From positions 310,001-374,000 of the forward strand of contig JAPEUD010000004.1 of the NCBI GenBank assembly GCA_026026165.1: a stretch of 64,000 nt of DNA. Reading direction: 5' to 3'. The number at the start of each line of letters is the position of its first letter. The stretch's first letter is position 1. Made by a program: the position numbers and the translations under genes. Origin of the DNA: Sarea resinae (Eukaryota). Below are positions 1 to 64,000 of the stretch, one piece after another. The notes below the pieces were generated by a model. It searched no databases. It was not told the DNA's origin and worked only from the letters and a program-made list of their open reading frames with translations.

Positions 1-1268
1 CACAATGCCGAGGAGTTGGTCAAGCGGGGAACTGGTCCATACTTCTATCTTCCCAAGATGGAGTCACATCTGGAAGCTCGTCTGTGGAACGACGTCTTCA
101 ACCTTGGCCAGGATTATATCGGAATGAGGCGGGGTACCATCCGAGGAACTGTCTTGATTGAGACCATCTTGGCCGCATTTGAGATGGACGAGGTATGTTG
201 TTTTGTAATGATAGTCATAATGGCCTGGCTAATTTGATCATCTAGATCATCTATGAACTCCGTGACCACAGCTCTGGACTCAACTGCGGTCGGTGGGATT
301 ACATCTTCAGCGTTATCAAGAAGTTCCGCAACAACTCGAACTTCGTCCTTCCCGATCGGTCCGCAGTCACCATGACTGTGCCGTTCATGGACGCCTACGT
401 CAAGCTACTAATCAAGACCTGCCACAGAAGAGGAGTGCACGCAATGGTATGCTTAGTCGAATCTGGTCTCAAATAACAGCGCTAATTTGGTTTTCAGGGT
501 GGCATGGCAGCACAAATCCCCATCAAGACCGACCCGAAGGCGAACGAGATCGCCATGGCTGGCGTCCGGGCCGATAAGCTCAGAGAAGTTCGGGCAGGTC
601 ATGACGGAACCTGGGTTGCTCACCCCGCTCTCGCTGCCATCGCCTCTGACGTCTTTAACACGCACATGCCCACTCCTAACCAAATCTTCATTCGCCGAGA
701 GGACGTTCACATCACTGGCAACGATCTGCTCAATATGAACGTTCCGGGTAAGGTCACCGAAGAAGGTATCAGAAAGAATTTGAACATCGGTCTGGGCTAT
801 ATGGAAGGATGGCTACGAGGTATTGGCTGCGTGCCAATCAACTTCTTGATGGTTAGATCCCCTATATCCCTCTCGAAAAATCATCTTCCAGAAAGCTGAT
901 ACCCGGAACAGGAGGACGCTGCGACTGCAGAAGTAAGCCGAAGCCAACTTTGGCAATGGAGCAAGCACGGCATCGCCACTGCCGAAGGCAAGCGCGTCGA
1001 CAAGGCGTACGCCCTCAAGCTCTTGCACGAGCAAGCCCAGGAGCTGGCCTCCAAGTCGCCTGCCGGAAACAAATATCACCTCGCTGAGAAGTACTTTGCG
1101 GGCCAAGTGACGGGCGAGGACTACGCCGACTTTTTGACCTCGTAAGTCACCATTTATGCTTCCCTTTGAGTGCATTCGTCGCTCCTATACCGGATGAGAA
1201 CTAATGCCATTTTCAACAGGCTATTGTACAATGAAATCACATCGGTAGGCGCCGCTGCGAAGTTGTAA
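1..1268 (+). CDS. MLS1: Malate synthase, glyoxysomal (5' end outside window; 4 introns visible)
   Basis: Spliced translation has [50 protein letters not shown] and [17 protein letters not shown]. Introns at about 193-245, 447-497, 852-911, 1142-1219. Ends ...GAAAKL* (PTS1-type AKL), stop 1266-1268. Confidence 0.97.
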
Positions 1269-2723
1269 TCAATTTGAAAAAAAAACAATCATGTAAACAA
1301 GTCAGTCGATGAGCATTCCCCAGATATATTATTGCTATAAATGATCAGTTTTCTCCTCACTTCTGGGTTTCTTTCTCATCTTGTTCCTACCTCTCCTTTT
1401 CTCGGCTTGGGGTGGACCAGACGTGCTGATTCATTTCCTCTGCTTCCCATGTACAGATCAAAGAACCACAAGTCCTGACGTCTGCTTCGGGTGCGAACTG
1501 AACCTGCGAACGGGTTCGAGGAAAACGAATAGCATTTTGAATGAATGACACTTGGCGGCGAATGTATAGCCTGATCGGTGCGCAGAGAAGGGGGGAAACA
1601 AGTCTCGTCCTCTTTGACTAGGCCCGTATGTGTGGATTGAACTGGGATTGGAATCGTTAATGACGTCGAATGAAATCTTATTTTACATTCCAACGTGACT
1701 GGTCCATGCTTTTTACTCTGGGTTTCGCTGTCGAGATTTTAGATTTTGATTTTGATGACTGATGTGTGATGTGTGATGAATGGTATTTTGGACATGGTAT
1801 TTTGGACATGATATGATATCAAATACGTCACAGCCAGTCGTCATAAAATTGATCCGTCTTGAGCTGAGCGCAAGAAACGCAGATTTTCACATTCCAGCTT
1901 CGACCTACTCCTTGCCCAAAGTCATTAACGACCGTCTCAAACCCTCACCTTCCGGCAAATCGATGAAAAAGCCCTCGATAATTTTATTTCCCCCCATAGT
2001 GACGAGGATCGAAGCCTTGAGATTAATTCCTAGCAGAAATCGTCGCACGTCTGTGACTGGTCTGGTATTCTTGACGAAAATCGTCGAACGTCTCAGTGCT
2101 TAATGGATACCGGATTTGATATTTGACTTGGGGTGTGTTCGCGACCGAAATCGTTGGTCGGCTCAGAGACGCTGTCTATCGTCCGGATTTTTCGACGGCA
2201 ACGTTGCGGAAGGAGTTTTGGACGAAGATCTTGGAATGCTTCGGATACGCGCGCCATCTAGTGTTCGAGGTGACTTCTAGTACGCATCTATCTGCTGTAC
2301 AGTGTCTAGACAGTGAGTTGCAGTGAGGTTGCAGGTCCCGGACAAGCTCTGTCTTTCTTTCATGGTGCGCCTCCATTTATCCATCCGTCCGTCCATTCAT
2401 CCGTCTATCGACGATTGATATGTATGTACAGAACAGCACAGAAACATAAGCAGCGAGCGTCATTACTCGGGATAGATAGCACAATATGATTCCCATTACA
2501 GAAAAGGACATCCATTGTACCCCACAACCATGCCAAAGGAAAGGAAGAGCACCAACCCGCATTTTAAAGTCCCTTGCGCAGAAAATGGAAACGCAAATAT
2601 TCGAACAGTGGTGAAGAGTAAGTAGGTCAAGACACATATCAACGAGAGCAAGAAACAGCGCAGTCCCGCAAGGTCGGCAAGGTCGGCGAGCTCGCTGGCT
2701 GGCTAACTGGCTGGCTGGCTGGC

Positions 2724-3689
2724 TTACTCGGCGGCTGCCGTTGCTTGCCGCCGTATCTCCTCCTTTCGCTTGGCGATCTCGGCCTCTCGCGCAGCTTGGT
2801 CCTCGATGTATTTGGCGCGGTTGTTGGCTTGGTCTTCGGCTGCTGCTACCCACACTGTGGACGCGTCTTGGTTCAGAAGGATTCTTGATGGAAGGGAAGG
2901 GGGGGTAATAGCTGATTTCCGGGATGAAAAGGGGAAAAGGATGAACGGAATTTGCGCAGGGAAAGCCTACTAGGTTTGTCGGACTTTGAATACTCCTGTA
3001 GTTTGTTGATGAATTTTCCATACTCTTCTTGTCGCTCTGCTCGCTTTTCTAGGGAGCGTCGTTGGAGGTCGGGGTTATATCTCTGTTTTTGGACGTTCGC
3101 GGTCAGATGTAATGAGGGAGACGAGAGCGATAGTTCATTGGTCTGTGGGGACGGGGCTGGGCAATAAAGCAGGGCAGCAAAGACAAAAGGACTGCCTTGA
3201 AAGTCTGCCTTGAAGTCTTTTCGATTTCATTTTTGACACATGCGTCTTCGCGGAAACTCTTCACTGAAACAAGGCTTGAAAGGAAGGAAGACGTGGGGAA
3301 AACCGAGCCAACAAACTAGACATTACGTACGCATACCAAAACACGGTAGAATAAATCAAGTGAACTGATATATATGATTCAACGTACCTTGAATAGCTCT
3401 TCTTCAGTCGGTGTCACGTAGTATACGAGTGCCGGACCGCCGATACACATGACCACTCCGCTGCAAGAATGCCAAAATCTATTAGCATCTGCATACCTAG
3501 CAACGACCGAGCTACCATGACCATCGTCACCGAACGATATCTCGGCCAAGGGATTCATTCCTGCTCGAGGTTGCCGGGTGGCGTCATGTGACACCAGAGG
3601 GTATGAAACATGGAACAGTATACACGGCCGACGGCGGGCGGGACTTACGCGGCAATCATCTTTCCCCAGAGTCCATAGTTGGTGGGCAT
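2724..3689 (-). CDS. CBP4: Cytochrome bc1 assembly factor Cbp4 (4 exons)
   Basis: [59 protein letters not shown]...YSKSDKP|MWVAAAE...; the [15 protein letters not shown] and SKSDKP-W motifs are typical of Cbp4; canonical splice sites. Confidence 0.88.
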
Positions 3690-4797
3690 GGCGGCGGTGG
3701 CGGTGGTGATGATGTTGTTGTTGTTGATGGTGGTGATGATGATGATGATACTGTTACAGTCGCAGGTGGTGTGGTGCAATAAGATAGGCCTGATTGGTGC
3801 TTGTTTCGTGTGGGCTCTGGCGTTTCGGTTTTGAGCTTTTGAGCTTTTGACGTTTCGAGATCCGAGGATGGCAGCTACCAATCTCGGGGAAGCGAGAGGA
3901 GACAATGATGCAGACAATCACCGACGACCTCCAGTCCTTGATGATGTCCAGCTCACGATGGAATATCAATGTCGTATTATTCCTGCGAAGGATGCGTTAG
4001 GTCTATACTATGGATGGTAGATGATGATTCTACTACGGTCAGGTAAGGTCAGGGACCCTTCCATGCTCCCGTCTGTACTCCATGCAGTCGCATCATGGAT
4101 GCCTCGATGCCTCAGCCCCTCAGCCCCTCAGCCCCTCGCCCCTCGCCCCCAGCGAGGGCTCAGCCACAGCTTGCTGGTTCGGGTGTGGCTTCGTACCTAC
4201 GAGATATGAAGTACACGGTGCATCGATGTGTCGCTTCGCTCCCCTTGCATGTACCTCGTGCCTCCTGTGCTTCCTTACGGTGACCAAAGCGACCAAAGTG
4301 ACCAGAGTGACCAAAGTGGAACCTCGTGCCTGACTTTCTGTACTTGCTGCTCGACAACCTCTCACCTAGCCGTTGCCCTATTCCGAGTTCGTGCGACGGT
4401 CTCTATCCCACTCTTTTCTTTGTCAGGGCAGACCTGATTGAACCTCATGCCCATCCCTCTCGCTGGCCCAATGCACGAAGCCGATACGCGCTGACCGACA
4501 TCATTCATTCCTTTTTATTGATCATCGACTGTCTGCCGACATCCTGAACCTCCAAATCCACTTCGGGACTCTCCGTGGAGACCATTCAATCTCCCTCCAG
4601 TTGGTGCCAACTCATCCACGCTCTTTCGCTCCATTGTCCATTCAACCGCTGGCGATGCGCCTGCTCTTGCTGACCTTTGCGCCTACTGCCGTTTTCGCTT
4701 CCCAGGTCCGGACGACTTTTGCGGCCCTTTTCTGAGCTGTCCAGGACCGAAACGGTAGATCTCTCTCGAGGGGACACGACTCTGGAATATTTCTATC

Positions 4798-7700
4798 ATG
4801 GCATATGACATGAACACGGCCTACCAGGCTCCCCAGCGACGACCATTGCAGTCCCCCACTTCTCCAACCGCGGCATATGGTGGCTACAACGCCGGTCAGG
4901 CAACCGGTGGTTATGGCTACGACGGCTATGCCGAAGGTGGATACTCCAATCAACCATATGTAGACCCATATGCAGGAACCAACGGGCAATACGCCCAACA
5001 ACCACGGCAGCCCGCACAAGCGCCCGCACAAGCTCATCGCCCTCCAGCTCGGCCAAACCAGAATGGCTACGACAGACCACCGCCATCTCGAAATTACGGG
5101 GACCCTCGAGCCCGGAATGGATACCCCGAACATGCTCCCAGCAATGGAGGCCCGCAGACCCGGAGAAGAGACAATTCAAATGGAAGAGCAGTCATCCCAG
5201 GCCGCGGAACCCCGGGCCCAGATCCGCGCACGAAGGCCCGGCCGCCTCCCTCAAATCAAGGTCAGCTCTGCAAGGTGCAAACCTAGTCTCTAATCGCTGA
5301 CATTTGCTTTCCCCATCGCAGACTGGGATAGAGCACGTCGGCCAGATTTCCCCACCCAGAAGACCTGGAACGGTCAATATCCCCCACCGCGCAAACCCGA
5401 ATCGAAGAGCTTGGACGACTCGATGGCCGGTATGAGCTTAACGAATAATGCCTATAACAGAGAGCCGTACCCGCGCCCTCAAACCGCGGATAACAGACGA
5501 CCAAATAAGCCTTATAGGAATTACAACAACGTTGCCGAAGGCGGATATGCCGATGGTTATGGTAATGGCCCGGGTAATGTCGAGTATCCGTCTCGGCCAC
5601 CAGAGAGAGCACAACCAGGTGCCCCTAAGTATGCCCAGGACCCGCGGGACAGATCATACAGCCAGACTGGCCGTCAAAGGCCGCCGCAGCCGCAGCCGCA
5701 GCCGCAGCCAGGATATGCTCCTCAACAGCCTCAGTATGATGGACGGTTCAGGCAAGCGCATACTACCCCCGCATCTCCCACCAAACCGCCCCCCGACTTT
5801 GTTCCCCCGAGAAGTATGACTATGCCCAATGGATATGGTGATCACGCCGCCAACGGTGAAGCTCGGCCGAAGTACCCAGGCCAAGCGAAATGGCAAGAGC
5901 CCGGCCCAGGACCAAGTTATCATGGCCCAGAAGAGACAGAGTTCATTCCCGCAAGACCTGCAACAGCTAATGGCTCAAGACCAGCTGCACCACAACTGCA
6001 CACAGATGAAGCACCGCACCACGATCCTAATGACTATGCTCCGGAACCTGTCCACGCGCCAGCTGGACAAGAGAGACCACTTAGTCTGGGCGTATTCCTG
6101 GACTCATATTACAATCTTCCCCATGAACCGTATCCTTTCACGGGCCATTATCAGGAATTACCTATAGACGAGGTAGACGAGGCGGACGAAGATATGCCGA
6201 ACTTTGATGCTGTCTCGGAGCAGGCGTCGAATCACCGGCGTGGGATGACTATTGACCAGCATCTGAAACCGCAGAATGAAGCCGTGCCAGACGTACCTCC
6301 TCTACCGGATCTCTCGAGTTATCAGACCCACAAAAGTCGGTCCCAGCCAAATCTGCGGGAGCAGGGACAAGGTGGAATGCCCAATGGCCGTTCTCCATAC
6401 GGATTATCTATTGATGTGCCCGACGTTCCTCCAATGCCAGTCCAGCCCAATGGCAACTTTGGCCCGCAAAGCTATCAAAATGTTCAGTCACCCTACGGAG
6501 AGGTCCCTGGGCGAAGCTCTATGGATCGACAAAACCAAGGATACTACCCAGCCAATGGACAACAACAACCTACTCCTATAGACCCACGTCGGTACGACAG
6601 CAACGCACAGCGATCCAACTCCGACAAGAGTAGCAGATTGGCAAGAACTCCAATAAGTCCCGGTACACAGAACGGCTTTGGGGTCAGCCCTTCCACGACC
6701 CGTCCATTGAATCCTGATGCTCTCCCCGAACATCCAACCCCTATTAGACCAGGCCTGATGACGGGATCGGTAGTCAATCAGCCGGAAAAGGCGCCTCCTG
6801 TTAGGCAATACGGTACGAATAATCCTCCACAGCAAAACGGTCAAGCGCCAATGCCCGATCGTCACGCTTCTGTGGCCGTTACCCCACAAGAACTCGAACA
6901 GCTCAAGCAGGCCATGAGGAAAAGCCCTTCCGACTTGAAGGTGCAGATGAAATTGGTGAAAAAATGGGAAGAGGCGGCAACGGTTCTTGCCGATGAGGGT
7001 GGCAGGGCGGATCCCAAGACGCGGAATAAGAATCGGGAGAGGTACATCCTTGACTCACATAAACTCTTGAAGAAGCTTGTCCATTCTGGCTATCCGGATG
7101 CCATGTTTTATCTGGCGGACTGTCTAGGGCGAGGCGGGTTGGGACTCGAGAATGATCCCAAGGAAGCGTTCACTCTCTATCAATCCGCAGCGAAGGCAGG
7201 ACATGCTCAGTCAGCATATCGGACGGCAGTATGCTGCGAGCTAGGCCAGGAGGAAGGAGGTGGCACGCGCAAGGACCCCGTCAAAGCTGTGCAGTGGTAC
7301 AAAAGAGCTGCAGCCTTGGGCGATACTCCTGCCATGTACAAGATGGGCATGATCCTCCTCAAGGGCCTGCTCGGGCAGCCTAGGGATTCTCAAGAAGCCG
7401 TGACTTGGCTTAAAAGAGCGGCGGAACGGGCTGATGAGGAAAATCCACATGCTCTTCATGAGCTAGCTCTTCTATACGAAAATGCAGGGCCTAACGACGG
7501 TATCATCCGCGACGATCAGTACTCGCTTCAGCTTTTCACCCAAGCTGCAAACCTTGGCTACAAATTTTCTCAGTTCCGCCTCGGCTGTGCCTTCGAGTAC
7601 GGCCACATGGGATGTCCCATCGACCCGCGACAGAGTATCATGTGGTACAGCCGCGCGGCCGTCAACGAAGAGCATCAGAGCGAGCTCGCACTCAGTGGCT

Positions 7701-8076
7701 GGTACCTCACCGGCTCGGAAGGCGTCTTGGGCCAGAGTGACACCGAGGCTTATCTCTGGGCTCGCAAAGCGGCGATGGCTGGTTTGGCCAAGGCGGAGTA
7801 TGCCATGGGATATTTCACCGAGGTTGGTATTGGAGCGCCGGCGAACCTCGAGGACGCCAAGAGATGGTACTGGAGAGCTGCTTGTAAGCATTTGATTTCT
7901 GTTCGGAGACCCTGAAGGCAAGGACACTAATGTGCTCTGTAGCGAAACACTTTCCTAAAGCCAAAGAACGGCTCGAGGATCTCCAACGCAATGGGTCCAA
8001 GGTGCAGAAGTCGCGCGAACGCCTCTCGCGATCCAACGTCAACAAGCAGCATGAGGGCGACTGCGTCGTCATGTGA
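4798..8076 (+). CDS. CHS4: Chitin synthase activator, Chs4/Skt5-like SEL1-repeat protein with C-terminal CaaX
   Basis: Exons 4798-5260, 5322-7882, 7942-8076 join in frame. Long P/Q/Y-rich N-terminus, several SEL1 repeats (AVQWYKRAAALG, AKRWYWRAA), C-terminus EGDCVVM*. Confidence 0.9.
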
Positions 8077-8244
8077 TCTTGAATTGGCTAGGCAGTGCCC
8101 TTTTATCTTCTTTCCCCTTTTTTTTACATTCTTTTGGGACTTTCGGGCGCGGTATTGGTGCATAGGGTTCTGTTGCGTTCTGGATTGGGATGTTTTCGGT
8201 TGCATTATTCCCCCCAACCGCTGAGGCGAGCGAGCATTTTCCTG

Positions 8245-8275
<31 letters not shown>

Positions 8276-9190
8276 TGCGTGCGTAATGCGTTTGTGTCCT
8301 CTTTTTTTCCCAAGGTGCCCCCTTCCGAGCTGCTCTCGTGGTTACCATGACACGAGGCTATTCATGTTTGTTCTTTTCTCTTCTTCTCCCCCATTCGCGT
8401 GCATAGCATTGGAGACGGTGTTTACTACTACTACTCTTACTTACGAAGTCCTGGCCTCGGGTCGCCTTGGCTTGGCTTGGCTTGGCCCGGCTTGGCCCGG
8501 CTTGGACCTTGCAATTTCTGGGGGGAATGGATTGATTGATTGATTGATTGTTTATATGGGATGAACGATTGGTGTTCTCTCTACTTCTGTTTTCGATTCT
8601 TCGATTCTCCCCCATACTTATTTACCTTCGTTCTTCCACGGCTACCTTTTAAGTTCGGTGGCGTATTATACCTACCTTGTGGATGATAGCGTAGGCTAGG
8701 CTAGGCTAGCGTAGGCTGGTATCAAACTATCTATCTCTTGGTCCATCCCATACTATCTCGTACCACGCTGGCCGAGTGAAGTGACTCAGCTTTCATAGAT
8801 AGGTCGGGGTCCTGGTATTTGGTGGTTGTATGGTTGGATCCCGAGGCGGGGTTTTGGGAGAGGGAGACTAGAGTGTGGGTGGTTGGGTGGGCGGTTGGGA
8901 TGGATGAGATGAGGTAGATGAGGTGGATGAGATGATCGTGTTGCAGAGGCTAGATAGAGGGTATGTGAATTTGATTTTGAATTTGATTTTGATTTTGATT
9001 TTGATTTTGATTTTGGTGAGACGGACAGATGGATAGGTAGGTAGGTAGGTAGGTAGGTAGGTAGGTAGGTAGGTAGGTAGGTAGGTAGGTAGATAGATAG
9101 GTAGATAGAAAGCATCTTCCTCTACACAATTATCTTGCTAAGTCCATCTCCCTTCTCCCTTCTCCCTTCTCCCTTCTCCCTTCTCTCTTC
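8245..9190. repeat. Cluster of simple sequence repeats between convergent chs4 and ctr genes
   Basis: (GTGC)n ~8253-8284, (CTTGG)n ~8466-8505, (GATT)n ~8530-8549, (GATTTT)n ~8972-9014, (TAGG)n ~9034-9093, (CTTCTCC)n ~9152-9185. Confidence 0.9.
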
Positions 9191-9537
9191 TCCCCCGGAT
9201 CTCAACTATAGATCTGCTGGAGATTCTAGGTGGGCCCCCTACACGAGATCTGTTCATTCGGGGCCGCTGTAGGTAGCTGGTTATGCATGGATGGATGGGC
9301 CTGCTGTCTATGCAGGTGTGAAACCGGACACCAGAGATGTTTTGAATACTACTCCGCTCCCCGTCCCCCCTCCCCCCACCCCTATGCCGTGTGATTTGAG
9401 CGATTGATTGATCGATTGAGCCGGACACCAGAAAACTCCTTGCTTGTGCCGTGCTGTGCCGTGCCGTGGTGCCTGAAATGAAGGGAAAATGGGAAGAAAA
9501 GAGAGAAAAGCAATGCGACTGAGTGACCAAGAGGACT

Positions 9538-10251
9538 TCAGTGCTCTTCGAGTTGCACGTAGCGTCCGACGGCCAGCTCGCCGAGAAAGACACCACCCAG
9601 GACGGACAGAAAGTATCCCACGTTCATGGTCATGACGGCGATCATGCTATCCGTTGATCAGCCACTTCGAGATCCGACGAGAAAAGAAGACCGACAACGG
9701 AAAAGACAAGACAAGACCTACAGCAGATATCCCACACCGGCAATGACCACCACCAGCAGAGCGCGGGGCCCATCGACCGTGATCCGCCACGGCGTCACGC
9801 CCCGCCCCTTGCGCTTGACCACCCGCACGCTCTCCTCGACGCCGCGCGCGCTGATCAGCGTCGCCTCCTTGCCGTCGGGGTCGCGCGCCACGCGCTCCGC
9901 CTCGGGCGTCGCGTCGGCCACGACGATGTAGCGGCGCTGCATGGCGTCGTCCAGCCAGCGCTGCTCGCACACGTGTTTGGCCGCCAGCAGGAGCCGGAAG
10001 ATGGAGGCTAGCACGATCAGGAAGATGCACGTGCCTGCGTACGTGCCGGTGGTCTGCGGGTGCCAGGATAGCGAATACAGGGGCGTGCTGTGCGAGGTGA
10101 AGAAGGTCGTTTGCATCGTGTTGTCCATTGAAGCGGAAGTGGAGGAGGTCGAGGAGGCCATTGGCATGCTCATGGTGCTGCTGCTGCTCATGCCGGCCAT
10201 GGCCATCGAGGAGGTCGGGCTCGATGCCGCGGATGACATTGGCATATCCAT
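9538..10251 (-). CDS. Ctr-family copper transporter (2 exons)
   Basis: Met/Ser-rich N-terminus (MDMPMSS...MAMAGMSS...MSMPM), LYSLSWHPQTTGTYAGTCIFL, and after splicing YLLMIAVMTMNVGYFLSVLGGVFLGE, containing the Ctr MxxxM and GxxxG motifs. Intron about 9647-9722. Confidence 0.93.
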
Positions 10252-11261
10252 GACGGGAAAAGGGCGATTGAATGGATGGATGGATGGATGGATGGATGGA
10301 TGGATGGGATGGCGATGATGCTGCCGAAGAGCCTTTCGGATGATGCAGAGAAGAGCGAGAAAGAGTCTCGACAAGCAGGTTGGAGAGGGAAAGAGGAGAG
10401 TAGATTTAGACGTTCGGGAGATGGCGAGCCATGTGCGAGACAGATGATGGATTTCTCGATTGTTTCTAGTGCGAGCAGCGTGTCATCTTCTGGTGATCTT
10501 CGGCCTCATTTACTGGTAGCAGTACGGACGGACATGGGTGATGAAGGACTGAATGAATGAATGAATGAATGAATCCCCAATAATGGGGCAGATGTCATGG
10601 AGTGAGTAGGAGGGAGGAGTGATGCGGTTACACCACCACCACCACCACCACCATCATGACGGGAATGGCCCATCTTGCGCCAGCTCGAGAGGCGCCCGTG
10701 TCGAGCAGATATGAGGCAGTTTCTCGCCGTCCCCGCCGTCGTCGCCGTTTCCCGTTCGGTGCGCACGAGGGGGAGTGGCCCCCTGCAAAACATGCTCATC
10801 GCTAACGCCGAAGGGAATGGTCGGACCCAGTACTTCCTTACTCTACTATGAGTACGTCAGTACTCGGTGCAGATGCCGTCGTCGGCCATCGGTACCTCGG
10901 ACAGAGCTCACCTTCGCCATACATCACCGCCCGCAGAGTGAGAGGAAGGGCAGGTATCCAATGTACTACCCTCTATCTATCAGAAGAGCAAGTGACGGTG
11001 TCCATGGATCCAATGATGGTCGTGGCAGGTCGAAAACCTTCTCATCTTGCCCCGCCGTGACACTTCTCGTCCTGTTCCCACCGATGCATCCAGATCCTCG
11101 ACCACTACTCGGAGTGATCAGCCATCATTCGTGCTCGCTCTCGTGCTCGTGTTGCTGATCGATGGAGTGTCTCTCCGAGTGACCGCTGGCCGTCTCTCTC
11201 TCTCTCTCTCTTCCTTTCTGACCTTCTCCCTCATCGTGAACATTACTCTCCCCACCTCATC

Positions 11262-13677
11262 ATGGAGAAGATCTCCAACATGGATGCCGTGGACCTGCGG
11301 AGAAGAGACGACATGTCGATGCCTGCCGGCGTGCCCGATCTGTGGCATATGCAGCGCATGTGGTGGGCCGTCATGGGGGCCGTCATCGCATTTGCAACTG
11401 CCGTCCATCTGCTCGACCGCGTCCTGTACCGTCAAAGGTCAGCTTCGGTCATGTTGGCACTCGAAATACTCAAAGCTGACGAGATTGCCCAACAGGATAT
11501 ACGCAGCGAACCGCAAGCTGCCGACCCCCGCCAAACCAAAGGTCTTTCTCTTCTGCTGGGCGGCAACGGTCACGGCCATCGCCCGTGAAATCTCTTATGC
11601 GTCCCTGTCGCCTCTGACCTTGAGAAAGATCACCATCCGGTCACCGCCTCTCGGCCGGGCCATCGTCATCGCTGCTCACTTCGTGGTCTTGGTAGTCTTC
11701 TGCTTCTGGAAATTTAGCCCAGACGATGCGGAGCAGTATGAAGCCCTGGGTTGGCGTGCCGGCTTCCTCACCATGGCTCAATTGCCTCTGCTTTTCCTCC
11801 TCGCGGGGAAAAACAATCTCATTGGCTACCTGACCGGATCGAGCTATGAGAAACTCAATTGGCTGCATCGGTGGGCGGCCCGATGTCTTCTGATCACAGC
11901 GACCATCCACATGGGATACGAATTCAGCCTTGACATCTCCGAAGATGGATCCATCTCTTCGCAGGTCAAGACCGATCCAACGACGAAGAAAGGTCTGGCT
12001 GCTTGGGCTATTCTTGCCTGGATCGTCTTCAGCTCCGTGGCTCCTATTCGGGGCTGGAACTACGAGTTTTTTGTGCTACAGCATCTCGTCTCCTATGTAG
12101 CTTTCATTGTCATGGTTCTTGTGCATACTCCCGCATCAGACCATAGCTGGGTTTGGATTTCAATCGGCCTCTACGCTTTTGACCGCCTTTCACGGGTTGC
12201 CGTCACTTTATACAACAATCTCTCAATCTTTCATCCGCAGCAACGCAAAAACGGCCAGGCCTCGAGCTTTTGGGCGTGTAAAGCCGAATTTACTGCTCTC
12301 TCGGGCTCTGCCACTCGGATCACAATCGCTGATCCTCCTATCACGTGGAAAGCAGGTCAACACATGTTCCTCTCCTGCAATTCCATTGTGCCGTTACAAA
12401 GCCATCCCTTTACCATCGCATCTCTGCCCCAGGACGGGAAAATGGAGTTTATTGTCCGATCGCATAGAGGTGGCACGAAGCGGATCTTCAAGCATGCCGA
12501 AAAGAGTCGAGGCCTTCCAACCACTACTGTCGACATACGATCGACCCAAGCTGAAAACGTAGCAGTGGAGGGGCCCTATGGTTACATCCGACCGCTCCGT
12601 CAATTCGACAGCGTGGTTTTCTTCGCCGGCAGCACTGGTGCCACCTTTATTGTTCCCTTGATGAGAGACATCATCTCTGCATGGAAAGAGTCCCACGATA
12701 AGACGAGCAATAACAACAAATCGAAGAAGCGCCTTGGCTTCTTCGCTACACCCGTAGGGGCAGTGACCCGCCACATCCGCTTCATCTGGGTGATCAAATC
12801 AAAAGATCGCTTAGACTGGTTCTCACACCACCTCAACTCCGCCGTTAAAGACGTCCAGGCCCTCCAGTCCGAGGCCGGCATGGCCGTAGATCTCGAAATT
12901 AGCATCTACATCACCTGCGACGACACCCTCACATCGGAGAACAAGAGATCCGAAAAAGCTGTCATTTCCACCAACAATCCGCCCGCTTCTGCGCACGGCC
13001 GCATCGAGCAATTCCCCAGCCAACGCTCGTCCGCAGACGCAGAATTTGCTTCCGACGACGAAAAAGCTGACCTCAAAGCCGGCCAAAAATACCAAGCTGA
13101 GCATAAAGAAACGGTCACCTCGCGCGAACTCGCCGACGACGCCGACTCTCTCGCGTCGTACTCGGTACGGGGGCAATCCAGAGGAGAGGCGTCAGGCACA
13201 TGCGGTCCAAACGGAACGTGCTGCTGCACGAACACCATCGACGACGAAGACGCCATCACCTCTACCTCGGCCACGGGGGAGAATAAGATATGCACATGCA
13301 ACTGCTCCGCCCCTCGTCCAACTTCCTCCTTTCTTGAATCTCGACCCCCACTCCGCGCCAACAGCATCAGCGGCACCAGCTCTGACGAGAAGGATCTGCA
13401 ATCCCCGCAACAGCCCTTGGCGTCTGCATCCCCCTCCCCCATCAGCCAGACACTCCACCCCACAATCACCCTCCTGTCAGGCCGCCCGTCTCCCAAAAAC
13501 ATCATTCGAAAGACATTGGAGCAAGCGCTCGGCGAGTCCGGCGTCGTGGCCTGCGGCCCGGCTGGTCTAATAGACGATGTTCGCAACAGCGTGGCGGCGT
13601 TGAGCGACGAGCGCGCCGTGCATAAGGGCTCCGGCGCCCAGGGCGTGTGGTTCAGGGGCGAGGAGTTTGCGTTCTAG
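11262..13677 (+). CDS. Ferric/cupric reductase (FRE family; transmembrane heme, FAD and NADPH domains), 2 exons
   Basis: Intron about 11438-11494. Heme His motifs LHRWAAR...IHM and FVLQHL...LVHT, FAD motif HPFTIAS, EGPYG, AGSTGATF, CGPAGL, terminal EEFAF. Confidence 0.95.
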
Positions 13678-14143
13678 AACTATCTTTTCCTCTTTCTTCG
13701 GTAGCCCCTCGGGCGATATAGGGCAGGTTGGTTGGCTTGTGTTGGGATACGAGGAGTTTTTCTTTGGGCATAGCGATTGGAGTTGGTTCGAATTGGGAGC
13801 ACGTGGATACCATACCATTGGAGAAGGTAACGGCTATTGCATTTCATACGTAAATACATATGATGGACAGGAAGCATCAGAACATGGCATCAAGGAAGTT
13901 CGAAACAGAAGATATATTCAAATCATCGATTCGAAGTCGTACCTAAAACAATAGACAATAGATTTCAATCCGTTCTCGAAATGGATATTACAGTAAACAT
14001 GCCAGGGAAACAAGGATTACACCAACAACGCAGCAGCAAGAGAAAAGGCAGCTCCAAAGTTCTCCCATCCCATCTCATCAGAACAGTCATGATTGATAGC
14101 CGCGGCATCATCTCTCTCGCAGAGGACGGGCCAAGAAAGAGCC

Positions 14144-15172
14144 TTAAAACCCATGCTTCTTCGTCTCCTCCTCACTCCAGTCCCACAACTTGGCGGCCAA
14201 CTTCTCATCCTGCGCATACGCGGAACCAGCGTTCAAGCTCCCAACGGGCTTGTAATACGCGCCACTTTTCACCTCGGCCTTGGGAGCGGTGGCGGCCCAG
14301 AGCTGATTCTTGGCGCCCTGGGGCACGCCGCCGAAGACCCACGGGCCGAGCACGCCGAGCCCGTAACGCATGATGAAGTTGGACTTCTCCGAGGGCCCGT
14401 ACAGGTCCGTGTAGATGACGCCCGGGTGCACGGCCACGGCCGTGATGGACGGGTAGCGCTGGGCGAGCTGGCGCGTGAACAGGATGTTGCTGAGTTTGCT
14501 CTGGCCGTAGCGGGACCAGGGCCCGGTTTTCTTCTCGCTCTCGGCCGGGTCGAGGATGAGGCCGCCCGTGGGCGCGAGACGGTGGCCTTCGGAGCTGAGG
14601 TTCACGATGCGCACGTCGGCATCTGGGCCCTCGGCGGTTTTAAGTAGGGTGGGCAGCAGCAGTTTGGTGAAGAGGAAGTGTCCGACGTGGTTGGTGCCGA
14701 ATTGGATCTCGTAGCCTTCCTCGGTCGTGCCAAAGGGCATGGCCATGACGCCTGCGTTGTTGATAAGGAGGTCGAGGCGGGAGGAGGCTTGCGTGAAGGT
14801 TTCGGCGGCATTTTTGATCGACGCGAACGAGGTGAGGTCGAGTGAGAGGTGCGTTATGGGGGCGCTGGGGAGGGCTTTTTTGATGTCGGTGATGGCGGCT
14901 TCGGCTTTGGAGGCTGTGCGCGCCGCGAGGTAGATGTGGCTGGGGTTATGCTTGGCGAGTTGGAGACAGGTTTCCTTGCCTAGACCTGTGTTGCCTGTTC
15001 GTTTGATTAATAGTATGAGCCATTGCCATTGCTGGATGTACGAGGTGGGTGGTGATGAGACGGTGAAAGAAGATGATAGGAGTTCTGTTTACGCACCTCC
15101 TGTCACAATAATGACCTTACCCGAAAGATCGGGGATGTCGGATTCGGGATTAAAGCTTTTCCCCCAAAACAT
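14144..15172 (-). CDS. Short-chain dehydrogenase/reductase (retinol dehydrogenase/WWOX-like), 2 exons
   Basis: IPDLSGKVIIVTG|GNTGLG, LINNAGVMA, QFGTNHVGHF, catalytic YGQSK, VHPGVIYT. Confidence 0.95.
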
Positions 15173-16446
15173 CTTGAATTGCTGGTCTTGTATACCGTTT
15201 TTCTTGGATAGATTAAGAGTAGGCTGATGAAGAGCGATGGTTGTGCAGGTGTGCTGTGTGAGACGTGGGGTATGATGTCGATGATGTTGATGTAGATACC
15301 TACCTACGTTAGTGAGGAGAAGCTCCTTGCCTTTTCGCGTAGGCAGCTGAAGGTATGCGCCAACATCAGATGCTTGAACCTTAAGTGAAACAAGCAAAGA
15401 TTGCCAATTGCCGCCGTCTTTGATCAGAAACGAATCTCAGCTGTTAGCAATGAATCTTTTCGATCACCATTGGCAGTCTGATTGCTTCTGTACACCCAAC
15501 GGTACCTGAAGCTCGAGTAGCAATGGAAGATATCAATTGAAGAGTTGGCTTCCGTCCACATGCACCTACATATGTAGCACCTACCACGGAGTAACCTTCC
15601 CTCCGAGACTGATTTGGGGACAGGAGATACTTCCCGTAGGTACTAACTACGGAGCTGACCTCAAGGTACCGACCTGGCCTCTGCAACCATGATGGATGAT
15701 TTCGGTCACTACTGACATCGATTCGTGAGTTCGTCATCTTGTTGATTTCAAGCTTCAGGATTCCCATATCATATGGGCCCTGTTTGCTTCGATCGGGAAG
15801 ACTCCATGGAGATGGCTGTGTTATTGCTCTCAGGGTTCTATGCGGACTTGGCGAGAATCAGGGCTGCTCCCCTAGATGGATGGATCAAGAAGGTCACATA
15901 TGACTTTGGCCACGGAGCCTAGATAGACCCAAGCAAATATGCGCAAATTCAAGTAGGGAACAGTGACATCCCCGTTCGATGCTTCTCAGCTCTTGAGAAC
16001 GACATAACAATCTCAATTGCTGCGAGGCCATCAGCTGGCGTGGATAGTGATGCGATCACCAGTAGAAGAAATTGTGACTGTTGTGGTCGGAAAAAGCCGA
16101 GCACCATCGCCTCGCTTGAGAGGGCACAACCAGATTTGCGGCTCTGGAAGAGAAGTGCACCTGAAGTCGACAGTGCCAGTGCTACCACGGACCAGGTCGA
16201 AGCTCAGCGCAGCGCCCGAGACGAGACTCCGCTGCCGCATTGGTTGAGCGACATCTACACCACCTACCTCTCTACCACATCACGCTTCATCCGATCGGTG
16301 CGCACGCCCATCCCCCATCTAGATCTCCTTCAAACATCGTGTAACACGGTTTGACGCTGGCACTGACGCTGACCCTCATCTCTCTCTCTCCAGCGAAACA
16401 CTCCACCCGCCGTTGAAATCCGAGATCTCGCCGGCATACAGCAATC

Positions 16447-17301
16447 ATGGATCACGCAAAGCTTGCGAAGATGCAGCAGTCCGTGAGGATTGGTGAGTCT
16501 TGTCCCTGTGCCTTGGCGAATAAATCTACGATCAATTGCTCTCTCATACTTCATCGGAAGATATCGAATGCTGACAAATGTCTGTGTGATCAGGGTAAAT
16601 CCCCCATTTCCGTACCTCCCTCGTCTTACACTCCAGATTATGACCCTCTGATTCGAGAGCAAGCCCTCATATCGCTTATCGAACCGTCGCGCCGATGACG
16701 AAAGTCCATACGAGAAATATGCTAATAGCTGGTGAATCTGTGCAGCGGCAAGGGTACCCCGAGGAGAAAGATCAAGAAGGTCCATAAGAGCGCTGGCACC
16801 GACGACAAGAAGCTCCAGACGTCGCTGAAGAAGCTCAACGTTCAGCCCATCCAGGCGATCGAGGAAGTCAACATGTTCAAGGAGGATGGCAACGTGATCC
16901 ACTTCGCGGCACCAAAGGGTCAGTCTCGCACTAGTTTTACTTGACACATGGGACACTATTTGTGATGGATTTCGACGGTCGATCGGAGACTACGGAGTTG
17001 GGGCAGTGATGTTCGTATCTTGATTCTAGTCAAACTGACAGAAGACTTGGCAGTCCACGCTTCCGTCCCCGCAAACACATTCGCCATCTACGGCAACGGC
17101 GAGGACAAGGAACTCACCGAACTCGTCCCTGGCATCCTCAACCAACTCGGCCCCGACTCCCTAGCATCTCTACGCAAGCTCGCCGAGAGCTACCAATCGA
17201 TGCAAAAGAAGGACGGCGAGGATGGCGATAAGAAGGATGAGGACGATGACGACATTCCCGATCTGGTGGCAGGGGAGAACTTCGAGAGCAAAGTCGAGTA
17301 A
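16447..17301 (+). CDS. EGD1: Nascent polypeptide-associated complex beta subunit (BTF3/Egd1); exons 16447-16492, 16594 (1 nt), 16746-16918, 17054-17301
   Basis: [27 protein letters not shown]...[12 protein letters not shown]...IEEVNMFK...[14 protein letters not shown]...[15 protein letters not shown]...DDDIPDLV. Confidence 0.97.
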
Positions 17302-18693
17302 GCTGGATTTTTGGCTTGAAGATGTTGGTGCCCCCATGGAAAAAAGTCCAATAAAAATGGCCTCAGGGTTGGCTTCAGGTAGCATATAGCGACGTCAACC
17401 AAATCTGTTCATCTTTCCGCACGTACGAACTTTTCCTGCTACTATTGACGGTCTATGTTCGAAAGGAAAGTGATAGCTCTGCCTTGAAGAGACGATGAAC
17501 GCATGAATTGAACGTCGACGGCAATTGCATGCCGTACTAGAACGAGACGGTCACGGCCGCTGGTCGCACCGTCGTAGGCATGGATTGATGCCAGCATACC
17601 TTACTACGGAGTAGATTTGAGGATCCTACTCGTACTATGAGTACTCCGATACTCTACTCTTCTGGATCTGGTCATGGTCGGTAGCGAAACGATCTACGCG
17701 GTAAAGTGGCCTAGTCTGGTTGCACGAGAAGGTATCGATCCATAGTGGAGAGGGCGTAGAGATACCTCGCTCGTCACTACTTGCTGGGCCAGTTTGAACG
17801 ACAGGCCACACACCAAGTAACTTTCGTACTTCGTACTTGCCCACGTAGTGCAAGAGCTGCTCTCCACGGCTCTCCCCATCTTCTTCGCCCCAGCTCTTCG
17901 TCGAGGGACTGAGTCGCTCAGTGCGTGCTTACTTACTGCTACTTGGCCTCTGCTCGTGTGCTCTCCTTCCTCTTCATCCTCCTCCTCCTTCTCCGTTGAT
18001 GGTATTTGGTCTCGTGCCACAAGACGACAAGAGTTCAAGCAACAGCATACAAGGCGACATTAATATCGCCAAATTCTCTATGTCATAACTGTCGCCTCGC
18101 ACAGGCTTTTTACCCACGTGCTGCAGCCGCGCCTTGGTATCTGAATAACTGAACTTGGCCACCATACAGACGAGATCGGGTCACAGAACGATCGTCGGCC
18201 TCTTCGATACTCAAAGTTCTTTGAAATCATCATGTCACATCATCAGTGAAAGATTCTTTGTTCTCCATCTCTCGAAGAGCTCCACCAACTGTTTCCAAGC
18301 TCTTTTTACTACCGCTTGTGGCGGGCTCACAAGGAGCAAGAGTGGGCAGATCAAGTCGCCTGAACACGACCTGCGTCACTATGAATTACCTATAGGCCTT
18401 TCCTGCGGGAAGCCTTTTCCGTCATCCTCACCTATCTTTTCTTACCAATTTCACCCCGATACTCAATAGTGGCCGAGAAATACTAGCTTTCGCATAGCTA
18501 CCTGTATCCTCCGACCTTCCAACAGCCGCCAAACAATTGTCCAACTATTTACCAACTTTTTTGTCGGTCGAGCTTTAGCGCACCGGTTTTTTGTACGACA
18601 AAGGACGTTTTTTGAGTTCAAAAAGCATTTTAGAAATCTTAGGGGGGCACTTTCAAGAGGAGTTCTGTGTTTTCAAAAATCTCAGGGAAATAG

Positions 18694-20481
18694 ATGGACC
18701 AAAATTCTAGCCCCGGGGTAGCCTCGATGGCTGCGGTGAGGAAGCAAAATGATGGCAATATCTTCGATTCTGTTACTACGCATGCGGACATAAATCAGAC
18801 GCATGAACGGAAGAATGCGAATTCCAATTCTTTGGCCGTTGGCCAGGAAAACAAATCAGGAAACAGCAACCACGACATGGACCCTGTGCCAAGACCACAA
18901 AATGGACCTGAGTCTCTTTCAAAGCCGAACAGTCCTCCCACTGGTGATCGGCAGGAGCAGCATCGGGATATAAAAGCGTTGGAGACCAAATCCAATGGAA
19001 AAGGCGACCAATTGACAGCTGAAAGGCAACCGAGGACCAAAAAGGCTACAATCATTCGCAAGACTTACCGGCACCCCGACAATGGTGATAGTGAGCGACC
19101 GTGCAATTGTCCTCCTGGAAAGCACGAGTCTGAGTCAAGGAGTAAGATTGAGAATGCGTTGCAGTCGTACAAGAAAGGAGATGAAAATGCCATCTACACG
19201 ATGGCTGAAATAGCTCAAAAACGAGGCGTTCCTTCGGATTTGCGGTGCCTGGTATGGCCAATCTTGTTGAATACGCATCCTCTTCTTTCATCTGTCAAGG
19301 AGACATCGGCGAAAGGTTGTGCCCGGAAAGAGCATTCAGCCAGAGATATACCTTTGAAGCGGATCAAAGCCGAAATTGCCCGCTATCATCGTCGAAAAAA
19401 TAATCTTCCGAATACAAGTCACGGATCTCCTTTGACCTCTGCTTCCCCTGGCGCAGAGAGTACTGCTTCTGCTTCGACAGTCCTGACGAATGACTCTTCA
19501 CCACTCCCTCCTCCTCCAGATGCAGAAGCGCTCCATAAGGCAACCCTGGACGCGGCGGTAGAGGACGCCGTTGTAGACTTCCTCGAGAAGAATGAGCAAG
19601 TGGAATATTCTCCGGGGATGATATATGTCTGCCTGACACTCTCCGACTGGCTCATCCAGTCTCCCACCGGATCCGCAACGTCAGCATTACCGGAGTTGGT
19701 TCACGACCACAGCCAAACGCAATGGGCGACCCTTAGCAAAGCATTCGACCAAACAATGTCGATGATGCTCTGGGCGCCAAGCTCAAGCAGCTGTTCCGAA
19801 ACCCACGCCACACAATATGAAAACATCCTCACGCGACGCATTTCGCACTTCCTGAGCACGTTTCGCCGTCTTCTTCCCGAGTTAGCTGCCTATTTTGACG
19901 AGGAAGAAGTCAGCGGCTTCGGCGAGGAGTGGGTTCATAGCTGGATTCAGTGGTGGCTTTCACGGGAGCTGGGAAGAGATGAGAAGGGCCGACTTTGGGA
20001 TTTCTATCTGGGCTATCGTCTGCTGACGCGAAAAGCAAAACCTTCGTCCTCTTCGTCGTCGTCTTCCGCCTCATCTTCTTCATCGGATTCTGGATATGGA
20101 GACGATGAGGCTGTGCCTTTCGTCCAACAGCAACAAGTGGATGTATCCTTACCTTCGTCCCTCGCACCCCCATCCGCGACTACCACATTTCCCGATCCTG
20201 CAAACCCAAGTGCAACCACAACCACCACCGCCGAAGATGACGCTATAGAACCCTACTCTCTAGCGGACTGGCACATGTACATCTGCCTGGCCCTCCTCCG
20301 CGCCGCCAAGGATGCCCTTGAAGAGCTCGAGCTCTCCGAAATCCGCGCGCTCTTGGGCCGTCTAGGGCTGCTGAAGGTCGACATGGACGCGATCATCCGC
20401 GAAGCGGATCGCATGCGGAAGGAAGCTAGGGAGCTGGGGGCTAAGGAGGAAGAGGAAGCGTGTAGACGGAGAGTGAGTTGA
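18694..20481 (+). CDS. OCA5: TBC/Rab-GAP-fold protein, Oca5-like (single-exon ORF, 595 aa)
   Basis: IAQKRGVPSDLRCLVWPILLNTHP and FRRLLPELAAYFDEE...WIQWWLSREL...RLWDFY match TBC-fold motifs. The Oca5 subfamily call rests on remembered similarity only. Confidence 0.7.
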   Translation: MDQNSSPGVASMAAVRKQNDGNIFDSVTTHADINQTHERKNANSNSLAVGQENKSGNSNHDMDPVPRPQNGPESLSKPNSPPTGDRQEQHRDIKALETKSNGKGDQLTAERQPRTKKATIIRKTYRHPDNGDSERPCNCPPGKHESESRSKIENALQSYKKGDENAIYTMAEIAQKRGVPSDLRCLVWPILLNTHPLLSSVKETSAKGCARKEHSARDIPLKRIKAEIARYHRRKNNLPNTSHGSPLTSASPGAESTASASTVLTNDSSPLPPPPDAEALHKATLDAAVEDAVVDFLEKNEQVEYSPGMIYVCLTLSDWLIQSPTGSATSALPELVHDHSQTQWATLSKAFDQTMSMMLWAPSSSSCSETHATQYENILTRRISHFLSTFRRLLPELAAYFDEEEVSGFGEEWVHSWIQWWLSRELGRDEKGRLWDFYLGYRLLTRKAKPSSSSSSSSASSSSSDSGYGDDEAVPFVQQQQVDVSLPSSLAPPSATTTFPDPANPSATTTTTAEDDAIEPYSLADWHMYICLALLRAAKDALEELELSEIRALLGRLGLLKVDMDAIIREADRMRKEARELGAKEEEEACRRRVS

Positions 20482-20971
20482 TCAGGTGGTTATCTGACGA
20501 GCGAGATATGGTGGTTTTGCCGCTACAAAGGAGTGTGGGTTCGCAACACGACGATCCTAAACCAAGGCGTACGAAGTACAACGATCAAAGTCGGCGTATT
20601 CAATCCTCCCATCTCTCTTCTTTCCTCCACCACCACCACCACCACCATCTCATTCCTGCTCTTCCCCCTTTCTTCTTCACCCAGGGCACCCAAAGACTAA
20701 TGAAGGGATACTTTCTCTGTTACGTCAATGTCACCTCCTAGCATATCCATGCTTGTATCAAACAGACCACCGAAGACGTCCCCAGACCAACCTAGACCAG
20801 ACCAGACCAGACCAGAGTAGACCACAATAGTGAACACAATATAATATACTATAATATCAGCCAAATACAGGAGGTCTCTCTGTATCAAATGTTGCTCGAT
20901 TCTATTGATATGAAAGTTTTCCATCAGAAAGTGTGGTTGATACACGTATTTGTAGACATGTATGTAGATAG

Positions 20972-20999
<28 letters not shown>
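20972..20999. repeat. (AT)14 microsatellite
   Basis: Uninterrupted AT dinucleotide run. Confidence 0.95.
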
Positions 21000-21002
<3 letters not shown>

Positions 21003-21883
21003 CTGGTGTGTTGAAAGTCTTGCGAGTGTTGTTGTTCTTAGCTCAGTCTCTCTCTCTCTTTCTCTTGGTCGGAGCAGGGGACTACAAGGAAAGAGAAGAC
21101 GAAGTGGATATGTATGGCAAGACTGTGCTATGCTCTGTGTGAGATCATGAGAGTGCGAGAGCGTGAGACTGTGAGAGTGTGAGATTGTGAGAGTGAGACT
21201 GTGCGAGCGTGGATAGAAGACCGAGGAGTGAAACAGCCCAGGGCAGCCAAGTGAAGTCTAAGTCACATCAAACCGATCCTACCTACGAAAAGACGAGCAA
21301 GAAAGAGCGATGATATACTTTTTCTAGACCTGTCGGGGCTGCGGCCTATCCAGGGATCCGTTGCCTATGTTGCTTGCTTATCTGCTACCTACCTACCTAC
21401 CTACCTACCCACTTCACTTCACTGAAGAGGGACAGGTAAGCAGAGAGAGGGAGAGGGAGGGAGAGAGAGAGAAGCACGCCATTCTAGTCGCATCAAGGAG
21501 AACCCACGCTACTATTTTGCAGCATATCGAGGCTCGTTCGAGCAGAGTAGCGTTTCAAGATCCATACATAGGCTGCCTAACTGATACTGAGACATATGGC
21601 TCTGGCTGGTTGCAAAACAAACGAGGTGGAAAGCCGCGTTTATCAGATAAATTTGTTGATTAATAGACTGATCGTGCATGCAGGGATGAATGAATACATG
21701 AGTGAGCTAGAGAGGGCGGGATGGGAAAGAGATGATGGTTGGGTTGTTGGGAGGACTGCTATTGTGTGATATGGTCAGATAGGAACTGGATGGGGTGGGG
21801 TTGGAGGTGACTGTCTAAGACAGGTGGTGGGAAGAGAGAGAACAGAACAGAAGAGAAGATAACAGAAGGGTTGGCTAGAGAGG

Positions 21884-23159
21884 TCAGTTCTCGAGCGGAG
21901 GTAGGCGGGCTTTGATGTAGGCTTCGACATGGTCGATTTCTTCTGGATCGGCGGAGTGAGGAAGGCCGCTGATTGGTTGTATGGGGTTAGCTCATCTCAA
22001 TTAGATAGAGAAGGTCTTGAACGAAGATGGGTGGATGATGAAAGAAAGAATAATAGAAGGTTAATATCATCGTAAAGGGATAACGACTTACGGATACTCC
22101 CTGAAATCCACATCCCATCCCCAAGCCCTCAACGTCCCCGCCGTTGCTCTCCCCCACTCGACCTTGACGACAGTATCTGCATCCCCATGGCCCATGAAGA
22201 TCTTCGTCTCTTTATTTGGGTTGTCCTCGGGGACCATGTCCCTGATCTTGCCTTGCAGCAATAGATAAGAAGACAGACCCACGATTCCGCCCAGTTTATG
22301 CGGGCTGGTGACGCCGGCAAAGAGCGACATGGCGCCGCCTTGCGAGAAGCCACCGAGGATGATTCGGTGTGAGGAGATGCCTTTGTCGATTTCGGATTGA
22401 ATAAGGGAGTGGAAGTAGGACTGGGAGCGCAGGATTCCGGGCTCGTCCATCTTTTGCGCAATGTCGTCGAAGGAAGCCTAGTCAGTGTTGTTAGTACTTC
22501 TTTGGGTCGATTGCCTTTCATCATGAGATTAAAGAATAGATAGACGGGTTCCGAAGGGGTATGAGAAGCCGGGTGCTAATTCTTTCGCTGCCGCTTTATA
22601 ACTCCTATCGGGGGTTTGGAAAGCACTTGGATAACGGACTGTGGGTTCGCGTCTTACAATGTCATACCATCCCGGCATGCTCATGCCGAAATTCTATCAG
22701 ACACAGCGTCAGTCAAAATCAGCCCAATAAAAGCAACGATCAAAGGCCAGATGGCTGGAAGTACTGCGAGGATGAACATACCACGGAGATAGGGATCGAG
22801 GGCGCATTCGGAAACACAAACGCCACCTCCTCGAAGATACCTCTTCGTCGCCAGTTCTGCGCCAGTGGCAGCCTAGTTCGCCATGATCGTCCGGTCAGCC
22901 TTGTCTGCTTCTAGAGGGATCGAGAGTGAGGCTTTGACAGATAGCCTCAGAGCAGAGGCATAGGATTCAAAGAGAAGGGGAAATGTACCAGCCGCGGCCA
23001 CTGCATGACATGGACTGTCAGTAAGTTTTCACATCAAGTGATGAGAGCTTTGATCTCGAGAACTCGGACAACGTACGTGTCGCCCAAGCCATGTGCGAAG
23101 ATCACCGTCGCCGTGTGTTTCTTGATGGCGGGGACTATCAACGGGGCAAGTGAGGCCAT
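21884..23159 (-). CDS. Acyl-protein thioesterase 1 / phospholipase-carboxylesterase (6 exons)
   Basis: KHTATVIFAHGLGDT|GRGW|LPLAQNW...FPNAPSIPISV|NFGMSMPGWYDI|...GGFSQGGAMSL...HGDADTVV...|GLPHSADPEEI; Ser-Asp-His triad motifs present. Confidence 0.95.
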
Positions 23160-23794
23160 CTTGCGACTTCTATGCAAATATAATACGATCAAAGAAGAGA
23201 TGGTCACCCCGCACGGAATAGAGAGCTAGAACCGATTATGCAAGATGGCGCGCCTTCTATTGCAAAACGGAAAAGCTGATCTAGATGAAGCTATTCCCGG
23301 CTGTTGGTGAATTGAGGTGGGCAAGGCGGGTTGATTGGTAGGTATCATGGTATCATACTGCCTGAAACTCGCTTCACCGCCTTCGGCCGAGGTCAAGCTC
23401 TACAGCATTACGACATTACGACATTCCCCATACCTGAGTCCACACAATTCGCAGCAGGACTCCTATTTCTCGACTTGAAAGATCTTTTCCTTATAGTGGC
23501 AATTACACCAGAGAAAGAGCTTGCAGCGTTAAAACAAGAGGGGGGTCCGATATCCCAAACTCCTGCAACAAATTATCGCCGCAGATCCAGACTAGAGCCA
23601 GGCCAAGCGATTGCTTGCTGAAACCTGAGAACAATGCCCGCAAATGCCTCAAATCATACACGTCGCATGCGCTGTGCTCAATTGTCCTGCATTCGAAAGC
23701 ACAAAGTCGTCGGCGTCCAACACCCCCACGCCTCAGCTAGGTCTCTCAGAAGCACTCACTACCGCTACCATCTGCCCCAAGGACGAAAGCTAAC

Positions 23795-24598
23795 TCAGTT
23801 AATCGCCTTCTTCGTAGCAGACTCGGGGTTCTTGGCAATGCCTTCGGCAGTACCAGCGGCCTCTTTACCTGCACCCTCGAGTTCTTCGATTAGGGAAGTA
23901 TTCTTGGCCTTGGAGCGGTAGTTGAGGATGCGGCCCACTTGAACAGCACCTACACATCCAAGGAAGAAGTTCACCGCCGCCAAACTGTAAAATTACACAA
24001 CCATCAGTGACTGATGGGCGTTGTGCAAATACCTCAAAGAGGGGGAATCAAAAGGAAACCATGTCTGCAAAGGGTTTTGAGGCAAAGAACGCAAGATGTT
24101 ACAAAAGACTCACAGAAGGTTCTGGGGGCGGATGACGAAGCACCATCGAGTCCAAATCGCACCCGTGCAGAGGAGAGCAGCATTCTGTGTCATGGAAAGA
24201 CTCTCCGCTGGACGGTAGAAGTCGCTAACACCGGCAAGGACAAGGGCCCACTGAACGAAATGTCAATTAGTGAATGTTCTGTACAACCAAACTGATCACG
24301 CAGTGAACAAAGCTGTATGGCGTACCTTCATGACGGGCGCCCTGATCAGAGGATAAGAAGGTCAGCAAAATGTTTGTCGTAATTGCTGTGCATTGAAACG
24401 ATCAGGAACGACAACGCACCAGAAATGCACGGTCTTGACGCCAACGGGGCTGTTCCAGAGGCGGGCGCCCAGACTCTGTTGCGGCGCTGGAGCTGCATCG
24501 GTGGCCTGGAAGCGTCGGGCAGCTGGCCGTCTCAGGATTGGCCTGAAAGCCGCTCGAGAGGCTTGGAAGAGACGGAAGGTAGGACGAGTGGAGGCCAT
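23795..24598 (-). CDS. MPC2: Mitochondrial pyruvate carrier subunit (MPC2-type), 4 exons
   Basis: Arg/Ala-rich presequence-like N-terminus, WNSPVGVKTVHFW|APVMK|WALVLAGVSDFYRPAESLS...TGAIWTRWCFVIRPQN|...AAVNFFLGCVGAVQVGRI. Confidence 0.95.
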
Positions 24599-24701
24599 TG
24601 TGGTTGCTGGTAGTGGTCCGGGAATCTTATCTCGAGTGTTGTTTCGGAGTCGATAATTAGTTTGGATGGCCCTCAGGGAAATATTCTCAGCCTGTACGAT
24701 G

Positions 24702-24746
24702 AGATGGACAAGATGGACAAGATGGACAAGATGGACAAGATGGACA
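24702..24746. repeat. (AGATGGACA)5 tandem repeat in the MPC2 / complex I B8 divergent intergenic region
   Basis: Five perfect 9-nt units, with a short (GAAGTGAC)3 nearby at ~24791-24815. Confidence 0.9.
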
Positions 24747-25408
24747 AGACGGACGAGACGGCCAGAATAATCACTGGGCGAGGGCGGGCTGGAAGTGACG
24801 AAGTGACGAAGTGACGGCGTTTGTGGTGGTGAGGAGTACTGCGATATAAGGTAAAGCAGCTGGCGGGAGGTGGTAGTGTGATGATGGCCGGCCTGGAGAG
24901 CACCGACGGTTTAGCGACATCCAGAAGAGGGTTGACGTCTCCACGTTTCGAAGTGCCAGGGACTTCCGGTGCAGGTGTCCGACACAGCCAGATGGCAGTA
25001 CCAGAGACACTGCCGCCCCAGCCGCTATCCCACTGAAGTATCTCCGCAATGAGGAAGCTACTGCGTCCCTACGGCGGCCGTGATCCACACGGCATCGTTC
25101 AACCCGGCCGCTCTTCCGCCGCGGCTCAGCTCCCCCGAGCCCCGGCTGGTACGTCGGTACATAGTTCGTCGTGCGCAGTACGGGCGGACAGGCACGCCAA
25201 TGCCGCAGTCGCCTTGCTTGCTTACCTAAGGCTGGGACCATGGACGGGAAGCTCTCTCGACTCCATCCACCGTCTACGGTGCTGAGACGACGAGACGACG
25301 AGAGATATCGATAGACCCCCCTCCTTCAATTGCCCTCCGCACCTCGAGTTCCGCCCATCTTCCCGCCAACTACCCCATCCGAGCGGAGCCAAGGGACCCA
25401 CCGTCATC

Positions 25409-26142
25409 ATGCCCGCCAAATACGCATTCACCTCCACCCTGAAGGAGCTCCGCTTCCTCTTCTGCCAGACCTCAGAGCAGAGTTCTGCCCTCCGGTCCGT
25501 CTGCCCCCACTCACCCGGTCCCTACTGCGGCTCCAGAGCACAACAGCCCAGCATCTTCTCCCCTCTCTCGGGGTCCCTAGATATCCTTCACACGCTGCCA
25601 TCATCGGCGTACTTGCACTTTCCATGATCCCCGCAGCCAGGGCAATTGTCATCGACCGAAAAGGCAATCAGAACACTGCTGACACTATCCCTCACCTTGC
25701 TCTAGGTCCTTCCTCACACGCGCATATCCAACGATGAAGAAGAACAATCCGCAAACCCCGATTCTGCTCCGTGAAGCTCTGCAGACGGAGCCCAAGGTCT
25801 ACGCAAGATACGGTAATGAACCCCCGCCCCCAGCCCTGCCCTTCTAGTCCGGATCCAACCTCTGCGCCATTAGAAGGCCATTGAAGACCATAGGATGAGG
25901 AAGAGATAGCGGCATTGAGGATTTGGGCTAACGCGTTCGCTTCAAACACAGAGTTCGGAAAGGAAAAGAAGGAGTCGTTAGTCGGTAGGTCATGGCACTT
26001 TCCCTTCTTTCTTCCTTGATACCTCTGCTCTCATCCGATTGAGACTGTCCGGTGAAGGCTCACGTCTGGAATGTTGAATACAGGACTGTCAGATAAGCAA
26101 ATCGAGGAGAAGATCACAGGGCTAGTGAAGACGGGCATATAG
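25409..26142 (+). CDS. NDUFA2: NADH:ubiquinone oxidoreductase 10.5 kDa / B8 subunit (L51/S25/CI-B8 family), 4 exons
   Basis: MPAKYAFTSTLKELRFLFCQTSEQSSALR|SFLTRAYPTMKKNNPQTPILLREALQTEPKVYARY|EFGKEKKESLV|GLSDKQIEEKITGLVKTGI*. Confidence 0.92.
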
Positions 26143-26385
26143 TAGACAGTGAGGGCAAATGGAGGACTAAGGCAGGGGCATCGCTAGACAGCATTTCTGC
26201 AAATTTCAATGTACAGAAGAAAAAGAAATGCATTGATTGAACAAAGAAGGCACATTTAACTATCCTAAAAACGTTTTTCTTGCTGTGCAAGGTGTTTTTG
26301 CTCTCTAGCACTCATTCGTCAAGTTAACACACCTAGGTGTATAGCCTTTTATCCACCCAATGCCACAGTTTCCCCACCATTATTG

Positions 26386-27948
26386 TCACGCCTCATTCCC
26401 AGCTCCAACGTTTCCAAATCTATACTGCGCCCAGCTCATACTCCCCTCGCCCAACGTCCACAGCCTCTTCCCCCTATCCCCGCCAGCAGCTCCAGCACCC
26501 ACAAAAATAGGCAGCAAATGATCAAACGTCGGATGCGCCTGCCTCGCGTCGCCCCTCTTCAGCAGCGCCTCCATCTTCCCCTCGCGCTCCTCCGGATCCG
26601 TCTCCACAGCCTGTCGCAGCGCCTCGTCGAAGCTGGCCGTGTACGGCAGCGGGGTGGGATCGCCCCATGTGAAGCGCAGATCACGCAGGTTGTGCACGGC
26701 CATTCCGGACGTGATTATCAGGATCCCTTCCGAGCGCAGGGATGCAAGGGCGCGACCGACGGCGTAGTGCGCGGAGGGCGACTCGGAGTTGAAGAGCGAT
26801 ACTTGCACAATTGGGACCTTGAGCGGGTTGGCGTCTGGTTCGAATGCTGTTGTAGGGCGGTGGTATTAGTGGTGTTGTCTTTCTGATATCATGTCTTGTA
26901 TGAAAGTCGATCTAGAGGGCTCTGGGATTGGACGGAATGGATGGCTGAATGGCTGCTCGTGCTCCTGTATTCTGGAAACTCACCGCATTTGAAGCCGGCC
27001 CAAACGCCGTGATCGAGCCCGCGCTTCACGCCTTCGGCCTCGATGCCTGCGTCACGCAGCTTCTGTATAACCTTGTTCGCCACCTCCTTGCTGCCGACAT
27101 TGGGGTATTTCTCCTTGTAATAGTGGCTCGGGAATCCGTAGAAGCTAAAAAAAGCCCATCCTCGTTCAGTCTCCAGCGCTTGTAGTCGCATCAATGGACA
27201 TTTAATGGGAAAACTGATGGCTTACTCGTAAATCAATTCCGTCATTTCGGCCTCGTTGACCTCGATCTTACTTTTGCCTGCTTGCCAGTGCGCGGAGAAG
27301 ACCACGACGGCCTTCGGCTTGACTTTGGTGGTGACCTCCTTGCCGATCTGCTGCAGTTTTGCGTAGGCGGGGTGATCGTGCTATAGATGTTTAGCACCCC
27401 TATCCGTAGCCTCGAAGAAATGGAGTCGTTGTAGGACCCCTAGCGATTCCGAACAACATACCTCGTACATGACATTCGGCTATAGCAGATATTTCAGACA
27501 TCAGCAAAATTCTCTTTGGGATCTTAGAGATATAGTTTTCTCTTCCTCCGCTGCCCTTCCATTGAGTTTCTTCTCTTGCCGCCTTTCTTTCGGAAAGCCC
27601 AACTAGATCATAACGGGTGAAAATGGCACCACTTACCCCTCCATGACTTAAAAAGTAGACTGGCGTCCGATTCGCTGCAACAGCAGTCATCCCAGCAACG
27701 CCGGCCATTTCCTTCTCGGTCCCAAAAGCTGAAGGATATCGCTCCTGGGTACTAATAGGGGCTCCGTTCCAGGCTTTGTGCAGGCCCAGTCTTCGAAGAG
27801 TAGCCGCAAACCTCGCGGGCGACACGATGACGACAGCAATGAGCGCAAAGGCAACGGCAAAGAGAATTGTAGATACTGTCAAGCACGGCGAAGGTCTGCG
27901 AGCTTGGTTCGTAGGTGGTGATGCTTGTGAAGGGGGACTGTCAGGCAT
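26386..27948 (-). CDS. LigB/DODA-type extradiol ring-cleavage dioxygenase (class III), multi-exon; start uncertain (27948, 27708 or 27690)
   Basis: TPVYFLSHGG|PNVMYE|HDHPAY...VVFSAHWQ...FYGFPSHYY...RGLDHGVW...ITSGMAVHNLRDL...AHPTFDHLLP. Confidence 0.93.
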
Positions 27949-29618
27949 GTAGAAGACGGGCAGATGGCAAGAAGGGGGATTTCAGACCGAGGAAGACCGT
28001 AAGACTTGAACAAAACACTCAAGACAGATGGATTACTGGGCCAGTAAATATCAGTCCCTCTAATGATGTCTTTATTTTAAGATACATGGAATCCTTTCGG
28101 ATTTACTCACCGCAGCATGGGCAGATAATCCCGAGTTCTTCGCCGGGGACAAGGCGGTAACATGCGGCAGATTCGAGGCTGTTTGTCACCGCTTACGCGA
28201 TTTGCAATAGGAATCAGCTCAGGGGCGCGGAAGCGTTTCCGTCGCCTTCAACAGAGGGACTACCGGCATTAGTGTCGTATTTGCCGGCATACCTCTTAGG
28301 TACATACGAAGAAGATCATTCAAGGCACGATCAACTAAATATTCAGATACAGCGGTAAGCTAGAACCTAATCTCTAAAATAGATTAGGGGGGTCTGCTTC
28401 CTTTTTGAATACTGGATTGTTGTGTGATGATATATCAATAAGAACAGCAGTTTGATTTATAGGTACTGCTAGACCTCAATCTCAGTAGATAAAAAAATGG
28501 TTTATTGATTCATACAATCCGCCTGTCTAAAATGCAACTGCCTGAAACGTATCTAAGTTATTGACCGAGGCTATAGTGCTCATAAGCCAATAACTTATAG
28601 GACTCTACACAGTACTCTGTTCGAGCACACAGCAAACTATCAATCACTTACTGAGATCATACTTGATAGCCGCTAATTGGAGATTTACTCAATACCTTGA
28701 TTATACCAACAAATTCAACCTCACTGACATGCATTTCATTCTCAATATTACCTGATTCTGACCCTCCATGTCTATTGATAGACCAGCCATTGATAGACCA
28801 GCTGCTTTCGCACTGACACGAGAGAGAGATTTACTAGTCTATCAGGGAATTGATATGCCGTTGGCTCTCTCAAAGGAAAGGACTGGTGACTCTAGTATTC
28901 TCGCATGAGAAGAAACCTGATTGGACGAAGATATTGAGAGAACATCGCGAAAGACTCTCTTAGATTCAAGGATATAAAGAAACAGTACGAGTCAGATATA
29001 ATGGAAGGGGCCATCTTAGTAGCTGTGCGGCTAAGTATGAAGCAAATGACAAAGACATAGCTGCCTCAGTCAGGTAGGAAAGGTACGCAGCAGACGAAAT
29101 AATCATTTGCCCCACTAGGAGGGGATTTGATACACAGCGCTCTTTCTCCAAAGAAGAAGCGCTTGTTTTCTGACGCCCCAGAAACCTGAGATCGCCAAAA
29201 TCGTAGTAGCGTAATTGGATTCACTGAGATAGGTCTCTCCGCCAGTTCGTGCTTCACTTTTGCCCTGTTTGTTCGAGAAGGTAGCTGCGCTAGACGATAG
29301 ATGGGTGAATAGATACTGACCTTACCTACCGTAACCAGCAGTGAATAGACGCTTCCCTCCCATCGTAGTAGCCCCAAGGACAGGAGGCTGGGAGGTCAAA
29401 AAAGGAGATTCACCAACGTGTTGTGGAACTATTGTACGCGTTCGAAGTGAGGTGAGCCGAGAGGACTATTTCGCCGACCTCCTCTTCCTTCTTCTCTTCT
29501 CTTTCTTCTTCTTCTTCTTCTTCGGCAACCAACAAACCTTCCTCACATCAGATCGTACTTTCTTCACATTCCATCTTACCAAAGCCATACCGAGTGTGCT
29601 TTTCTGTCTCTCACAAAG

Positions 29619-29829
29619 ATGCCTCCGAAAACCCCAACCCCAAAGAAGCCGGTGACGGTTCCCTTGGGACTGGTCGCGCCGCCGCGTCAAAGACAGAAAG
29701 ATCCCAACAAGAAGCCCATGTGGTCGATGACCAAAGAGGAGATCGCTGAGATCGAGAGGAAGATCAACGAGAGGAGGTCGGTAGTTAAACCACCAAAAGG
29801 GTGGAAGCCACCACAGACCTCGCCAGAGC

Positions 29830-29862
<33 letters not shown>

Positions 29863-31222
29863 TACCGTCCCAGCCACAGCCGCCACCGCCGACAGTTCAA
29901 CCTCCTCCTCCTCCTCCTCCTCCTCCTCCTCCTCCTCCTCCTCCGCCTCCGCCAGCGCCGGTGCAACTTCCTCTCCCCGCCGCACAACCGCCACGGCCTC
30001 TTCTTCCCCGTCCACCACGACCTGCTCTTCCCCGTGCACCACCACCACCACCGCCAGTGGCAGGGCAACTTCCTCTGTTTCACGTATCACTGGGACGACC
30101 TTCTCTTCTCGGGCTACCACCGCCGCCACCGCCACCACCTCCACCACCACCGGCGCCAGCACCAGTGCCAGAGCAAATACCTCCTCCCGTGCCACCACCA
30201 CAACCTCCTCTTCCCCCTCTACCGCCGTCACCGCCGCCAGCGCCCGTTACCGTAGCAGAGGAAGAGAAGGTGGACAGCGAGGACCACGAGGGACATGGCA
30301 GGCCGAAGAGGCAGCTGGCCGAAGAAGACGAGGATGACAGTCTAGGAGAGTTGAATGGTCCGGCATCAAAACGAAGCCGCCCGGAGGTGTATGTCATATC
30401 CTTGCAGATCTAGAATCGAGAGACTGACACTTGAAAAGGAACGTCGAGGATCCCGTCGCCGAGGCAGAAGAGACCGACGAGGCCAAAGCCCAGGTGGAGG
30501 AGATTCGAGCTGGACTCGAATCCCTCAGCCTGGGGGCTTCCGAGGCTGTCGTGCCGTTTGTTGAGTTGGCGCCTCCCTTCGTTCCCCTTCTCCCCCAAAT
30601 CCTCACTCTCCCCACACCCACTCCTCCATCGCCACCACCGACCCCTTCCCTGCCAATCGCGCAGGTCACCACCACCGCGCTTCCAGAAGTGCGGATAAGG
30701 GAGACAACCTTCCGAGAGTGGGTTGGCAATAACCTTTCGGGGTTCCGGAAACTTGTGGGGCTCTGGTTTCAAGGGGGTAACGACCCCAATAAGGTAGTCG
30801 GAGTCGGCTACCGCAATGGCGGATTCTCTCTAGATTTAGAGAGAATAGATGATGTGGACTTCGGCCAATATCATGGCCCAAGCTGGCTGGTTTGCGGCAG
30901 CTCGCAAATGGCCTCGTACTCAGCTCTGCTGGCCTGGTGCCAGGTGCACCAGGACGAGCTGAACGAGGTCATTTGCGAGTATGCGCAGGCATGTGAGGCA
31001 ACTAAGGCCAACGATCTTCGGGGGACCAACGACTTTACCAAGATCCTCCGAACGGCAGGGTGGGTTCTTTATGCCGACTACATCGGCGGCTTGGGCTACT
31101 CGGTGATAGCGAGAGCCAAGAAGATGGCGGAAGGGTTCGAGAAGAATTCCGAGCTAGAGAGCTGCCGACAGAGGTGGCCTCGCCTGTTCAGCAAATGCTG
31201 GAGCGATACGGCTTGTGGGTGA
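29619..31222 (+). CDS. Orphan proline-rich protein (2 exons: 29619-30387, 30439-31222); function unknown
   Basis: The 264-aa ORF with poly-Pro/poly-Ser tracts joins in frame to the 263-aa ORF through GTATGT (30388)...GACTGAC...AAG (30438). The C-terminal part looks globular but was not recognised. Confidence 0.6.
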
Positions 31223-31617
31223 GTCAACTTCCATTATGTCGCGTCATTGCTGTCGCAATTTGTTACATTTCTGTATTTCTGTCGCATTTCTTCAGATATC
31301 ATGGTGTTGAGAATGGTCGTCAGAGACATCACGTGATTTTGAGATACGGCTGCATCTTAGCGAATCTGGTAACTTGGTACCTTACCTCGTTACCTCTTGC
31401 CTAGCAACACAACAGCCAACCTTACAACCTGTCGCATCGGTGCTCTATCTTTTTTTTGTTGTCACTTTATCTTCAACCATCGCGAACCTTACTCACTTCA
31501 ACTTTCCAATCTAGGTTCACGAACTCTGCGAAGAAGAGGCTCATCGACGAACAAGAAGAAGAAGAGCAGGCCGCAAAAGTACGACGACTGGGACAGCTTG
31601 AGTTGAAGGCCTCTAAG

Positions 31618-33042
31618 ATGGCGGCGATGCGCCCAAGAGGCATGCAAGTGCATGGTGTGCCTGAAGAAGAGCGTGCTACCGATTCGCAAGGAAACAAGCT
31701 GCCTTGGGGCTACCTCTATGCTGAGTAAGTATTCGATCTCATGTCCTTGTTTGCCGTAAAGTTCAAGTCTCTGATGTCTCATAGTGATTCTCTGAATCCG
31801 CGACGACCCCCAGAAGAGACCGGACCGTTTGGTGTATCAAGACGAGGTTCCCGCTCTCGATCTCGCTCCAAGACCGTCACCCCCGCCAGGAAAGAAGATC
31901 CCAATTTGATCATCTTTGGAGAGCTATGGCAGAAAGATCTGGAGCAGAAAAAAGAACAAGCAATGAAGGAACAACAAGCTCGTCGGCCTGGATCCTTGTC
32001 TGCAGCAGCTCGCGCACAAGCCGAGATCACAACAGCTGCGGCTCCAACAATTGAGCTCACTACTGCGTCGTCGACCACCCAGAAATCAACGGCGCCACCC
32101 CCATCGTCAAAAGAACCTACAGAGGTCATATTATTCGGCTATCAACCCGAATTTCAATATCGTGCAATCGAACAGTATGAGCGCATCTCAAATGGCATGA
32201 TTTGCGAAGATTACGCGCGTGGTCCGCCTACCGAACGCCTTCGATTCAAGAGCGCACTCTACAATACTGATACAATGCTTCCACGTTCGCTCACCCGCGA
32301 AGAGTCCAAGAAAGCCCGTCGATATGCTGGTGGTGATTGCTGGATCAAAGTCACGTTTGACTCGCGCGAAGCAGCTGAGAGAGCTTGTTTCTGGTCGCCA
32401 CAGAACATCAACGGTCATTGGGTTTCCGCAGAATTTTATCGAGGAGTCGGACCTAGAGCAGATATTCCCGTTTCAGTGACGGATGCCGACCATTTGCCGA
32501 ACGAACTTAATTCACATCGACCCAGCCAGAATGTGTCGCAGGCGCCACGCGCATCTTTCTCGGCTGAGGCATCTCAGACCGCTTCTACTCTGTCGAGGTC
32601 TTTCACTACTGGTTCCTTAATAGACGCACCAGCTCCGGCGGCGAATACATCTCCATCTACATCGACCGTGTCGTCAGCAACCGCGACAGGTTATGCCACT
32701 CTTCCTCGCAGTTCATCCCAACCGGTACTTGCAACCGGCCACTCTCTTGAGCTACATCCGCAAGACTCCACCATGTCAAGTCGAATCCCAGGCGTGAGGC
32801 GCGCGGTTCTTCTTCCCGCAGAGCAGGCCCTCTTACCATCTCCTTCCTGGGTTCAGCGTACGATGGCTCAATTACCTATTCTCGGCTGGTTTTCCGGCGA
32901 TATCATTGGTAACGTCGTGCCGAGACTCGATAATGGAGAATTTGACTGGGAAAATGCAAGTTTCTGGTGGCGCATGTGCTACTGGCTGGACACCCATCTC
33001 AGGACCGACCTCTGCGGACTGAAGGAAGATAAAGACGAGTAA
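31618..33042 (+). CDS. Nup53/Nup35-type RRM nucleoporin-like protein (intron 31725-31784)
   Basis: EVILFGY...AIEQYERIS...WIKVTFDSREAAERA...INGHWVSAE resembles the Nup35-type RRM; Trp-rich amphipathic C-terminus. Confidence 0.7.
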
Positions 33043-34330
33043 GACAGATGTCTACTTGGAAGCGACCCAGTTGGCAAGATGATACAATCGGGTGTGCTGC
33101 AGTTGTATGCAGGAAGCATTTATCTGGAGTTTAAATGGGCAGCAAGCTTACCAAAGTCATCGCTTTGCATCTCACGACTGGACGGTTTATCGATGAGCGT
33201 TACGGGAGTTTAGGCGTTTAATATATCTGGTGGAGACCTCACACAGCCAGCCCACCACAAAATCACGTCACCATGCACATTTTCTCAGTGCTGCGATACC
33301 GAGTCTCTGGGAGAGTCGTCTGCCTTGCAAGAACCTGTCATCGATGCGCGCGACTGCTCCTCGCTGGATCCGTAGAGTGAGTTTCTCCTCGCGGGTCCTT
33401 CTGAGCTGGGCATCGCTGCTGCTCGACGATAGGGAATTTTGAGGTTAGTCTAATGATCCATCGACGAAGTATTTGCCGAAGTCAATTCGATTGTGGTTCA
33501 TGGACGTCTCTATGGTGCGGTACCCCGGCTACGGTGTTGGTACGGACAAGCTCTCGTCTCTGAGGCCTGTTGTCTGGTTCCGTGTCATCAAGATTTCGTG
33601 TTGCATTGTGGGGGCTGTCGTATTCGAGCATAGCAATTTTCGATTTTTCTATTCTACCAGTCGCAGACTCATAGGCCTGGTCTTTTCTAGTCGCAGTCAT
33701 AACGTCGTGTTGCATTCGCTTACCTATGCATATGCATTGTCCGGGACATGATTCGTGGATACATAGCTTTTCAATTTTAATAGGAGCTTTCTCGTGCTCG
33801 AAGAATGCAAACTTGCCATCTACGCTATATGTGACGATGACCTGCATCCGGCCAAGCGTAAGGATTTTCTCTGATCTAAGTGACACCAGCTATTGATCTT
33901 CTAGCCCTTCTTTTCTAATTATTCTCCAGCCAGTAGTTTGGGAGGAGTGTGCAGTCTACGCAGCATCTCACGTTGAGCAACGACCTTATGAAACTAAAAG
34001 GTATTAGGAGCCATTTCTGGGATTTCATAACATCTGATCCACGACTGAGAAGGTCTTCTAGAGGTACATAGAAGCCTCCTAGAGTTCGACGGAGGCGAAG
34101 GCGGAGGCAGCAGCGGCTGTACGGAGTAGAGATTGTGCCGTGGTAAGGTTGGATCCATGGATGCACCTGACGGTATGGGTGGCCGCTTCGGTAAAAGAAT
34201 GTTCCGTCTCCGGCTAGGAGGTTCCGGTTTATTATGACGTTAGGCTATCACAACTCAACCTCGACGACCTCCGTGAACACATCCAGAGGACAATCTGAAC
34301 CACTGATCATACCTTTCCTAGAGATCAAAA

Positions 34331-34929
34331 ATGTTCCGTTTCGTAAGATATCTTGCTGGAAAACGATTCTATAGTTGCTAATACTCCTCAGCACAAATCC
34401 CTAGATGTCATCACGCTCTTCCATAAACCCTCGTCGTCGGCCTCACTTCGTGCTCTTACCGTCCTGAAGCAAGCCTCTGCCAATGCCAGCGAGACAGCTA
34501 CGGAGGACCAAGCCACGGACCATACCGCTCAAAATAAGGCACAACGAACCGAATTCGATCTAGATGTCACTGAAAATGCGCCGACGAGCGACCAGCTCAG
34601 GAGCATACTTGAATATGTTGGCTCCGAGAGCGCGGGCGAATTAGTGAAGGGAGCGAGGGACGAAGCAGACGCAATGAGAAAGCTCAGGGAAAGTGCTGAA
34701 AACTTTAAGAGACCTGTGGTATGCTTTGCCTTTCACTGTTCCCAGTGTAGTCATACTTGATTCGTACTGACGGATACTAGATTGTAGATTGGAACAATGG
34801 GCGAGCAGGTAGGCGTCCCCCATTCTTGAGTTCATGGACACTTACTTACAAATATCAGTCCTAGGAGACAATGAGTCAGAAATCCTAAGCATGCTGAAAC
34901 AATTGCCCAAAGAAACGAATTCAGTGTAG
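34331..34929 (+). CDS. FMP46: Fmp46-like mitochondrial thioredoxin-fold protein (DUF1687), 4 exons
   Basis: MFRF|HKSLDVITLFHKPSSSAS...FDLDVTENAPTSDQLRSILEYVG...FKRPV|IVDWNNGRA|VLGDNESEILSML. Confidence 0.88.
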
Positions 34930-35846
34930 AGCACTATGTATTAAAATGGACTGAGTGGTTTGGCCACATGGCCACAACCAACTCTTCAGCTTGACTTCGT
35001 CTGTCATCCTCGGTGATGCAGAACGAGAGTTGCCCTCTGCGGGCCTTCAACCTTTTGAATATCAATCTTCGGGTTCGGGCTCTTATTGCTCAGCATCTGC
35101 GTGTATGTTTGATTCCCACTCATCTTAGGTCCGACAGTCTGTTCATTCCGTTTGATGTGTCCGTAGAAGCATTGCAAGGGCTTTATATTGATGGGCTATC
35201 CGGCAAATGCTACCCACATTCGAGCCTTTTGTGGGAGGTCGCATATATCTTCGATTGATCTGATATTCAGCTCTTGAGCTTCGTGTGCTTGGATGCCTCT
35301 GAAGTGCTCCTAATGCAATTTACCTACTAATCTCAAGTATATAAAGCTTTTGCCACCTGGTGACGCAGGGCAAGAAAAAGCGCAGAAGGGGGATGAATGG
35401 CTCGCGTATACTATCTCACAATCTGGTGAATCCTAATTGAAGAGTTAGGGCTCAGGCAAGGCACATAGAGAATTAGTGTGCCCTTGTGACGGTCCCAGTT
35501 TCCAAGAAGGGGTGCTGATGAAGGAATTATCGTGTCTACCTCCGCATGACCTTTAAATTCGTGATGCTGTTAACTATACTCTCATATGTGGCAAGCACAA
35601 CTCTTTTGCTCTGAGAAATCCTATTCCCACAACTTCAAGAGCTATCGACACCTGCTAAGCACTCAAGCTCATAACACAATTCTCGGTCGCTCCTTCCTCT
35701 ACCCCTTCACGCCCGAGCTCACAACGGGACTTCGTATCGTACCGCAAAACAACACCGCATCTGCATCACATTGCTTCGACAAAGCTTCACATTTGCAAAC
35801 AGCGAACGATACGCATGCTACTGCTTTGAAGCTTCATTCAATCATC

Positions 35847-38800
35847 ATGTTCTCTACAAATCTTGGAGAGTTCGGTCCGAGGTCGCTTCGGCTTCCTTTG
35901 CCTGTCATGATCGTGCACTCCGACGCAGAAGCAGGTCAAACCAAACTGGTTTCAGCTCTTCGCTCGAAATACCCATCCCAGTGTAAAGCTATTCGACCGC
36001 AGTTTCACCTTTGGACATATTATGACGACTACGATGTTCATCTTATGGGTGCTGCATTTTTGTGCGCCGTTTTACAACGCATCGGTATCGAAAACGTCAC
36101 AAGGGAAGAGCAGGTCCATAAGTTTGTTGATAGCTGGTGGACAACGCATCTTGACCAGTCCGTGAACATCGATGCAAACGTCAAGAACACTTTCACCCTG
36201 CAAGAAATCGAAGGCCATGATGAGGATTTCTTGAACGATGCATTGGCGGTGCTTAAGGCTTTCAAGGGTCCAAACGATGTTACACTGCCACAATGTGGGG
36301 TGAGCAACCAAGGTACGAAACAAATCACAGACAACTATCTCCTAACAACATATCTTAATTTTTGTACTTCCTAGCTCCCTTGCCGATTCAGTGTCTTCCT
36401 CCTGGTTCTAGCCCCAAACTCTACGATAAGGAAACTCAGAGATGGCCAATTTACACATCGGGGATGTGGGACCAACCGCGAAGTTACGTCTCGACTCCAG
36501 TTGGCCGTATGCAAAACGTGCAATCAAACCAGACTCGACCGTCTTTCAATCGAAACCACAGCGCGAGGGGTGTCGTTTCGAAGAACGATATGAAGGGCCG
36601 GACAGATGTCTTTCATTTGAATCAGGCGAACAAGTCAGCAAATAGCACAGTCCACACGGAAGTTGTGGATCCGAATCACGAGGTCTCCTCTGGGCCTGCT
36701 GTTAATTGCCTAGTAGTGAACGATAATGAGAATAATCCACCTGCTGAGGCACGTATTGCTAAAACGACTCTCCAGGCTTCGGCCCCTGAGTTTCACCTCT
36801 CTGGGTAAGCGTCTTCTTCGACCCTTGAGGTCCTTTCCAGTCTCTTCTTGCTAATGATGTCTAAGTCCATCGGAATACTTGCAGCCTGCTGGTTGGCCAA
36901 CAGCATTCTACGACCAATACCCCCCATATCTTGCGGATGCTCAAGTCTTGGATAGCCAGGTGAAGAATGCCACATTTTCGGAAGATGTTTCTTGTTCGCC
37001 TCGTTCTCCTTGGAGAGGGTTGTATGACGTCTCTCAACATGAAAATCTAGCTGCAGCCATGTATCCAAACATGATGAGCCGTCCTTACCCTCAAGACGAA
37101 ACGATCCAGATTGAACAGCCAGGGCTCCCTTTTCCATTTTCTCCACAGGACGCTCAATTCGCCTACTTTCAGCAACCTTATAGCAATAGCTGCTGGCCTC
37201 AATCCAGCCCTGGAATCGTACCGTACCCCGCTCCGATCGAGTATCAAGGGCCTGTGCAGGGATTCGAGAATATCAATCAACATCAGATTGCTCAACAGTA
37301 TCCAGGGCTGGAGACTTCCCAGAGTCCGGAATTCAGCCGTCTTTATGATAGCGACATTCATGCCCCTGTTGACCAGAATTTGAGCTATCAGTCTCCCCGT
37401 GGTGAGGGGCAGCCTTTTCAAATGGCCCCTCATGATATTGGTACCACCGACTCGACGCAAATGCGTTCGCGGATCGGATCTTGGAGCGCTTCACAAAACG
37501 CGACGAGTAGCGAAACCCTCGACTCTCGATCAAACCGTATGAGTACCGCGACTAACCAACGTAGGTCTATGAGCGGGCCTTTTCAGGACCATTTGACGAG
37601 TCCTGTTGCCATTACTGGCTTCCAAAATACTGGTAACCTGGGTATCCGTCATCCTCAGAGCTCAGGCTATGCTACAACCAAAGCTCACGGCTCGAGATAT
37701 CTGCAGTCGGGATCCAACCAAAAGAAGCGTTCGGATGCTCTAGGGCGATACACACTCTCTCAGGACGAGGTCTATATCGGAGATATACCAATGTATATCA
37801 GCGAATCAGACTTGATGGAAATGTTGGCTCCCTTGGGCGAAATTGTTGGTTTTAGTACCCGTCCAAATGTGGGCAAATGGAATGCATGGGTCAAGTAAGG
37901 AAACTAATCCCCGAGTTTCAGAACTTGTTGCTGATGTCTTTTCCCAGATTCCAAGACAAAGCCGGTGCCGGTCGAGCAGTGACTTCACTGGGGCGATGCG
38001 TCCTGAGAGGGCATGAGCTACGCGTTCAATACCGGAGACTGCGTCTACCTCAGCATGAAAATCCTCAACTCAGTGAGCAAAGCCACGAGCATAGCCACGA
38101 GCATCAACTTAGTACAAACGAGGAAAACCTCATACCAGCTCGCGTCATACCTCCAAATGACCATCTAGGAGACGGACGACTGGGCTATGTTAAACCACCG
38201 ACAGGGTCCAGGACATCTATCCCTTCAGATAACGGATCTACTATCCCCTCTCCAAAACATAGTCTACGCCAATTACACCACCCACAGGAAACCGGTGCTA
38301 CTCAGTTGCATCCGGAGAACATGATTGCCATCGAGAGAACGGCTTCTGGAGCGTCTCTCGGTCAGTCGAGTCATCGAAGCCATCTTCTACCCGAGGATGA
38401 TCCCAAAGGTGCTCAGCTTGGTCGCCAAATTAGCCGGGGCCCGGGTGATCCGAACATCTTTTTCGGTGATGATGGTCAGTATCACAATAGGCTAAACGGT
38501 GCTATTGTTCGACGTTTCCGTGATACCGCTGGAACAAATTACAGTCCCCAAGATGCTCGTAGTGGTGTCAAAGCTCGTCGAAATGACCGATTGGGTGATG
38601 GCGGGTACGACTCAGTCCCGAATACTCTCGTCGATAAAGGGCAAGATAAAAAGAGATACAAGAATATTGCTCCTGCAGATATGTTCCCAGACAACTACTC
38701 GATATCTCCTCATAATGCTCAGTTCGGCTTGACTCAGATCCGGGGCAACCCAGAACCTCAGCTGGTCCCGGCCAATCCCAACTTTCATCTCCCAGCGGCC

Positions 38801-40237
38801 TACCAGCAAGCACAGCCAAATACAATGAGTTGGCAGATCATGGGGTCTGAATTTGCTCAACCAGAGTCTAGTGGTGTTTTCACTCCATCTGCCAAACCCG
38901 GATTGTATCTACAGGCCCATGACGCATCGGCTATTCAGGTCCACAACCATTACATGACTCAATTCGTGTTAGACCGGAAATTGATTGCCAACCTCAGCTC
39001 TCAATATCTTAGTAGGCCTGCCTACGAATTAAATGAGGGCGCTCCAACGGATATGCAAGGGGCCCCACGAAAACCTTCGCCTAAGAAGAGAAGTGGGAGA
39101 GCTGGCAAGAAGCATGAGCTTGAGCGTCAGTCTGAGAAGAGCGTCCTGAAAGGGAAGCAGGAACTTTTGACAGTTCAGAACAGCTCACGCTCAGCTTCTG
39201 GAAGTAATTCGCCTGAAAGAAAGACTCAGGAGTCCGAGCCCAAAGCTAGCGTACAACACCAGGACACGCGAGGGAGGAAAACTCGAAAGAGTTCGCCCAG
39301 CAACGACGGGACAGCAATGCACACCATTAAGGTCCCCCCGGCGGTCGAGTACCGACCACACTCAGGCCAAGGGCACTCGTCATCGATAGGATTCTCTCTT
39401 AAAGATGATGTGACAAGAAATTTCAACGACTTCCCCGTTACGTCTATGCCGAAACGAAGCTCATCAAGTGGAAACACAGGTTCGGAATCAAAGGACCAGG
39501 CTGATGGAATGCAGCCAATAAAATTTGAGAAGCAGCCTGTTGTCCCAAGTGCTCGCACAGTTGTATCTCGTGCCAGAGGAGGTAGGCCACCAAATACGAC
39601 CCATTATCCATCCGGCCAACAAAAGGCTCAGTCTTTTCCTCCGGATATCAACTCAAGCTCAGCTTTTCCCGCCCTTGGAAACCCGGCCTCTGTGGTGCAA
39701 TCTGTTTCGCCCCCAAAAGGCAGTGATAGGGCTGCGCGTCGTCTAGGAAAGAAATTCAAGGTGCAAGGTTCGTCCAGAGACGTGCAGCAGAAACAGGATA
39801 TTGGGACCGCTGCTCCTCTTGGTAACATCACTAATGCTCGCGACGCTCCGGTAATGACCTCGAATAACATGTCCATGAGGCCACGTGCTGGTACTCACGA
39901 GCAGCACGGTGGTTTATGGGAGAAGCCATCGGAGCAAACGGAACAATCAACCACTGGCAAGAAAGTCCAACCGACGATGTGGTCAAAGGTTGCGGCTCAG
40001 CCTGGTCTTCAGGGAGCCTCGGCCAAGAGCTCGGATGTCACTCCAATAGACATCAATACTAAGGCAGGTGTTGAAGAGGGACCAATCAGCAGCACAGAAC
40101 ATAAGATCACTCCAGCCGCTAAGGGTCAAGAGCTGGGAGCCGCATCCAAGATTGAAAAAGACTCTGAGGGGGTGAATCACAATGATGCTGCGGTCGAATC
40201 CGTGGGGGCAGTGCCTGAAGCCAAGGATCGTCAGTGA
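35847..40237 (+). CDS. Large, mostly low-complexity protein with one RRM (exons 35847-36312, 36375-36804, 36866-37894, 37948-40237); start uncertain
   Basis: Four ORF segments join in frame. RRM split by intron 3: EVYIGDIPMYISESDLMEMLAPLGEI...NAWVK|FQDKAGAGRAV...LRGHELRVQY. Confidence 0.7.
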
Positions 40238-41386
40238 TTATGATGTTGTCGAGATACCAGATGTTAGGGCGTTAGTACCGTGTCCAGCTGAACGAGGTGG
40301 TAGACGGCAAGACCAGTAGAACTCGAGCCTCTCGTTTCGGCAACTGTTACTTTTACGACGCGTCCACGTTTCTGTTATCATCTTCACGCTCACTTCGAAC
40401 GGTTCTCAAAAGCTGTGAGGGAGATGTCACAACAGCGCTGTCGTGTCAACCAGTAACGGAATCAACGTGTGGAGGGCAGAGATTCTACATTGTTTCACAC
40501 ATGGCGACAGTCGTGTAGCTAATACCTTCATCCTTTCCTCGGCGAGTGGGCCACCTTGTTACAGTGGTACGCCTGCCTGTACTTAGACGTAGAGCCATTG
40601 TGCATAGAAAAACTTAATACAAATTGATATTCATGGAAAGCATGTAACAAGAACGTCACTGTGGTAATACAGGGACAGTTGCAACTGGTCAGCTTCTAAG
40701 AGTGGAGTGAAGAAGTGAGAAGGAACGTGCCTACTGCTTGAGTTAGACTGGTAGAACAGATCGGCATGTGAAGAAGGGATATATAAGAAGAGTACAAAAG
40801 AGGCTTAGATGTTTTTCGACGGTGGAGTCGAGCTAGAACCATGTAGGGCCAAGGGTGCCTGTAGAGCAGCGCAGGGCAGAGCAGAATGACTAGAGTGACT
40901 AGGTAGGGTAGATAGGATTGATATTGCATTTCCTCGGTTACAGATAGGTTCTCTATAGAAGTAAGACATAGTAATCCCTGCTAAGGTAGATAGAGCAAAC
41001 CAGGGGAAGGCGTACACATACAGATTGTAGAATCTCTATGCAATTATTTCCTCAGGGAAGGGGGGTGGGTGGGGGGCGGGAGGGGGGCACTAGTGTCAGT
41101 GTGCTAGAGTGTGCGTGGTTTCACGTGTTCTCTATGGATACAGTCTCTGTAATTTGAAGGCGTTTTATATTCTTTTTGGCTTCGAGCCTTTTTTCCTGTA
41201 GGTCTTGTTTCCTTCCTGGATCGCGTCCTCCTGTTGCTACAGCTGTTTTGGCTTCTTTTATGGGGAACAGCTCTTACGTACTTACGAGAGAAAGGATGGA
41301 AGTCCAAGGGTACCGATTGACCTATTCCAGATTCCGGGTAAGACTACGATAAATCCTACGGCGTAATTCGCCTATCCATTCGACAT

Positions 41387-43170
41387 TCATTTCGACGAGG
41401 CTAGATCCCCTCCATAGCTTGTCCTTCGGAGGAGGGATGCGGAACAATCGCTGATACTGCCGATTCCAGCCAAGCCGAGGGTTTGCTCGATGTCCTATCA
41501 CCCACAAAAGAGGGGGCGTCAGTAAGGCCATGACTTTCTTCTTCTATCCCGTGGTCATACATGTCAGAGGAGGGGGGGGGGGAAAGGGGGACGGACCGCC
41601 AAAATGCCCTTCATGACATCGCTCGCGCCCTGCTTGCCCGCCACCGCGAGCCCGTAGCACCACGGTCGGCCCAGCAGTACTCCCTTGGCGCCCAGGCTGA
41701 TGGCCTTGACGACATCCGCGCCGGTCCGCACGCCGCTGTCGAACAGCACCTCGACGCCGGTGCCACGCAGCGCGTCGACGATCTCGGGCAGCATCTCCAG
41801 ACTGCCGATGGCGCCGTCGACCTGCCTGCCGCCGTGGTTGCTCACGACGACGCCGTGGACGCCGGCGTGGGCGGCCAGGGCGGCGTCGGCCGGGTGCTGG
41901 ATGCCCTTCAGCACGATCGGGCCGTCCCAGTGCTGTTTCAGGAAGGCGAGGTCCTCCCAGCTGTGCGAGACGCCTGGGAAGGCGGTCGGGGTCCACTCCC
42001 TTGATGCGACGAGGACGTCGTCTTCCGGTGCGATGGAGTGTTTGGCGGCGAGCTTGGAGCGGAACACGGGGTCGCTGAAGCCGATGGCGTTGCCGATCCC
42101 CGCGATGAAGGGCACGTAGGCGTTGTCGAGGTCATGTGGCCGCCAGGAGAGCGAGAAGGTGTCGAGTGTTACCACTAGGACAGTGTAGTTGTTTTTCTTG
42201 GCGCGGTTGAGGAGCTAGAGGCACGTGTTAGCTCTTGGATTGAGAGACGGGAAGAGGGTGAGATGGAATGATAACTGGGACAGTGGATGTGGTTCAGTGA
42301 GTTTGAGCAGTTTCTACTCAGGAAAGAGGGAAAGGGGGTGAGGAAAAGGCTGCTATGAGGCCGCATCACAAGCCATGTAGACAAGAGAATCAAAGCAAAC
42401 CTACCGAAATCGTCACCTCGTCATCGGTGGGCCAATAGAGCTGGAACCACCTAGGCGCATCCTCCCTTCCCTTTTCACTGGCCTCTGCTACCTCTTCGAT
42501 ATTGGAGCTGGCTGCCGTACTCAAACAATACGGAATCCCGAGCTCGGCGGCCACCTCAGCAACGCCGGTCTCTTTGTCCTCATGAAAGATGCTCTGCACG
42601 CCTATAGGCGCGATGATTAGGGGGGTGTCGTAGGTTTTGCCGAAGAGGGAAACGCGCAGGTCGCGGTGGGGGGTGGGGCGAAGCATGCGGGGGATAATCT
42701 TTTATTTCATCCAGAGTTAAATCTGAAATTGTCTTTCAAGGCAAGAAGTGGCAGTAGCAAGAAAACATTGCAAAGCTTTCCCGATTTCATTCCTTGCTCT
42801 TTCATTTTGACATGCCTTTGGCAACGAACCTCTCCCTTTTCTCTACCTGTACTCCCTTCGCAAAAAAGGCCAAAAAGCTGTACCATTGAACTCAAAGGAG
42901 AGAAGGGCAGAATATTACCTTCCATTGTCTAAAGGCTAACCTATTTGCATCCATGGTAGCCCCCTCTCCCGCGCCCCCAGCCACATAGCCATAGCTCCGC
43001 GCACTCAGACGGCTTTTGGCTTGCGCTTCCAATTTGTTCGGGTCTGTCGTCACTCTCGGTAAATGGTTCTGCTGTAGTCCGGCCGCGTAGATAGAGGTCT
43101 GGTAGGAGGCATAGTTCGAGCCCTTCTGAGCTGGTGGGGGGTCGTTCGCGGGAGGTTGGGGGGTGGCCAT
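41387..43170 (-). CDS. FMN-dependent alpha-hydroxy acid oxidase/dehydrogenase (lactate 2-monooxygenase-like), 4 exons
   Basis: YGYVAGGAGEGATMDANR, APIGVQSIFH, WFQLYWP, VVTLDT, IVLKGI, VSNHGGRQVDG, DSGVRTGADVVKA, GRPWCYGL; last exon DIEQTLGLAG...ASSK*. Confidence 0.96.
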
Positions 43171-45945
43171 GATGATTTCTCGCGGGGGGTTACTGTAGGA
43201 TACGAATGCTCTTTGGGAAGGTCGGGAGGGGGTATGGAATAGTAAGATGATGAGATGAGAAGGAAATGGCGATTAGGGTAGGAGTTGACTTCCGGGTGGT
43301 CGACTGATTGAAGGGAGTTCCAAGGAGGCAAGTTGGTTCCAAGGTTACCTACCTAGGAATTAGATACATGCGAGATAATAATACGTCACTGTTGACAAAA
43401 CTGTACCGTCATATCGGCTTATCGATAAAGCCGTTTGTCACTAATGTTAGTCGCACCGAATATCGCCGCTTGCTCGAATATCCTCACCAACAGCTAAGAG
43501 GTAAGGTGGTTGCGCCGCACCGATATAGAAGGGCATCTAGGAGTATTGGAGTATTGATCCTTTTACATCTCTGTACTGCGACAACCGTGTTATCGCTCAT
43601 CTAGACAGGCTTCGCCTTTCCCATTCGGCACCTGGGCCTACGTGATACCTCCACTTACTGACGAACTTACGTAGCATACACCTGCCGCGGCTCGGCGCAA
43701 GCATGGCAGGACCAGTGATCCACAACCAGATCAAGCCGAGGGAGTATGGATATTGCGAGGCATATGTGAGGGGACCCTCCGCACTCCATCAGTGACGCCG
43801 GGATACCGGGACTTTGATGGAGCCTCCGGAGGGAAGGCTTCTATCTTATCTTGCCCAACCATCATTCTTTTTCTTCAACGGACAGGGTTCAGGGTCGGTA
43901 GATCCGCGGTAGTCAAGCCTCGGGCTTGCTCACTGCTGAAGAGACTTCTGAGCACCCATCACTCACCCATATGCATACACTGCTTAAAGTCCTGCTGGAA
44001 GGTGACTGGAGGTTTCGGACACGGCATGAGATGGACGGTCTCTTATCGCCTTCCCAATTTCAATAGAGAGATAGGAGCATAAGGATGCACCCGCAGCATC
44101 CAGAGGGGTGAGGAGTGACTAGGAGTAAACGAGATTCTGCAGTAAGAAAAGCGTTTTGGTGCCACAGCAGATTTATATACCGTGATACCTTTCATTGCCG
44201 CATGCTTGCCTATGCCTAATTGCGTGCATGGCATGGCAAGTCGCACAGCTTTCACGCGAGCAGAAAGTGAAGAAGAGGACACGTGCAAAGGCAGGTATGC
44301 TTTCTCTCCTCCTCCTCTAGGGGTAAGCTAAGCCACGTGCCGGTATGCTGTGCCGCCCTGCTGGGCTGTGTGCTCGTATCGACGGGATGATTCTGCGCTT
44401 TAAAGAGGTGTCCAGGACGTAAAGATGGGATGGGCCGCATGAACGGACTGCAAGGGACGGACGAGGTCGATCGGCGAGCGAGCGGGGTGGATGGAGCTAT
44501 CATGTTTCTGAAGCCTCTGTGGGTGTGGCCCCAAGCGGTTTAGAATCATGGTGATGCTGGTGATCGTGGGTGGTGGTGGGTGGTGGATGATGGATATATG
44601 GGCTATAGTTCGATTGTTGGATGTTTTGAACTGCTGTTGCGGGCGTAGTACGAAACGGAGGAGAGAAGGGGGGGAGCACAAGTCGTATGTGGGAGTACCG
44701 AGAAGGGGGCGTAGGGGCGGGACTAGAGGGAGCGTTAAGTTAGTTCCGTTCTAGGGTCCGCTCCGTGGAGGGTCAGTCGGGATATAGGGTAGGGGGTCAG
44801 GGGTGATTAGTCTATTATTTCTCGAAGGATTACATACCTCATACCCTTGAAGTCTCGGATTCCAGGATCTTTTCAATAATTTCCCTCCCTTCCCTTGTGT
44901 CCGCGCCACGAGATGCCTGCAACTGTGAGATGTAACTTCGTACTATCAGCCTGCGATAGCCCGGTACCGAGTTGCATCGTTCGACGCGCTGATGAATGAT
45001 TTTCGTCGCGGGGGATGCAGTGGCATAGACGCCAGTCAAGGGAGCTAAGTTAGAGCGCATGGAAAGATCTGAGATTGCATGAAGCCATTGCTGTCTATGT
45101 AAGTATGCTTTGCGTCCAGAGCAGGGCGACAGGGTAGAAGCTCATGAGCGAGATGTTGGTGTTCTTTCGGTGCAAAGAAGAGCAAAGAGATCCATTCAAT
45201 TCCAACGGTCAGTCTAGCTTTGCGGGGGAGTGGAGAAGAAAGGGAGATAGGATCACGTCTAGAAGATGAAGACGAAAACGAAGAAGCCCTATCTGCTCTC
45301 CGCCGCCACCCACACACCCACACACCCATTCTCTAGCCTTTCGAGGTCCATGCTCTCTGCTCTCGCGGCGCAATGGATGATGGGAGATGAAATGGGCTCA
45401 AGGCTCTGAGAGCACTCCTTTTGTCTCGGAGTAAGATATCTGTTCGCGGAAATGGTGCGGTAACACGGGGAGAGAGAGGCCGACCGGTAAGGTCACAAAC
45501 GAACGAATCGTAGAGACAGCAAGGACGGCAAGGACTGTACAGTAGATGTGGAAGTCAAGTCGAGAGTAGAAGAGCCCAATGACTACTAATTAGAACGGAA
45601 ATTCCAATTTAGCTGTGAAGATCTGAGGTATATACTATACCCGCCTTCGGCATATAGCTCTATGGTCTGTAACATTCAATCTTACTTGCTTTGATTGCTT
45701 TTTTCGACTCCCTCGGGACATAGGGCACGACCACCGCACGCGGTAAAGATATCATCATCTCACACACACACGCACCTTCGCCTTCACTGACATTGTCGTC
45801 GTCGCCGTCGTCGCCCTCTCCGCCGCCTCCATGGCTGCAGTCGCCCTCACCATCTAGATCGACGCAAACCTAGCATGCCTCACGTCGCTCGCGGCGGTCA
45901 GCGCCCCCACCACCGAGAGCCGCCGTCGCCATCCTCCGCCGCTCA

Positions 45946-46514
45946 ATGGCATCGCCCGCCAATTCAATCCCGGACACGCGCCTGGGTCTTTCGGCAGATG
46001 AGGTGCAACTGCTGCGCCGACACCAGCAGATCGCACTGTCGCAGGCCGGCAGCTCGCGCGCCGCCAGCAATGCCTCCAGTCAAGGCCGTTTATTGCTCGA
46101 CCCCAGCAGTTTGCAGGCTTTGGGATATCATTTTGATCGTCTGATGCAGGCTATTCAGCAGAGGGTCCAAATGGTGTGTTTGCGCTTTTTTTCTCGCTCT
46201 CTTATTGATAATCAATGACAACATTTTGCCTGCAAAACGATCTAAGCCTTTTTTCCGTTGGATGACTATTCAAACACATGAGCTCATGCTGACAATCACA
46301 GCTCACGCAGCAAACACAAATCTCCACCTCATCCCAACATTCCCGCGCCGGCACCGCCATTCAAGTCGCTGACGCCGAAATCGCCCGCTTCCGAGACATC
46401 CTGCGCCAGATCGATGAGTTGGAGGTCGAATTCGACAAGGTGAGACGGATTCGTGAGATCGTGAGAGGCTTTAGAGCCAGAGTCGAGGCATTGGACAGGA
46501 GGGTCGGGCGATGA
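45946..46514 (+). CDS. CNL1: BLOC-1 subunit Cnl1-like coiled-coil protein (2 exons)
   Basis: LGLSADEVQLLR...SQGRLLLDPSSLQAL...|...ADAEIARFRDILRQIDELEVEFDKVRRIREIVRGFRARVEAL. Confidence 0.75.
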
Positions 46515-47251
46515 ATCATAGACTGGAACAAAGCTGGACCAAAAATGCTTCGTGGATACAATCAAAGGATCGTAGTGGAGGAATTCGACAGCGAAGGAAC
46601 ACAAAACTGACATGGATGTCATTGATGCTGCGGGCCGGGCCTTGGAGCTGGGTGTGAAAAGATCAAATGAGACGGGCTTGGTGTGACTGTTGGCAGCCCG
46701 GTCTCAACACAAAAAGAAGGAAGGAAGCCTCGCGGCATATGATATTTGGGTCAATTGTAGAAGGGCTTCGCCTCACGGCATCCGCATCTGGTATACGGAG
46801 GAGCATCAATCGGGAAAAGAAAGAAAGGTTTAGCCTCGCGGCAATGATCGGGCGTTGGACCTGTTTTTCTCGGATACCCTCTATCTTTCTTCTTGGTTCT
46901 GTTTGGAAGGCCTCTAGTTTTGCAATGTCTACTCTCTGCTCTTCGTCTAGCTGAGTCCAGCTGCCTGTTATGTATCGCAAGTGCGCCTATTTAATAAGAG
47001 ATTACGTTTACTTCTGGTATATCTTCGTTAAGCATCTGAAGAAGCTATGTATGTATGCTGTGTGAAAGCAAATATTGTTTGTAAATGCAGTATCGCCATA
47101 TACCCGCGCCGAGTGTTCATCCATAGCGTAAGATGAATGTTGAAGGAAGCAAATGTTCATGTAGATGGCAACAAATAATCGAGCACATAAATGCAAAATA
47201 GCAAAAGCAGGATATCGAAATTCGACAGGTTGCGCACATAGAAAACGAGAT

Positions 47252-49853
47252 TCAAATCTCGGCGCCAGCTTGAAGACGGATCTGGAGCTCTCCATAATCC
47301 TCTTCTTGAAGAAGTGTAATCAGATTCTTCGTAGCCAACGCCAGTGTATGATGAAATGCCTGAGCAGCGACGATCTTCGAATGTTCCCTTGGCGGCAGCA
47401 GCGCACTGAACGTGATGAAGTCCTTGCCAGCCGCTCCCGCCCCAGCGTCCTGAGCAAGTTCATCTCCATTCCCATCCTCAAGAAGATTCTGGAACCCTGC
47501 GCTGATGAAGTCAAAGAAGTTGTAGCTCTCTTTGTCCAGGGTCTTTTTCATCCACTGAGATTCCGCTGCGGTTTGAGTATCGACGTTCGCTGCGGGACCG
47601 AATATCTCGTACTCGTTCTGGGCTTCTAAATCACCAACAGCCAAGCCTTCATCTCCTAGAGGCTCGGAAAGCTCTTCATGCTCAGGCAGCTCCAGACTTG
47701 AAAGGCGCTCAAGCCTGCCTGCGCGACCTCGACCTGTTAAAGGGCTTGCACTTGTAAGGAGGCTCATTCTTCGATGCAAAGAGCTGCGAGGCCCGACTTC
47801 GCTGCCACCAGCCTGAGAGCCAGGACCTCCAGCACTGCTTGGGAAGCCACCAACACTCCCGGAAAAGCCGCGCCCACGAGCAATCGAGGACCCTTGGCGA
47901 GATCCACGGACAGATGCGCTCACGTTCCAGGGCATGACTGATGAGAAATCTCCCGGCTCAGAGGGAACATTGCGGCCCATTTCGATATTCTGTAGAATTG
48001 TTGACTTAGCATAAACAAGACGAATGGGTGGATGGAAAGCTCACATCGTCTTGTCCGAGAATTAAGCCGTAATCCTCATCGAGTTGTTCTTCTGCACGAC
48101 CTACGTGATCGCCGTCATCTCCTTGAACAGGTTCCTCCCCTATCACCCCTCCTTCATCCAAATCCCGTTCAGGTCGAAGACCTTGAGCTCTAGCTCTACT
48201 GGTCCAACCTCCCGTTAGAGTTGCCATCAGAGACTGTCCGGAGAAAATCTGTAAGGGAGAAGGCATTGATGACCGCCCTAAACCTGAGCCGATGCCGCCA
48301 ATTCCGCCTTTGAACACCCAGAATGCCGCATTCCTTTTAGCCTGTGCTGCTATCTTGTATTGCTGCTTATGCTTCATAATTTCCGACATATTCCGAGCGT
48401 ACTCATTGTTCCAACGGGCAAGGTCAGCGTTGCGAAGCTCCGTATTTACCTCAATGTCAAACGTCTGGATTTTCTTGTGTCTGCGACGGACAGGGGCTTC
48501 ACTTGAGTCAGATGATTCATCAATTTCCTCTTCAACCACCGAAGGGTTCTCAAGAATGCCTGCTCTTGCAGCTCCAGGTGCTGCCATTTCTGGAAAAGGT
48601 TCAGCTTCTGGAAGGTCGAGATAATCGCCAGCTGGCACATCATAGTCCACATCCATTGCATAATCCACCTATTCATCATCAGTGCGTAGTCTCAGAAGTA
48701 TACCGCACGGGTGACTGACTTCCGGTCTAGCTCTCAAAGCCTCCTCAGTCTCAAGCCTTACCCGTCCACTTGCTGCAGAGTCACCGCGAACCCTACCTTC
48801 TCGGGCGCTGGGCGTCTGCTCCCTTACGGCTTCTCCTGGCCCAGGCAATTCGATGACATTTCCTTCCGCATCAAAAGAGAAATCGATGTCTGGGTTGAAG
48901 CCGTCGTCTGCGTCCATGGGGCCCGCATCAGCGATTCCCACCCTCCCGCTCTTCTGTGTTGAACTGAAATCATCTCCGAATCCTTGGAAGCCTCCAAAGT
49001 CATCGAGTCCGCCAGGATCGGAAGAAGGTATGATGAGTCCCGGAAGAGGCGGCTCTGACCCTTGAACGCTTGAGACGCTGGACTTAAGAGACAGAGGAGA
49101 TAGGAGACTCGAAGCTCGAGATAGGTCCGAAGACGAAGACGAAAACTCAAGGTTCAGAGGCGCAAGAGCAAGGTCAAGGACAAATGCCGGATCATCTTGA
49201 AGGACTAGCTGGTCAGGCCTATATCGATCATGTGTCAGAGGAAATTTTTGAATTGGGTCGTAACCTAGTCACCTAGCCTTGCCCGCGTCTGGATCAAGCT
49301 GCGATGTCTTGACAGCCTTCAGAAGAGCCCTAATGGTGTTTTGAGCATTCTGTGCATCTGTGAGGACGAAGGTGCATTGTTGGGAGTAGACTCGTGAAAC
49401 GCCATAGCTATAAAGCAGCATCAGCAACACAGAATAGTATAATCAAACCCTATGGAAGCTGGCAGCGCAGCTCTTGATATCTCTGGTCCTTGCTTACAGA
49501 AGATTGCTCTGCAGTCTGAGGGCCATAGGAGCCTCCGGAGCAAGAATCGTCTCGCATGCCTTGGGCACATCGACCTCGAGAATCGCCTTGCGGTTGACCT
49601 TTTTGAGAGAGGAGTGCGAGCCCAGTGTGGCCACCAGCCTGCAGACATATTCAACAGCTGATACGCTAGCACGCCGAGGTCGAGAGCCTTACCACACAGT
49701 CGCTACGCCGTACTTGCGTGACGTGAGGACTATCATCCATCGGTAAGCGTTCCATTTCGGCCTGAAATAACGGTGCGGCCTCTTCTCATGGAGGTAGGAA
49801 GTGGGCAGGTAGGTAGATAGGCATTGAAGCTTACTCTCGTGACTATAAAACAT
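47252..49853 (-). CDS. REC8: Meiotic cohesin kleisin Rec8 (Rad21/Rec8 family), about 7 exons
   Basis: MFYSHE|ILTSRKYGVATVW|LVATLG...KVNRKAILEVDVPKACETI...PMALRLQSNLL|YGVSRVY; C-terminal winged helix AAQAFHHTLALATKNLITLLQEEDYGEL. The N-terminal wording fits fungal Rec8 better than Rad21. Confidence 0.92.
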
Positions 49854-49946
49854 GATGATCAAGGTAAGGCAGGTAAGAATGTCCACAAGATGATAATAGA
49901 TGGTAGGTAAGGTAGGTTTAATCGAGTGAGAGCGGCAGACTTGACG

Positions 49947-49976
49947 ACGCGATGCCATGCGCGATTCCATACGCGT
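49947..49976. promoter_or_regulatory. Candidate MCB (MluI cell-cycle box) cluster upstream of rec8
   Basis: ACGCGT at 49971-49976, ACGCGA at 49947-49952 and GCGCGA at 49959-49964, about 95-125 nt upstream of the rec8 ATG. Confidence 0.45.
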
Positions 49977-51158
49977 CAGGACGGACAAGCCTTGACCTGA
50001 GCATCGACAGTGTGATGTCAAAGCCCCTTCTCGCCATGAGGGTTGACCATTTGATCCCTTCCGGGGTGGTTCAGTGTCTCTCGAGAGAAGGTTACGCCAT
50101 CTTCACCCCTTGACAAATCGTCACCGCTCCATTGCTATACAATCGCTCGCCACTCCTAGAAAGTTCCTCACTCTTCATCTGCATACGAACAGCCGTGCAT
50201 CGCGGCCCAGATAGCTCACAGCCGAACGGGTCACCAAACTTATGTCCGTCAGTGTGTCGTCTCACCGGTGTCACGGTACTTGTGGGTCTCATCGGTCGCA
50301 GCAGCACAGAAAGCATCCAGAGCATCAATGCCATGGACACAGATGAAGAAGAGATTTAGTTTCAGTGGGAAGCAGTGAAGCAAGATATTTGACAGGCATC
50401 ACAGCGACATGTGAACTACCCACTTCCACCATCATTTGCTTCCCTTGGCCACCTCTTTTGATCTTTTCCTCTAGCATAGCTCTTCTTCTGCCAGCAGCAC
50501 CCGGCCCACGAGTCAAGATGAATAAAACGGTAGCATGAGAAACGAGGAGCAATTGGTAGGAAGGAGGATCATCTATCTGGGTGTCGACGATGTAAGTGAT
50601 TCGTCGTGGGTGACGATCTGGGTCAGCGCCAGGTACGAAAACAGAGTTGCCATGTAGTGGTTGCTCTAGCGACCGAGTCCCCAACCCACCTGGTAGTCGT
50701 GTTTGTGCACACGTCAGAAGGTGGGACAGTGGACAGTGGACAGTGCCCGTGGTGACTTCCATCTTGGAACTTGCAACTGGACTTGCAACTGGACTTGCAA
50801 CTGTTCCTCGCCGAGATCCATCTCCACAATCCCTGTCTCCCTCTTCCACTCCACTCTCCTTAGCTGCATCAAGTCATCAACTCCACCAACATCTGTTCAT
50901 CGCCTCGAGCGTCTCGTGCGATCACTGCGATTCTCGCTGCATTCGCTGCATTCGCTGCATTCGCTGCAATCGCTGCATCCTCTGCATTCGCGTCATTCCG
51001 ATCTCAGTCCCGCCCCATAGACAAACCGTCACTGCCCTCCAACCATCGTTCCTCTTTGTTTATCACGGCACCGCGTCGACATATCGGCGAACCATATCAG
51101 ACAGCCAATCTTCTCGTCTCAGCGTCGGGTTCTTGCCCGGACGGGCCTCTTGAACCAG

Positions 51159-53342
51159 ATGGCAACCAATATCCCCCCTTCCCCCAGTGGGAACCACGAT
51201 TTCATCCTTCCTCAACCGCCTCCACTTCTCCACACTCGTTCGGGAAATGAATTGTTCGATAGGCCGCAAACCCCGCCGCAGCGCGGCTTCATGTCCCCGT
51301 CACAAACCCCCCAAGGGAGTCCAAGCAAGAATCATCTGCCCCCAGGGGCCCATGATCTTCCCAGCGTGTTTGAAAATGCTCTCAAGTTGATTCCAAGCTC
51401 AATCGGGACCCCGACACGTTGGGAGCGGCCAGCACCGCCGTCTCCGGACAAAGTACGACTTCCACTTTCTGACGACAATGTTGACAGTTTCGACGAGAGC
51501 GTTATTCAGACAAGCGCTGGATCCGGCCCCGAGAGTCCTACGCGAAGATGGAACAAGGAGAACAATGAGCCCGGCACCAGGACGGATAGAGATCGGTTGC
51601 AGAGTGCCAACCAAGCTGCAGCATCTCGCCAAGAGCCTTATCTACAGAAGGACTCCGCCGAGGTGGTGGTCCGAAGAGGTTTTGGTACCCAGCGCGGGCT
51701 GTCCCGAGCCGATCTTGAAAAACTTCAGAAGCCTAAAGTCAAGCGTCTGGCCAACGTCACCCAACTATGTGAGTTTTGGCACAGGAGCCGATTGGTGTGG
51801 CGTTCCTAACAATTGATAGACTTTCTTGACTATTACTACGACCTTCTCAGCTACGTGCATGCCCGTCAGAACCGAATGACAGAATTCAAAGCTCAGAACC
51901 CCGCACCTCCCGCGACTCCCGTTGAGATGTACCAGCCAGCTCTGGATAGGTATTTGGGACGAGAGAGGGCCAATCTCCGCAAGCGTCGTACAAGGCTCCG
52001 GCACGGCGACTTCCAGGTCCTTACTCAAGTTGGCCAGGGTGGGTATGGTCAAGTGTTTTTAGCACAGAAGAAAGATACCAAGGAAGTCTGCGCGTTGAAA
52101 GTCATGAGCAAGAGACTCTTGTTTAAATTAGACGAGATCAGACATGTCCTGACGGAGAGAGACATATTGACTGCAGCGAAGAGCGACTGGCTAGTGAAGC
52201 TGCTCTACTCTTTCCAGGACGATTCGAGCATCTACCTTGCAATGGCATGTATCGAGACTCATTTACGCAAATGTGCAAATGCTAACTTTATCAATAGGAA
52301 TATGTACCCGGAGGTGATTTCCGTACTCTTCTCAACAACACGGGTGTACTTCACAACCGCCATGCGCGGTTCTATATTGCGGAGATGTTTTGCTGTGTCG
52401 ACGCTTTGCACCAACTAGGCTACATCCACCGCGATCTCAAACCGGAGAACTTCCTCATTGACTCTACTGGTCATGTGAAGCTGACCGACTTTGGCCTCTC
52501 AGCTGGTATGCTCAGCCCTCTGAAGATCGAGTCCATGCGTGTCAAGCTCGAGGAGGTTGGCAGCGGCAACATTCCCTTTGGCCAGCCCATGGAACAACGA
52601 TCTGTGGCTGAGCGCCGCGAAGGTTATCGCTCCCTACGCGAACGCGACGTCAACTATGCGAAATCTATTGTGGGCTCACCAGATTACATGGCTCCCGAGG
52701 TGCTGAAAGGCGAGGAGTATGACTTCACAGTTGACTACTGGAGTCTGGGCTGCATGTTATTCGAAGCGCTGGCCGGATACCCGCCCTTTGCCGGCTCTAC
52801 TGTCGACGAGACCTGGCAGAATCTCAAGCACTGGAAGAAAATCCTCAAGAAGCCCGAATACGAAGATCCGACCTACTTCCTCAGCAAGCGCACCTGGGAT
52901 CTTATCACGCGCTGCGTAGCATCCAAATCTACACGCTTCCATGGGATAAATGAGATCCACTCTCATGTATACTTCACTGAGGTGGACTGGAAGATGCTGA
53001 GACGGCAAGGAGCGCCGTTTGTGCCCGAGCTCGATTCCGAAACCGATGCGGGATATTTTGATGATTTCAACAGCGAGTCGGACATGGCGAAGTACAAGGA
53101 GGTGCATGATAAGCAGACGGCGTTGGAGAAGATGGCCGAGAGGGAGGAGAAGATGGACCGGGGCTTGTTTGTTGGGTTCACCTTTAGGTAAGTGATGACT
53201 TGGTCACAACGATTGACTATGGGATCAAAGTCTCTAACACCCGAATAGACACCGCAAAGCAGTCACGCCTGACGGCGAGGGGAAGACGAGCCCCCGGAAA
53301 CCGCTGAATGGAAGCGATGGCAGCTTCGGGACGATCTTCTAG
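51159..53342 (+). CDS. DBF2: NDR-family AGC kinase Dbf2/Sid2 (4 exons, one GC-AG intron)
   Basis: KVKRLANVTQL|YFLDYY, LRKRRTRL, QVGQGGYGQV, HRDLKPENF, DFGL, AKSIVGSPDYMAPE, hydrophobic motif FVGFTFR|H. Confidence 0.96.
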
Positions 53343-53976
53343 TCCTGTCTAGCCAGATCTGCCGCTGTTGCTTGGTGCGGGCACTCACTCTACAGCGATG
53401 TTAGCCCTGAAAAGCGATCATTCGTCTGTGTGCTTAGCAGCAGCCTTTAGCATTATGTATCTGTGCTTTTATTCCTCTGCGGCTCCTCTAGCATTGTTCT
53501 CTCTTTGGCCTTCTGCAAAATGGACTTGCGACGGATGGCGCATCTCGTTTACGTTCATACACATGGTTTTGCTTTGCTTCTAGATGATAGCTGGGCTATA
53601 AACAAACAGGGCTAGGTCGGGTCGGGTCGGGTCTGATGTGTGAGGGTGTCTGTTTGTTTGTTTATCTGTCTGTTTGGGGGAATGACTAAAGGCTGGCTTT
53701 TCCTCATGGCTGGGGGGTTTTTCAACCTTTGCTGACTAGGCGAAAATGGAGGGAGGCTGATTTGTATTCGCTTCTCACACGCTGTATTCAAAGAAAAAAA
53801 AAGTTCCATTTAATCAATTGAAGCTCCACCGATACTCTATGGGGTCTCTAGAAAAGGCATGACTTTGTGCCGCATAACATTGGATCATTCAGTTCCATCC
53901 GCTTATGCATCCATTTAACATGAATTTTCCCTCAATCTCCCAAAGGTGAAGGTTTCGCCCTTTTCTACTCTCCGTT

Positions 53977-54090
<114 letters not shown>

Positions 54091-54116
54091 TTTTCTCCCT
54101 GTTTGCTTTCCTCTCT

Positions 54117-56084
54117 TCATTGATGCAGAAAAGTGATCCGATCGGGCGCGTCGGGCCCGAGCCCGCACACCGTCCTGAAATCCCCGACTTCTTCGCCCCG
54201 CCTCTTCACATGTTCGAGAAAACCAGCTAGCGGGCAGCTTCGGCCAGGACCCGCGGTGCAGCCGGGCAAGGGCACGATGCCGTCGTTGATGTTGATGCGG
54301 ATGTATATGTCTCTTTTTTCTTCCTCTTTGGGGTCTGAGGGGTGGTTGGAGGTGGAGGATAACAAGGTAGACGAGGTGGAGGATGATGAGGAGGTGGAGG
54401 GGGATAAGGAGGGAGAAGAGGGAGAAGAGCACAACAGGCGCTCGAAAATGACACGGCCGCCCATGGGCACGACCTGGCTGGTGCGCCACTTCCTCTCCCT
54501 CGCAACGTGCGTGGTGGGCAGATGCGCGGCGTCCGGGAAGAGATCCAGCGCCGCGAGCATGGGGATGATGTCGCCGTCGTGGACGAAGCTGAAGAACAAC
54601 GCCCCGAGCCCTTCGGCATCATCATCGTCGTCATGCCGCCGCCGGGGTCCAGCGTCCAGTAAGCCAGCCGTCGCGTTCAGCCATAGCCAGCCCATCGCGG
54701 CCCCGTATCGGTTCCCGGGACCCGCGCGGTAGTAGTGGATGACGTCTCGCGCGTACTCGAAACTGCTCCATTCGTGGCGGGAGAAGAGCGCGCACCATGG
54801 GCTGGAGCCGCGCACCGTGGTCTCGAACCCGCACATCTCTTGCATGGAGTAGATTTCGCTGTCGGAGAAGGTGAGGTTGACGTGCGGGTTCTGGCGCGCG
54901 AGACGAGCCGAGATGGCGGGGAGGTAGGTGGAGCGGAAGCGGGAGAGCTGCGCGGCGCCGTAGTCGTGCCCGAAATCCGTGTCGGAGAGATAGAGCGCGC
55001 AGGTATCGCCGGGCGTGAGGGTATCGGCGCCAAGGTTCGCGGTCTCGGGGATTATTTTCAGATCGGCTGGAGTGTTGGATGTGGGTGGCAGGCCGAAGAA
55101 ACCTGCGCTGAAGTAGCGCGCGGTATCAATTACGCGGTTCGAGTCGCTGGCCCAGAGGGTGGTTGTTGTGTTCGCGGCAGGGAGGAGGTGGTTGTACCGC
55201 GTGCGGAGTTTGACGCCGGTGGTGAAGGCGCCGAGGGTGCCTGCGAAGGGGCCCGTGGATGTGAGCTGCTCGAAGTGTGCGGATGGGTCTGCGGAAGAAG
55301 TCAGTTTGTTGTCTTCTTGCTTGGTGATCTGTAACGTCGGGCGGGGGAACGGGGTGGTCTTCAGGGGTAAGGAAGAGGACCTTCAGTAAAATACTGCCAG
55401 TCGTTGACGAATTCCAGATCTCCCGTTAATGTGACGTTGGCCTTGTCGATATGCTTCAAGAGGTCCAACATGCCTGGAGTGTCCAGTATGAGCGGATTGC
55501 TGGTCTCGAAGAGGCTGCGCTTGGGAATACGTACGCATTCCCGCACTGTTTGTGGGGAATCGTTCTGCGTGTCTTGACATCTGTTTACATGACAGAGGTG
55601 GTCAATTAGATGGTCTACAAGATGCAAAAAACATGTCTGGCAAGCTTCATATTCTCACGATATAAGAAAAGTAAAAATAGTAGCAGAGCTCGCTGTCGAC
55701 GCGCTTAGAATCTGCTATATGAGAAATGAAAAGTCATACCATATGCACCTGCTCAACCTTGCATCCATCCGGCGGCCCAATTCCCCCTGGCACCACCCCT
55801 TCTACCTTCTCGATCCAAGGCCCATTCCCACCCAGATGATAGAGTATATTCCATACTTTCTCAATCAAGCTCTGGTGACCCTCGCTTGACCGCCGAGGAT
55901 GCCACCAGCTCCCCCAGCTAGATGAGTACGGCACGCGAGCGTAGAACTCAGCGAGCGAGAATGCCTCAGTGTTTGACGCATTCAGTGGTATGGAGAGGCC
56001 AAATGAGCTGCGGGTGAAGAGGAAGATGAAAGTGCCGATGAAGCAGACCAAGGCTGAGAGGGTGAGAAGAGCTCGTGGCATCAT
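54117..56084 (-). CDS. Histidine acid phosphatase / 3-phytase-like protein with N-terminal hydrophobic segment (4 exons)
   Basis: YHLGGNGPW, GCKVEQVHM|MSRHAERFPT (RHGxRxP variant), EMCGFET, FVHDGD (HD motif), VPMGGRVIFERL, ININDGIVPL. Confidence 0.94.
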
Positions 56085-56733
56085 GCCTATGGCACGGGAG
56101 CTACCACTGTTCTGCTCGGATTGGTCGAGGATTGAACCCTCGGTGTTGACATGTAGATATCACAAGAACCTCATCGTGCTCTACCTACAGATGAATCGCA
56201 AACTCAGAAGCATTGGGGCTTTTGGCGGCTCTGGTACGATGCGATGTTTCGATGCTTGCATTCTATCTTGATGGTGGTTCAGTAGGCGGTGAGGCGAAGT
56301 TAAGTCGGCAGAAACCAAACGATGGCACACGTGCATGTTGATGTTTAGTCCGTACGCCATACTGCGTGCAATTTCACCTCCTCACAAGATACCCTGCTCA
56401 GATTAGATTCGCGTCAATTATAAGATGGCCTACCGCGATCCCCAAGCAAATATCAACGCAGGGAAGGATATTTCACGATCAAGCCTGAGATTCGGCGTGG
56501 CTTCCATTATAATCTGGTTTTGCAAATTGTAGCACATGGCTGCTTTAAAGGGGCTAGGGATACTAAGATTCGTCCAAATAGAGAGCAGCCAGAAGACAAA
56601 GGTGGTTATCTAGCACGTTTCCATTCAAGCAGCAATTTCATTCCTTTGAGCATTCGAAATCGTCATTATTACCTTCCCGACCTTCATTTTGGAACGCTTC
56701 AGACGCGAGCTACACCCTGCAAGACAGCAACAT

Positions 56734-58634
56734 CTAACAGACCCCACGGTGGATACCTTCATGCAAAGGACGCTTGGCCTTGTGCTTTTGGTTATGAGTG
56801 ACACCACGGCTGCTGTGTCTCTTTTCCACGGAATCAGCGCCAGGGCGATAAGTACTGAGATCAGACTCGTAGTCGATGAGCTGTTCGGTCACCGAGCAGA
56901 TATCGGCCACCAGTTTATCCATGATATCAACCGACATGCTCTCGCGAACTACTACCCGAAGGATTTCTGTCTTGTCCTCGGTCGGCGGTAGAGGATAGTC
57001 TGGAATTCGGTATTAGAGACCTTCAGGTCGCGAAGAACAAAGATACCAAGGTACTTACTCGGAATGATGTATTGTTTAGCACGCAGCAGGGTGCTGATAC
57101 TCTCCTGCTTGACGTGAGGATAATTTTCCTTGAATTCTTTATTGAGGTGGAAGGCAACGACGGGTAAACCAGCGTTGTAGTCAGCGCTCGTCTCCCCATC
57201 GTGCCCGACAACGGCTTCTTCTATCCCTTTGAAGAAATGGTCGCCCTTCTTGCGGTGAATATCGCTGACGCACTCATACCATCCGGTAGCTTCCAAGCTC
57301 TTGCTCAAGAGTCTTGCATTGCTGAGACAATTCTCCATGATTTGCCGATATCCTTTGAAGCCAAGGTGCACAAGGTTGAAATATTGGGCAATGACCTGCG
57401 CCCCTGGACGTGAGAAGTTGAGGGTGAATGATTCCTCTGTGCCACCGAGGTAGTGTAGTTCGAAAATGAGATCCTTCGGAAGATACGCTTCATCACGCCA
57501 GATGATCCAACCGAGACCGGCATAAACCAGTCCAAATTTGTGGCCGGAGGTATTAATCGACTTCACGCGGGGGAGTTCGAAATTCCTTCAGCGAAAGTTA
57601 GCTTCGAAGCCTGCTAAAGCAATATGACTCAATTGAGGTCTGATATGGGTTCACTCACCACTTAGGCCCACCAGCCTTTGCGTATGTGAACGGTGCAATA
57701 AATGCACCACTGGCACCATCAACGTGGATCGGGATATCATTTCCTGATTCTTTCTCATACTCGTCCAGAATCTTTGACACCTCTTCAACAGGCTCATAAT
57801 GGCCGGTGTAAGTGCTGCCCAGGATAACGAAGATACCGATAGTGTTTTCGTCGATGTTCTTCTTGACCAATTCCGGATCGAGTCTGTATGAGCTCTTCTC
57901 ACTCACGTCCAAGATCCTGGCCTCAACCTCGAAGTACCTTGCAAATTTCTCGAGGGCGACCTGAGCATTAGCACCCATGATGATGTTCGGCTTAGAAGTG
58001 TCTTTGCCCGCAGCTTTGCGCTTCTCCTGCCAGCGGCGCTTCATAGCGAGACCTCCAAGATGGATGGCTTCGGAAGACCCGGTGGTAGCAGAGCCAATGG
58101 CCGTCTCGCCTTTCTGTACTCCCCAGAGCTGAGCAATCATGGAAATACATCGAGAGTGCATGTCCAGCATAGCGGGGTATTCGTCCGCATCGGACAAGTT
58201 CTTGCTCAAGTTCTCAATGAACAGCTTTTCGCCCTCCGATTCCATGTAAGTCCCGACGAAGCTGAAGTATGTAAGTACATGACTGGAACTCGCGTGGGCG
58301 AGGGGTGACATTTATTACCTTGCCATGTTCAGCGCAGGCTTGCCATCAAGTTCCAACTCATCCTTCAGCAGCTGATGGACAGCATCGGCCGGAGCACCAT
58401 CTTGGGGAATTCGGAACTTGGACAGTTCTTGCCCACTGGCGTAGCGACTCGAGTACGGAGTAATGTGCTGAAGGGAACGCTCGGTGTAGTGATGACGGCG
58501 GGCTTCTTTGGGATGGTCACGAATGTGTTGGACAATGGCTTCCGGGTCAACCTAGGAGATCTGGATTAGCTGACTGCACGAGCTGAATGAAAGCTTCGCT
58601 TCAATTGAGGACGTACGTGTTTTGCGAGAACCAT
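56734..58634 (-). CDS. GAD1: Glutamate decarboxylase (PLP-dependent), 5 exons
   Basis: DELELDGKPALNMA|SFVGTYME, DEYPAM, ATTGSSEAIHLGGLAMK, HVDGASGAFIAPF, SINTSGHKFG (PLP Lys), FTLNFSRPG; ends HRGVC*. Confidence 0.97.
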
Positions 58635-60563
58635 CTTGAATGTCAATTGCGGGATAAATTCGAAAGATAGGTTGATGGGAGCTTAGAATTGCAGAAGAGT
58701 TGCTCTGTGTATGTGAGAGGGAGAGAGGGAGAGAGATGAAGGCTGAGTCGGATTCTTGAATGGTTTACGTGCTCTTATAGTGAGTGGGCCAGTGACGGAG
58801 AGAGATCGTAGATGCAGGACATGTACACAGTCAAAGTAAGGTAGTGAATTGAATTTCATCGACATCAAGTTATTTACCATCCGTGCCATTGTCACCCGCT
58901 GCTAGTGGCTGGTTGCAGAACAGCCTGATTTCCTGCAATCCACCATGTCCGTAACGGATTCACATTCATTCCTTCAATGGGAGGAGGTTAGTGCTTCATA
59001 GGTAAGGCAAAGCTCAAACGGCGGGGCCAGTGACGATGGCACGACCAGGGTGCATGTCTGCTAATTCTGGACAGGTTGACGAATATGGTGGGCTCTTAGT
59101 TGGAAACAGTTAGGTCATACAGCATTATGTGCCCGCGACCTCCTCATGCCGTGTATTCGCTTTGTATGCAATACCTTACCTTCCGGACCATATGGCTGGC
59201 AGACGTGGGACTGTGTACCGCGGTGAGCACGGTGAGGTACTTGGACCAGTCGCCGATGCGCTTTCATATCGATAGGACGTCACTGCAGAAAGCTTGATTC
59301 ACGGCCTCAATGCTTAAGTTGCGGCTGCATCTGCCTCTTCTCCACTTGGGTCGATTCGCCGAAGCCACTCAGTAACCTAATTAGACTGCAGTCGATCGAG
59401 GCACATTATGGAAAGGACAGATGACTGGAGATCTTCTCCCTTCGAGAGCGGCATTCTAGATTCTTCAGACGCTCCCGCTGAACGTCTTGCCACAAGGTCT
59501 GGCTGGCGGGTACTTTGTCCAACGTACAAAGTACAGTATAGGTGGTCCAGGAGGGGGTTTCGCGGCCGTGATGTCATCTCTAGCGCGCGCCTCATGGCGC
59601 CCACCTCACCCACGAACGGATGCGAAGATGGCATCCATTCCATTCTGCCGAACAATGGAACCTCAGGTCTTGAAGTGTTCGTCAAATGGTTGCTTACTAT
59701 CAATGATTGAATGTTCCATTGCACTACTACTACCTTACGTAGTACATTCACCTTCAGAACTGAACGAGTACTCATGGCATTTGGAAAGACAGGAATTGGT
59801 CGTCGGTACAGGCAGCTCCGATGCCCGCCCACGAGAGAAGTCGAGCTTATATAATCACCTCGATTGCGGGGGATCATTGCCTATTATTGCCAGAAAGGGA
59901 CACTCTAGCGACAGCTGACTACTGCGTAGTAGTGTCTGAGGTTGCTGATGTCACCATATGGCGAACCGCTCGCGGCATCCTGACGTTCCGAGATCCCCAG
60001 GGCCACGCAAGCAGGCACCACAGCATGTAAGAATACTGCGGTAGAGGTCCAGGTAAATGATGAAGCAAGACCCTCGTACGACTACTACTATGTACAGGTA
60101 GGTACCTTAGGTAGCCACGGGCCGCGCAAGCAATCCCTTGGCCACTAATCCTTCTGATCACTGGCATATCCTCTTCTCTGGTTATCTATCTCTCAGGCAA
60201 GGTACTTGAGTCCTCGAGTTGCACAGGAAGCATGCAATCGTGAAATTGTTTTCGCGGCTTCTGGTTTGTTTCTGATTGGATTTTCGATCATTCTCTGAGA
60301 TCTCCCCTACCGGCATCGTGATTAATCCTGGTTGCCATCCCCAGAATTATACCGTTCCTGGATAATCCCTCCGACCCAACCTGCCAATAAACAAGCGTGT
60401 CGTTTGCGTACCTCTCGTACAGTATTGCGTGTAAGCGTCATAGTCAGCCAACCCTAGACCGTACTTATATCTATTCCTTGGACCAGATCGGACATATTAC
60501 TTCCTCGTCCACATCATCTACCTACTTACCTACCACTCTCCTTTCCTATCACGCTTCGCTATC

Positions 60564-62090
60564 ATGAAGCTGATACAGATCCTCGGATTTGCGGCTGTTG
60601 CCAGCGCCTTCGTCATTCCTGACGAAGAGGTATCTAATCAACTAGTGATCGAGTCTGAAAATAAGCAGGACTCCTTCCTCGACAAGCTTCCCTCCAAGGA
60701 CGGCATCTTCTCCGATCTAGAGGAATCTTTCTCAAATGTATTCGAGACTTCCAAGCATGTGTTCGACGACGCCATCGCCTCGGCCATCGAAGGTGGAAAG
60801 CAGGCCAGCAAGAAGTTTGAATGCATGAAGTCCATGACCGCATTCGATGCCGGATCATGGTTGGATAGTCCTATCGAGATGGATGATGAGGACGATGAGC
60901 CTATCGATGTTTACGAGAACCACCCACCTCACCATAAGCCTGGGAAAGGACACCACGGTCATCATGGCCATCATAAGCCGAATCTTACAGTCTACGAGCT
61001 CATTGCGAAGAGCAAGTACACTACTAAGCTGGCTGAACTCATCAATGAGGACGAGGATCTGGTGAAACTCTTGAATGGCACTACTGCAAACTTTACTATC
61101 TTCGCGCCTACCGATAAGGCCTTTGCGAAGATTCCAAAGCACGCCCACAAGCCATCGAAGGAAATCATCAAGAAGATCCTTTCGTATCATGTGTCCCCGG
61201 AATTCTATCCGGCAGGAAAGGTTTTGATCACCCGGACCATTCCAACATTGTTGAAAGAGGAGGCCCTGGGAAGCGAACCTTTGCCTCAAAGGCTAGCTAC
61301 GAACATTGGCTTGCGCGGGCTAACCGTGAATTTTTACTCCAGGATTATCGCCGTTGATATCGTGAGTTCAATCATCCGTGCGACTGAGTTTTGGCTAATG
61401 ATACCAGTTTGGCACAAACGGTGTTATTCATGGAGTTGACTCTCTTATTGTCCCACCCCCAACTGCTGCTGAGATCGTCAGCCTCCTACCCGGAGAATTC
61501 AGCACCCTGACCTTGGGGTTGGACAAGACCGGTCTGCTAGACGCTATCAACAATACCGAGCACGCTGGGGGCACTTTGTTCGCACCTTCGAATTTCGCCT
61601 TCCGCAAGCTTGGGCCCAAGATTAATGCTTTCCTATTCAGTAGATTCGGAGAGAAGTACCTAAAGGCTCTCCTCAAGTACCACATCGTCGGTGGTCACAC
61701 TCTATATTCAGACGCTTATTATCAAGCTGAAGAGCAAGCTGAGGGTATTCCGAAGGGTTATTTCCATGTAAGCCACTATCGAATCTGACAATTTCTGCCA
61801 CTTTACTAATGTGCTCCGCCTAGGTTGATCTCCCTACGCTTTTGGAGGATCGCTCATTGGCTGTTGACGTCTCCCGTTACGGGCGTCTGATCACCATCAA
61901 GATTAACGGATTCAGCAAAGTTGCCGTTCCAGATGGCATTGCTAAGGATGGCGTCATCCACGTCATCAGCAGCGTGCTCATCCCACCGAAGAAGGTTGAT
62001 GGTGTTACGCAGCAATGGCAGGGCGAAGAAATCACCGAAGAGGATCTGATGGAGAGACTCGAGCCCTACATGCGCCCTGAGCTCAAGTGA
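60564..62090 (+). CDS. Secreted fasciclin (two FAS1 domains) protein, 3 exons
   Basis: Signal peptide MKLIQILGFAAVASA, FAS1 H1 motifs FTIFAPTDKAF and TLFAPSNFAF, YH motifs, H2 motifs GVIHGVDSLIVP and GVIHVISSVLIP. Confidence 0.93.
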
Positions 62091-63165
62091 GCGTGGAGAT
62101 ATAGTTCCAAAGGCGGGATGTGGTTGCAAGCAATGATTGATTGAATGCCGGGATGAAATTGGGTCTATAGTCTCATTGCATTGAAATTGGAGTATTTGAT
62201 TTTTGAAATGAGACTGCCACTTCCTGCTTGCCCCTGTAACTCAACTCTTGGTCTGCGGTGAATCCGATGTTGTTTGAAGGTTTCCTTTTGCTAGAGGTCC
62301 TTGATTTCGTAAGCCCAATCTCTTCTGGCCCTCTCCAACGAACGGGCAGGTGGCTCTTCAATCTAGACTCGTCGCCACTCTAACTCCCTATGCCTTATCA
62401 AGCCGCTGTGGTGCCAGTGAGGCCTCTTCCACCCTAAAAGCGGAGTCTGAAACAAGTAGCAGCGAATGGGGATATTGACTGCAGTGTTCCCTTTGATACA
62501 GGGTATTGAGATGGGGGAGCAAAGGCTACAGTATCAAGATAGACGGTAGAAGGCTATGGCAGTAAGGGGTCAAACATCCCACATAGCGATGCTGCTCCAC
62601 TAGGACTCAGCGTTCAGTGTACGTACAAACTCAGTGCCTACTAGCAATGATCATCAGTATCAACTCGCATCGCCATATAGGCACCGGTGACGCGCGGTGT
62701 TGATATTGATAGCTTAGTCATTCGTGGCAACCCGACCTCCTCTACCATCAGATATCCAGGAGGAGGCCTGGCATTACACCTATGCGTATATTATCTGATT
62801 CTTCTCTTACTGTAGTAGTAAAGTGGTCGATGAGTCAGATCCTCTACGGAGCGGAATCTATCCTCTAGTCGGCTAGTATCATACGTCTTACATCGCCTTA
62901 TGGTGAGATGACGTCGAAAATGGATCGAATTGGATAGGACTCTACTGCGTCGTATGCCTTTTCATTCTGTTTGAGCTGAAAGGAAGAAAACCATAACAAC
63001 TGCTACCGTACGATGCGTACCTCACCATCGACGCCATTTAAATCTGTAGCAAGCAAATCTACACACTCGACTCCTTTTTGAAGCAATCTCTCATTGACCC
63101 TTAGTACCTTATCTTCCCCAACTCTGAATACCTTAGCCCTAGCCTTCTCCGCGCCCGATTTCCGA

Positions 63166-63639
63166 ATGGCAGACCTCAAGCCGCCCTTCGATCCGGCGAC
63201 CGCGCACCGCAAAGTCAAAGCCGCGCAGGTCCTCTGGAACACGCGCGACCCCGCTCGCATCGCCGCCGCCTACACGCCGGACTGCGTCTGGCGCAACCGA
63301 TCGACGTTCCTGCAGGGACATGCCGAGATCATTGATTTCCTGACCCGGAAATTCGCACGGGAGCAGGGCTATCGTTTGCAGAAGAAACTGTTCGCCGCCG
63401 ACGGGGCGAAGATTGCCGTCGAGTTCTGGTACGAGTTCATGGATGCGGAGGATGGCGGGGTGTGGAAGAGGTGCTATGGCATTGAGCATTGGACGTTTGA
63501 TGAGCGGGGGAAGATGGAGAGGAGGGTCATGAGTGGCAATGATCTGCCGGTTGCGGGCGGCGAGCCGGGCAGGTGGTTTACAGATGAGAAGGGCGGCGTG
63601 GAGGCCGAGGTCGAGGTGGGGGATTGGCAGGGCTTGTGA
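63166..63639 (+). CDS. DUF1348 / SnoaL-like (NTF2-fold) protein, intronless
   Basis: KPPFDPATAHRKVKAAQVLWNTRDP...YTPDCVWRNR...FLTRKF...IAVEFWYE...WKRCYGIEHWTFDERGKMERRVMSGND. Confidence 0.92.
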   Translation: MADLKPPFDPATAHRKVKAAQVLWNTRDPARIAAAYTPDCVWRNRSTFLQGHAEIIDFLTRKFAREQGYRLQKKLFAADGAKIAVEFWYEFMDAEDGGVWKRCYGIEHWTFDERGKMERRVMSGNDLPVAGGEPGRWFTDEKGGVEAEVEVGDWQGL

Positions 63640-64000
63640 ATCTGTGCTGAGCATGACATATTTGATAGGCTTTGAGCATACTAAGTTTCTGACGTGATTC
63701 AATACTACGAATGTTCCATGAACGGTTGCTCGACAAGATGAAATGGAGCGTCTTGCAAGAACAGGACGGAGACATTATTGAGTAAGGTAGGTAGGTACTA
63801 AAGCTAAGGTGGGTAGGTGGCGGGGTCCAGACTCTGACAGCTGGAAGCTGGAGCTACCTTACTCTGTACGAAGCGAGTACGAACCCTCCTGATCGAACCG
63901 AACAAAGGCACCTTGGCTTAGAAGAGAGAGTGTCTTGCTGTTCCTGTTGCAGTCTCGAATTGTTTTCGACTATGCGATCAGAATAGACCTCCCTTGAAGT

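Follow-up and report, generated by a model that had tools for sequence, protein, structure and literature searches.

Exons consisting of a single nucleotide are rare and overlooked, as the preliminary description of the locus treated here had assumed, but they have already been described, including in fungi (PMC12940212; PMC12230235, accessible part). In plants, the accessible parts of two reports describe the one-nucleotide exons of APC11 and VPS55 as deeply conserved across land plants (PMC4674806; PMC8831610), and the exon of Arabidopsis APC11 was, according to the accessible part of the report, proven by base substitution (PMC4674806). A one-nucleotide exon of a Fusarium P450 was called the first for a fungal gene in a study from 2026 that covered one genus (PMC12940212), and 13 annotated one-nucleotide exons were reported in nuclear genes of the fungus Coprinopsis cinerea; the accessible text of this paper and five of its supplements make no mention of NAC/BTF3 (PMC12230235). 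Moreover, intron definition was reported for Pezizomycotina in the accessible part of a further study (PMC5587772). A literature search, with subscription journals and gene databases outside its scope, found no report of a one-nucleotide exon in NAC-beta.

The gene analyzed here encodes NAC-beta (EGD1/BTF3) of Sarea resinae and is located on the + strand of the window, i.e., the whole stretch of 64,000 nucleotides under analysis (assembly GCA_026026165.1, contig JAPEUD010000004.1, positions 310,001 to 374,000), to which all positions below refer. We consider it very probable that the G at position 16594 is a constitutive one-nucleotide exon and that the major spliceosome, acting by intron definition, removes the introns on both of its sides, I1 and I2. 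The first coding exon (16447..16492) starts with the ATG at 16447 and ends with ATT-G at 16492, its 46 coding nucleotides yielding 15 residues and the first G of the Gly16 codon. It is followed by I1 (16493..16593; 101 nt) with the donor GTGAGT at 16493, the branch motif GCTGAC at 16570-16575 and the acceptor CAG at 16591-16593, by the single G (16594..16594), which is the middle base of the Gly16 codon, and by I2 (16595..16745; 151 nt) with the donor GTAAAT at 16595, the branch motif GCTAAT at 16721-16726 and the acceptor CAG at 16743-16745. Both I1 and I2 are thereby complete GT-AG introns. The third coding exon (16746..16918) opens with C-GGC-AAG, the C completing the Gly16 codon, and then encodes the ribosome-binding motif GKGTPRRK and the first part of the NAC domain. 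The ordinary intron I3 (16919..17053; 135 nt; GTCAGT...CAG), which RNA joints span and which served as internal control, separates it from the last coding exon (17054..17301), which contains the stop codon, is covered by RNA to about 17407 and has no Pfam match. The splice signals and branch motifs of I1 and I2 and the exon ends around them were all found where the preliminary description had placed them.

The inclusion of the G yields a NAC-beta protein of 155 residues reading through RIGGKGTPRR, and leaving it out yields a product of 42 residues with a stop at 16828, which bears out the proposal that the G exon keeps the gene in frame. The identity of the protein is supported by a match to Pfam PF01849 (E 3e-15), by the N-terminal ribosome-binding motif RRK-x2-KK and by the lack of a UBA domain, and human BTF3 aligns gap-free with the same length at the Gly16 junction. 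The gene is present in a single copy in the 25.5-Mb genome. For yeast, the accessible part of one study reports that the RRK motif is required for ribosome binding (PMC4664479); as this motif follows a short way downstream of the G exon, the G preserves the frame of that end of the protein which does the work. The neighboring genes are ordinary and encode a Sel1-repeat protein (5294-7915), a ferric reductase (11017-13677), a short-chain dehydrogenase (14144-15088) and a Rab-GAP TBC protein (18694-20481).

Two RNA runs, X1 and X2, were found, both in the form of assembled contigs rather than raw reads. One contig (X1 record 1; 511 nt, depth 11.4, 3 other letters in 269, no gaps) covers positions 16393-16492 with one other letter and the third coding exon with 2 other letters in 169, and it joins 16492 to 16745. 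The joint skips 252 nt, where a single canonical intron would skip 253 nt, and this shows that the mRNA holds the extra G. A relative contributes a second contig that runs through Gly-Gly-Lys-Gly as well. Run X2 (share 0.04) contains relatives only and has no contig across the junction, and the junction evidence for this species therefore consists of one contig from one study. The included form alone was seen in the contigs: none of them covers I1 or I2, none shows a skip of 253 nt, and no singly spliced intermediate was found, all of this in contigs that lose rare forms, so that absence is not proved. The intermediates lacking only I1 or only I2 that the preliminary description had proposed to look for did not appear in this material.

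The same description had put forward junction reads as a check of the one-nucleotide exon. The predicted joint is indeed present in X1, but it does not discriminate, because a G flanks both ends and the joint alone fits equally well with a single intron of the type GT..CA, or TG..AG when shifted one base rightward. Such a non-canonical intron of 252 nt, removed in one step with the middle cassette being unused, would yield exactly the mRNA seen, the joint is reported with those ends, and the lack of any observed splicing intermediate agrees with it as well. As a junction read is not able to separate a one-nucleotide exon from one non-canonical intron, the separation rests on the conservation of the cassette, i.e., of the branch motif, acceptor AG, single G and donor GT in the middle of the region.

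For the analysis of conservation, metagenome contigs were scanned with exon 3, by which at least 363 of 572 candidate stretches were confirmed; the best 80 of these were retained, and they lean to close relatives. Seventy-six of the best 80 are genomic loci covering both exons, and left out were L078, which is incomplete, and L008, L009 and L026, which lack any intron and read RIGGK. In all 76 loci, taken from the best 80 of at least 363, and in the window, the region opens with G/GT, closes with AG/N and contains the branch-AG-G-GT cassette (77 of 77 with a wider branch limit), in line with the expectation that it is conserved across Pezizomycotina. These 77 regions comprise 61 distinct sequences falling into 36 clusters below 62% identity, and one representative per cluster was taken as a lineage. 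Global alignment gives a similarity of about 51% among the 36 lineages. In these representatives of the best 80 of at least 363 loci, I1 measures 54-475 nt and I2 measures 82-252 nt, with the lengths of both introns falling into all three phases, and an alignment of nine loci revealed no conserved intron body. At a branch limit of 30 nt, 35 of the 36 lineages (best 80 of at least 363 loci) carry the cassette, the branch motif of the remaining one (L074) being 33 nt away, and in 200 dinucleotide shuffles it occurred in 0.39 lineages on average and in 3 of 36 at maximum. The spacing between acceptor and donor is 1 in 35 of the 36 lineages, with spacings of 0, 2, 3 and 4 in 0, 1, 0 and 0 lineages, and of the third introns of these genes, 0 of 32 contain the cassette. 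The lineages are related, hence these numbers show retention and not independent origins.

The conserved set of branch motif, acceptor, G and donor in 77 of 77 regions (the window and loci from the best 80 of at least 363), embedded in otherwise unalignable letters, is left unexplained by a single non-canonical intron, for which every lineage would have to miss two perfect canonical sites by one base, and we regard this explanation as very improbable. Likewise, the insertion of the G by RNA editing was rejected, as it fails to explain the conserved cassette. It was also considered whether a G is missing from the assembly at one exon end, so that one intron would be enough. G runs flanking both ends and an RNA contig that is one G longer than a single intron would give are compatible with such an error, but the same phase mismatch is present in all 76 other loci (best 80 of at least 363) and the public protein nearest to the window, P0003, is also broken at the junction, making an assembly error practically negligible. 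The claim that two splicing reactions would be needed is supported.

Within the cassette, the middle base is a G in every locus examined among the best 80 of at least 363; since the Gly codon forces this G, there is no natural base change that would prove that the G in the mRNA derives from 16594. An A at position +3 of the donor is present in I2 of 35 of 36 lineages, compared to 20 of 36 for I1 and 23 of 32 for I3 (best 80 of at least 363 loci). The cassette motif by itself is not rare: a similar pattern gave 8 matches in the species' own 25.5-Mb genome and 18 in the reversed control, i.e., no enrichment, and it is its position between these two exons that is far beyond chance. The eight branch-AG-G-GTA matches in the own genome (L083-L090) include two that run into long open frames (L083, L086) and four with short frames after the AG (L084, L085, L087, L089). 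In the collection of prokaryote genomes, 0 of 186 candidate stretches were confirmed, and a single weak match in the viral collection (L082, 52% over 23 residues) was left out.

Some loci show peculiarities. L044 has AAG instead of YAG as acceptor of I1, with the near-identical L019 and L025 having CAG, which represents either a variant or a sequence error, and L075 has, besides the cassette, an additional intron within the first coding exon. In the window, a branch motif, a pyrimidine run and a CAG are found at 16363-16393, the CAG ending at 16393, 53 nt upstream of the ATG, and the RNA contig ends at 16393, coinciding with this CAG. This is likely the 3' end of an intron in the 5'-UTR with no clear donor in the window; a comparable motif was found at most 220 nt upstream in 18 of 35 lineages, counted without shuffle control and from the best 80 of at least 363 loci.

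With regard to the taxonomic breadth, the closest named proteins for the best 80 of at least 363 loci include those of Wilcoxina (99%), Letharia (97%), Pleopsidium (98%), Exophiala (99%), Microsporum (99%), Pyrenophora (98%) and Oidiodendron (98%), genera that we take to belong to Pezizomycetes, Lecanoromycetes, Eurotiomycetes, Dothideomycetes and Leotiomycetes. These similarities point to the presence of the cassette in at least five further classes of Pezizomycotina, the assignment being based on similarity of a conserved protein and not on a tree. Moreover, the public gene models of Fusarium, Trichoderma, Colletotrichum, Pyricularia, Verticillium, Aspergillus, Penicillium and Rasamsonia break exactly at this junction. 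The types of break, as read from the protein letters, would be those the cassette predicts, namely an extra residue from a GT located four bases into I1 (RIGTG, RIGIG, RIGDG), a read-through into the donor of I2 (RIG-YV), or residues from the end of I1 followed by GG. The broken protein models thereby suggest, indirectly, that the cassette may also be present in Sordariomycetes and Eurotiales.

That gene finders miss the G exon, as had been supposed, is reflected in the cluster representatives of Pezizomycotina labelled NCBI, of which 7 of 60 in one list and 8 of 95 in another have a correct junction by pattern match; cluster representatives over-count odd gene models, and these counts are not error rates. 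Some public models are correct at the protein level, and 21 of 25 non-NCBI cluster representatives read RxGGK with no extra residue. In one list, the pattern was matched by 14 of 30 representatives from Pezizomycotina compared to 41 of 45 from basidiomycetes, and the remaining four basidiomycetes had no insertion on inspection. The closest named protein to the window, P0003, is labelled Sarea resinae and matches exon 3 with 100%, yet it holds residues translated from the I2 of the window, which shows that its public model is wrong at the junction. In P0062 and P0067 (Lasallia), the protein letters ...LGQV... would be explained if I2, behind the single G, had the GC donor GCAAGT. P0217, labelled Carpinus (a tree), and P0389, labelled Photinus (a firefly), are fungal-type NAC-beta sequences and are probably due to fungal contamination of those records.

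Many of the public models imply one canonical intron reaching from a GT at 16497 to 16745 and adding one residue (RIG-D-GK). This donor restores the frame with GT-AG ends, its position holds a GT in 30 and a GC in 3 of the 36 lineages (best 80 of at least 363 loci), and models such as RIGTG, RIGIG, RIGDG and RIGEG, which fit it, are common. However, the RNA joint is located at 16492/16493 and not at 16496, ruling the shifted donor out as main form, and the shifted donor matches GTRNG in 0 of 36 lineages as opposed to 33 of 36 for the true donor (best 80 of at least 363 loci). As the intronless loci and the 21 of 25 non-NCBI proteins also read RxGGK without an extra residue, this explanation is hardly credible.

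Furthermore, the exon might be real but alternative, with regulated skipping or retention of I2 feeding nonsense-mediated decay (NMD) and thereby setting the level of NAC, as the preliminary description had suggested for skipping of the G. Skipping of the exon leads to a stop within exon 3 in 33 of 36 lineages, located in the window 90 nt before the last junction, and retention of I2 leads to a stop in 36 of 36, immediately in 22; these counts are from the best 80 of at least 363 loci and include one wrong row (L052). In addition, the one-nucleotide exon of VPS55 is, in the accessible part of the report, alternative in some plants (PMC8831610). Against regulated skipping, no contig with a 253-nt skip or with intron sequence was found among contigs that drop rare forms, any frameshift yields stops by default, the intron bodies are without a conserved element and the RNA folding is ordinary (z +1.28). 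Regulated inclusion therefore appears improbable, and the suggestion of regulated skipping found no support in the contigs.

The U1 snRNA pairs with donor positions -3 to +6, which at the donor of I2 include the AG of I1. Under the preferred reading of a constitutive one-nucleotide exon, the major spliceosome would remove I1 and I2 in turn, each of the short introns being defined across itself. Since only one base separates the I1 acceptor from the I2 donor, the AG of I1 would lie beneath the footprint of U1 on the latter (-3 to -1), and this overlap makes it unlikely that both reactions take place simultaneously. The same argument against simultaneous reactions was made for APC11, as found in the accessible part of that report (PMC4674806). 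By our own estimate, we lean slightly toward a removal of I1 first; a removal of I2 first seems rather doubtful, and a splicing in either order somewhat more doubtful still. The G would link exon 1 to exon 3 and complete Gly16, so that the ribosome-binding motif and the NAC domain would stay in frame.

In two JGI proteins, P0096 and P0078, exon 1 leads directly into one phase-2 intron and I3 is kept, so that only I1 is missing. With an unspliced gene call assumed, their protein letters would be compatible either with a genomic loss of I1 or with an RNA intermediate from which I1 was removed first, and either reading treats the G as an exon. Outside Ascomycota, the cluster of P0232, which is Wallemia-like (83% to Wallemia mellicola), fits a single phase-1 intron at the position of I1 and no I2, which might be a weak hint that the position of I1 is the older one. 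The arrangement may predate the split of Pezizomycetes from the other sampled classes, and we propose that the cassette has been kept because without the G, or with a splice signal lost, the frame is broken. A more far-reaching scenario combines a single origin in the ancestor of Pezizomycotina, through gain of an intron one base from an older one, with near-universal retention, a fixed order with I1 first, and maintenance also because mis-splicing feeds NMD and tunes the level of this ribosome-bound chaperone; taken as a whole, it is quite unlikely.

At this locus, an exon of the least possible size is found in a housekeeping gene that is abundant, present in a single copy and probably shared by model fungi, which makes it testable how the spliceosome handles sites one base apart with respect to the order of removal and the overlap of U1 with the acceptor. 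It also accounts for the many public NAC-beta proteins of filamentous ascomycetes that carry false insertions or are without their N-terminus exactly at the ribosome-binding motif, and such faulty models affect proteomics, phylogenomics and benchmarks of gene finders.

In comparison with known systems, the preliminary description had likened the arrangement to stwintrons and recursive splicing. The likeness to either is confined to the need for two splicing steps; with stwintrons, NAC-beta shares two U2 reactions that follow one another by intron definition at a single site of a Pezizomycotina gene, and splice positions one base apart (PMC5587772; PMC7138796; accessible parts). In a stwintron as described in these parts, one intron interrupts the signal of the other with no exon base in between, whereas in NAC-beta both introns are complete, each of them carrying all three signals before any splicing, and one base is kept. 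The external intron of a stwintron comes into being only once the internal one has been excised. A [D1,2] stwintron needs a T after the inner AG, where NAC-beta has a G, and a [A2,3] stwintron needs a G after the last AG, which is present in 4 of 76 regions (best 80 of at least 363 loci). Recursive splicing at a ratchet point needs abutting AG-GT without any exon base and a donor newly created by the first step, but among the 36 lineages 0 have a spacing of 0 and 35 have one of 1, and the mRNA retains the base. The defining features of both systems are thus absent.

The closest likeness is to CYP621A of Fusarium, which shares the AG-G-GT (AGGGT) cassette, the role of supplying, within a conserved motif, the middle base of a Gly codon, the mismatch of phase 1 to phase 2, the wrong gene models and a support consisting of conservation and RNA junction reads with no intermediates (PMC12940212). 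In contrast to NAC-beta, a single-copy housekeeping gene with the cassette in several classes of Pezizomycotina, this P450 is rarely expressed and comprises about 20-24 genes within one genus. According to the accessible parts of the reports, APC11 and VPS55 are similar in being nuclear, with the exon located between two GT-AG introns near the 5' end and absent from annotations (PMC4674806; PMC8831610). In APC11, the base is an A and the proof is by mutation, whereas in NAC-beta it is a G resting on conservation and mRNA (PMC4674806, accessible part). In VPS55, the donor after the exon gained an A at +3 and became stronger, and alternative forms exist (PMC8831610, accessible part). The donor of I2 in NAC-beta is similar in that 35 of 36 lineages from the best 80 of at least 363 loci have the A at +3; no alternative forms were seen for NAC-beta in the RNA contigs. 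The number for Coprinopsis is, in the accessible part of the paper, an annotation count in one basidiomycete (PMC12230235), and the NAC-beta models of basidiomycetes in the list of 45 described above are untroubled at the junction. On the tested features, the G exon of NAC-beta belongs with the one-nucleotide exons of APC11, VPS55 and Fusarium CYP621A; the kind of element is already known, and the member, its breadth, which is unusually large for fungi, and the gene class appear to be new.
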